NCBI RefSeq assembly: GCF_902652985.1
Contig: NC_047019.1
Span: 24,552,001-24,616,000, forward strand
Source of the DNA: Pecten maximus
Taxonomy: Eukaryota
DNA: 64,000 bases
Reading direction: 5' to 3'
The notes below the pieces were generated by a model. That model did not search any database. It was not told the DNA's origin and saw nothing but the letters and a program-made list of their open reading frames with translations. Of the stretch, positions 1 to 64,000 are shown in pieces (position 1 is the stretch's first letter; each line of letters opens with the position of its first letter). The position numbers were made by a program, and so were the translations under genes.

Positions 1-3000
1 TTACTTCATATCTTTAACTGCTGGTATACATTATGTGATGTAAAGACTGTTAATCCGTACTGGACACATTTAACCCTTTATGTAGATACCGTTGAGGTGA
101 TTTTTTTTCTCTTGCTTCTAGTTACGTGAATCCTGATATATGGTCCTCTGGTTATTTTTGTGTATCTACTCCACAGCTAAGATATAGATTGATTGCTTCT
201 GCAGTGATTTTTTTTCTAAATACATTTAATGCCTTTTCGATATTAGTAACACCATTGTGTTCTTTCCCATAATCAAATAAACTATGCCTAATGATTTTAA
301 TTCAATATTAATAGTTCCAGTGCAATCAATAATCCATTTCTTACTTTATTACTCACTTAAGATTCGTTTAATTATTCTAACATTTATCTCACTTGTCGCA
401 TGTATTTACCAAGCTCTTTTACAACTTCTGTTATATCAATTTATCTATATACATTTTGATGCGTGACATCCTAGGAGCTCCGCTAATGCGAAATTATGTG
501 TAATGCATAATTGATGGAATTCTTCAAAATGCAGTTAAGTAAATGTCATTTATTTTACTCTGAAATGGATTATAGGATGATCGGCTGCTTACGGAAAATG
601 TTTGTTTGATCATTAACGATATAAGTTATATATAAGTACATGGTTAGATGTGTCTAGGATATCGCACGACATATACAGAAGTAGTCGGTACTCAACATTC
701 CACCATGGTCACGATTCGGGTAAATAATTAGTCATCCTGAACGTACTTTAGTACTTTCTATTTTTATTACCTCGTGATGTATTTAAGATAATTTCAATAT
801 TTATGTTACAATTAGGGTTCATTGTGGACAAACACAAATGGACGGACTTAGTGCGGTTCTAGGCATGACGATTGTCACTGACGGAGGAGCGGTTGTTTGT
901 ACAATTGTTGTTACTTAGAAACTGCGGAATGAAACTAATTCTATGTTCCAATTAACACGGCGATATTAATATCTTATTTCAGACAGTGGTATAATCGGCA
1001 AGTATGTGTTCATTGTAGCATGATACCACCAACTCATTCTGATTGAAACAAAGGAAAGTCTTTAAAAACAGATAAAATAGCTACCAATAATATCGTATAT
1101 CATTGGGACGTTATACTGATTCAAATCGCGTCACCTCCGATAAAACATGGGCATCGTTTTCCCTTTTTACTCCAAATAATATATTTACATATCCTCCTTT
1201 CTTACGTTATAGGACGTTACCAGGTCTAGTATTTTAAAGATATAATTGGTCATGGTGAAGATTTCAGCATGAAAACTGACTTATATTATAGTTCCGATTA
1301 AACATAGTTTTTATCATGTAGAATGCCCCCTCTATTAATTCAAACATTATGAATGATGTTTCATCTTAAAATCAGAAGAATTATCTATTATTCCACAAAC
1401 CAAATAAACCTTCACCAAGTACATGCAAGAAAGAAATGCCATCAAGACATATTACTGTCTATTTAATACATTATAAACGGTTCCCATACCAAATTGACTA
1501 CAACGTAAATAGACTGCACACATGTCGATGCTGATGGCGTAAGATGAAGGAAACTGATAGAACCAAGTATGGGACTGAACGGACTGTTTTTACGACACCA
1601 CTGCCAACACTTTGGTTAAGATGAAATAATTTATAGCACATATCAATTACAACAAAACGTGATTCTAAATGAATACATGTGATGCCTTATTAGCCTGGTT
1701 TGCGCTGACACGTACACTACGCTAACTTTACTACACTCTTCCGGAAGTAAACGATACCGGGAATGATAGTGATACATAGAGCACCATCTGCCAAGGATTG
1801 GCCTAGAGATGGATGCCAACCATACGGCCATAATTCAAAGATGTTACGTCGAAATACGAAGGCAGTAAATTAAATCCCTTTGGGAGAGAGACTGATATTG
1901 TTTCGTATATCTTAAGTGCTATCTTTTGTTTGCGGAATACACATGCTATTTACGAGAGCATTTATGGAAGTTTCGTGATCATATGCTCATTTTAACTGCC
2001 ATCGACTTCATAGCTATTGGTGTGAAGAAAATATTTTCCAAATCTCCTCATTCCATCGTCTAACCCTAAAGTTGTCCTACGGTCTCGTTGTTTGGGATGG
2101 GACCAATAACCCATTATTTGTTTTATAACGTTAAATGACTGACAAGCGATATATTCATTTACAGCACATTGAAACCCTTCACAAATGACATTCTAATATC
2201 ATATAACATTATACTTTTTTCCAAAAAAAGATATGTATTATTACATATACTGTCGTCATTATTTTGGCATGTTGTTATGTACTGCCATATAAAGACAACC
2301 TTATTCAATGAAGCTCGGCCTGTAACGATCTGTAGGGATCCGACTCTGGAACCAAATGCTGCTTTCCTGACACTAGATTGTCTTGAAGACGAAAGTGTGG
2401 CAAAGGTTAGCAAATGACCAGGATTATGTAATTTACAGTTGGATATTGCGATTGCTTTCGATCTCACACACCTACTACTGGACAGTGTATCCCTTGAAAC
2501 ACTATTCAGACACTTTATCGATAGTAACGTCCTAATCAAAGATTCTCTTTTAGCTCAAACTCCAAAACATCTATCATGTCTACCAATGTATTGTAATTTT
2601 GATTGCATAATGTTACCAATCAATTAAAAGTTTTAATCGGACCCATCCATTCTTTAACTTGAAATTATTTCGGGATTGCTAGAAGTCAGGAACATAACGA
2701 TGCGTGTGATTCCACGACATGTGGGTTTGAATACATTTACGATGTTTGTAACTTTTCGTATTGTGATAATGTACGGTTTTGTCGTTCATTGTTTGTAAAT
2801 GCATACCCTACGCTGTCTTATTTAAATCTTCATCGCTTCTCCAACCATTCAGTGGTTAGAAATCAGCCAGCCTGTCACTGATGTTGGGAATAACACACAC
2901 GTCTTTTGCCCTACCTGGTAACACTTGGCGAACATTACATTCTTGTTGAGCAGACGCCCGCTGTCGGCTTTGATAGCGTCATTTAAATAATTAGTTGACG

Positions 3001-3640
3001 TAGGTTTAAACAGACAATTGGGACTAATTGGGGGAAAATATGTTCTTTGAAATAGTTCGGGAGAGTGATGCTTTTTCCAGCCTTGTTTTAAGCCTTGTTA
3101 TGTTCCTGTTGGGTATAGGACCAATTCATGGTTGGTTTTACATTATGAAAACTATTGTGTGATAATTTGCCTATAGGACTTGTTGTTCAAAATTAACTGT
3201 AGGCATAAGATATAAAGGTCGTCGAATATGGCAATATGTATAGGATCTTAAAGCACGTTGGGTGTTTATGCGTCTGTCTCTATATAGTCACAATGCTTAT
3301 TCACGCGGAATCACGTGCGCGCGGCGAGAGCTTAAACCCCATTAGTATAACAACGGAACCATTTTACTTTACATATGTGATATCAAAGCAACTAGAAAAT
3401 TAATGGAGAATGCAAAACAGAGTTGACTTATTCCATTTGTTCCCGTCTGATTCTAAAGAAATGCAAATTCGTTCCCATTTTTTATTAATCTATTTTAAAC
3501 ACGCCACAGTTCATACAGGGCGAATGCATGTAATGTAGATTTGTTGCGCAGTGTATCTAGATATCATTTCTTTTACATTCTGTGTTGTAAATTTGTACTG
3601 ATTTTGGTTTATGTATAGGAAGAAGTTTCTATATACTTAC

Positions 3641-3682
3641 CTCCTAAGCACGCGTGAATAGACCATCTCCCTCGGCATTTCC
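3641..3682 (-). CDS. GGNG/GGNamide (excitatory peptide, EP/CCHamide family) neuropeptide precursor, 42-nt coding exon carrying the mature peptide core
   Basis: Minus strand reads ttttatgttcacag|GG AAA TGC CGA GGG AGA TGG TCT ATT CAC GCG TGC TTA GGA G|gtaagt: canonical acceptor and donor, phase 1/1. It translates (G)KCRGRWSIHACLG(G), matching the molluscan/annelid EP motif KCxGxWxIHxCxGGN-amide (e.g. Thais excitatory peptide KCSGKWAIHACWGGNa). Confidence 0.93.
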
Positions 3683-5313
3683 CTGTGAACATAAAACATA
3701 GATAGTATTACAAAATCATACCCAATTAGTTAATAATTATGGTCATTGAAACAAACAAAAAATGTCCTAGAAAAAAGAAAACTCAATAAAATCTTGAATA
3801 AAATGTTTACCAGGAAAAGAACACTAAACACTTCCACAATGAGTAAGACTTAGTAATTGATCAGATGTATTATTATGTAATCAGTGAGTACTTATACAAG
3901 TCAGGGACATGTGTGTAAGAAGTATGTTGATAATACATTAGGCTGTTCAGTAACAGGTCAAATGTAAAGGAGATCAACTGATTAGTAACATGAATCACGT
4001 AAAAATAACTAGGTCGAATTAGCTCTGAAAAATAAAATATCAAAATAAGTATACAAGCAAACGTCGGCAATGTAAACGTCTATTAAGTTTTTTTTGTATT
4101 TAATGCAAAATAACGCTAAAATTCACGGACGTGAGTGTTCTGTTGAAAATGATGATTCACTCCACTTAATATGACATTCAGAAAACGGCGCAGTACATAA
4201 TATAGTGTAAATTACAAAAGCTAATTAGACTGCGTTATACAAAATGTTTCGGAAAAACCAAACAAACAGAAAACATGTTGTCATTTGAAGACATGCAATT
4301 CTATACTAAATTAAAGTTGTTTTTACGAAATAAAGTTAGGCATGATGATTTTGATATGAGATTGGAATGCTCTCTTGCTTGGAATCTAAAAGTATCTGTC
4401 TGCTCAAGGAGTAATTTAATTCATTTTTACAATTGTAACATGTTGTCTCTCCTACATTTTCTATATCAGCCATCGGTAACTTTACATGATCAGTAATGAC
4501 TGCTAACAAAGTTGTCATTATTCTGATGTTCTCAAACACGCGGCTAAATTTGATGTAATCTAACTGTTGGAACATAAGACATATCTAATGTGATAACATT
4601 CACGTTTCTACAAACTTCACGAGAGATGGAAGTACCTGATATAGAACAATGCTGCCTCTAGATTATATCATACCCTGTCTACATCCACTTTATGGGGCCT
4701 TGAATTGATTGTTAGTACTCGATAGAACCAGACCAAAAGAGACATCAACGCCAGGTGTATCATTTTAGAAGAGTCATATCTGATCACAATGTTTCAAACA
4801 GAAATATATAATGACACAATATATTCTTTCGCTAACTCATAGTACTCACAATAGCATCCGTACTAAAATATAAAAAGAGATTGCTTATTCATCACCTTGA
4901 CCTACTTTCTATGTTATCTAGCTCTGTCATTGTCTTTGAATTTATCAATACAGAAATGAATCAAACATATTAATGATTTGATAATCTAACTGATGAACTA
5001 TGAAGTGAATGTATTTATATAAAGTCACAATATACATACTAGATAGAAGACAATACCTTTAATCGTACTTAAGATACAATACATCATCTAGCTGGACTAT
5101 AAAAGGAGAAAACACATTTAAAATATTATAATGGGCACACGCGCAATACAACCGGGTGGCGCTCTTATATCTTAATAATTAAGTAGGTTTTAGATACCTA
5201 CTATAATGAAAAACCGAGAAGGGAGAGAGAGGGGGGGCTTAAGGACATGGTCAAATCGAAAACTACGAATAACTATATCAGCAACAAAGCATGGGAACTG
5301 TAATACTAGGAAC

Positions 5314-5817
5314 TACTCAACCAAAAAACAACCTACAACAGAGTATGAGGACAGTATCACTGTGATATACTTCACCAAAAACCAACCTACAACAGAGTAT
5401 GAGGACAGTATCACTGTGATATACTTCACCAAAAACCAACCTACAACAGAGTATGAGGACAGGATCACTGTGATATACTTCACCAAAAACCAACCTACAA
5501 CGGAGTATGAGGACAGTATTACTTCGAAATACTTCACCAAAAGTCTACCTACAACAGAGTTTGAGGACAGTATTACTGCGAAATACTTCACCAAAAATCT
5601 ACCTACAACAGAGTATGAGGACAGTATTACTGCGATATACTTTACCAGAAATCTCACTAAAGCAGAGTACATGTATGAAGACAGAATTATTGCGATATAC
5701 TCAAAAAGATCTACCTACAACATAGAATTAGTACTATAATAATATGATGTACTCCACTTAAAATCGATCTACAACAGAGTATGAGGACTGTAATACTACT
5801 ATATACTCCACCAAAAA
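5314..5817. repeat. 54-bp minisatellite, about 9 copies, intronic
   Basis: Unit ctacaacagagtatgaggacagtatcactgtgatatacttcaccaaaaaccaac, decaying toward the right. It explains ORFs 5206-5739, 5313-5672 and 5507-5725. Confidence 0.95.
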
Positions 5818-8800
5818 TGTATTAGTGTTATTATTGTTATTATTTGTTTTAGTTGCCAAACCGTATCTCATTGAGAATACTTTTCACAGATAAATTTCAA
5901 TGAACACAAATCCATGATTTTAAGAAACTGTATGACTTGCTTAGTATGATTGGAGAATGCGCTGACAATCGTGTACATCGTACAAGTTAAAGCATAGCCG
6001 TTGAAAGTGATCGGTGGGATGTTTTCATAAAAATAGCTATTTATCAAATCAACGGTAAGTTCAAAGCACCGATAAACAAAAGTGGCCCTCACAAGTAAAC
6101 GTAGTTTAGACATGTCAAAGGTTTGATATCAGTTTGTGAAAAAATAAGAAGTAAAATGTGCTAGATCCAAACGCCTCATTGAATGAAGATAGTATTCCCT
6201 AGGTATTTTTGCTGGAACCGTCAGCACGTAAATGATATCTACGAATAGCCTGAAAACCCTAGACAGAATTCATTCAATCTACGGTTGTGGTTTGTAATCT
6301 CTTACAATTCTAAATACAGTTTCTGAGGTCTTTCTCCTGATGTCTGATCGACACAGCTCCAATTTTACCGAAAGCTTATCTAGTGAACATATTTTTGATC
6401 AATTCTCAATCGAAATAGACAAATATCATCATGAATGCAATTTCTGGCATCCGGAAAAAATCATTGATCTGAGCCCCATACACGTTTGCACCGGTTGATG
6501 TGCTTGAGATGCAGCTGAAACAGAACGGTGATCTAGATCAGATAGAAGAAATAGACATATCGGTTTACCATGTAGAACAGTAATGTCTAATATAGAAGAA
6601 TGGTCACTCATTATTAAATAAGGAAAACAAAGAAATATATATCAGCAGATTTTAATATAGATACATGTATGTAGACTAGGAAAATAATCACTTTCGTGAT
6701 AATTTAGTTCCTGGATTTCTCCCAGGGTGGAATTGGCATACCAAGTGTCAATCATTGTATCGTACTGATCTAAAAGCTATTAGGCGCCGTAGACAGTGAG
6801 TTCGGGGCCCGGTCAGGGCACAACTCATAAAATTGTCATCCTTTTTTGTGTTACTATGCCATATATCTAACAATTAGAAGAGTGTATCATATGCACTATG
6901 TGTTGTTGATTCGAATGTTACATATTTGGATTTTTTGTCGTAATTGCATTTTGTTGATTATACGCCCAGTTATAAGAAAAGACAACTTTAATTGATGCCA
7001 TAATTATAGTAAAAAAACCACATTGCAGTAGTGTTTAAAATTATAAAAATGTATGTCACTGTTATCATATTAACTGGAAAATATCTTATTTATTTATAAC
7101 GAAAATACTCAACTATATGGCTCTAGTTCATCAATGAAGCCATACTATATATTTTACGTATTTTAGCAGCGTTATACATGTACATGGTTGATAATTTTTT
7201 CATACAAAATCATTATGGAAGCGAAAAATACTTTCCAGTCTCTATCGATAGGGGTTTCTATTTCCAATTCATCTCTACTCTGTTTATACCAAATTATCAC
7301 TATGTGTTAAATATCCGATGGATAAACTATCAAAGAGCTAGCTTTGGTATCAACAGGTTACATTGATGGTATACTAGATACTTGAAACTGTAGGGGATGT
7401 CCTTTATTAATTTCAACTGCCAACAAGACAATGTAACAAAGGTTATTTGATGCACTAGCAACGCAAAGCATAAACTGTAAAACACAAAAGAACAGCTAAT
7501 GTCAGTACGTCGGTTTTGGACAGATTTAACAGCTTATTTCTAGCCTAGGTGGCGACATGTAACACAATGGTTGATCCTTTGAGATATCTTAATCTCTTTT
7601 AATCATTCCATATACGCAATGCCATGCACTTTGGAAGCATACAGACACAAAAGAAAAATGTGGTTATGAATATATTTTGAACATTTGCTTACATTTTGTT
7701 CCCTCAGCTTAATTCTGACTTTGTAATGGCCTCCCTGGGAATCATGGGCAAGTCTTTTTTCAATATTTGTAATTTAATCCAAATAAATGCAGTATAATTA
7801 TACATAATATCTTTGATGTTTTCCCTCTTTTTTTCTGGCTTCATTCTTGCAATAAACTCATATGTCCTAGATGGATATTACCGCACATCATTTTTTCATC
7901 TTTGATTTGTCATCTGTAGATATTACAGATATGAAAATTGCATAACTTCATTTCAACAACGCAAATATATCGTTAACAAATAACTGTAACATTCCACAAA
8001 TCAAAGGGTCAGGACGGGGCAGGAGAACACTAATCATTCTCCCCCATCGTGGACGAGATAGGTGAATCCCAGCCCTAAAGGGTCTTAAGTTGACAAAAAA
8101 AAAAAAAAAAAAAAAATCATGCCTCGTGTTGGTAACTGCAGAATCTCCCCCTCCGGAAATTTTCTAAATTATCCACGAGTGAGTGATTTGAAGATTGTAT
8201 TATACATGTAATACTGAATGAATAGAACGTTTTTTACAAACAATACTATAAAGTTATCTTTTCCAGAGATATAGAGAGCTTGCATGTGCTGTGTACTCTT
8301 GTTCAATGTTCCGTAATCCATATCATCCTAGTATATTTATTAACTTGAACAGTCTATGGAACAACGGTTTTGTTTCTGTATTTCAGAGTTGTCTGATCTC
8401 ATGCCTTTTTAACATTAATTGGTTCCGTGTATTGCACGATCAAAACCCTTTTTTGAAAAGAACTGACCATCTTCTTTGATAAAATGATGCTTGTGAATGG
8501 TAATAGTTTGAGTACAGATGCCGATAAGACGCTGTTGACAACGCCAATGCCGAGATGGTCTCTCATCGAAAGCCTATTTCAACTGTGTTCGAATTCGTAG
8601 ACAATTGTTAGGTCTGACCCCAGATGCCATTTATTACCTTAAGTGAGACGTGCATGCTTGTGATATAGAGGAAGCAGACAAGACGACAACGCGAGCCTCA
8701 GGCGAATCCTATGTATATGTCATTAGTATCTTAAATGGACGTTCTAAGCTAGGACCTATCCTTTTATACACATATTTGTTCAGTGTGATGCTAAACTTAA

Positions 8801-9439
8801 TAAGTATTCAATAAGTTGATGTCAAGTTATTGAGCCTCAAGACCACTCCGTTTTTCTTTGCCTATGGCACGACTTCCTCAAAGAACTACTGTTGATAGTG
8901 TAATAGCAAACTGACTCGTGGTGAGAAAATCCGAATGTGTAGTTTATACGAGTTAGGAGCAGGATAGATCAATATGTTATATCTAATTCCTCAGATTTGT
9001 ATAGAGGAAAGGCATTGTTTCTTACCCTGACCTTCAATGACAGCGATACGGTAAAGAAGAAATAATATTTAAATAATTAAATGAAATGGTTTAAACGATA
9101 TTTATAGATGACATAATAAGCTGAGGTGTTCTGTTAAAGATATCAAGGGGACGTTCATATTGTATCCTTATATTTGATATGATGCTTTGTAAGAAGGAAA
9201 ATACAACGCAAATTAACTTTTAACATGAATATTTACCTAGATTAAGGACACCTTTACCACTATAATATGTCTTTAAACTTTGAACTTCAAATATGGTTGA
9301 TAGTATGATGAAAGGGCCGCGTGATGGATACATTCTAAGATGCAAGGTCGCATGGGATATTTTCAAATAAATCTAATAGCTTTTATCCTTCAATGCATCC
9401 TGATCACGTCGGCGGTAAAACATCACGAAGACCTGGAAT

Positions 9440-9885
9440 TTTAATAGCGGAAAACGGGAGAATTTCTTACCAGACAAAGCACAGTAAATCTACTTTAACT
9501 TGATATTTTGTGTCTATTTTTATATAAAGGAAACTGGCGTTGATTTTCTTGGTCTTTTGTAATGAAATTGTATTTCCTGAGAAGAGTAGAACGAAGATAA
9601 GGTGTAATGGAGACAGACATTCGTCTGTAGTTAGTGGGAGGTTTTTTACTTAAGGAGAGTCGACGCTGTGTCGCAATTCAGTCTCCTGATGTTTTTTGTC
9701 ATTGAAGGTAAATGTCCGAAACGCATTATTAGACTTGCCATAATGTTTTGCCCATTATAATGGCAGAGAGAAGAAAGGCCATACATTTGCAATGGCAGGC
9801 CTGTATGATAAGCGTGATGTTAAAAAATATGATACTGGATAAATTAGTATCTAAGCAACCCCATACATTGTGCGAATTGCTTAGA
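9440..9885 (+). mobile_element. Possible highly decayed Penelope-like GIY-YIG endonuclease relic
   Basis: tat ata aag gaa act ggc = YIKETG (cf. YIGETG), with downstream LMFFVIE and DKLVSKQP-like fragments in the expected order. Many stops and frameshifts. Confidence 0.3.
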
Positions 9886-11769
9886 AACCGTTGGATAAGT
9901 ATATGATTTAAATAGTCAACATGTCGTTATAAAATTGACCCATATTAGTATATGTACCTTTGTTTTTTGTGTTATCATATATTTGTAATTGTTGTATCTT
10001 CTCGGTGATATATCTGATATATAGTAGTGTGTTGATTTAGTTGTATATGACTTTCATTCATATTATTCATATATGATAATCTCCAGAATAACTAAAATTC
10101 AGTTACTGACAGCTTATGGTTAAAGTCGAACCTACCTCCTCAGCTCTTAATACTTATAACCAGTAATACCCCTTTCCTATACAAACCACTTACCATACAG
10201 TGATTTACAGGTTATATTGAAACCATGAGTCATTTAGCACTGTAACGTTTTAGAACGCTGAACAGGTGAGCGTTAATGCATGTAAGGAAATCATATCCAT
10301 ATCAGCAATTGATGGGTGGAGTGCAATATCACTTCTAAACCAGCGGGTAACAACTATTGGCAAAAAGATGCTGCTGAAATCAGCAGGACACTCATATAAA
10401 TGGATGCAATATCTCAAAGGCTTACATTATCACTGACCAAATTATGTTTTGATGTCAGTTTTTCATAATAACGCGAATTGACTAGTGGTCTTAACAATGA
10501 TACCACCTATCTCACAATAGTTTACCTTTTAATCTAACCTGAAACAAACATTATTCAATGACAAATGTGAGGCGATTTACGATAACTTAAACACTAATCT
10601 ATTTTTTAGCAACCGTCCACAGTCTAATCCCGAGCTTTGTTAATGTTTGCTATAGACTACGGTTTTGGTACGAGTGCTATGGGATCGGGCAGTATGGACG
10701 ATACAATTCATTAGAACCAAGTAGTGACTATGTGAGGTACCTTATATGCGTCTTTCTAGCTTACTACTGAATGGTGTTGATTTCCCTATTCAAGGATAAT
10801 ATGCTCCTGTTTTGAGCAAGCGCATAAGAATGATATGATTTTATCGGATGTATTCAGAGCTAACATGCCTGATAAGCTTATTTATAAAGCCAACTAAGTG
10901 TTTGTATTTGATGCAAATGGTACCCGTCTTTCCCCCGACCAACAATGTACTCGTAAGGGGATCGATACTAGTAGTTGTCGCATTTGATTTGTATTTCGTA
11001 TCGATCTGTTCGTAAATATTTGATGGATAAACATCAGTACAATACCCATGTTCTATATGTACCTGTTATTTACTCCTAGAATCAGGAGAAGCACGGGAAG
11101 CTAAAATCCTCATGTGGAAGTATAGACCTCTTTGCTATATGTTAGCTTCACAAAATCCTCACAAAATTCTCATAGTGCATATCAAAAGCAATGTCCACTT
11201 ACATTTCTATCACTGTAATTTTCAGTTAGAAATCACACAACATCAGACACTCTTTGTTCTTTTGTTGTGTGACATTTTCCAATAAGATAGTTATGTCGTT
11301 GTTTCTTTTAGCTTGATAGCAGTCATGTGGATGTGCGTATCAATACTATCAGCATGTGACAGGATAATAACTCGAGCTCCCCTAGGTAGCGCAGTGGTGG
11401 GACAATCTAATCCAACGTCCAATTATATAACCAGTAATATTGCTTTATGAAAAAACATATTTGCACACCAAATCTGATTAATGAAACATTAATAAGACAT
11501 TGATAATATATATGTCATGTGTAGCAATTAATGACTAATTATTTCTGATATCTTATATTAGTCCATCCCAATTTACTAGAGTAAAATAGGCATTTCTTAT
11601 AAGTGTGCATTACTAAGATATCAGAGTAATTATGATTAAGCATCACCCTTTAATGGTGGTTTTCATTTCATTTCTCATTTATTCTTCCTTGTCAAATACT
11701 CACTTTTATTTTCAGTAATCAAACTATGGATTATGTTGTAGTATTTTTTTACCGATTATAGCCAAACGC

Positions 11770-13110
11770 CTACCAGTAGCTGGATATGAAATCAATTCTG
11801 GAGTGACTGAATATTATATCAATAAAAATGACTACAACAGCTCTCGGTTACTGAATACAATAAAAGTCAACTACTGACTAACACAGCTTTCAGATGTTGA
11901 ATACAATATCTGTGAAAATGTGGTTAAACTAGCTCCTAGTTACTGACTTCATTATAGAGCAACTTACGGCAACAACATCATCCTCGATTAACTATATAAT
12001 AGGGAACAACCAACCAATTGAAAAAATATATTTTTCAAACATCCCTTGTGTATAGAAAGTTGAGCCAGGGATAAAATGTCTGGCAGCCACTGATTGGCCA
12101 GTATGTTATGAAGTAAGAAAATAGATATGTGGCCTGATAGGTAACTGTCCATAAGAAATGTTGATATAAAGTCCGATTGAATTTTTTCCCAAAAGTTCAG
12201 GTCATAATAATTAATAGGTAAACATCTCAGATTTTTGAGAATTTTTACTGCGAAATTCACTCATTTTCAAAATGGCAACGCTGACAAAAAATTGGACTGA
12301 AGGACCCAACTTTCTTTTTTTCATTACGTGTTATACGAGACCGTAACCTTTTGTTATAAACCATAATTGCCAAATTGAATTCAAGAATTTTAATGATATA
12401 CTCTAAAACGTTAGCACTAAAGTCTATGGAGAAACAATTGGTTGGTTGGTCCCTAATACAGCCATCCATTTCAGAATATAACATCTGCCAGTAACTATCT
12501 ACAAGAGAGATCAGTTACTGAACATAACAAATGTCAGTGACTATCTACAACAGCCACCAGTCATTTGATACAACGAATACCAATGTATATCTAAAATATA
12601 ACTATCTACAACAGCTGTCAAACACAGAATATAACATCTGCCAAAAATTACAACCATTAGTTACTGAATATAACATCTGCATATATATATATATATATAT
12701 ACAATGTAACTACCACAGCCGTTAATTACTGAATATAACTTTTGGCAGTAACTATCTACAACAACCATCATTTACAACATCTGCAAGTATAACATCTGCA
12801 AGTAGCTATCTACAACAGCCGTCAGTTACCGAATATAACATATGTCAATAACTATCTAAAACAACCATCATTTACGTAATATAACATCTGCCAACAAGTA
12901 TCTACAACAACCATCAGTTTCTGAATATAGCATTTGCCAATCACTATCTGCAGCAACCAACAGTTACTAAACATCAGTCAGTAACTATTTACAACAGTCG
13001 TCAATTACTGAATATAACATCTGCCAATAATGAATGTAATCTGTCAGTAATTATCTACAACAGCCATCATTTACTGAATAAAGCACCTACCAATGACTAG
13101 CTGCAGATTT
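11770..13110. repeat. Degenerate ~46-bp minisatellite interrupted by a MITE
   Basis: Unit approximately cagttactgaatataacatctgccagtaactatctacaacagccat. Clear at 12458-13110, decayed copies at 11770-12000. Confidence 0.85.
12001..12454. mobile_element. 454-bp MITE, probably PIF/Harbinger-related (3-bp AAT TSD)
   Basis: 20-bp TIRs agggaacaaccaaccaattg / caattggttggttggtccct (1 mismatch), with aat on both sides. Removing the element restores a repeat unit of normal length. Confidence 0.85.
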
Positions 13111-15709
13111 ATCTGAATATCACAGGTTTTTCTCAGTAATACGATTGAGAACAAAAGTCAACCGAACGAAACCTCCACTGCAAAGAAGGCTATTCTAATA
13201 AGATTGTCTTTCATTGAACAGATTTTCTTGATATCGTAAAACACAATACATTTGCTATATTGAAAATCTTACAGGGTCTCTATATTGTCAGCAAAAGTTA
13301 CGAAAATAAGGTAGATCTGTCATGGAATGAAGGTTCCATTGCAATTTTTTTCACCTTTTCCTAGCCTCAATGTTTTTCTTTTTTTTTTTTTTTGCTTATT
13401 GCTTAGTCTTCAGGAGTATGACTGAGTGCTTATCTCTGTTTACATTGGACTCAAATGAACTTGTGTCGCTTAAATAAAACATTCGTAAAACAGATAGGCA
13501 ATAATACACAACGTTATGGTTGAATTCCAGTTCAGTACAAACCAATAAAGAAAACATACTAATAGTAATAGGTGAGAATGTATATACTGTACACTATCCT
13601 ATCACTGATGATACACACATGGAAAGCAGAAACAGCGCTATATATACTCCTGGGGAATTAATATTTTAAATAACATATAGCTATCACTTCTATTTGATAT
13701 GTATTTGTATAACAATATGTGTAACGGGAATGAAACAGATCAGACGCACTCGAATGTTTCGCAGTAATGACAATAAATGGTGAGCTGTAATCTGGTTGTT
13801 GTAGCTACCCTGTAAGATCATATACGATCAACATACAACTGTACATGAACATGATTATCTAATTAGCCCAACACTAACATATTGGATATATGAGTACAAA
13901 GTGACGTGTATATCAGATTCTAATTATACTGATTATACTGTATATTAAGTGGCATGCAATAACCTCTAGCTAGTGATAAACATGGCGTCATTAACGTGAA
14001 TCAGCAAATCAGGTATTTCAGTACAATAGAATTATCTTAAAACAATGAGGTACATTTCGACATCTGAGTTTGGTAATATCGTCAAAAGATGGTGATATTT
14101 ACGTATTTGAAGATAAGTACGATTGTCCCGATTTGTTGATTTCACATTACAATGACCAGAAACTCGCATACCTAGTTATACAGGTGATATACAGGTTTCA
14201 TATAAAGCGTTGATACTGCTAAATTGAGCATTTAGGTGCGTATTTGCTTCTGTGATATATCACAACATACATGTCTTGTAAATACCAACCTATTAGATAC
14301 GTCCAGTGAAATGCTATACATCAATCATAGATATGAATATACTGATATATAGTGCATACAAACTAATCTTATCTAAACATATATCTATCTACATCTCTAC
14401 GCATTTATTCTAGCAGATTCATACCTCTCCAGCCTGAAAAAATAAACAATATAAAACATCTGTTAATAGGATATTCCTTTATATTTTATTGTGACGATTA
14501 TCGTGATGATAAGGCTTTTATCAGCTAGAAACAAAATAATTTATTTAGAGGCATTGACAAAGTTTCTTGTGTCGGGTAATACATAAATAATATTGACGTA
14601 GTATATACATTAAGATATGCAAATGAGATGTCGTCATAACATCCGAACGGCTAACGTCATACGTCCAGACAGTGCTGTGATAAGGACTAGACATACGATA
14701 CTGTTTAGGAGTAATTAGTTCTTACTGTATAACATTATGTAAATATATTCATGACGTTTTTCGAAACTTTGTAATTGCATACTATTGTATATCATAAGAA
14801 ATAAAAAAAAAGTTAAATAATATATTGTACATCACTTTACACCATCACTGATCGGAGGAGATGTAAGAACATTAATTAGATACCGGGGATTTATATTGCT
14901 TTTTGCTCAGTTAGAAATCTAAATGACAGTATGATGATTCGTATAGCTTTTCACAGAAAAATAGCACCATTCACAAATTATCGATTTCTTTTTACCTAAT
15001 TCAAAGATAAAACTGATCCTTGTATTGTGATCGTAGCATATCACTATCCAGTGTACCCGACTCTATGTCTTAAATGGCATTTACTTTAAGCCCTATAGAT
15101 GCCTGATCAAACCGGGAGAAATCAATTTCACTCGACTGCAAATACCATGATCTCTCTCCGGAAGCCAAGCGAAACATTTACATCAAATTGGCTATTTTAT
15201 AAATCATGATCATGTCCAGGCTTATTCTACCGAATACTCAATTTTGCTTTATATGATGTTAAGCTTACCGTCACTTGATGGAGATTGCTATTCTGATGTT
15301 CTGTGTTTAATGCGTCAATGAACGCTACATTCATACTGTTATAGCGGTGTTATAGGTCTCTATACCCGGGTGTTATAGAAGGTACATACGACGACAAAAT
15401 AGCCATCGTAGAAGTTTTAGTTTACTATCTATGGTGGAGTTTTCACGTATAACATTGTCTTAGCCATTACAAAACTTTGTATGTATATTTATATGTAAAA
15501 GACATTGAGCTTAGTTTAGGCTGTCTAGGTCATTTATGGTATGTTTAACTTGCTTCCATAGCCTTCATTGAATATAAAATTGCACTGTTGTTACATATTC
15601 GAAACATCAGTTCGACGCTTTTGTATGAGCGTTTGAGATGAAATTTGGGAGTGACATCTAGTTATTTCGAATAAATAGCAATTCCATGTAACAGTTTACA
15701 ACACGACAT

Positions 15710-15895
15710 GGTACTCGAAGAAAAACTGGAGTCAATTAAATAGTCTCCCAAAGGAACGGTGTTCTCCATGTTCAATTTTCCCTATAAAAGCATCTTACGA
15801 TCTGGATGATAATGAATTTGATATTTCTATTCAGGATTGTACATCTTTAGCTGACAACATTAAATGATCTCTTCTATAATAGAATATTGCTTTTT
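15710..15895 (+). mobile_element. Possible decayed LINE ORF2 C-terminal Cys/His relic
   Basis: Fragments resembling ETG..LPKER.C..C...D.NEF...C across frameshifts. Confidence 0.25.
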
Positions 15896-16930
15896 TAGTG
15901 AACTAACGGGTGTACAGAAGTGTTTCAAATGTTTTGCCCGGTTGCTATTTTGTGTTTACATTGCTGTATAACGGAATAGTAACGATTAAGCGCCTATAGA
16001 ATATGAAACAATATGTCTTTAAACATTTAGTTTTTAATAACATCTAGTATACAATAAAACTCTTAACTACACAGCCTTAAATGAATAAATACTAGCTTCA
16101 GTAATAGTCTTATGCAATCCATTCCTACACATTTTGTTGCAACACATCAGTTCAAACTATTTAATCGTGATCCCAGACTAAAATAACCTCATCGAATCAT
16201 CATCGTTTGTTAAAGGTGTGAAAAGTGGCATGATTATTCTGAAATGTTATAGATTACAATGTATGGGTCTCCCTAATAAAACTTTCCATTACCAATCGAC
16301 ATTGAAATAAACCAATGCGGCATTTTACTTTAAACAATCATGAAGTGGACGGTATGGATCGTTATCAAACTTGAATGTTAGAATTTAGAATATATCATAT
16401 GAGAATAAACTTGGCTTGACTATGTGGGTTTTCATTGATTATCTTATCAGTGGACAAGGCCATATTGATAATATAAAACGCTTAATGGTATGTCTTTATG
16501 ATTTTACTTATGAAAATCAGAAAGCTGTAAATTTTCATATCGAATGTATGCTTTTCGGCATAAATGAACCTATATCACGGCATTGTATTACAATATATTA
16601 TGTAGTAAAATTACTTATATATCATAATTAAACAACGAATTAATTTTGAAATAACATTTAGGTATATCCTGACATAACAATCTTCAATTTTCTATATTTC
16701 AACAGCCTTCCTTTTTATGTAAACCAAGAATATCAATGTACTAGATATGATATTTAACACTTTATATATTCTGTATGCATACCGGATATTTCTCTACAAA
16801 ACTTTTTCTCCGATAAGGTATAAAAATCCACTTAGCTTACAGATAAAACCAATAGAATATTTCAAAATGATATCGGAATTCATAAAAAATTTACAAATCA
16901 TTCATAATCATAATTACATATGTGACTTAC

Positions 16931-17009
16931 CTGCTGATACAGATGATATATTTACGGATAGGTATACACAACATGTCGCAGCGAATAACCAGATACACCT
17001 GTGGTTCAT
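16931..17009 (-). CDS. GGNG/GGNamide precursor, signal-peptide exon (first coding exon)
   Basis: aaagATG...TCA GCA G|gtaagt, 79 nt (26 codons + 1). It encodes MNHRCIWLFAATCCVYLSVNISSVSA: basic N-region, hydrophobic core and V-S-A (-3,-1) cleavage site, placed immediately before the peptide as is typical of EP/CCHamide precursors. Confidence 0.88.
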
Positions 17010-17126
17010 CTTTAGCTGTCTCAAAGTTCCAAAGTAACGGGCAAACAAGTGTGCAAGAACTCCAACCAAGCCTACTAAGCCTTTAGATATGTACAGTTAG
17101 ACGGCCTTGTATAGGTGTGCTATCTG

Positions 17127-17193
17127 GGAACGAGTCTTGTATTGCCAAACGGTACTCGTTCCTCTTTGGTGTGAAACTTTTTAAATCACCAAT
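17127..17193 (-). promoter_or_regulatory. Candidate core promoter/5' UTR start of the neuropeptide gene
   Basis: Minus-strand TATA-like GATTTAAAAAG (17187-17177) about 29 nt upstream of a GAGTA and about 170 nt upstream of the ATG. A 9-bp inverted repeat ggaacgagt/actcgttcc spans 17127-17162. Weak: an upstream non-coding exon is equally possible. Confidence 0.25.
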
Positions 17194-18029
17194 ATTTGTA
17201 TGGAGTGTTTCTAGTTAACTACTATCGCGTGTCGGTTCAGAATGTGTAGTTTTTAGTGCTTACCGCCCCCGTGAACGGCATACATTGACACTACCTAGGC
17301 CGGTATAGGGATGGTCAGGAATCATGGATCGGTTTATCAGACTGAGCAAAGAGACAAGGTATTGGATATTGGCTTGCTAGGGGGGAGGCCTTGCTGAACA
17401 AACACGCACGGTTTCTCTATTATTGATTGCTAATAGATGTATAGTAATTCACTACAACTATTACATCAGCTCACAATAAAACATTCTCGCCCCCTTTATG
17501 CATTTTTGTACCAAGAGAGGCGATATAGAAATCTAGTAAGGGGTCAAGGGATTTGTCATAGTACTTTTATTCGTCATCACTTCATGGTTGTTGTGCATTT
17601 TGACATTTTTGAAAACAAACTAAACAAACAGTTTCACCACCATCGATGTGTATTTGATGATCTTTCAAAAATATCAAACGGTGTTGGTTTGGAAGCGTAA
17701 ATAAGCGAATCATCAAAAATGTTAAAGTCTGTTAGAGTTGACATGTAATTTCTATATCGTACCGGAGTTAATTTTAACACAACTTTCAATTATGCAGTTT
17801 TGAATTAGTCTATTGTTTCAAAAATTATAAAGGAAAACAGTCATTGCCATCAATGTAAACCAAATACTTATTAAAATCGTATAATGAATACTGTACAGCA
17901 ATACACTTGTCCTTCTTCTTTCAATGTTTCCTACATATTTGTTGATATTATCTTTATGATTAATACTGGCGTTAACACACCATATAGCTATTGTGCAGTT
18001 TGATACAATCACGTTGATCTACTGAACAT

Positions 18030-20280
18030 TTTGACACGGCCAAGTGTTATGTATTGTACACTTTGATACGGTCACGTGCTACGCTTGTAACTACCGTGCA
18101 ACTTAACACGTTCATGTGTTATCAACTGTACAGTGCGTTACGATCATGTGTTACGTACCGTTCATTTCGATACAGTCACCTGTTATGTTATACATTATGA
18201 TATGGTCACATATTATCTGCTGTATATTGTGATACGGTCACGTGGTATCTGTTATACAGTGGATACGGCCACGTGCTATCTGTTGTACATTGAGATACGG
18301 TCACATATTATTTGTTGTACATAGTGATATGGTCAAGTGTTATCTGCTGTAAAAAAGCAAATGCAGCATTTTGGGAGTGGGACGACTGGTTGGTCCGTTG
18401 TCAGTACAACGCGACCGGATGGGGTGTCCTGCAGTATGCTTCAGTGGGGTAGCACTATACATCTGTAAAAGTTAACGTTCCGGCCTATCACAAGGAGACT
18501 TAACACGAAATACCGCAGCCCCCACAAACACATATACGCACTAACCACACGCATGCATATCGCAAACACGAAAGGCCGTCCTTAAATTACCATAGCTGTT
18601 AATAGGACGTCAAACAAATGAAACCAAACCAAACCAAGCATTAAACAGTCACGTATTATCTGCTGTTCAGTGTGACACGGTCACGTGTTATCAACGATAC
18701 AACGTGATACAGTCACGTGTTACCTACTGTACAGTATGATACAGTCACGTGTTATCTACTGTACAGGGTGATACAGTCACGTGTTATCTACTGTACAGTA
18801 TGATACGGTTACGTGTTATCTACTGTACAGTGCGATACAGTCACGTGTTATCTACTGTACAGTGTGATACAGTCACGTGTTATCTACTGTACAGTATGAT
18901 ACGGTCACGTGTTATCTACTGTACAGTGTGATATAGTCACGTGTTATCTACTGTACAGTGTGGTACAGTCACGTGTTATCTACTGTACAGTGTGATACGG
19001 TCACGTGTTATCTACTGTATAGTATGATACAGTCACGTGTTATCTACTGTACAGTGTGATACGGTCATGTGTTATCTACTGTACAGTGTGATACGGTCAC
19101 GTGTTATCTACTGTACAGTGTGATACGGTCACGTGTTACAGTGTGATACGGTCACGTGTTATCTACTGTACAGTGTGATACGGTCACGTGTTATCTACTG
19201 TACAGTGTGATACGGTCACGTGTTATCTACTGTTCAGTGTGATACAGTCACGTGTAACCTACTGCACAGTGTGATACAGTCACGTGTTATCTACTGTACA
19301 GTGTGATACAGTCACGTGTTATCTACTGTACAGTGTGATACAGTCACGTGTTATATACTGTACAGTGTGATACAGTCACGTGTTATCTACTGTACAGTGT
19401 GATACAGTCACGTGTTATCTATTGTACAGTGTGATACAGTCACGTATTATCTACTGTACAGTGTGATACAGTCACGTGTTATCTACTGTATAGTGTGATA
19501 CAGTCACGTGTTATCTACTGTACAGTGTGATACAGTCACGTGTTATCTACTGTACAGTGTGTTACAGTCACGTGTTATCTACTGTACAGTGTGATACAGT
19601 CATATGTTATCTACTGTATAGTGTGATACAGTCACGTGTTATCTACTGTACAGTGGGATACAGTCACGTGTTATCTATTGTACAGTGTGATACAGTCACG
19701 TATTATCTACTGTACAGTGTGATACTGTCACATGTTATCTACTGTATAGTGTGATACAGTCACGTGTTATCTACTGTACAGTGTAATACAGTCATGTGTT
19801 ATCTACTGTACAGTGTGATACAGTCACGTGTTATCTACTTACAGTGTGATACAGTCATGAGCTACACTTGTAACTACCGTACAACTTCACACGCTTACGT
19901 GTAACCTACTGTGTTACATACAATATTGTACTGGTCATTTCGATACGGTCGAATGTTATATATTGTGATATGGTCACATATTATCTGCTGTATAGTGTAA
20001 TACAGTCACGTGCTATCTAATATAGAGGTTGATACTGTTATGGGCTGTATACTGTACAGCGTGATATGATCACGTGTTACATGCTGTACAGTTGATACGG
20101 TCTGCTGTATATTGTGATATGATCACATGTTATCTGTTGTACAGTAGATACGGTCACATGTTATCCGCTGTATATTGTGATATCATCACGTGTTATATGC
20201 TGCAATGTGTGATACGATCACGTGTTATCTTCTCTACAGTGTCACATGTCAACTTGTATCCATCATGTTTAACTTCACAC
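18030..20280. repeat. 32-bp satellite rich in CACGTG; homogeneous core 18645-19858 (about 38 units) with degenerate flanks
   Basis: Unit gtgatacagtcacgtgttatctactgtacagt, containing the palindromes CACGTG and ACTGTACAGT. Confidence 0.97.
18361..18637 (+). mobile_element. 5'-truncated MetaSINE-type SINE inserted in the satellite flank
   Basis: gcagcatt..gggagt..gactggttggtcc..tcagta.aa.g.gacc resembles the Meta domain. 3' tail gtccttaaattaccatagctgttaataggacgt followed by (aaacc)n. Confidence 0.75.
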
Positions 20281-21249
20281 CGCACATGGACATATTATAA
20301 CTCTTAATGAAATCAAGTCGGCGGTTAAACCTGACCGTGTTGTCTGTAGTCAGTTGTCGATATATATGTCATTGGAATCGAGCTGATAAACTGATACCTG
20401 TATATACGCGAGGAAGGGGAAACGTAAATAAATAGGTATATTTTATATATTCCAAGGGTATATCTGATCGACCTGGTCGATAAAGTTACTAGTACTTTAA
20501 TATATTCGTAAATATGTACAAAGTACTAATAGGCTCTTCAATATCAACCCCGTACGTGCATCAAGAACACTTTCAGGTGAAAACAGTTTTTGTTCATAGC
20601 AGGTGATGATATGTAATTTTTTGATTTCCTCATTTTATGAACGTTAATGAGTCTTTTAATCTGCTGATGTGATATCATTATTTTCACGTGGATATAATTT
20701 GACATTGCTTCATTTAAGAATGAAACATCTATTAAAATAGATAAGTCTGTCTGATTCTCTTGAACTGATTGTTTGCCTCATAAAAATACTTTCCCTGCAA
20801 ATGATTTACCCTCAAACTCATTATTTTGATATCATAACGATGATGCAAAGTCATTTATACGCAACCAATTTAATGAAAACAAAAGAAATATGAGACGAAT
20901 TGATGCATGATCGATGTAACATGCCAATCATCATAACCCGTAAACTCTGTACATTACCATGCCATTATGTCTTATTAGAAACCGCCAAGCATAGCATTAA
21001 AAATAACCAAACAATAAAAAAGACAATGATTTAATGGGGTTTCGTGTGTGATTTTCCTGCGAGTATCGCTAGTAGTAGACATAAACTTGCGGAGAAATGT
21101 TAACTTCAATATTTAATATGCACGTAGACGATTAAGAAGATCGTATTTTTTATAGAAAAATGCGTCTCCTACAGATAATCAAAAGAAATAAGGTAGAAAA
21201 AACAATATTTTAGATATCTAATTTTAACGAGGTAGGTATATATCTAACT

Positions 21250-21834
21250 TACCATACAGTAAAGATCGCAATTCTCAATAATGAATTAATAGCATTTCGT
21301 GACTTTAAACAACTTGATAATGTGTATGTGTTAATCTGGTTATCAAGCAGACCTAATCAATTTTGTGAAGAGAAAATTTGGTAGTCCTGACTGACAAGGA
21401 TTTCTATAACTTATTAGATGACTTACCTGCAGACACAGCCACAAACCAGTCATGCAATTTCTGTTTGTGCTGTTTTAACATCGGTAGCAAGAAATAAAGA
21501 CTTCCATGGGTTTTTTTTTAATTTGAGCTGTGTATTCTTATAAAAAACTCTAAACAAGTTAAGTTCAATTCACTCTGAACACTGACAGTGAATTAGCTGC
21601 AACATACTCTTGCTTTATCCATTATCTGGCATATTCTGCAACGGAATCCATAAGTATCTTAAGATTCGTATTATATTTAATGGAAGGATTATCTTGATAG
21701 TTTGGACCCTTCATGGAAATCCTCAATAAATCATCATATTGAATAATGCAAAGATCACCAGTTACGACGTGTACAACAGGACAATCATTGTAGATGGACT
21801 GAAAAGTATGCTGCGTTCGAAGGTACAAAAACAT
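21250..21834 (-). mobile_element. Penelope-like retroelement RT N-terminal relic
   Basis: HVVTGDLCII..DLLRISMKGPNY..NLKILMDSVAEYAR followed by LHDWFVAVSAGKSSNK. These resemble the H(V/I)ITGDL..KGPKYRE..MDSVEDYAR and LHDKYVVVPADKASNN motifs of bivalve PLE ORFs. Confidence 0.7.
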
Positions 21835-22039
21835 ATGATTAGAATTAAGATCTTGCAGTGATTCCTAGCATTCATCTTTTAAAATAATAGAACGAAATGA
21901 CGACAATTTGTATAAAAACATATCCTTTGAATCAGCATTGTCATAATCTCTGTATAAGACACAAAAAAACCCAACAACAACAACAACAAAAAACGCCGAC
22001 AAAATAACAAAAAAGTTAACCACACAAAACAAAAAAGAT

Positions 22040-22682
22040 ATACCGACGTAATAAAAAAGAATACCGAAATAATAAAGGCAAACAATACCGACATAATAAC
22101 AAAGCAAACTGAAATAATCACAAATAATACCGACATAATCACAAAGAATACCGACTTTAAAGCAAAGAATATTGACATACTGACAAGGCAAACTGACATA
22201 ATGACAAAGAATACTGACATAATAACAAAGAAAACCGACATAATGACCAAGAATACCGACATAATGACCAAGAATACCGACATTATAACAAAGAATACTG
22301 AAATAATAATAAAGAATACTGACATAATGACGACGAATACCGAAATAATAACAAAGAATACTGACATAATGACATCGAATACTGACATAATGACAAAGAA
22401 TACTGACATTATAACAAGGAATACCGAAATAATAAAAAAAAGAATACCGACATAATGACAACGAATACTGAAAAAAATAACAAAAAATACAGACACAATA
22501 ACAAAGAATGTCGATATATTAACAAAGAATACCGACATACATATGTAATGACAAAGAATACCGACATTATAACAAAGAATACTGAAATAATAAAAAAAAG
22601 AATACCGACATAATGACAACGAATACTGAAAAAAATAACAAAAAATACCGACATAATGACAAAGAATATTGATATAATGACA
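22040..22682. repeat. 21-bp minisatellite (aagaatactgacataatgaca), about 30 copies
   Basis: Direct inspection. It accounts for ORFs 21865-22461, 21879-22619, 22201-22455 and 22409-22714. Confidence 0.95.
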
Positions 22683-23784
22683 CGTTCCAATGCTAAAGTT
22701 CTGATATATAACATTTTATAATCGAATGAAGGTCCTATATTTACCTTTTCAATGATTATTCACAATATCATGAGCAGATAGTTTCCTTATATTAGAAGTT
22801 TTAAAATATCAAAAACTGTTTTCAATACTACTCCATATATAATAAATCCTGGAATACAAATGAGAAAACTGAATTATTTTCCATATAAAAAAACCCCAAT
22901 ATGTTACGCTACGAGAGCCGATGCACTTGTTTTCGTACTGAAATGAATACATGGCAATATAAAAAGAAATATATGTACCAGAGAAGAGGTATCAATGAAA
23001 ATTGGTCCGTTTAAATCAAAGAAGCGTCCAATTGAAACATTGTGCCATATTGAAAATATTTCACCCATAACGAACATCAAAAACTGTTAATTGCCAGGAG
23101 TTTCCCAAATGAGCGCTTTAACAAAATATGAAATGCCCTTCAAAGGGAACCGTTTTTATGCATTCGAGAGGGTAATTGCTCCGTGATTTATATATAGACA
23201 ATGTTTACTAAACTATGAGAATATTCATAACGGAAACAACATGCAAAGAAAGGAAGAAAAAGACAACACAAGTTAATTTGTTTGAGTTCAATGCCTCATT
23301 ATTTTGTCAACATAAGAATTGGAATAAAGCAACAGCAGTGCCTAATAAATCGTCATTACCTGATACTTGTTCCTGATCATCTGTGAGTTTTAAAGTTCTT
23401 CCATATATTATCAGCTGATTTGTATCAAGCGGCAGAAAAAGCAACCCTATTTTTTATGGTATACGAATATGAAGAAACTTCGCACTTCCTTGCATTGTAT
23501 GAGGACAAAAAGATGTAAAAATGCCTCGCGCCGTTTAGTACATTTTAAACAACAAGTGAGGATGAACGGATTTTGATATAATGACACATTGCAATAACTG
23601 ATTAAATATTAAATAAATTATAAACCGAATAAAACATATTTATGATATCAATATCTCGTCTTTTAAGAGTCATTAAATTTTAAATCATCCCAAAGCTGTA
23701 GGTATATAAATGTTTATAAATTTTTCTATTCGTTCTCTAGAGTCGAGTTTTTATGGCGTTTCGGTACAATTCGAAGAATTGTTA

Positions 23785-24000
23785 CGCCTTTTCGATGGCG
23801 TAGAGATGAATTGGATTTACAGAAGTGATAGGTCGGACACTTTCATCCGCTACGTGAATGATTTTCATCCTACTATCACCACGGAAACCTCTAGAGAGAC
23901 TAATACGTTCCATGACACCTCATTTAGGTTAGTCAATGTCAAGGTCATTGCCTATCTTAATTTCGAGCCACGAAAAACAGATACCTCGGCCCAAATAATA
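23785..24000 (+). mobile_element. Penelope-like RT C-terminal relic
   Basis: W..SDTFIRYVNDFHPTI-TTETSRETNTFHDTSFRLVN.KVI..L...KTDT resembles F..YLNSFHPTIKFT.E.S...I.FLD..V....GKI.T.LY.KPTD. Confidence 0.65.
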
Positions 24001-37853: not shown

Positions 37854-39031
37854 ATATTTAGACATAGTTTTTTTTTATCGACATTAGTATTAAACTTTTT
37901 AAATTTTGCATAATCATTTCAAGCAAATTGATCAAAATTGATAAGTATAAAATGATGATTTATTTGGATAAGTTAATTCGTGAATATAGTTAACCATGCA
38001 TGGCAGTTAATACTATTTTAAGATATTCATGTATTGTCTTTTAACAAACGTACCTTTAACTTTAAAAGACATTTTTTCTCCATGCATGAGTTAACCTGAA
38101 TACGCCATAACATCATATTTAAATAGTTTTCATTATGGTGTGGGCGCAAGTTATACGTTATATAAAGCATTTATAAGCATTTAGAGTAAAATTACACGCA
38201 ATTCAATGCGTGTACAAAAATATTAGAGAAAATGAGAGATAATTAGCTTTGTCATACCGTGCCATCATTCAAAGTTTTTAAGACATTAATATTATAGATG
38301 AAAGAAATTCATTAGGTAAGACGACTTTTTTTAGCATTTCTTGTAAACCCTTAATATACATTCCAAGGAAAAGCCCAAATTGACAAAACCAAGAATGTTG
38401 GTCACGGCATCTGCATTCACAGAATGGATTCAATGTCATTGTAACTATGATACATCTATTTCATATTAGCTATGAGCTCATTATATCAAAGTAAACCGTA
38501 AGTCACCGGAATAATCCAATATCAGTACTGCATTTTTATTTTTCATGTCATGTGATTTCCTCGACCGTAGGTTAAGGATTGGGTTAGATCGAGTAAAATC
38601 GGTCAGTGACCTTTGGTAAAATGATGAGCATTTAGCAAAATACCAAAAGGCCAAAAACACTAAATGCAGACGATCACAATAAAAACTCAAGCATTCATAG
38701 CATACGGATTGGATATAGAAATACGAATATGTCGCAAAAAATTTAGAAAACAGATAATATTTGACAAGAAAATAATCGATCATAAATAAGCAGACGATTC
38801 CTTTTTCGCAAAAATATTGGTGAAGTTTTTGTCCATGCAAAAAAAAAAAAGATAAATAAAACAAATTATATTAATTATAATAAAAAAAAATCGGTTGTTT
38901 CGCTGCTTTAATGAACATTAATTACAAAACAACTTACTATTATCAACTTGAATTAATGCTGATGCCGGATCATTTGTTTGAAGGTTATATGTTTAAATGT
39001 ATGACCTAGTAAGACAGTACATTGGAATTTT

Positions 39032-40385
39032 TACTATGGCCGATATCGGACGGGGAAAATAGTGTAACTAGTAATACGTTTTATTCAACGAAAATGTACG
39101 TATTGTGTGTCAAAAATATCTGCTGCTAGTAGTAGATACATTTGTATACAAAAAGTATATGTACAAATCCTGTGTCAAAAATATGTTACTAGTAACACAA
39201 TTTCGACAAAGAAAATGTAAAAATTCATCTACTACTTCTAAATATCAATTAACATTCTTTCCTATCTTGATTGATCGCCTTGTGGTCGTATGTCGACTGC
39301 ATCCGATAGGAATACGAGAAAACCATGAACTTTGTCGCATTTGCACGAGGTAAACCAGAAATATTTCGGTTTCGAGTGATACCATTCTTCCATTACGCTG
39401 GCTAGATATTCTGGCCTTACTTAACGCCATACATTAAAGCCACATACTCCCAAAGAAATGTTAACATTTCCAGATCTTTACAGTTTTCAGACTTAATATA
39501 TACCTAACATATTATCGCGAATCAAAAACTGGAGGAAAATGTGTATTTATGAATGTATACGGGATATTCCCAAAAGTAACAACTGGGTCCGACATACCGA
39601 GTTTTCATGCAAAATAGACCCATAATGCAACAGGCAGGTTATCAGTCTATACTCGAATTCCGTTTTTGCCGGACGTCTATTGGATTGCTAGTTAGCTTTT
39701 GAACATTGTCACCGATGTTTATTTATTTTGTTCAGTTATTACGCGAATATTCTGTTAATATGCTTAGAATAAAGCATTAATAGGCAAAGTTCACGTATGC
39801 TCGATATGTAAACAACGATCATGTTTGTAGTTTATGTGCAGTGCACAAATCTCGCGATAAAGATAAATGCAGCGAGTTATTTTTATACACTGATATCCCA
39901 AGGACTCCCCCGGTCAAGCGTCCTGGCCAGTGGTCAGTTTAATGTTGGGAGAGCGTAAATGAGCGTCTTTGACTGTCATTAATACATGTGTGCAACTAGA
40001 ATTTTAGGTTAAAATATGAGTATGTGGCTTTAAATTCGAGCAGCTAATTGGGTTCTGGGTTTTATTACTTTATCAGGCAAAATCATCATACGAACGCATG
40101 GAAATCAATCAAAAATAAAAGGAATGCTTATTTATATGTTCAAGTAATAGATACATTTTGTACATAAAATATGTACGTACAAATTTTGTGTCGAAAATGT
40201 GTTACTAGTAACAGGTTTTTGACACAGGATTTGTACATACACTTTTTTGTGCACAAATTTATATATATATATTTATGTACTGCTAGCAGTAGATATTTTT
40301 GACACACTATATGTACGTACACTTGTCGTTGACAAAAACGTACTACTAGTAACACTATTTTTCTCGTCCGATACCGGCTATCGTA
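39032..40385. mobile_element. ~1.35-kb non-autonomous foldback-like DNA transposon with long imperfect TIRs
   Basis: Left tactatggccgatatcggacggggaaaatagtgtaactagtaatacg pairs with right cgtactactagtaacactatttttctcgtccgataccggctatcgta. Inverted similarity continues inward to taaagccacatactc (~39435) / gagtatgtggcttta (~40018). Flanked by aatttt on both sides. Confidence 0.85.
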
Positions 40386-43121
40386 AATTTTATGATTACA
40401 AAAATGTTTCAACAAAGATGTTTGTAAAATTACCGATGTATTTTAAAAGATGTTTCTCGCTATCTGTCGAAAATCCCATAACTCCGGCATTTGAGCTGGA
40501 ATTTAATGAAAATAAGTCCTAGATTTTATAACGATATCTAGACAATATGCCTAAATTTTAGCATGGCATATGTGAATTATAAAGTACACAATGAAGCCAA
40601 AACATATACTCGACCGATTCAGGTAGTGTTTTCCCATCTCGAAAATTTACAAATGACTTCAAAGTGGAAGAGAAAGTAGTGGATGCATGTTTGGTCGGTT
40701 TTCTGTGTTCGTTTGGATATCTATGCAGTTAAAATGCATTAATGTCCAATTTGGAACTTATCAGGCATTATAACTCGAAATTAATTTTTTTACAAAAATG
40801 GCTATTTGTTTAAAGTCTTCAGTACTTCGGTATACAAAAAAAGGGCGATTACTATGAAAGGGACCATATATCGAACTATTTTTAAATTTCTAATTTAATT
40901 CAGATGTTGCAGCAAACATGGTTTCTATTCAACTATTCTGCTTATGGGTGCACGTTTTGATAATCAATCTTAACCATAAAATGCATGCTGATGAAATGAC
41001 TACAAACCTCAAATATTACCAACATTACGTCCCCTCTAATTAATTGCAGTGCGGTAACGTAAGTGCTATTTTTGCTGCAATGCTGGCAATGTCCCTTCAT
41101 CAAGAACATTTAGGCGTTTGTACACATTCAGAAATACATTAATCTCGGCCAATTGTATCAATCATTTAAATGACCTAGGTTGGTATGAGCAAAGATCAAC
41201 ACTAAAAGGGAAACCAATTAACTGTCTGGGGATTTGAGATTTGTGGGCATGTGAAGCAGCCAATGGCGATTTTTATATTAGGGGAAATGTACTTGTTATT
41301 ACAATGTATTTAACTTGGCTGTAAGGCACATCGTCTTCCAGCAATATGATAGCAATGGTATACAATTTAAAAGCTTCCCAGTGCAAATAATCAAAAATGT
41401 GTATAATTGGATTAATATACAAATGCAAATCCATATCCAGAATGTGATTAGCTAAAGAGATAATATATTCTCTACACTATTAAGATATTGAATTAGTCCG
41501 AATTTCCGAAATTGACAAGCACGGTAGTCGGAATTTATTATTCATGATAAAGTCCGCCTTACAATAAAATTGCCGACTGTGTTTTTTTTATTGTCAAATC
41601 AACAATTTCAGTTTCCACTGTACGGTTATTGTAATATTTATGTAATTGAATCTGCAGCCAATGAAAGATAACGATAATTAGAGACAGATTTATGAAAAAA
41701 ATATATCAACTAACATTGGGAATAAATACTCCCATATTTTTGTACAACACTAAGAGGGGCATTTCGACAATGTTTTCTTATGCATACATTATGTCTCTGT
41801 GGTGTTTTTACTTAAACTAGCTAGCGTAATATCAACAAATTTTGGGTCATACATGGACGATCAATTAACAGTGAGCAGTGAGACAAACATCCCTACAGAA
41901 CTATCCCTGTAACATGCACATGTAACAAACTGTTAGAATTGTATTTTAAAATGGAGATAAGTCTAATTGTTCACGGAAAAAGATGCTGGGATGTCTAACG
42001 CTTGATAGTAAGGACATACAAATATACTATAGCTCTTTAACAATTTTTGCTTACACTGTACACTCGTTTTATTTCGCTATATTTACGAATGGAAATAGTT
42101 CTCGCGTCTATGAGGGTCTATATCAGTGTCCCTAATCTGACACTATCTGATCATGATTTGACAACTTGTTCAATTGTTAAGGTTTTAATTCCTATGAGAA
42201 TAATATAATTATTTATATGACATACGGTATTTCATCGAATGATTGTTATATTTCATGGAAAAATACTCCAGCGACCTGTTACATAATATTTGCTCTTTTC
42301 TCCGTCGTTTACATGTTAATAGTTTAGCACGTCAGTCTAAATTGTATTTCTAAATTGATACTGTTTAATGTTGCTTGCAAGCTTGTTTGATGTATATAAT
42401 CACTATTGTAATTTTAATTTCCTCTTCCTCAAACTATGTGCTCAATCATATTATTTGTTGTCAACCAGTGTACAGTGTCACATGGGAAATGTTAAACCTC
42501 TTCAATATTGGGTTATACCACTTTAAAAGGGAAATTTAACGCTTTTTGTATTAACTATATTGCCTATGGGAGTCATTTGCTGGCTATATTGATACATTAA
42601 ACAGTATTCCGCTCACAAGCACCATGAGAACAAAAATTACTACTGATAAAGGATGACGTGAGAGTTGTCCCCAGGTATTGTAATTATGTCCATCAAACCG
42701 ACATTTGCCCCTTTGAACTTAAAACCGGCCTCATACGTTTAAACAGTAAGTTGTAACTTATAGCAAAACCACTGTCGGTGTATTCAGTTAGACCGTTTTA
42801 TCATAAGTCTCGGCGGAAATGGTCGAGCTCTTTTGTTCTTGTAAATATGTCATTTCAGTGAAAGGTATCTCAAAACCGGTTAATATCGGCTATATAAGTG
42901 AATACTACTTTACTGAGTCGTATATCCACACATATCTTATATGTTTTTATATTTGCATGTTTGCAGGTAAATATGTTTATTGCGAAAAAAATATGGTATT
43001 GCATCTGATGTAGCTTTTTGATTTATATTTTGATAGCAGCATTTCCTGCTAAATTAGACATGCCGACCAGTATTACCATTAATACAATCCGCGAATTCAA
43101 CTAAAGAAGATAATAGGATAT

Positions 43122-43315
43122 CGGGAGGCACAGTTGTAATTCACTACCGTTCACCTAGGCGGCCGAGGTTCGATTCCGGATCGGAGATGAAAAGGCATCG
43201 GGTCACCTGCACGTTGGTTCTCCCGTTGCCTCCCACAGTAAGATGTCTCCCGCGTTTCAATCCGGGCCAACACGCGTTTCGCAATTGTTGTAAAATAAGT
43301 AAAGTTTACATTATA
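43122..43315 (+). mobile_element. Decayed tRNA-derived SINE (V-type)
   Basis: B-box ggttcgattcc at ~43167, degenerate ttctccc..tt.cctcccacag core, AT-rich tail. Confidence 0.6.
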
Positions 43316-43514
43316 TTAAAACAGTTATCCAGGCTCTTATCCGTTTTATGAAACGGTAGGTTCTCGACTAGTCCTTGAATTATCAATTAGGAACACTGCA
43401 CTTTGGCTTTTCAGCTTATTTTATCATATGGTGACAGGTGCGAAAAGTATGGGCATCCAGAAGGAAAATGGAGAAAAATTCGTAATTAAGGACTGTTAAT
43501 GCTTAATTATATGC

Positions 43515-44000
43515 TTTTATTGCCATGAAACCAGGGTAATATGAATGTTGTTTACCGGAAGGTATCATAGTTCCTGAGAGCTTGCCCGAGGGAAATATGA
43601 AAGGTGAATGAAAACAAACCTTCATATTACCCTGCATCCAGGGCCATCAATTGTTTATTATACTGAAAAATAATCAGTAATGATTATACTAAAAAAATCA
43701 ACTGAAGATATGAAAAATCATTTTTTATAACAAACCCCTGTGATTCCAGTTGATACAGTTGGTGTGTACATTTGTTGATATGTTTGTGTTTTGAGCTTCG
43801 TGTTATTATTGTGTTGTCTATTCGACTGCATGGAAACGTTTGCGTTTCTGTTCGTCTGCCATTTGTTGAAAGGTTGACAACTCCGCGCAACAGAAAATAA
43901 GGGACGCGCTTCAGGGAAATAATGATATTTTATTTTTCTGTGTTTCGCGGCTAAGGGAAATATAAGGTTTTATTTCCGGGCCACGTGATGCGCCCCAGGC
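43515..44000. mobile_element. Palindrome-bearing non-autonomous element (Crypton-like)
   Basis: Perfect 14-bp inverted repeat cagggtaatatgaa (43532-43545) / ttcatattaccctg (43621-43634) around cttgcccgaggg, followed by tgtttattata. The motif agggaaata recurs near 43912 and 43953. Confidence 0.55.
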
Positions 44001-44533
44001 ACAGTTATAATCGTGAGGTACAATGATACAAGGTAATGACTGTATCACGATGGCTTAATTTACTTGGATCGTTCCGAATAACGTGTCAATTGTGTCATAT
44101 CTGAAACTGTTGACAGGACCAAAAATATTGGTCAATGTTTGAAATGATAAGATCCTGTGCGCCATATATACCTCACATACCTGGTGACTACCATATTTTC
44201 ATTAGGTTATCTATGGAAAGTCATGATCATGAGCGTCATATTTCATATTTCATATACGTGATGTATGTATGATGTGTTGTTGTGTTCGTCAAAACAGTAA
44301 ATGATAATATTCGATTAAATTAATGCTAAATAATCGTGATACAAATAACATCAATAGAGTATTGAACAGGCCGACATCTTTTAGTAGTGTTGTGTGAAAA
44401 TCGTGACACAATTTACATGCAATGCGTTGGTCCTCATAAATAATCCTTATTGTTTTATTGCTGGCTCAAGTAAGTCTTTATCTAGACTTCCTATGCCAAT
44501 TCTTAGTGTGGCAGTTTCTTCATGTGCACTTGT

Positions 44534-44583
44534 CAGCCAAAGTTAAGCAACGTCAAGCAAAAGCGGCACTTGGATGGATGACG
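44534..44583 (+). pseudogene. 5S rRNA-derived fragment (internal control region), copy 1
   Basis: aagttaagcaacgtcaagc.......cacttggatggatgac versus molluscan 5S gaagttaagcaacgtcgagcccggttagtacttggatgggtgac. Confidence 0.65.
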
Positions 44584-44896
44584 AATCCATGGTATCCATT
44601 TGCACGTTACATTTACTGACAGCGAGTAGGCATTGTATTACATAAATTGTCCTAAAGCAGCATGATTACACAATTTTCTTGGAAATCTGTTGGTGTATAA
44701 GTCGTCAAGTAATGAGGCTGCAACAACAAGAGGGACAATTCCATATGCTGAGGTTTCCTGGTTAAAGCGAATAGAGCTTCAGGACGAAGGTCATTGGCGA
44801 AGGGGTTAATGTGACGGTTCATGGATATGGACATATCAGCTGCACAATCCATACGCTAACATTTTTTTCAGCTGTGGTAGAATGTCATGTATATGT

Positions 44897-44936
44897 ACCG
44901 AAGTTACTCAACGTCGAGCAGGATCAGTACTTGGAT
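44897..44936 (+). pseudogene. 5S rRNA-derived fragment (internal control region), copy 2
   Basis: accgaagttactcaacgtcgagcaggatcagtacttggat versus 5S accgaagttaagcaacgtcgagcccggttagtacttggat. Confidence 0.65.
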
Positions 44937-45224
44937 CAGTGTTCGATCTATTGATCTATTGACCCCCCCCCCCCCCCCCGCCCCCTCCCATATGCACTTT
45001 ACATTATTAAAATTAAGTCATGGCTGCAGTCCCATTGGACTACTGTTTACTCTAGATGTGTAATTAAGTATAACTTTTGAAATAATCCAAAGACATTTAA
45101 AACATGTTTCAAAAATACTTTCTACTCTCTTCCATGGAAGGCGTACGGAGAACTGCGATATTAGTACATAGGTTTTAACTATGTAGGAGCATATTTCATA
45201 AATCATACCACTAAAGTGAGAATG

Positions 45225-45960
45225 GTTGAATTGCTGATGGGCAATACCTTGTTGAGTTTGGTGTCGTGATATTCTAACTGATTACTGGCATACATATGAG
45301 AACTATCTGTGCCCCAAGCTGATTATATTGAAGAGTTTACCACAACAGTTAACAGAGACCTTCGATTTCACTTATAGCTATATAGACGATGTGTTATCTT
45401 TAAATAACAAAACCTTAATACACTATGTCCATCGGGTATACCTGCTTTTCTCGATCATTACTCACAACGTAACCATCAGAGACAACTTACAACTAAGCCG
45501 TATTCTAAGCGTGGTGATGGTTTTAGATTTTCCATTTCTAGATGTTAACATCCCTACCAACAGTGTGTATATGTCCCTCCGATTCGATATCCAAAAGCGT
45601 GTTCCAATTATCATGTTTTCTGTGACAGATATCGACTAATGACGAAACATGAACAACATAAGGTTTCGAGAGATTACGATTAATAAAGACCATGGGGAAG
45701 ATTTGTGGTCGACATCGAGATATCCTTGGGAACTAGCATATTTCATTATGAGATATGGAGTCAGACGTGTTTATTGATTGATGGTATGCCGTTCCGTTGT
45801 TATCATCCTATCTCTAAGATTCACTAAGATTTTACCAAGATTTGTATTGGGAGTGTCGTCAATGAAGCAGAAGGCGCTTAGTCCGTCGGAACACCTGGTC
45901 TTATTCTTCTTTCTCTTTTTCAGAACTCTCCACCCAAACATTGTGTTTATGCTTTTTCCT
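45225..45960 (+). mobile_element. Penelope-like retroelement relic (RT core plus 3' end)
   Basis: VEFG..IF...GI.M.T.CAP-like segment, FDFTYSYIDDVLSLNN (YIDD catalytic motif), DFPFLD.NIP, and the bivalve PLE-type end gcagaaggcgctta.tcc.tcggaacacctggtc. Confidence 0.8.
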
Positions 45961-46881
45961 CGTTTAATCGATTTTGAGTTTGAATTGTGGTTCCGGTAGC
46001 CTTTGATGTCATTGTACGGAGAGATGCTTGGAAGTATATATTTGGCAATGTAACACATCGTGACCTTACAGAAACAATATATCACTGCTTTGATATAAAC
46101 TAGAGGTGCTACACTATGTTTTTCAATGTACTGAACTAACTTAAGCGAATGCAGTTTCGGTACATGAAACATGAAAACCATTTCTTGTATTTTAATATAA
46201 ACAGCCAGATCTGGTGTAGATTGGTGTTAAACTACGTCTATAAATGTGTGGACACACTCTGACTATCATTATAAAGTATCTGCTGTTAAAAGTTTCCTTC
46301 GAATCCCGTTATTTAAATACCGTATACATGCGTTAAAGTCTTCGCTCGGTTTACGATGATGGTGTGGGAAGGAATACTAAAACAAACAAAGCACAACCAT
46401 AGAATCTAGCGTAATCATGAATTACTGGCTAGTTTAAAGTTTAGTACGTCAGTAATGAGACACTTCAGATCGTTAGAATGACGGATTTCAAAACCGAGAC
46501 GATCATTAACTGCATTATAATTCGACAGACACACATCCTTTCGACGTTAGTTATATGGTTACGTTAATCAGATGTGCTTGATCTATAAAGCATCGTCATC
46601 ATCACGCTATTAGGGTTGATAATGACAAGGTATCTGTCGATTTAAAGAATCGCGACTTAAATTATGACGATTTATCATTGAACGGTAATGACCGTTTTCA
46701 TGCTTGCTGTTTTAACTATAACATACACCTTTGATGCTTTGTTAAGTACGTTATCGTATTGTTTTTGAAAGCATTGTCATCCTCGATAATTGTTTTCATA
46801 TCGCCTCTTTACAACGTCAATTAACGTCAGTTTCGCCTATATAAGGGTGAACGCATTTTGAAAGTATGTTGTATATACGAC

Positions 46882-46917
<36 letters not shown>

Positions 46918-47019
46918 AAGCCGGATACCAAAAAAACAACAAGAACAACAATTTTTTTTAGTAAGAATCCATGATTTAACTTTCTTTATATATGTAGCAT
47001 AGTAACACATTTTACGAAG

Positions 47020-47092
47020 TAAGACAACTTTATGACTCGTGCGTTGACTATGGCTTGAACTCACGATCTACGGCAGCAAATCGCCTAGCACT
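47020..47092 (-). mobile_element. Possible SINE head relic
   Basis: Minus strand agatcgtgagttcaagcc is B-box-like; a poly-T tract lies at 46886-46913. Confidence 0.3.
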
Positions 47093-47699
47093 GAATAATG
47101 AAAATAACATAATTCTAGTAAAATATATTAAATTATATGTAGCGACTTCTAACACTCACAGAAAAAGGCCCTAAGTCTATATAACTCCTCTAGGCACCTA
47201 CAACTCCCAATTCTGGAATGGATTACTGAATACAAGTCGTGAGAAATGTGCCATTGTGATCAAATATAGTAATTTCAGGTCATGGTTACGGGGGTATATA
47301 TTTGGTGATGTGTCACAAACACAAAAACATCGCGTGTTTCTTTTCGTAAGAACACCACTGTTCTAACGACAACGTTAACACCATCGCAGAGAAAAAAATA
47401 AGTATAATTGTCCGATATCGTGTTGAGACTTTGAGTACTAATTCCGAGACACGCAAGGATATATTGGTTTAAAAGGTCATTTATTCTGTTCCCATTACCT
47501 AGTATACAGCAGGTGTTTTTGTTAACTTTAGAAAATGAAGTGTTCAGTTTTACGTAAATAAACCTCTTCAATTACACCGAAAGATATATATACATGCAAA
47601 TATATATTTAATTTGTTTTGTAAACAGAACGTTATTTTTACAACAGAAAAGAAATGTCAATAATTTTGAGTATTTTGCGTGAGTTCATTATTATACAAA

Positions 47700-47840
47700 T
47701 ACACCATGAGTGTCTTTGCGATAGTCCAGAATATTTGACTCTCGGCCGAGTGCAAACGAACATCGGTCGATTACCAGTACGGAGGGTCAAATATTCTGGA
47801 CTATTGCACAGACACCAATGATATACTTTTATTACATAAT
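47700..47840. mobile_element. Long hairpin of a palindromic non-autonomous element (Crypton-like)
   Basis: Perfect 19-bp inverted repeat atagtccagaatatttgac (47721-47739) / gtcaaatattctggactat (47786-47804), extending imperfectly to about 35 bp, followed by ttttattacata. Confidence 0.6.
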
Positions 47841-48242
47841 CACTAAAACACATTTAAAATCACTGAAATATCGATTTTATTTGTCGGCTTAGAAATTGCT
47901 GGGACTGTCCACTGGCACTGTTGACATCTGAGCGACGTAGACGCCTGAAAAGTGTAGGACAGAATTCTGAAACGTCACGCGGCGTTCAGTAGTTCGCATG
48001 TGACCGTACCATATCAATTTTAGCAGTGCAATAGTTCAACATATACCTAATGTGTATAGTAAAATAAGGACAATTAAACGGATTATGTAATGCTTTATTA
48101 TAGTCATACAATACCGAAAAACAATATTATACTGCAATATACAGTTGTGTGGCATCACACGCCTTCACAACAATCCATTTCATCTGTGATATATGTCGCG
48201 AGGAACATCTATACATTTGTATTTAATATTCCATATTTTATT

Positions 48243-48545
48243 TTGTCGATGGTGCATACTGCTTCAATTTTTGCAGGCCTGTGCCGACTTATAACTGATG
48301 CATACTAGTTTAACTTATTTAATGCCTGTGCCGACTTGTCGATGGTGCATATTAGTTTAACTTGCTTTGGGCTGCGCTACCTTGTGCATACTACTTTAAG
48401 GTTTTGCAGGCTTGTACCTACTTGTAAATGGTGCATACTAGTTTTACTAGTTTCTGGCCTGCGCCGACTTGTCGATTGTGCATTCTACTTTTAGATTCTT
48501 GCAGGCCTTTGCTGACTTGTAAATGGTCTATTTCAGGCCTGCGCT
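48243..48545. repeat. Degenerate ~49-bp tandem repeat, about 6 copies
   Basis: Recurring ttgtcgatggtgcatactagttt...gcaggcctgtgccgac. Confidence 0.75.
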
Positions 48546-48744
48546 GCGAGGGTTGGGAGGGGAGGGGTTGCTTGGAGAGTCCAGTGGAAAACCTGATGTA
48601 TTTCTCATCATGCTTATTATACGATACAGCTATTGGCCGTTTGCTGTATCAGGCTTGAATATTTTCTTTCCCATGTTGAGGAAATTGCCAAGAACAGATA
48701 TACTTAACACGTTGCTTGAAACCTTTACATTTCCCTTCTTTTCT

Positions 48745-49750
48745 CATCCTCATGTAACCATAACTGTTTGTGTCCGCCTTCACATCCATCCTTATGTAAC
48801 CATGACCGTTTGTGTCCGCCTTCACATCCATCCTCATGTAACCATGACTGTTTGTGTCCTCCTTCACATCCATCCTCATATGACCACGACAGTTTGTGTC
48901 CTCCTTCACATCCATCCTCATGTAACCATGGCTGTTTGTGTCCTCCTTCACATCCATCCTCATGTAACCATGGCTGTTTGTGTCCTCCTTCACATCCATC
49001 CTCATGTAACCATGGCTGTTTGTGTCCTCCTCTTCACATCCATCCTCATGTAACCATGACTGTTTGTGTCCTCCTTCACATCCATCCTCATATGACCACG
49101 ACAGTTTGTGTCCTCCTTCACATCCATCCTCATGTAACCATGGCTGTTTGTGTCCTCCTTCACATCCATCCTCATGTAATCATGACTGTTTGTGTCCTCC
49201 TCTTCACATCCATCCTCATGTAACCATGGCTGTTTGTGTCCTCCTTCACATCCATCCTCATGTAACCATGGCTGTTTGTGTCCGCCTTCACATCCATCCT
49301 CATATGACCATGACTGTTTGTGTCCTCCTTCACATCCATCCTCATGTAACCATGGCTGTCTGTGTCCTCCTTCACATCCATCCTCATGTAATCACGACTG
49401 TTTGTGTCCTCCTTCACATCCATCCTCATGTAACCATGGCTGTTTGTGTCCTCCTTCACATCCATCCTCATGTAACCATGACTGTTTGTGTCCTCCTTCA
49501 CATCCATCCTCATGTAACCATGGCTGTTTGTGTCCTCCTTCACATCCATCCTCATGTAATCATGACTGTTTGTGTCCTCCTCTTCACATCCATCCTCATG
49601 TAACCATGGCTGTTTGTGTCCTCCTTCACATCCATCCTCATGTAATCATGACTGTTTGTGTCCTCCTCTTCACATCCATCCTCATGTAATCATGACTGTT
49701 TGTGTCTTCCTTCACATCCATCCTCATGTAACCATGACTGTTTGTGTCCC
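48745..49750. repeat. 42-bp minisatellite (about 24 copies) with 44-bp variants
   Basis: Unit cttcacatccatcctcatgtaaccatggctgtttgtgtcctc. It generates all ORFs from 48523 to 49772. Confidence 0.97.
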
Positions 49751-51049
49751 TTTCCCATCAGCTCCTGTATGACTATGGCTGTTGCTGGGAAGTTTTATCC
49801 CAAACAAATAGATAAGCCATTCTATTTGCTTTGAATTGTGTCTTTACTTATTGGGCTTTTTTATTGATACCTTTTTGACTTCAAGCTTATCTAACTACAT
49901 GAATTGATGCGCAATAAATAATCACCATAACAGGTATTCTATATCAAATTCATTTTCCATGCTAAATCATGTTCAGTTTATCTAAAATAAAAACTAAAAC
50001 AAGCCGCCATGTTTCACAGAAATTAGTTTTCATTTGTGTTAAAGTACAAAAAGAAAATATCAGGGGCCCTCATCAACTCTGCGATTCACATTATATTTAC
50101 AGAATCGAATCCAAAATTAGTCCTGGCTATGTTATTAACTGTGACGTTTAACAATTATACGAATTCCTTGAAGTACCTTTAGGGATTGTTTTAGAATGAA
50201 ATATACCATAATAAGATTTAATTAAATATGTATATTTTTTAAACAGCTGTACTGAAAGACAAGATCCCTGGAGTGTAACCGTACTAGTTTTAATAGATTT
50301 GGCATAGAAACAACATTATCTAGGGTATAAAACATATACGGGTAAGGTCACGTGTCAGCTTTTCAATCTATCACGTGACATGTAGATCATATAGATTGAT
50401 ATTGAAGTGACGTGGTTGCGGCAGTGTTATATTTCCGGGGATGTTTTGGGTACCGTATTTGGAGCCATTTCTTCTCCTACAAATGACAATGGATTGGTGT
50501 TGACTCGCTTGTAGGCGTTTATGGACACTCTCGTTCAGTGCTCGGTGATAAAACGTCCGCCCTAACTCAGGAAATCTTTATCTAAGCCGTGCTTTTCAAC
50601 TCATAAATAAACGGTAAACATGTAACAAGTATTGATGCAAATCTGACTCCGCCGATATAAATTGTTATCTACGTTGGTATTTCTAAAAAGCTGCTCTCCG
50701 TTAATCTTCCATTGTATGGAAACTAACTCAAGAACTATCCTTAACTTATCAAAGGTCAAGGAAGAACAAGTTCCCAAAGTGCTACAAAGATAAAACAAAC
50801 AGAACAATGGAAACATCATGGATTAGTTTAAGCTTTGGCTAGATTCAGACGAGTTATTGAGGACTCGGAGTTACTGTTACAATTTCTAACTATCAATTCA
50901 TTAACCTCGATTTAAGTTCATCAAACGTAAAAATAACAAAATACATATATACATTGAAAATGGTGACCATTAGTGACATTTTTGGAAATAATTCTAGTAA
51001 AAGTTAAAACCATTACATAACAAAGCATAATTCAAAGTCAAGTTTTTTT

Positions 51050-52340
51050 CACAAGTAAGTTACATCACATTTCGCCCTAGCTGGGATGTAAAATTCCGCC
51101 ACAAAGTTGTGTATAACTGTTTATTCCATAACTACGCGTGTTTCACAACTGATATGGCACGTGATAAAATTCTTAGCAGTGTGTTATTGTTTTTATTTAC
51201 ACACCGCGGTGTGTAACCACTTTCTAAGCCTCCGATTGGTCATTTGTTACCCCCAACGAATCTGATTGGCTAATCTCTGGCCTTCGACCACGGGCTATTT
51301 TTACCACTCTCACTTCCCCCTTGATTTTCGATAGCCATGAACGAATTATCAAAACAATGAACAAATGTATTACAAAATGATTAAATCGCTGTCCCTAATC
51401 GTAGTTATTTGAATGAAACCGTCGCGGCAACTAACGTAGGCCTACGCCTAGAACTTCCCTTTCCCTGGTACAGTAGTAGCTATATATAAGTTTCGGTACC
51501 ATTCGGTACGGATATTGTACAAACAGAAAACAAAATCAACGAATAAACACTTTATTATCATTCCACGTACCTTTATTACGAATATATATCCGAAACACAA
51601 TAATGTAAAAATCATTTTGGAACATTTGTCTCGTGTCAGTAAACTGATGAGATTTCGTGTAAACACGCTGACAAACGTGAAATACATATTGCTCAGCACT
51701 CCAGCTCGGTTTCTGAAATACTGTTGAAATGCATGGTGTCTTGAATGAATAAATCCCAGAATGAACATTAAACATCACAATAACCAGTTATATCAAACCC
51801 ACGAATACAGGAAAGGACCGATAATCGAATCTGACAATGATGAGTCTAATATTCAGCGGTGACGTTCGACTTCGCGATGACGGTGTCGTCTTCGAAAAAT
51901 GTGAGCGGAGTCATTTAAACAAGTTACCTATTTATAAATCACACATACACAAGGATTGCCAAACTAATATTTCGCTTTGTAAAATTATATCATTTACGAA
52001 TATAGTACAGACGATATGAGTCGTATATCTATAATAGATAGCTTTCGTGCATAACGAACTATATTTTGTCGCGTAGTGATTTAGGTTCATAGAATTTAGT
52101 TGCTACGTTGGGAGAATTTGAACTCGACAAGCTTATATTTGTAAGTAAAGAAGTTATGGGATAAACAAGTTCGCCGACTCGTGCAGATTGTTTATCATTT
52201 TTGTCCAACTCTCGTTAGTTAATTTTCTTATTTTGAAAAGATTCTCGCTAAAGCTCGTGTCTTTTCAAAATTAGCAAATTAACTTACTCGAGTTGGATAA
52301 AAATAATACACAATCTCAACTGGTTTGGGAACCTCTATAT
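51050..52340. mobile_element. Palindromic non-autonomous element (Crypton-like) with terminal hairpin at 52190-52312
   Basis: Arms tccaactc..agttaattt..attttgaaaaga / tcttttcaaaat..aaattaact..gagttgga around ctcgctaaagctcg. The left part has tacacaccgcggtgtgta and gattgg motifs. Left boundary uncertain. Confidence 0.5.
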
Positions 52341-53733
52341 AACAGATAAACTCACTGACATAACAAAAAAAAAGTCAAAGCATTTATACACAACATCAAA
52401 GTAATGTATATTGAATGGCAAGTAGGTGGGTTAATAAAATTGACTAACAGGCACTAAATTAATGAAAACCTGATGACGATCAAATTTGCGTAAACAAAGT
52501 ATTTCTCTTTACCTTGTTATGATTGGCATGCGTCAAAGGCTGTAAAAGTGAGCTATGCTTTTAGACATATCAGATTAACCAGAATTATACTCTTTGTTTA
52601 CAAATAATCTCATGTTAAAGATGCTTCAATAACCTTTATTTATGTTATGACTATTGTGAAACAAGAAATATCAACTTATATTAATCACCTATCGTAGGTG
52701 TAAATCATCATAACTGCGAAACTCTACCACTCTTACTATAGTACTCCGTATTACTCCTGCCTGTAGCATTTGTGATTTTCAGCACAAGAAATATGCTTTT
52801 TGTTTATTTTGTTTTGTTTTTGTTTCGTATGTTTCATTATGTTTATAACGACCGCCTTTGTTAAGCACCTTTTTACTTCAACCGTGGTTTGCGAAAAAAA
52901 AAACATCAATCAAAACAAGTACTTCTCGAGTGAATCATGTAGTAAAATGAAACATTGTTATTAGACGGAACATCATTATGGTTGTTTGTTTGAAAAATAA
53001 AAAAAAATCTTTCAACCGTTTAATACTGTGATAAGATGTCTTTCTTAAGAAAAATGAACTATGCATTTCATATTCTTATCCAGAGAAAAGTCAATGCAAA
53101 AGTATTATGTTCTAGCTAACAGCTTTAACCTGTTTCAAAATTCTCATGTTAGCTAAAGGCAGATGATGATCCGATAGTTCACTATCAGTACCCAAACATG
53201 TGATCACGTCAATACACACAGTTATATGTCATAGCGTTCTATAACGTTTTATACAATACTTGCATATATATCAAAAGATAATGATTGTTTGTGGGATTTG
53301 TGCGAAACCCTGCCCGGTCCTATACGACCTTGACATACCAATCCGAGCAGCCAGAGTTCCGCGAACTGTCATTGGTCAATCATTGTTTATTGTGAAAATT
53401 GTAATTGTGGCGGAATCGGTTTTTAATAAGTTATTAAATTAGGAATTTTACCCCTTTGTTTGGTCGTGTCATTGTATTAGCCATGTAGGGGAAATAGTTT
53501 GTTACCTTTTGGTTCCATTTTGTTGTGCCGGGTGTTATTATGGCCATATAATCCCGGTATTTTGTTGCAGTGCGCTTGTCGCCTGTTTGTTAAGTCTACT
53601 TCGCCGCCATGCTGGCGGAAGTGGTCTTATTTGTAAGGCCGTTTCTGATTGGTCATCTGGTTACCCGGGGACCAATCGTTTGACTTGTAGGATTTGTTTA
53701 TGGTATCACTAGGTTAGAAACTATTCTCGTCGG

Positions 53734-53764
53734 TATATAAAGCTTTGTCGACCCGGGGTCAGTT
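53734..53764 (+). promoter_or_regulatory. TATA + Inr core promoter inside the putative LTR
   Basis: TATATAAA at 53734-53741; TCAGTT with the +1 A at 53761 (27-nt spacing); cag|gtgagg donor-like site at ~53801. Confidence 0.55.
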
Positions 53765-54250
53765 CTCTCTATACTTCTAGACCGCTTCTGTAGTCATACA
53801 GGTGAGGACAGCCTCCCTAATTTACCGTCCAGTCAGCGGGATGTAGTTAAGTATTTGATAGTTAGCTATGTAGTAGGTATACCGTTCCGTCAGCGGAATG
53901 TTGGGCTCTTTCTCTATTGGTTAGCTTACTTCCGGGCTGGGGGTGGTTTGTCATTATGCTCTCGTAGCTACCTTTCGTTCCGTCAGCGGAATGCGGCAGC
54001 TTTGTTTATCTATACCTTAGTGTTAGTTTGTCAGTTACAGCATGTTCCAATATCTAATTAGGACTACCTATCGTTCCGTCAGCGGAATGTAGTAGCTTCA
54101 CTTGTAAAAACGTTGTAGGCTGTTGACAGTTTCAGTATGCTATAGTTTCATTTATATGTAGGGTTGTTGTTGTAGTTTGGGAGGTTGGGTGGTTTTTATA
54201 CATACACGTCTGCCCTTGCTGAGACAATGCAAGGTAGACAACTTTATACA

Positions 54251-54283
<33 letters not shown>
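54251..54283 (+). repeat. Poly-G tract (about 33 nt)
   Basis: Direct inspection; G-quadruplex-capable. Confidence 0.95.
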
Positions 54284-54284
<1 letters not shown>

Positions 54285-54896
54285 GGACTTTATGTTAGCA
54301 TATCTGTAGCTATATTTGTTAGTAATGTTTATCCAGGGCACACCAGTTATTGCCATAAGATAGAATTATCATTCCTAAGTATAATGTAAACAGCAGTGTG
54401 TAGTTTTAGTTGTTTAAATTCTGTTGTTCATTTACATTTGTATATATTCCTGGTGATAATGGGCACATGCCCTATTGGATATGGATTAGGCCCCTACAGC
54501 TAGCTACTTCATTGTACATATTTCATATATCATCTTTATCTTAATAAACTTGTTAAATTTACTATACTCTTGTAGTCATCATTTCACGTCTATGCCATTG
54601 GCAAATTGAACCGGGGTGTGGTAGCGGCAGTACATGACTGGGTGTCACCAGTTGAAACCATTTGACATTCCAATCAGAACACAACGCGAGTCGAGGTGAC
54701 ATCCTCTCGTGGCATTGCTCACTGCCCTACTACATAATAATAAATCTTGATATATTGTACTTCCCAATAGAAACTGGTAATCTAGCATTTTATCAAAATT
54801 ACTAGCAATACAGTTTCAAAGAAAGCTTTCATATCATATACTGGCTGAACAAAGGAATGCAAGTTCGGTGTTTCTGATATGACTTTTAGACACCTG

Positions 54897-55436
54897 GGTA
54901 TCGTTTCACAAAGCTTCGTAACTTAACTTCGTAAATATTTACGAAAAACTTACGCAAAACTTACGAAGTTCGTAAGTGCGTTTCACAAAGGTGTTCGTAA
55001 CATTTTTCGTATCTTACGTCAAAATCGTACGTTCTCCCGGTAAAAATATACCACTCTCTAACTTGGAGGTAAAAAAGGGCGATACTTTTGAGGTGAAAAT
55101 TGTAAGCCGGTCCTTTTCCCGAGTCACGTACATAGACTAGGAACTTTAATGTGTTCCTTCAAAATAACCGTATTGTTGATAGAAGATCTTTTTTTTTTTT
55201 ATAAAATTCCAATTTAATATTTTTCATCATGCGGTAACACAAACAGTAACAACGACATCATTTTCTGTTCAAAAGGGCATGCTTGCGCACGATTTTAAAC
55301 TGTTTTAAGTTACGACAGGTTGGATATGGCGTCAAGTTACGCAAGGATTTTGCGTAACTTACGAACGTTCGCTTAGTAATTCGTAAATGTGACTTACGCA
55401 AAATGCGTAAGTTACGAAGCTTTGTGAAACGATACC
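54897..55436. mobile_element. 540-bp PIF/Harbinger-type MITE nested in the Tc1 5' region
   Basis: Perfect 29-bp TIR ggtatcgtttcacaaagcttcgtaactta; 3-bp TSD ctg/ttg; dense subterminal TTACG/CGTAA motifs at both ends. Confidence 0.9.
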
Positions 55437-55663
55437 TTGGTCTAAATTCAATTAAATTTCACACTCCATGCACTTTTAATATGTTCTTCAGTTAAAATTC
55501 AGTCGACCGTGACCCCGCTCGAAGCTGCATTCTTTCAGCGGAATTTTTCAAGTAAGCGTTCATCCGGGGTACTCTTGCACAACATTTGCTGGTAAATCAT
55601 CGAGCATAAGATCAATTCAGATCAATTACACATAATTTCTTTTCGAAGCGATTGCACAGCGAA

Positions 55664-56610
55664 ATGCCGCGTTTGAATAAAATACTTAGGGGTAGGGTCA
55701 TTGCTCTGATAGTGCAGTGACATTCGCATCGTCATGTAGCTCAGCAATATGGTGTACATGAGACAGGAATAACCGTTTAGTTGGACGTCTCAGAGTCACA
55801 GGGAGATTGGATGACCGTTCCTGGTGCGGACCTTCGCGCATTACGTCACGACGCCAAGATAGAGGCATACGTCTCTCGCATTTCCGTAACCGATTTCATT
55901 CGGCGTCGAAGATGGCATATCAAGTTGTCGGCACTCATGGCCGGCCATTGTGTCCAAGAATGGTCAGTAATCGATTGCAGGCCAACGTCGAAGGCAGTGG
56001 CTGCTTGCACATGCATCTTATCGGTTTCGTTTGGCCAATGGGAGATGCATGTTGTTCGACGAGTCCCGCTTTAGCTTTACAGATCAGATAATCACAACTT
56101 GTCAGTCGACGGTGTGGTTAGATATATTCTGACCCTTGCATGATGGAAAGAGACACATTCGGAGGAGGATTTGTTAATGTATTGGCAGGGATATCCGAAG
56201 GATCTCGTGGCTATCGATGGTAATCTTACAGCAGTAATGTGATATCGGGATCAGGTCCTAAGACCACACGTTTTTCCTCTTATTCATCAACGTAACCTCA
56301 CGTTGCAACCTGATAACGCAATCCCCCATTATGCTAGGGTTTGTCGTAGCTTTTTAGCTCAAGACAACGTTTCAGATCTTGATTTGCCACCCAACATTCC
56401 AGATATGCCCCCAATCGAGCATTTGTTGGACGGGCTAGACAAGGGTTTGGGAAGCGCGTCAACGTCCCATATAACGTCGCTCAACTCGCGCAAGCACTTA
56501 TTCATGAGTAGAAAAATATTCCTGAAAGGGCAATAAACACCTTGATGGCTTTAATTTTAAGGAAAGTCAGAGCAGCGACTGGTCCAAGGGAAGGGCACAC
56601 ACAATACTGA
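55664..56610 (+). pseudogene. Tc1 transposase pseudogene
   Basis: MPRL..R.RVI start, DDR...GPSRITSRRQDR.IR linker, LFDESRF (first D), FGGG.V.V, DGNLTA, QPDNAIPH-(34 aa)-PDMPPIEH (D34E), and GHTQY* end. Several stops and frameshifts. Confidence 0.93.
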
Positions 56611-58289
56611 CACGATAGGACAACAGAAATCACCAAAACAAGTAATGATAAAATAATTGAGAAACCCACACCTTGAACCCATCATCAAACTATCATGTAA
56701 AATAATAGCTATTGAAAAGAAACTTGTGTTTCTTTTTTCCGCTGGTATACATACTCTGCTATAGTATCTAATAGATCAATTGAACATAATACCACATAAA
56801 GGGACGCTTAATGTCATCAAAGGTGATCAATGTGATGTCACCTGCTGAATTGTGTCTTTTTTAAGGAACATTGAAATGCAATGTGAGCTACATGATACAG
56901 AAACACTATAATAACCTCTCTTTATCGTTCTTCCCTTCTCATAATCGATGCCATGACACACTTTGGGAAATATTCGATTCCCTTACAATACGGATGTCAA
57001 CCGTTTAGATTATGCATATAAGTGGGCTTTACAGTTTCGTTTACACGACCTGATTTTTTCTTTAAAAATCTGATGAATATCATTTGTACTGGACTTTACT
57101 TTGAATGACCTGACAAATGACATCGATAACACATAAGAGATAAACGTCCACCGGACCAGCAGTGTTGATTTTTCTTATCTTTGTATTTGAATTTTATCTA
57201 TGTTTCTATTTCCATCTTTTCTTTATTCACTTCATGTTGGTGTTGTAAGTATAAAGTACAAATTAAGGTTAAGACCGAAGTATTCCTCGTGTTTAAAGAC
57301 AACACAGACCACCAATTAACCGCTATAATCACTATCCCATTTCAACAAGGTCGTTGGATAGCACAATGCCAAACCAAAACACGTTATTACGACTCCTATG
57401 AATAGCAAGCAAACGTAGACCGAGGCATTACAATTGCTTCCGAAACCAATTTGGTATTATTACATGGCGAACCTCGTAATTTGTCATGAAATATATTAAA
57501 TTAACCATAAAATACGAAAACAAATCTGTTAGGAAATACGTCATCATTGTCTATTTATATTTTAACGTCTTACGCTTAGTGTATTTTACATTCAACGTGT
57601 AAATATGTGATTTCCGTCCTTAACTTGCGACTCCGACCTATAGTTTTCGGCTGATTAATAACACTTTACAAATGAAACATTGTAAAGCAGTATCTAAAAA
57701 TAAAATGCGATATTCGAATTTAATAGTCAAGTCCACAATCTTATAGATAGGAAATCAGTTTATTCGCGAATGAAGGTTTGACTGTCTGAACTCAAATTAT
57801 CTAGCATGATTCAAATGTTTAACTAATAATTGTTCCAACAACGACAAAATCATTCTGACTACAAAACAATCAATGCTATACACAAGCAGAAACAAAGAAG
57901 TATTTGAATCAGCCAGTATATCAGTATAACATTCCCCTTTCCCGAGCTATGTCAAATATCACTGTCTATAATGTATTTAAACATAAGTTATAACATGTAT
58001 TAATATAAAGTGTATTTGAAATAGATAATTTAAAAATAAAAAAAACGCAAGAAATTTACAGAAAATGTGACTACAGAGGCTATATGTTGATATTTTGAGT
58101 TATTAAGTCAGATATAAAGAGACTTTCAAAATAACAAAATATATAATTCAAAATTTTGAAATAGAAAAAGCTCAGTAAGCACTATCCACTCCTGTATTTT
58201 TATATCTTTTTTTGCTAGTAACTTTCATGCTTTTGTATTAATATTTTGGTTTAATTTTCTTTTGGTGTTTTACTCTTCTATAGAATCAG

Positions 58290-58640
58290 TGGATATCACC
58301 ATATAAATGATTGTGTCCGCACGTCAAATACGAGAGTATGATGGTGTTATGGAATTGAACAAGTGACTGACCTTTGCGTATTTGATTATTTACACTCACC
58401 CCTTGGTATTGCCTCTATTAGGTTTTGATGACTATATGATTATACTTTCCGGAGATGCATGTGTTTTTATTCAACAGTGTTATGGTTGTCCATGTTTATT
58501 TCAATATGGTAGCATGGTCCGGATGTCTTTATTTCAGAGCGGTTCGTAAGGAACTTCCTAGTTACTATCAAATATTGTTCCGTTTCTTAGGCAGCATTTT
58601 GATTGAGAAATATTGCAATACAAGTATTTACCAACTTTAT
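58290..58640 (-). mobile_element. Possible decayed LINE RT relic
   Basis: Minus-strand RKFLTNRS followed by a degenerate G..QG-like segment (cf. FL.NR.Q.V ... GVPQGS). Confidence 0.25.
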
Positions 58641-61600
58641 GACCAATGATGCAACGACACAAATCAATGCCATGTTGACAAGCTCTGCGATTATTTCATT
58701 TCGCCCTGCGGTACACTTGTTTTAAATATTGCATTACTTTATATATGTTTTTGATGCATAAAATGCAAAATAACAGTGTAGCTAGTACAACAAATTCCGT
58801 CTTAACAGGTACACAGGTGCATGTTCAAGGCCATCCGCCTTTTGTCGGGAATCACAGACAGGATATGAAACAAGGCTGAGTAGTTTATCAACAAAAACTA
58901 AACATTTAACAGTTCGTGTATTACCGATAATTGTCTTGGCCGGAGGGACGCCTTAGCCAAATGTATATCTAAACCGTTATGGATTATAATCGTGGGTTGT
59001 ATCATGACTGACACACCTACACTGCCATTAAAATGGAATTGAATAAGATAAATCACGGTTGCATCGTAGGTGTGATAGAAATATTCGCAAACACAGAACG
59101 ACCTCACATATTTTGTAAAGATCACAATACACATTTCGGATGGTTTATATATGCTAAAACCTTTCTACAGAAAATATTAACCGAATCGTGAAAGTTTATA
59201 CTTATGGATAAGGTCATTCTCCCCAGATATTTCTCTGTTCTCATTAGTAATCATGCTAACTGAACACTCGGACTAATTGATAAAGAACACCATTTGATGA
59301 AGAGTCACGCAAATGTTATCACAATAACCCACGCGCTTCAGTATTGCTATAACTGATTTGGTAAACTATGGTACATTAACACCACGATGGTTGTTCGTTA
59401 TCATTTCTAAGAATAATTAAATAATTTGAATGCTACATCTCCGCCTCATGTCAAATCATACAATTATTAAATGTGTTTCTAAGATACATCATTAAATATT
59501 CAAGTTTATGTACAGTTCAAACATTATTAATGAACGACCCACACGTGCAAGTTTTATCTTGGTATCCTGCCGATAAGGCTGTCAATCAAGTCGTGCCTCG
59601 GGCCATTGAGGACCCATTACAAGCGAGGTGGCACTAAGTTGAGATGTCTTATCTACTGTGCAGATCTCCGATAGCTATTTCTTAAATTGTCAAGCAGCCG
59701 GACATTATTGCATCAATTACGCTATGTTTGTTTTTTTAACATTGTTGTCGGAAGATTGTATGTGGATAGCGATGCGCAACACGTATAAATATACAAAAAT
59801 ATCTGCTGGTTATTGACAAGCATTTCGCCATTCAGTAATTAATGTGATTTTTAAGATACGACAATAATACATTATTGATGAATTGTTAACGGGACAGTTT
59901 GAGCTATAAGTGTTGATTCAGTTCTTTGCATGTGTTGTTCTCGTTTGCTTGTTTGTTTTTTTTTTTTTTTTCATCGTATCAGTAATGTTGATACGTGTTA
60001 TTACTATTTCATTAAAAGGATATGAGTCAATATTTTCGTGATTCACATTCATAATGAAATTCTAGTTGAATAATTTGATTTACCATTTGTACCCGATACA
60101 TAGTCTGAATATCATAGTATTATGAGAATGTGACAAACAATTTGAAATAACGACTTAATTATCGATGTTACTTTGAATCGAGATGCATATCCTCAACTGG
60201 CTTTCTTGGAAGATTTTTCAAATTATGTAAAGCGTGATTGGCATGGATAAGTTGAAATGGTAGATAATGTCAGTTGCGGAGTGGACCATTTACGGAAATG
60301 TCAAGAAAACCATGGCACTTGTTTGTATTAAATGTTCCTTAAGCATATCGAATTATATTTGTGCGAAGGATGTTTTGATATGGTAATTAAACGATTTCAT
60401 ATTTTAGTCTGTTTTCTCTCTTTAGACATCTGATTTATGCAATACAATTTCATTTGATTACATATATTATGTAAATTTAAATTTAGACTGCCAATGAATA
60501 TATATCGTTGACTGTGAATGTGATATGTATTTAGTTGTCATCCCAAACTGTCTTGGTATACTACTAGTAACTATGACCATATGCTATATAATGAGGATTC
60601 CTTACAGATAAAATATCTTGACAATAAGACGGCCTAGAACATACGCCGTTAACGTTCTACCAAGCCATAGGACAGTATCTACAGCTTGGCATGGTTTTGT
60701 AAACAATGCAATTGGACAAAGTGTCCATCAGGGCTGGGGAGTCTGAGAAGTTGACATCTGAAAACATTTAAGATACACGCTGTATACGTATGGTGTAAAT
60801 CACATTAAAAAGTGGATTCGATGACGACACAATTAATACTTTTTTAGCATTTTATTTCTTATTTTAAGTTTATGATTGTTTAGATAATGTCATGGTTTCA
60901 ATGACCGGTCTACCATCCATTGAAATGGGAAATTTTGATTTTTCGTCGACTTAGGCGATATGATAAATTGTACTATGACCATGCTCCATGTCTTCCTGCG
61001 CTAGGGATCTCTGGAACGATTTTGATTATCGACGACTTGCTCGAGTTTATAGAATGCATGAGCTAACTTTTGAGGCCAATTATTTATTGAAATATTCATA
61101 CTGTATTTATCAATTTATCAATTCAAAAGTTTAAATTCAATTCCGCATTTATATATATATAAAATGTATATATTTCTATCTATTTCGAGTAATACGCATC
61201 CAGCAAACATCTTGCTGTAAGGATCCAGTACCTATATTGGTCCATACTGTCGTTGTTACTTACTAGGCCCTATACATTTCTTCCATATATATATACTATA
61301 TTTCATCCACATATATAATATCTTTATATAACATGCATTTCAGACGACATCCTTAACGTTGAACGTCCAACACTGTCAACAGCCATATCCTTAAAATAAG
61401 CAATTCTCGAAAATAAGCCATGAACACCTTACTAAAAAGAATGCAAATCGCGGCTTTATAAAGTTAGTACATGTATTAGGACTTTAGGACTATCCTTGTT
61501 AGAAGCTCACACACATAGCTCTTCATTATCTTCGACATTTGATGAATGTCGCCTTCATTTAGGCCTACAAGATTTACTACTAGGCTCATGCACCCATAAC

Positions 61601-62299
61601 CATACGATACGCATAGTTGACTATCATTTCTTGCCAAGGCTTCTGGTCCTGTGAAACACAAAGAATAATTTGAGATGACCCCAAATATAGTTCCCATTCA
61701 CACCTCACTTCGAAATCCGTCAGTTAATCGAAATGTCTAAACAGGCGGTTAATTACGTACATCTCGAGCACGTTAATAACAACCGATAACCGTCAAAATG
61801 GCGATTCAATCTACATGATCCGGGTGTCGAAAATGTATGATTTATCATGCTTTAATTTGAATGAAAATCTGCAGAAGACACAAAAGGTTTTAGGAAATAT
61901 AAATACACACGTTGAACTACCTTGCTTTATTGAATGACAGCTGAGTATAACTAAGTGTAACTGAACCATAGGAAAACAGTCCAATTCTGAAGGAGTTGCA
62001 CAGCTAGTAGTAGTATGAAACATTTTCATTTTCATTAAATTGACTCCGACAAGAAAATGTGACGTGACAGTTGATCCAAAATCTTATATTGCGCCTAATA
62101 ATTGATTAGCAACACAATTTTTCAGATATGCAGGTTGATGAAGACCATGGATCTTTCTTTCTTTCTTTTTTTCAAGATCGTTTTAGTCTCCTCACAGTAT
62201 ATGACGTAAGACGTAGTTGATGCTTGTTGATGTACCGAGTGGTTCTGTTTTCACATCCTAAATTTCATTTGAGATTGTGACTTTATTCCTTATAAAGAC

Positions 62300-62370
62300 T
62301 GTTATGGCGGGTGCCTTCGATGCAGCGGAAGAAGCTTACTCTTCCGAAGCACCAGGTCTTTTTACTTTTA
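62300..62370 (+). mobile_element. Penelope-type 3' end relic
   Basis: tggcgggtgcc...gcagcggaagaagcttactcttccgaagcaccaggtc resembles the motif at 45850-45900. Confidence 0.55.
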
Positions 62371-62509
62371 GTAGAGTTATCATGAAAATTGATATTCTTG
62401 TTTATAACTTGCACTCGTTTGACTAATTTCGGTTTTAATTATTGTTTCGTTATTATGTCGATATTCTTTGTTAATTGCGAATCACCTTAGGAGATTTTAT
62501 TTTCCAATC

Positions 62510-62820
62510 AAAATTTTTGAATGCATGTCGTAGAGTATTCACAACTGGACGTATGCGACTTGGCATGTTTATCCAATGATATTCCAATTGCTCTCAGCGA
62601 CTGGCAAATTGCCTGGTTTGCATTGAAAACGAGTCGCAACAAGAATAACGCTTTCCACGTTTTCCACATCAAATTAATCTGTCTCTCTTGCGTTGTGATA
62701 CATTCTTTCGTTTGTTCTTTCATCTGGTGACACCTCGACACAATTATAAAACTCAGGCTGTTTTTAAGGACGTCATGCAATGTTCATTACTCAGTAACGA
62801 ACCTGACGTCTAGTTTCGAG
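62510..62820 (-). mobile_element. Possible relic of the C-terminal restriction-like endonuclease of an R2/HERO-type non-LTR element
   Basis: EQTKE...ER...L.WKTW..F......QSLRAIGI resembles the C-terminus of RLE-type retrotransposon ORFs. Confidence 0.35.
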
Positions 62821-64000
62821 CTTCAATTGCGATTATGGTCACGTATTGAAAGTCTAGCAGCAGTTATGAACATTTCATTGTTCTAATTCATGCTTAAAAT
62901 TCGATTATTAATAAAACCTTACTGAAATGATATTTTCTTAATTTTATTATGTCATATATTTGTTATAAATTTAATTGTCATACCGATCGATCTCATGGTG
63001 ATAACTTCTTCGCGCAATACTACATCTGCCTTTTGTGCACCATCCTTTGAAATTGCAGGAAGTACACTACGGGCGGACTTTAGTCCTCGATGTTTGCGTA
63101 TCTTTGATTCATTTTAATAGTGACACGATTCAGAATATACACATTCAATCCTATATTAATAGTTATGAAATTTAATTATAGCGATCAATGTTGGCATTAC
63201 TGTCAACCTGTTCTAGTCTCCTCTTGGGTAATACCATTTTTGGTCCTAAGCGTCACTGATAAGTCCCTCCCGGAAGGAATGTATGATATAGTTTGTTTCA
63301 TTTTCGGCTTTACTGAATCTAACTCTAAATTTGTAAAGAAGGTGCTAGTATCTTTTGTAGAATCATTTGTTAGTGTATGCTTCGGATTGAAATAAACATA
63401 TCTTTTTCAAACCTAAAGCGACATTGAAAACTGTGATTGAACAACCTACATAGAACGAATGAAAGAGTGGTGATGACGTAAGAAAGTAAATTCGTTACAT
63501 CCATATTGAGCATGAAACTCTAGCGGGGTTTATGTAATGAGGACCTAACCGATTTGCTTTCATGCCGACTCCTTTTAAATCCTAGGATATCAAAGAGTTA
63601 CAGAATATATAATCTCGAATCATACACATTTAGGCTTGTATACTAAATGTCAACGTTTATATGTTAAAGATTCACTTTTTTTTCTAATAACGAAAAACGG
63701 AAAGTTTGTATACCGTGTTCGGGGCTTTTGTTGTAACACCCACATCTACCTAATTAATTTCAATATGATCAGAAGATTTATTTTAGAAATTTGATTTATT
63801 GCAATTGTACATCCTAATCTTATCACTAATTATTTCTAAGGTTGCACATAACACAGCGGGGAGTAAACACTGGCAGCTTTGTGTGATATAAAATGGCACA
63901 TCATTCGTTTGAAATAAAACCTTGGATTCCAGTTTGATTGTCATTGCGAATGTCAAAACAACAAAATATGTCTAGACTTATAAGATGCATGGATGTTTGA

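What the first reader, a model, noticed from the sequence alone, without database searches (positions are those of the whole stretch)
3641..17009. Hidden GGNG/EP (CCHamide-family) neuropeptide gene, invisible to the ORF track
Seen: two tiny minus-strand exons (79 and 42 nt) with canonical gtaagt donors and matching phase splice across 13.2 kb to MNHRCIWLFAATCCVYLSVNISSVSA|GKCRGRWSIHACLGG. Established: molluscan and annelid excitatory peptides have the form KCxGxWxIHxCxGGN(amide), carry one disulfide, follow the signal peptide directly, are myoactive on gut and reproductive tissue, and are orthologous to arthropod CCHamide. Inference: the mature peptide is cyclic GKCRGRWSIHACLGGN-amide. I found no exon beginning GN AAY GGN AAR in 1-3640, so the rest of the gene should be in the adjacent window.
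Basis: partly seen in the sequence, partly recalled or inferred. Interest (0 to 1): 0.85.

Follow-up and report, generated by a model that had tools for sequence, protein, structure and literature searches.

The report
Scallop GGNamide (excitatory peptide) gene
This is the king scallop's gene for the GGNamide/excitatory-peptide (CCHamide-type) neuropeptide, split into tiny exons over about 39 kb; it is real and transcribed, but the same peptide was published for a sister scallop in 2018 and RefSeq already holds the gene model, named only 'uncharacterized protein'.

Summary
Exon 1 (window 17009-16931, minus strand) and the 42-nt exon 2 (3682-3641) are as described. The predicted third exon lies 8.9 kb further on, just outside the window. 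It starts GT AAC GGT AAA AGG, which encodes (G)NGKR. Transcript contigs from three studies stop exactly at the exon 1 donor and continue with exon 2 sequence.

The genome is Pecten maximus. The locus is RefSeq LOC117327615, 'uncharacterized protein', with isoforms of 140 and 143 aa. The Yesso scallop ortholog was published as GGNamide (Zhang 2018) with the identical mature peptide, GKCRGRWSIHACLGGNamide. A whole-library HMMER search found 42 representative homologs, and all family-invariant residues are present. So this is a known neuropeptide gene and not a hidden one. Amidation, the disulfide and the receptor are inferred, not shown.

One extra finding is a 9-nt alternative microexon (window 14433-14425, GCTGGAGAG) that inserts Gly-Trp-Arg before the peptide. 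Its sequence and splice sites are invariant in four scallop genera, and one P. maximus transcript contig includes it. I found no paper that describes it.

The parts
17010..17273 (-). 5' UTR of exon 1. Transcript evidence is contiguous with the genome up to at least 17273. The true transcription start is not determined.
   Evidence: table 8: the contig pieces run 16930-17273 (X5), 16930-17160 (X1) and 16930-17072 (X13). About 480-500 nt upstream of the ATG is 84-87% identical in three other scallop genera.
16931..17009 (-). Coding part of exon 1: start codon, 26-residue signal peptide MNHRCIWLFAATCCVYLSVNISSVSA, and the first base of the next Gly codon. Donor gtaagt, phase 1.
   Evidence: equals residues 1-26 of RefSeq XP_033740561.1/P0004; all transcript contigs leave the genome exactly here.
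14434..16930 (-). Intron 1a (2,497 nt), between exon 1 and the microexon. It holds one conserved non-coding island (about 15259-14932).
   Evidence: zero contig depth over 13810-16886 in all four runs; the island is collinear in L007, L008 and L009.
14425..14433 (-). Alternative 9-nt microexon GCTGGAGAG (phase 1 to phase 1). It inserts Gly-Trp-Arg between the signal-peptide cleavage site and GKC..., giving RefSeq isoform X1 (143 aa).
   Evidence: unique match in the window, 0 expected by chance; flanked by ttttttcag and gtatga; the microexon and both splice sites are invariant in Argopecten, Mizuhopecten and Ylistrum; the X13 contig reads exon 1, then GCTGGAGAG, then exon 2.
3683..14424 (-). 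Intron 1b (10,742 nt). It contains tandem repeats and four further conserved non-coding islands.
3641..3682 (-). Exon 2 (42 nt), encoding (G)KCRGRWSIHACLG(G). This is the core of the mature peptide, with both cysteines.
   Evidence: 13 codons, of which 6 are invariant, 7 vary only synonymously and 0 change an amino acid across four genera; loose ends of X5, X1 and X13 read into this exon.
1..3640 (-). Window part of intron 2 (8,928 nt in all). The rest of the gene lies below window position 1. Exon 3 is L003 4712-4462 (C5:24546712-24546462, 251 nt). Exon 4 starts at L005 9354 (C5:24531354), with its stop codon at L005 9306-9304 and a 3' UTR of about 1.4-1.5 kb.

Best explanation
The interval holds the 5' half of the single-copy Pecten maximus gene for the GGNamide / excitatory-peptide (EP, CCHamide-type) neuropeptide precursor, RefSeq LOC117327615.

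Shown here: the gene runs on the minus strand over about 39 kb. It has four constitutive exons: exon 1 (5' UTR plus signal peptide), exon 2 (42 nt), exon 3 (251 nt) and exon 4 (16 codons plus about 1.4-1.5 kb of 3' UTR). A 9-nt alternative microexon sits in intron 1. The gene is transcribed and spliced in both forms.

Inferred from the sequence and from what is established for this family:
- Signal peptidase cuts after Ala26.
- A prohormone convertase cuts after the Lys-Arg that follows GGNG, and a carboxypeptidase trims the two basic residues.
- Peptidylglycine alpha-amidating monooxygenase converts the terminal Gly into an amide.
- The two cysteines form a disulfide.
- The product is cyclic GKCRGRWSIHACLGGN-NH2, or GWRGKCRGRWSIHACLGGN-NH2 when the microexon is included.
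- By analogy with annelid, nemertean and Aplysia EP, the peptide acts on a class A GPCR of the EP/CCHamide type as a brain-gut, myo-excitatory or feeding-related signal.
For: Exons and splice signals were read directly. Exon 3 starts with (G)NGKR and exon 4 was located. Each exon equals the corresponding residues of RefSeq XP_033740561.1 and XP_033740560.1, which lie on a contig of 51,398,101 bp, the same length as this window's contig.

Transcript contigs from three studies end at 16930/16931. They continue with exon 2 in X5 and X1, and with the microexon followed by exon 2 in X13. Intron 1a has no coverage.

Two Argopecten irradians transcript contigs map to their genome in the same four blocks. 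Intron positions are the same in Mactra, Solemya and Dreissena. Only one locus was found in the genome.

There are 42 HMMER hits at E<=0.001 (best 1.7e-82), with C29, G31, C38, N42, G43, K44 and R45 invariant. The ortholog was published as GGNamide with the identical predicted peptide (PMC5996578). The family features and the receptor pharmacology come from PMC6617912 and PMC12969411.
Against: Nothing contradicts the gene identity. Several steps are not shown here.
- No peptide-level evidence exists for scallops. 'GGNamide' does not occur in the mass-spectrometry table among the supplements held for Zhang 2018.
- Amidation is not universal in the family: the purified earthworm peptides keep the C-terminal Gly (PMC12969411).
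- No receptor was searched for in this genome.
- SignalP was not available.
- The run records do not say that the runs are RNA; this is inferred from the spliced contigs and the empty intron.
- Contigs cannot give isoform ratios or tissue of expression.
Confidence: 0.95

Rival explanations
1. The main bioactive product is the N-terminally extended peptide GWRGKCRGRWSIHACLGGN-amide, made from the microexon-containing mRNA (isoform X1), and not the 16-residue peptide the reader proposed. Alternatively, both are made and differ in function.
For: The X13 contig that contains the microexon is the only form assembled in that run, and it has the highest word depth (1263.8) of the runs laid. The microexon and its splice sites are invariant in four genera. 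RefSeq lists X1 in three species. N-terminal splice variants of EP exist in the nemertean Lineus longissimus.
Against: X5 and X1 hold only the form without the microexon. Both Argopecten transcript contigs and the M. yessoensis ganglion cDNA also lack it. Contig depth is not a measure of expression. In Lineus both variants activate the single receptor with similar EC50 (78 and 59 nM), so a functional difference is not expected by default.
Confidence: 0.3
2. The peptide is released with a free C-terminal glycine (...GGNG), as in earthworms, and is not amidated.
For: The purified Eisenia and Pheretima GGNG peptides are non-amidated although their precursors are similar (PMC12969411).
Against: G-K-R after the Asn is the canonical amidation signal and is invariant in all 44 aligned sequences. 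The molluscan peptides characterised so far (Thais, Aplysia) are amidated.
Confidence: 0.08
3. The two mini-exons are a chance resemblance or a dead remnant, not a working gene.
For: None beyond the small size of the exons (79 and 42 nt).
Against: Spliced transcripts are found in several studies. Substitutions in exon 2 across four genera are synonymous only. The reading frame is intact through four exons and equals the RefSeq models. Intron positions are conserved across bivalves.
Confidence: 0.01

Closest known systems
GGNamide precursor of the Yesso scallop Mizuhopecten (Patinopecten) yessoensis (MH045222 / AXN93490.1; Zhang et al. 2018, PMC5996578)
   Same: It is the ortholog. It is 140 aa long and sits in the same 90%-identity cluster as the P. 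maximus proteins. It has the same four coding exons and the same microexon and the identical predicted mature peptide GKCRGRWSIHACLGGNamide. It was also missed by that genome's original annotation (blank gene ID).
   Different: It comes from a different genus. There are a few substitutions in the signal peptide and the C-terminal propeptide. The paper reports only the form without the microexon.
Lophotrochozoan excitatory peptides / GGNG peptides (earthworm, leech, Perinereis, Thais TEP-1/2, Aplysia apEP/CCHa)
   Same: A single peptide copy follows the signal peptide directly. Two Cys are separated by 8 residues, with Trp and His between them. Gly-Gly-Asn-Gly-Lys-Arg lies at the C-terminal side.
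   Different: The scallop peptide has Ser where most homologs in the alignment have Ala (W-S-I-H, consensus W-A-I-H) and Leu before GGN. Its activity, disulfide and amidation are untested in scallops, whereas they were shown chemically in Aplysia and Thais.
Arthropod CCHamide-1/-2
   Same: The precursor layout is the same, with two Cys and an amidated C-terminus. Orthology is established through the receptors (PMC6617912).
   Different: CCHamides end in His-amide and differ between the two cysteines. Pterygote insects have two paralogous genes and receptors, while only one locus was found in this scallop genome.
[quoted passage not shown] 2019, PMC6617912)
   Same: [quoted passage not shown] This is the same kind of variation as the scallop GWR microexon.
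   Different: The nemertean genomic basis is not described in the text read, so a microexon is not known there. The scallop insert is exactly 9 nt and was found only in pectinids among the bivalves examined.

Membership tests
EP / GGNG / CCHamide neuropeptide precursors | [quoted passage not shown] | tested here: met
   Exon 1 encodes a basic n-region, a 15-residue hydrophobic core and VSA at -3 to -1. The peptide starts at the next residue in isoform X2. In isoform X1 three residues (GWR) are added. SignalP itself was not run.
EP / GGNG / CCHamide neuropeptide precursors | Two conserved cysteines, with an aromatic residue and usually a His between them | tested here: met
   C29 and C38 are invariant, and W33 and H36 are nearly invariant, in the 44-sequence alignment. 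All four are present in the scallop protein.
EP / GGNG / CCHamide neuropeptide precursors | Gly-Gly (or Gly-Ala) between the second Cys and the C-terminus, followed by Gly plus a dibasic site (amidation and cleavage signal) | tested here: met
   The sequence is C-L-G-G-N-G-K-R-S. N42, G43, K44 and R45 are invariant, and G40, G41 and S46 nearly invariant. Exon 3 was read directly.
EP / GGNG / CCHamide neuropeptide precursors | Significant sequence similarity to recognised family members | tested here: met
   phmmer against 1.84 billion representatives gave 42 hits at E<=0.001. The P. maximus proteins share a 90%-identity cluster with the protein that UniProt names GGNamide, A0A346GAT7. No Pfam model exists for the family.
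EP / GGNG / CCHamide neuropeptide precursors | Conserved gene structure among bivalve orthologs: a phase-1 intron after the signal peptide, a phase-1 intron inside the second Gly codon of GGN, and a short last coding exon. This is a supporting feature observed here, not a published definition. | tested here: met
   The same four coding blocks occur in Argopecten, Mizuhopecten, Ylistrum, Mactra, Solemya and Dreissena.
EP / GGNG / CCHamide neuropeptide precursors | The mature peptide carries an intramolecular disulfide and a C-terminal amide | not testable with these tools
   This needs peptidomics. It has been shown for Aplysia but not for scallops: no GGNamide entry occurs in the mass-spectrometry table held.
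EP / GGNG / CCHamide neuropeptide precursors | The peptide activates an EP/CCHamide-type class A GPCR (the feature that defines orthology with CCHamide) | not tested
   No receptor sequence was available by reference to search this genome. Receptors are deorphanised in Platynereis, Lineus and Aplysia.

The most novel reading that the evidence does not exclude
The 9-nt microexon (GCTGGAGAG) is invariant with its splice sites in four pectinid genera and was not found at the equivalent place in Mactra, Solemya or Dreissena. It could be a regulated switch that lets one gene make two ligands, GKC...GGN-amide and GWR-GKC...GGN-amide, with different receptor preference (molluscs have two EP/CCHamide receptor types), stability or tissue of release. 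That would be the splicing equivalent of the insect CCHamide-1/-2 gene duplication.
Probability: 0.2. Interest if true: 0.5.

Novelty: already known. Interest (0 to 1): 0.2.

Why it matters
The practical gain is a name. LOC117327615 of Pecten maximus, and the equally unnamed orthologs in Ylistrum, Argopecten, Dreissena, Mactra, Solemya, Potamilus, Sinanodonta, Biomphalaria and Liolophura, can be labelled as GGNamide/EP precursors. Their current labels are 'uncharacterized' or 'hypothetical protein'. The family has no Pfam model, and its peptide lies on a 42-nt exon, so ORF-based and domain-based annotation cannot see it.

Biologically the gene is the expected scallop member of a well-studied brain-gut peptide family. 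The only element that could lead to new work is the conserved GWR microexon, which offers a simple natural pair of ligands for receptor pharmacology in a commercially important bivalve.

Tried and rejected
- Exon 3 inside the window: GN AAY GGN AAR / MGN patterns gave only chance-level hits, and none lies on the minus strand below 3640. The exon is outside the window.
- Read-through of exon 3 past its donor: this gives a hydrophobic, low-complexity tail. It was rejected because RefSeq, the orthologs and the Argopecten transcripts splice to exon 4.
- Paralogs: a six-frame search of the whole genome with the 140-aa precursor found only this locus. Very divergent copies could be missed.
- ORFs of 110 aa or more inside the introns (2159-2539, 5206-5739, 5313-5672): no Pfam hit reached threshold, and the 5206-5739 ORF lies on a 54-nt tandem repeat. 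They are treated as spurious.
- Rfam on window 1-21000: nothing.
- Microexon outside scallops: the pattern AG|GNTGGMGNG|GT is absent from the Mactra, Solemya and Dreissena loci. A 3-aa length difference in another cluster (P0051 against P0033) turned out to be an N-terminal extension and not a microexon.
- Upstream satellite as a conserved regulatory element: it is not found within 3 kb upstream of the ATG in the other three scallops.
- Literature: no paper in the library contains the GWR-extended peptide string.
Exons were searched by reference one at a time, and the full-length comparisons used database proteins (P0003, P0004).
- Limits of the read evidence: introns 1b, 2 and 3 exceed the 6,000-letter limit of read laying. 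The exon 1-exon 2 junction therefore rests on the loose-end letters, not on a joint inside the laid stretch. The exon 2-exon 3 and exon 3-exon 4 junctions in P. maximus rest on RefSeq, on contig lengths and on the Argopecten transcripts.
Full report
**What is in the sequence**

On the minus strand an ATG at window 17009 opens 78 nt that encode MNHRCIWLFAATCCVYLSVNISSVSA. One more G follows, then the donor gtaagt, so exon 1 ends at 16931 in phase 1. At 3682-3641 a 42-nt exon sits between the acceptor ttcacag and the donor gtaagt. In the matching phase it reads (G)KCRGRWSIHACLG(G).

**The missing exon**

Pattern searches confirmed that no (G)NGKR exon lies in window 1-3640. The window is G000:C5:24552001-24616000. 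I fetched the 40 kb below it and searched the minus strand for AG|GN AAY GGN (Lys/Arg). There was exactly one hit, at L003 4712: ttctgtttccag|GT AAC GGT AAA AGG. This exon is 251 nt (L003 4712-4462). It encodes (G)NGKRSGPQ...DLVDEL and ends at a gtaagc donor in phase 0. Intron 2 is 8,928 nt.

The last coding exon (IYRKKLRSLSDEAGLV, then stop) starts at L005 9354, after an intron of 15,107 nt. Comparison with an Argopecten transcript, and a polyadenylation signal about 1.44 kb into the exon, put the 3' UTR at about 1.4-1.5 kb. The gene therefore spans about 39 kb for a 140-residue precursor.

**Whose gene it is**

The translation of exon 3 hit two proteins at 89-92% identity, from the scallops Ylistrum balloti and Argopecten irradians. 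The 90%-identity cluster of the first also contains XP_033740560.1 and XP_033740561.1, named 'uncharacterized protein LOC117327615 isoform X1/X2 [Pecten maximus]'. They lie on a contig of 51,398,101 bp, exactly the length of this window's contig. The same cluster holds AXN93490.1 / A0A346GAT7, which UniProt names GGNamide, from Mizuhopecten yessoensis.

Exon by exon, the window and its neighbouring sequence reproduce residues 1-26, 28-40, 42-124 and 125-140 of isoform X2. The split codons account for residues 27 and 41. The genome is therefore Pecten maximus, and the gene model already exists in RefSeq without a functional name.

Zhang et al. 2018 (PMC5996578) derived the Yesso scallop precursor from a ganglion transcriptome. 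In their Table S1 the gene has no ID in the original genome annotation. It is one of 14 of their 63 neuropeptide genes that the annotation missed.

**Transcription and splicing in P. maximus**

Eighteen public runs from five studies hold every sampled word of exon 3. Their records do not say that they are RNA. I laid the contigs of four runs on window 12000-17400.
- No contig covers 13810-16886, which is intron 1a.
- Contigs of 1,174 nt (X5), 1,775 nt (X1) and 1,983 nt (X13) cover exon 1 and the 5' UTR, up to 17273 at most, and leave the genome exactly at 16930/16931.
- In X5 and X1, the 30 loose letters beyond that point, reverse-complemented, read GAAATGCCGAGGGAGATGGTCTATTCACGC.
- In X13 they read CTGGAGAG followed by GGAAATGCCGAGGGAGATGGTC.

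Spliced contigs and an empty intron show that these runs contain RNA. Because read laying is limited to 6,000 letters here, the junction is read from loose ends and not from a joint inside the laid stretch. The two downstream junctions in P. maximus rest on the RefSeq models, on contig lengths and on orthologous transcripts. Two independent Argopecten irradians transcript contigs (L010, L011) map to their genome in the same four blocks.

**The microexon**

RefSeq isoform X1 (143 aa) has Gly-Trp-Arg inserted between ...SVSA and GKC. Neither an alternative donor of exon 1 nor an alternative acceptor of exon 2 can encode it. A search for AG|GNTGGMGNG|GT found one site in the window, with none expected by chance: 14433-14425, ttttttcag|GCTGGAGAG|gtatga. 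That is exactly what the X13 contig contains.

I fetched the orthologous loci of Argopecten, Mizuhopecten and Ylistrum. In all of them the nine bases, the AG and the GTATG are invariant. Much of the following ~60 nt of intron is also conserved. This island reaches the highest identity of the six collinear conserved islands in intron 1 (89% in Argopecten, 80-82% in the other two genera). The pattern is absent from the Mactra, Solemya and Dreissena genes, which otherwise share the intron positions.

No paper in the library contains the extended peptide string. Alternative splicing that changes a few N-terminal residues of EP is, however, known from the nemertean Lineus longissimus. There both peptides activate the one receptor with similar potency.

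**Family membership**

A whole-library phmmer search with the 140-aa isoform returned 42 representatives at E<=0.001. Those looked up come from bivalves, a gastropod and a chiton, and nearly all are labelled 'uncharacterized' or 'hypothetical'. In the alignment C29, G31, C38, N42, G43, K44 and R45 are invariant. K28, W33, H36, A37, G40, G41 and S46 are nearly invariant, and each sequence has a hydrophobic N-terminus ending just before K-C.

These are the features that Thiel et al. 2019 and the 2026 Aplysia study give for EP/CCHamide-type precursors. They list a single peptide directly after the signal peptide, two cysteines, an aromatic residue and His between them, Gly-Gly before the C-terminus and an amidation signal. 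Pfam has no model for the family.

Across the four scallop genera exon 2 has 7 codons with synonymous-only differences and none with an amino-acid change. Exon 3 has 14 of 83 codons with amino-acid changes. Selection is therefore concentrated on the peptide itself. Only one locus was found in the genome.

**How it most likely works**

Shown: the gene structure, its transcription, the two splice forms and family membership at the sequence level.

Inferred from established prohormone processing and from the family literature:
- cleavage after Ala26;
- convertase cleavage at Lys-Arg and carboxypeptidase trimming;
- amidation of Asn from the Gly donor;
- a Cys-Cys disulfide;
- action on an EP/CCHamide-type GPCR as a brain-gut or myo-excitatory signal.

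Not shown for any scallop: the peptide itself, its modifications, its receptor and its tissue of expression.

**Verdict**

The novelty is low. The exact model is in RefSeq and the identical peptide was published for a sister genus in 2018. The conserved 9-nt microexon is the one detail that may deserve follow-up.

Noticed in passing
window 18169-20242 (main array 18645-19857): A 32-nt satellite of about 38 copies, each carrying the E-box CACGTG. There are 38 CACGTG in the 4 kb upstream of the ATG against about 1 expected. It begins about 0.9 kb (main array about 1.4 kb) upstream of the most 5' transcript evidence (17273). It is absent from the 3 kb upstream of the ATG in Argopecten, Mizuhopecten and Ylistrum, so it is not a conserved part of this gene's control region.
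   Followed up: partly
window 15259-14932, 11057-10811, 9895-9282, 8832-8572, 6546-6161: Five collinear conserved non-coding islands in intron 1 (68-80% identity across four scallop genera), in addition to the microexon island. They may be enhancers or further rare exons. The first has no contig coverage in the four runs laid, and the others lie outside the laid stretch.
   Followed up: partly
window 17010-17510: About 480-500 nt immediately upstream of the ATG (5' UTR plus the likely core promoter) is 84-87% identical in all four scallop genera. This is much higher than the surrounding sequence.
   Followed up: partly
window 12000-12455: Many very short RNA contigs (39-81 nt) with very high word depth (up to about 13,900) pile up here inside intron 1b, on both strands and with loose ends on both sides. 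This looks like a high-copy transcribed repeat and is unrelated to the neuropeptide gene.
   Followed up: no
window 5320-5818 and 12788-13030: Intronic tandem repeats of 54 nt (9 copies) and 46 nt (5 copies). The first creates the spurious 177-aa ORF at 5206-5739.
   Followed up: yes
window 17039-17042: A one-base deletion relative to the assembly in the 5' UTR, present in all three transcript contigs (placed at 17039 in X5 and X1 and at 17042 in X13). It is either a polymorphism or an assembly slip (table 4).
   Followed up: no
P0008-P0048 and the clusters: Almost every mollusc ortholog of this neuropeptide precursor in the public databases is labelled 'uncharacterized' or 'hypothetical protein', and Pfam has no model for the family. 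A family profile built from alignment A3 would let annotation pipelines name them.
   Followed up: partly

What the first reader, a model, noticed from the sequence alone, without database searches (positions are those of the whole stretch)
18030..20280. Satellite with about 35 canonical E-boxes 1-3 kb upstream of the neuropeptide start codon
Seen: each 32-bp unit carries GTCACGTG plus a second palindrome ACTGTACAGT. By hand I count about 30 intact CACGTG in the core and about 7 in the flanks, spaced about 3 helical turns apart, on the 5' side of the GGNG ATG. Established: CACGTG binds bHLH-PAS/bHLH-ZIP factors (CLOCK:BMAL1/CYC, USF, MITF/TFE, MYC:MAX), and GTCACGTG is the USF/TFE-preferred context. 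Inference: this may be a copy-number-variable, repeat-built enhancer or factor sink that could impose circadian or nutritional control on a reproductive/feeding peptide. The CpG in most units has not decayed, which suggests a young or unmethylated array. Proximity could be coincidental.
Basis: partly seen in the sequence, partly recalled or inferred. Interest (0 to 1): 0.7.

Follow-up and report, generated by a model that had tools for sequence, protein, structure and literature searches.

The report
E-box minisatellite beside scallop neuropeptide gene
A 32-base sequence repeated about 38 times, with 37 E-box protein-binding motifs in it and its worn flanks, lies 1-3 kb before a scallop neuropeptide gene, but repeats bearing the same motif occur at an estimated thousands of places in this genome, so it is likely an ordinary passenger rather than a gene switch.

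Summary
In detail: 37 CACGTG at 18073-20224 (30 core, 7 flank; about 10 expected per 64 kb), 1.0-3.2 kb 5' of the ATG (17009, minus strand) of the king-scallop GGNamide (EP/CCHamide-type) gene.

The enhancer reading finds little support. Tandem repeats cover 26% of a 1.2-Mb genome sample; 7 of 294 minisatellites carry CACGTG; E-box triplets occur 20,393 times genome-wide, and at least six other loci share the 32-bp, five-box layout. Within the core the E-box changes as often as the rest of the unit (9/216 vs 41/936). Its CpG retention matches the surroundings, 30-34 bp is the commonest period, and non-E-box CpG palindromes form arrays at similar rates.

Against this: the array holds more E-boxes than any of 120 sampled 10-kb stretches, CACGTG is about threefold over shuffled expectation, and the fly homologue is clock-controlled. 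No binding, expression or orthologue test was possible.

Verdict: probably neutral; about 10% chance of a real regulatory role. By-catch: a conserved alternative 9-nt microexon, and GpC depletion in scallop minisatellites.

The parts
18645..19857 (.). Homogenised core of the minisatellite: 32-bp unit, 38.2 copies, 30 intact CACGTG; one shortened 23-bp unit near 19130-19153; TTATCT (a GATA-type site on the minus strand, motif recalled) follows the E-box in 32 of 36 full units
   Evidence: TRF; unit table; 95.7% mean identity to the modal unit
18036..18351 (.). Old degenerate units on the gene side of the SINE (about 10 units, 3 intact CACGTG)
   Evidence: own-genome DNA search gives 8 of 8 matches inside this array
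19858..20245 (.). Old degenerate units on the far side (4 intact CACGTG); about 320 bp here align with the gene-side flank, an old segmental duplication within the array
   Evidence: 74% identity
18364..18640 (+). 5'-truncated SINE-like retroelement inside the array, ending in (CCAAA)n; other copies carry a longer shared 5' part; superfamily not assigned; no clear target-site duplication
   Evidence: 5,385 first-look candidates, 40 scored, best other copies 83-85%; alignment with 11 copies; junctions
17010..18030 (-). 5' UTR and likely proximal promoter of GGNamide: single-copy (17060-18030), two CCAAT (17372, 17365), two GGGGCG (17493, 17269), no CACGTG, no canonical TATA
   Evidence: four RNA-type contigs run unspliced to 17072, 17160, 17214 and 17273
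16931..17009 (-). GGNamide first coding exon (signal-peptide region), phase-1 GT donor
   Evidence: spliced contigs; same residues as P0003/P0004
14425..14433 (-). Alternative 9-nt microexon adding three residues (W-R-G) before the mature peptide
   Evidence: Included in run X13, skipped in X1 and X5; located; 143- vs 140-aa isoforms in related scallops
3641..3682 (-). Exon encoding the body of the mature GGNamide peptide; the next exon (amidation Gly, KR, tail) lies about 5.3 kb beyond the window start (L036 4712-4462)
21369..21519 (-). One 151-nt contig (depth 4) over a strong predicted donor at 21427, read through unspliced; a weak hint of a minor upstream first exon
   Evidence: (1 of 4 runs)

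Best explanation
This is a single-locus 32-bp minisatellite lying 1-3 kb upstream of the scallop GGNamide start codon, which likely grew on the spot by repeated tandem duplication and likely carries its E-box as a passenger rather than as a selected enhancer. Shown: the unit, the 37 E-boxes, the old flanks, the SINE inside, the homogeneous core, the uniqueness of the unit, and the abundance of other E-box arrays. Inferred history: a local 32-bp stretch was amplified and decayed, about 320 bp of it was duplicated, a SINE inserted, and the middle was re-amplified recently by slippage or unequal exchange, copying the E-box along with everything else. Inferred consequence: because the DNA looks unmethylated, USF/Max/MiT-TFE-type proteins may well bind it when chromatin is open, as at many similar arrays, with little or no selected effect on the gene.
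For: Base rate: tandem repeats cover 26% of 120 evenly spread 10-kb stretches, with 294 minisatellites (245 per Mb); 7 of 294 carry CACGTG, 3 of 146 with at least 10 copies. CACGTG triplets number 20,393 genome-wide; this array gives 18 by the same spacing rule. The exact 32-bp, five-box layout has 303 matches, and the first 50 come from six other loci with different units. Chance of an E-box array within 3.3 kb of a given ATG is 1-2%. Over the 63 neuropeptide genes of PMC5996578 that is 45-75% for at least one (my arithmetic, uniform placement assumed). No conservation signal in the core: E-box 9 changes in 216, rest 41 in 936, P=1.0. Triplets per background count are alike for CACGTG (20,393/180 = 113), GACGTC (13,622/131 = 104) and GTCGAC (8,282/84 = 99). 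87 of 1,000 dinucleotide shuffles of this unit contain CACGTG. 89 of 146 long arrays carry some motif of a 19-motif recalled panel. Local birth: 34 of 37 near matches of a 21-mer are in this array, and only 12 of 294 sampled units share a 14-mer with another stretch.
Against: The array is large: the highest CACGTG count in any of 120 sampled 10-kb stretches was 25, against 37 here. CACGTG is in 7 of 294 units against 2.4 in dinucleotide shuffles (1 of 200 reach 7), and it is the most frequent of six same-composition palindromes tested genome-wide. In the old flanks the E-box differs less than its neighbours (15/96 vs 62/224, P=0.02 ungapped against the core unit; 15/102 vs 94/442, P=0.17 gapped against the flank consensus; units not independent). 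The nearest unit is under 1 kb from the contig 5' ends. Periods show a weak bias to multiples of 10.5 bp (Rayleigh P about 0.03, n=265). CCHamide1 staining cycles under clock control in fly DN1a neurons (PMC6139358 section 12). An array can be neutral in origin and still act on a neighbour; none of my tests measures that.
Confidence: 0.78

Rival explanations
1. Exapted VNTR enhancer or sink: born neutrally, the array now binds USF/Max/MiT-TFE dimers and tunes GGNamide level by copy number.
For: 33 GTCACGTG sites; retained CpG; 0.8-3.2 kb from the likely start region, whose proximal kilobase has no CACGTG; more boxes than any sampled stretch; human TERT VNTR2-1 repeats carry CACGTG, and the neighbouring VNTR2-2 raised reporter activity in some cell lines (PMC2915984 passages).
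Against: No E-box conservation in the core; the base after the box is T in 36 of 36 core units, so the full GTCACGTGAC palindrome (recalled USF/CLEAR optimum) is absent; thousands of comparable arrays are estimated; a SINE sits between core and promoter.
Confidence: 0.11
2. Circadian enhancer: CLOCK:BMAL1/CYC binds the array and drives daily or tidal GGNamide transcription.
For: Canonical CACGTG; EP and CCHamide are described as homologous, and Aplysia EP is a satiation signal (PMC12969411 abstract); fly CCHa1 peptide cycles and loses its difference between time points in per01.
Against: The fly result is peptide staining, not E-box-driven transcription. The 26-bp spacer is not the 6-7-bp tandem E-box spacing of clock genes (recalled). 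A species-level repeat would not explain an old conserved rhythm. The same base-rate arguments apply.
Confidence: 0.04
3. Genome-wide cause: an E-box-binding protein, or some property of ACGT-centred palindromes, favours birth or growth of minisatellites, so the motif marks the mutation process and not gene control.
For: About threefold CACGTG excess in units; 20,393 vs 2,091 for the reversed hexamer and 303 vs 3 at period 32.
Against: The reversed control GTGCAC holds GpC, which scallop minisatellites avoid (o/e 0.46). GACGTC and GTCGAC are as frequent relative to background. Palindromes of 6 bp or more are not enriched in units (70 of 170 vs 66.9 shuffled). The array folds only slightly better than shuffles (z -1.7, 11 of 200).
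Confidence: 0.07

Closest known systems
Human TERT intron-2 minisatellite VNTR2-1 (42-bp unit with CACGTG; PMC2915984, passages read)
   Same: Single-locus minisatellite with a canonical E-box in many units, a few kb from a transcription start.
   Different: TERT's array is intronic and known to be polymorphic; enhancer-like activity through E-box factors was reported for it (Xu et al. 2021 PNAS, recalled, paper not held). Here the array is most likely upstream, polymorphism and activity are untested, and the genome holds an estimated thousands of E-box arrays.
Scallop tandem-repeat landscape (PMC10225492, passages: tandem repeats 21.7% of the Amusium pleuronectes assembly)
   Same: 26% tandem-repeat cover in my sample; AC/GT-rich, GpC-poor unit; period in the modal 30-34 bp class; locus-specific unit.
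   Different: This array is at the high end for E-box number and sits near a neuropeptide start.
GGNamide / GGNG / excitatory peptide (EP)-CCHamide precursor (P. yessoensis MH045222, PMC5996578; Pecten maximus LOC117327615 isoforms X1 and X2)
   Same: Signal peptide followed directly by the disulfide peptide and Gly-Lys-Arg; the three exons I translated read the same as P0004.
   Different: Nothing in the protein. My searches found no paper on its upstream region or on its 9-nt microexon.
Bivalve tRNA-derived SINEs (PMC11481361, passages)
   Same: Short, high-copy, 5'-truncated, simple-repeat tail.
   Different: Superfamily (Core, V, Meta, Deu) not assigned: no consensus library was on hand.

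Membership tests
Minisatellite / VNTR | Head-to-tail units of 10-100 bp in an array of about 0.1-20 kb | tested here: met
   32 bp x 38.2 in the core, 2.2 kb overall
Minisatellite / VNTR | Locus-specific unit | tested here: met
   5 of 5 exact 43-mer matches and 34 of 37 near 21-mer matches in this array
Minisatellite / VNTR | Copy number varies between individuals | not testable with these tools
Satellite DNA family | Same unit in large or many arrays across the genome | tested here: not met
   best similarity to a sampled unit 34 vs 22-30 for shuffles
Transposon-borne tandem repeat (MITE/Helitron internal array) | Multi-copy element ends flanking the array | tested here: inconclusive
   Gene-side flank 17060-18030 is single-copy and the unit is unique; the far flank beyond 20280 was not searched
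CLOCK:BMAL1/CYC circadian enhancer | Canonical CACGTG near the promoter | tested here: met
CLOCK:BMAL1/CYC circadian enhancer | Paired E-boxes 6-7 bp apart (feature recalled) | tested here: not met
   Spacer 26 bp, once 17 bp
CLOCK:BMAL1/CYC circadian enhancer | Binding and rhythmic transcription of the target | not testable with these tools
   Only assembled contigs of public runs were available
USF / MiT-TFE (CLEAR) element | Full GTCACGTGAC palindrome (motif recalled) | tested here: not met
   GTCACGTG x33, but T follows in 36 of 36 core units; a half-optimal site
Functional TF-site VNTR (TERT VNTR2-1 type) | Motif kept better than the rest of the unit | tested here: not met
   Core 9/216 vs 41/936, P=1.0; flanks P=0.02 then 0.17
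Functional TF-site VNTR (TERT VNTR2-1 type) | Motif-dependent reporter activity or length-expression link | not testable with these tools
   Needs bench or population data
GGNamide (GGNG/EP/CCHamide) precursor gene | Signal peptide, two-Cys peptide ending GGN-G-KR, spliced transcript | tested here: met

The most novel reading that the evidence does not exclude
A lineage-specific minisatellite has been recruited as a copy-number-tunable E-box enhancer of scallop GGNamide, an EP/CCHamide-type satiation or reproductive peptide, so that array length sets peptide level or rhythm between individuals. It would be one of many such repeat-built bHLH enhancers in a genome that is one-quarter tandem repeat.
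Probability: 0.1. Interest if true: 0.6.

Novelty: new member of a known kind. Interest (0 to 1): 0.2.

Why it matters
As it stands it is a cautionary example: in a genome with about 245 minisatellites per Mb, a motif-rich array near a gene start is expected by chance. If it did act on GGNamide, it would give a PCR-typeable length marker for a feeding or spawning peptide in a farmed scallop, and an invertebrate parallel to TERT VNTR2-1. The genome-wide counts made here define the matched control set that any such test needs.

Tried and rejected
(1) Array in a 5'-UTR intron. A strong donor at 21427 and a TATA-like stretch near 21545 suggested an upstream first exon. 3 of 4 contigs run unspliced 150-260 nt past the ATG, and none of the 4 has a foreign loose end there (one ends in a 14-letter adapter-like tail). 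On 20290-21950 only 1 of 4 runs had a piece, a 151-nt unspliced one. Not supported as the main form, not excluded as a minor one (about 15%). Contigs cannot fix a start site, and lack of cover proves nothing. (2) Tenfold genome-wide E-box enrichment: mostly an effect of the GpC-containing control. (3) Unit as a dimer or fold-back of a 16-mer: significant against base shuffles (1 of 300) but not against dinucleotide shuffles (75 and 351 of 1,000). (4) Hairpin-driven expansion: z -1.7 only. (5) Dispersed satellite family: rejected. (6) Orthologous DNA: none found in metagenome contigs (597 pattern hits, 0 confirmed), and no relatives' genomes are held, so presence in other scallops is open. (7) No run was listed as RNA on record; spliced joints show the X1, X5 and X13 contigs come from RNA. 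(8) Literature: searches listed no paper on this array; (tandem repeat + E-box + enhancer + minisatellite + USF) returned 0. The TERT VNTR2-1 enhancer paper was not held. (9) No earlier scan note near this place or with these words.

Full report
1. Observation. The window holds 46 CACGTG against 9.6 expected from shuffles; 37 lie at 18073-20224, 30 in the core and 7 in the flanks. TRF gives a 32-bp unit, 38.2 copies and 91% matches at 18645-19857, with weaker arrays of the same period at 18169-18351 and 20048-20242. The 36 full core units average 95.7% identity to the modal unit; 28 of them have an intact box (two shortened units supply the other two core boxes). ACTGTACAGT occurs 26 times.

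2. The gene. On the minus strand the ATG is at 17009, and the first coding exon ends at 16931. The mature-peptide exon is at 3682-3641, and the exon with Gly-Lys-Arg lies 5.3 kb beyond the window start. The search with that exon returned 2 hits among 5 candidates, both from scallops (92% Ylistrum, 89% Argopecten). Their clusters hold Pecten maximus LOC117327615 X1/X2 and Mizuhopecten GGNamide, and my translated exons read as P0004 (compared by eye). The P. yessoensis precursor in the supplement of PMC5996578 has the same layout. So the gene is king-scallop GGNamide, of the EP/CCHamide group. Contigs from 3 of 4 laid runs splice the first coding exon to the peptide exon, one of them through a 9-nt microexon.

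3. Position relative to the start. Contigs from four studies continue unspliced upstream of the ATG to 17072, 17160, 17214 and 17273. The kilobase 17060-18030 is single-copy and has CCAAT and GC-box-like words but no CACGTG. The simplest reading is a start region at about 17070-17300, with the array 0.8-3.2 kb upstream. A predicted donor at 21427 is covered by one 151-nt, depth-4, unspliced contig in 1 of 4 runs, so a minor upstream exon, which would put the array in an intron, remains possible.

4. Anatomy and history. The unit is confined to this locus: 5 of 5 exact 43-mer matches, 34 of 37 two-mismatch 21-mer matches, and 8 of 8 DNA-search hits for the degenerate flank. A 5'-truncated SINE-like element sits at 18364-18640 (5,385 first-look candidates; best other copies 83-85%). 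Degenerate units lie on both sides of the SINE and core, and the two flanks share an old duplicated segment of about 320 bp. I infer an old array, then the duplication and the insertion (their order is unknown), then a recent re-amplification of the middle. 'Young array' holds for the core only.

5. Is the E-box content special? In 120 evenly spread 10-kb stretches (1.2 Mb, all used), TRF covers 26%. There are 294 minisatellites of period 10-100 with at least 3 copies; 7 carry CACGTG in the consensus, 3 of the 146 with at least 10 copies and 0 of the 67 with at least 30. Four of 120 stretches hold an E-box cluster, the largest with 21 boxes. Scaled up, that is roughly 2,000-5,000 E-box arrays, and perhaps hundreds with 20 or more boxes (n=1, very uncertain). 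Genome-wide triplet counts are CACGTG 20,393, GACGTC 13,622, CAGCTG 11,341, GTCGAC 8,282, GTGCAC 2,091 and CTGCAG 2,057. Divided by non-repeat background counts these give 113, 104, 59, 99, 22 and 13. CACGTG is therefore like the other CpG palindromes, while the GpC-containing words are lower, the TGCA-centred ones most of all. Five boxes at exactly 32 bp occur 303 times, and the first 50 matches come from six unrelated arrays. The chance of an E-box array within 3.3 kb of a given ATG is 1-2%.

6. Selection, CpG and phasing. In the core the E-box changes at 4.2% of positions and the rest at 4.4% (9/216 vs 41/936). CpG transitions are no commoner than at other C/G (5/72 vs 18/396, P=0.38), which fits a lack of germ-line methylation. 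But CpG o/e is 0.90 in the window without the array and 0.87-0.94 in the flanks, against a sample median of 0.80, so this is a regional trait. Oyster methylation is mosaic, with tandem repeats about twice the intergenic background (PMC4378273 passages). Periods of 31-33 bp make up 27 of 294 arrays, so three helical turns carries little information.

7. Results against my reading. This array has more E-boxes than any sampled stretch (37 vs at most 25). CACGTG is about threefold above shuffled expectation among units (7 vs 2.4; 1 of 200 shuffles). The flank E-boxes look somewhat better kept (P=0.02, or 0.17 after realignment). There is a weak 10.5-bp bias in periods (P about 0.03). Biology gives some prior: Aplysia EP is a satiation signal (PMC12969411, abstract and outline), fly CCHa1 cycles under per control (PMC6139358, abstract and section 12), and human TERT VNTR2-1 carries CACGTG in many repeats (PMC2915984, passages).

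8. Mechanism. Most likely (0.78): local tandem amplification that copied an incidental E-box, with bHLH-ZIP binding possible but unselected. Rivals: exapted USF/Max/TFE VNTR (0.11), an E-box-linked bias in repeat birth (0.07), clock enhancer (0.04). The structure and base rates are shown; the history, binding and neutrality are inferred.

9. Known versus new. It is a new member of a known kind: a motif-bearing minisatellite in a repeat-rich scallop genome (tandem repeats 21.7% in Amusium, PMC10225492 passages; its Table S13 was not opened). It resembles TERT VNTR2-1 in layout only. Of PMC5996578 I saw passages and supplement hits; of PMC11481361, passages. Searches listed nothing on this array. 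Binding preferences of USF, TFE and CLOCK, and the motif panel, are recalled. Interest 0.2.

Noticed in passing
window 14425-14433 (-): Alternative 9-nt microexon adds W-R-G between the signal peptide and GGNamide. It is included in one run and skipped in two. Both 143- and 140-aa isoforms are annotated in Pecten and Mizuhopecten, the long one in Ylistrum and the short one in Argopecten. It could yield an N-terminally extended peptide or add a basic cleavage site. It is conserved across scallops and not mentioned in the passages I read.
   Followed up: partly
L074-L193 (1.2-Mb genome sample): Minisatellite units are strongly depleted of GpC: o/e 0.46 (bootstrap 0.38-0.55) vs 0.88 in adjacent non-repeat DNA, falling to 0.32-0.34 in arrays of 10 or more copies; AC/GT is enriched (1.39). 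Few units are related (12 of 294). Unexplained; it may reflect what can expand, and may be a better lead than the finding itself.
   Followed up: partly
L074-L193: Weak clustering of minisatellite periods at multiples of 10.5 bp (Rayleigh R 0.11, P about 0.03, phase near 0, n=265); TRF period doubling may contribute.
   Followed up: partly
window 21369-21545 (-): Strong predicted donor at 21427 (and another at 21253), a TATA-like stretch about 26 nt before 21519, and a single low-depth contig whose upstream end is at 21519: a possible minor upstream first exon.
   Followed up: partly
window 17039-17042: All 4 laid runs lack one base here relative to the window: an assembly homopolymer error or an allele in the 5' UTR.
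   Followed up: no
G000 C1:124,146; C1:9,234,009; C3:30,219,133; C4:13,651,492; C5:581,305; C5:16,480,646: Other 32-bp arrays with five or more consecutive perfect E-boxes and unrelated units; ready-made controls. The C3 array has two E-boxes per unit about 10 bp apart.
   Followed up: no
window 5320-5818, 12788-13030, 21996-22682, 28506-28861, 48745-49749: Further minisatellites (54, 46, 21, 72 and 42 bp), two inside GGNamide introns; the long ORFs they produce are repeat artefacts.
   Followed up: no
window 50349-50377: Two CACGTG 23 bp apart outside the array.
   Followed up: no
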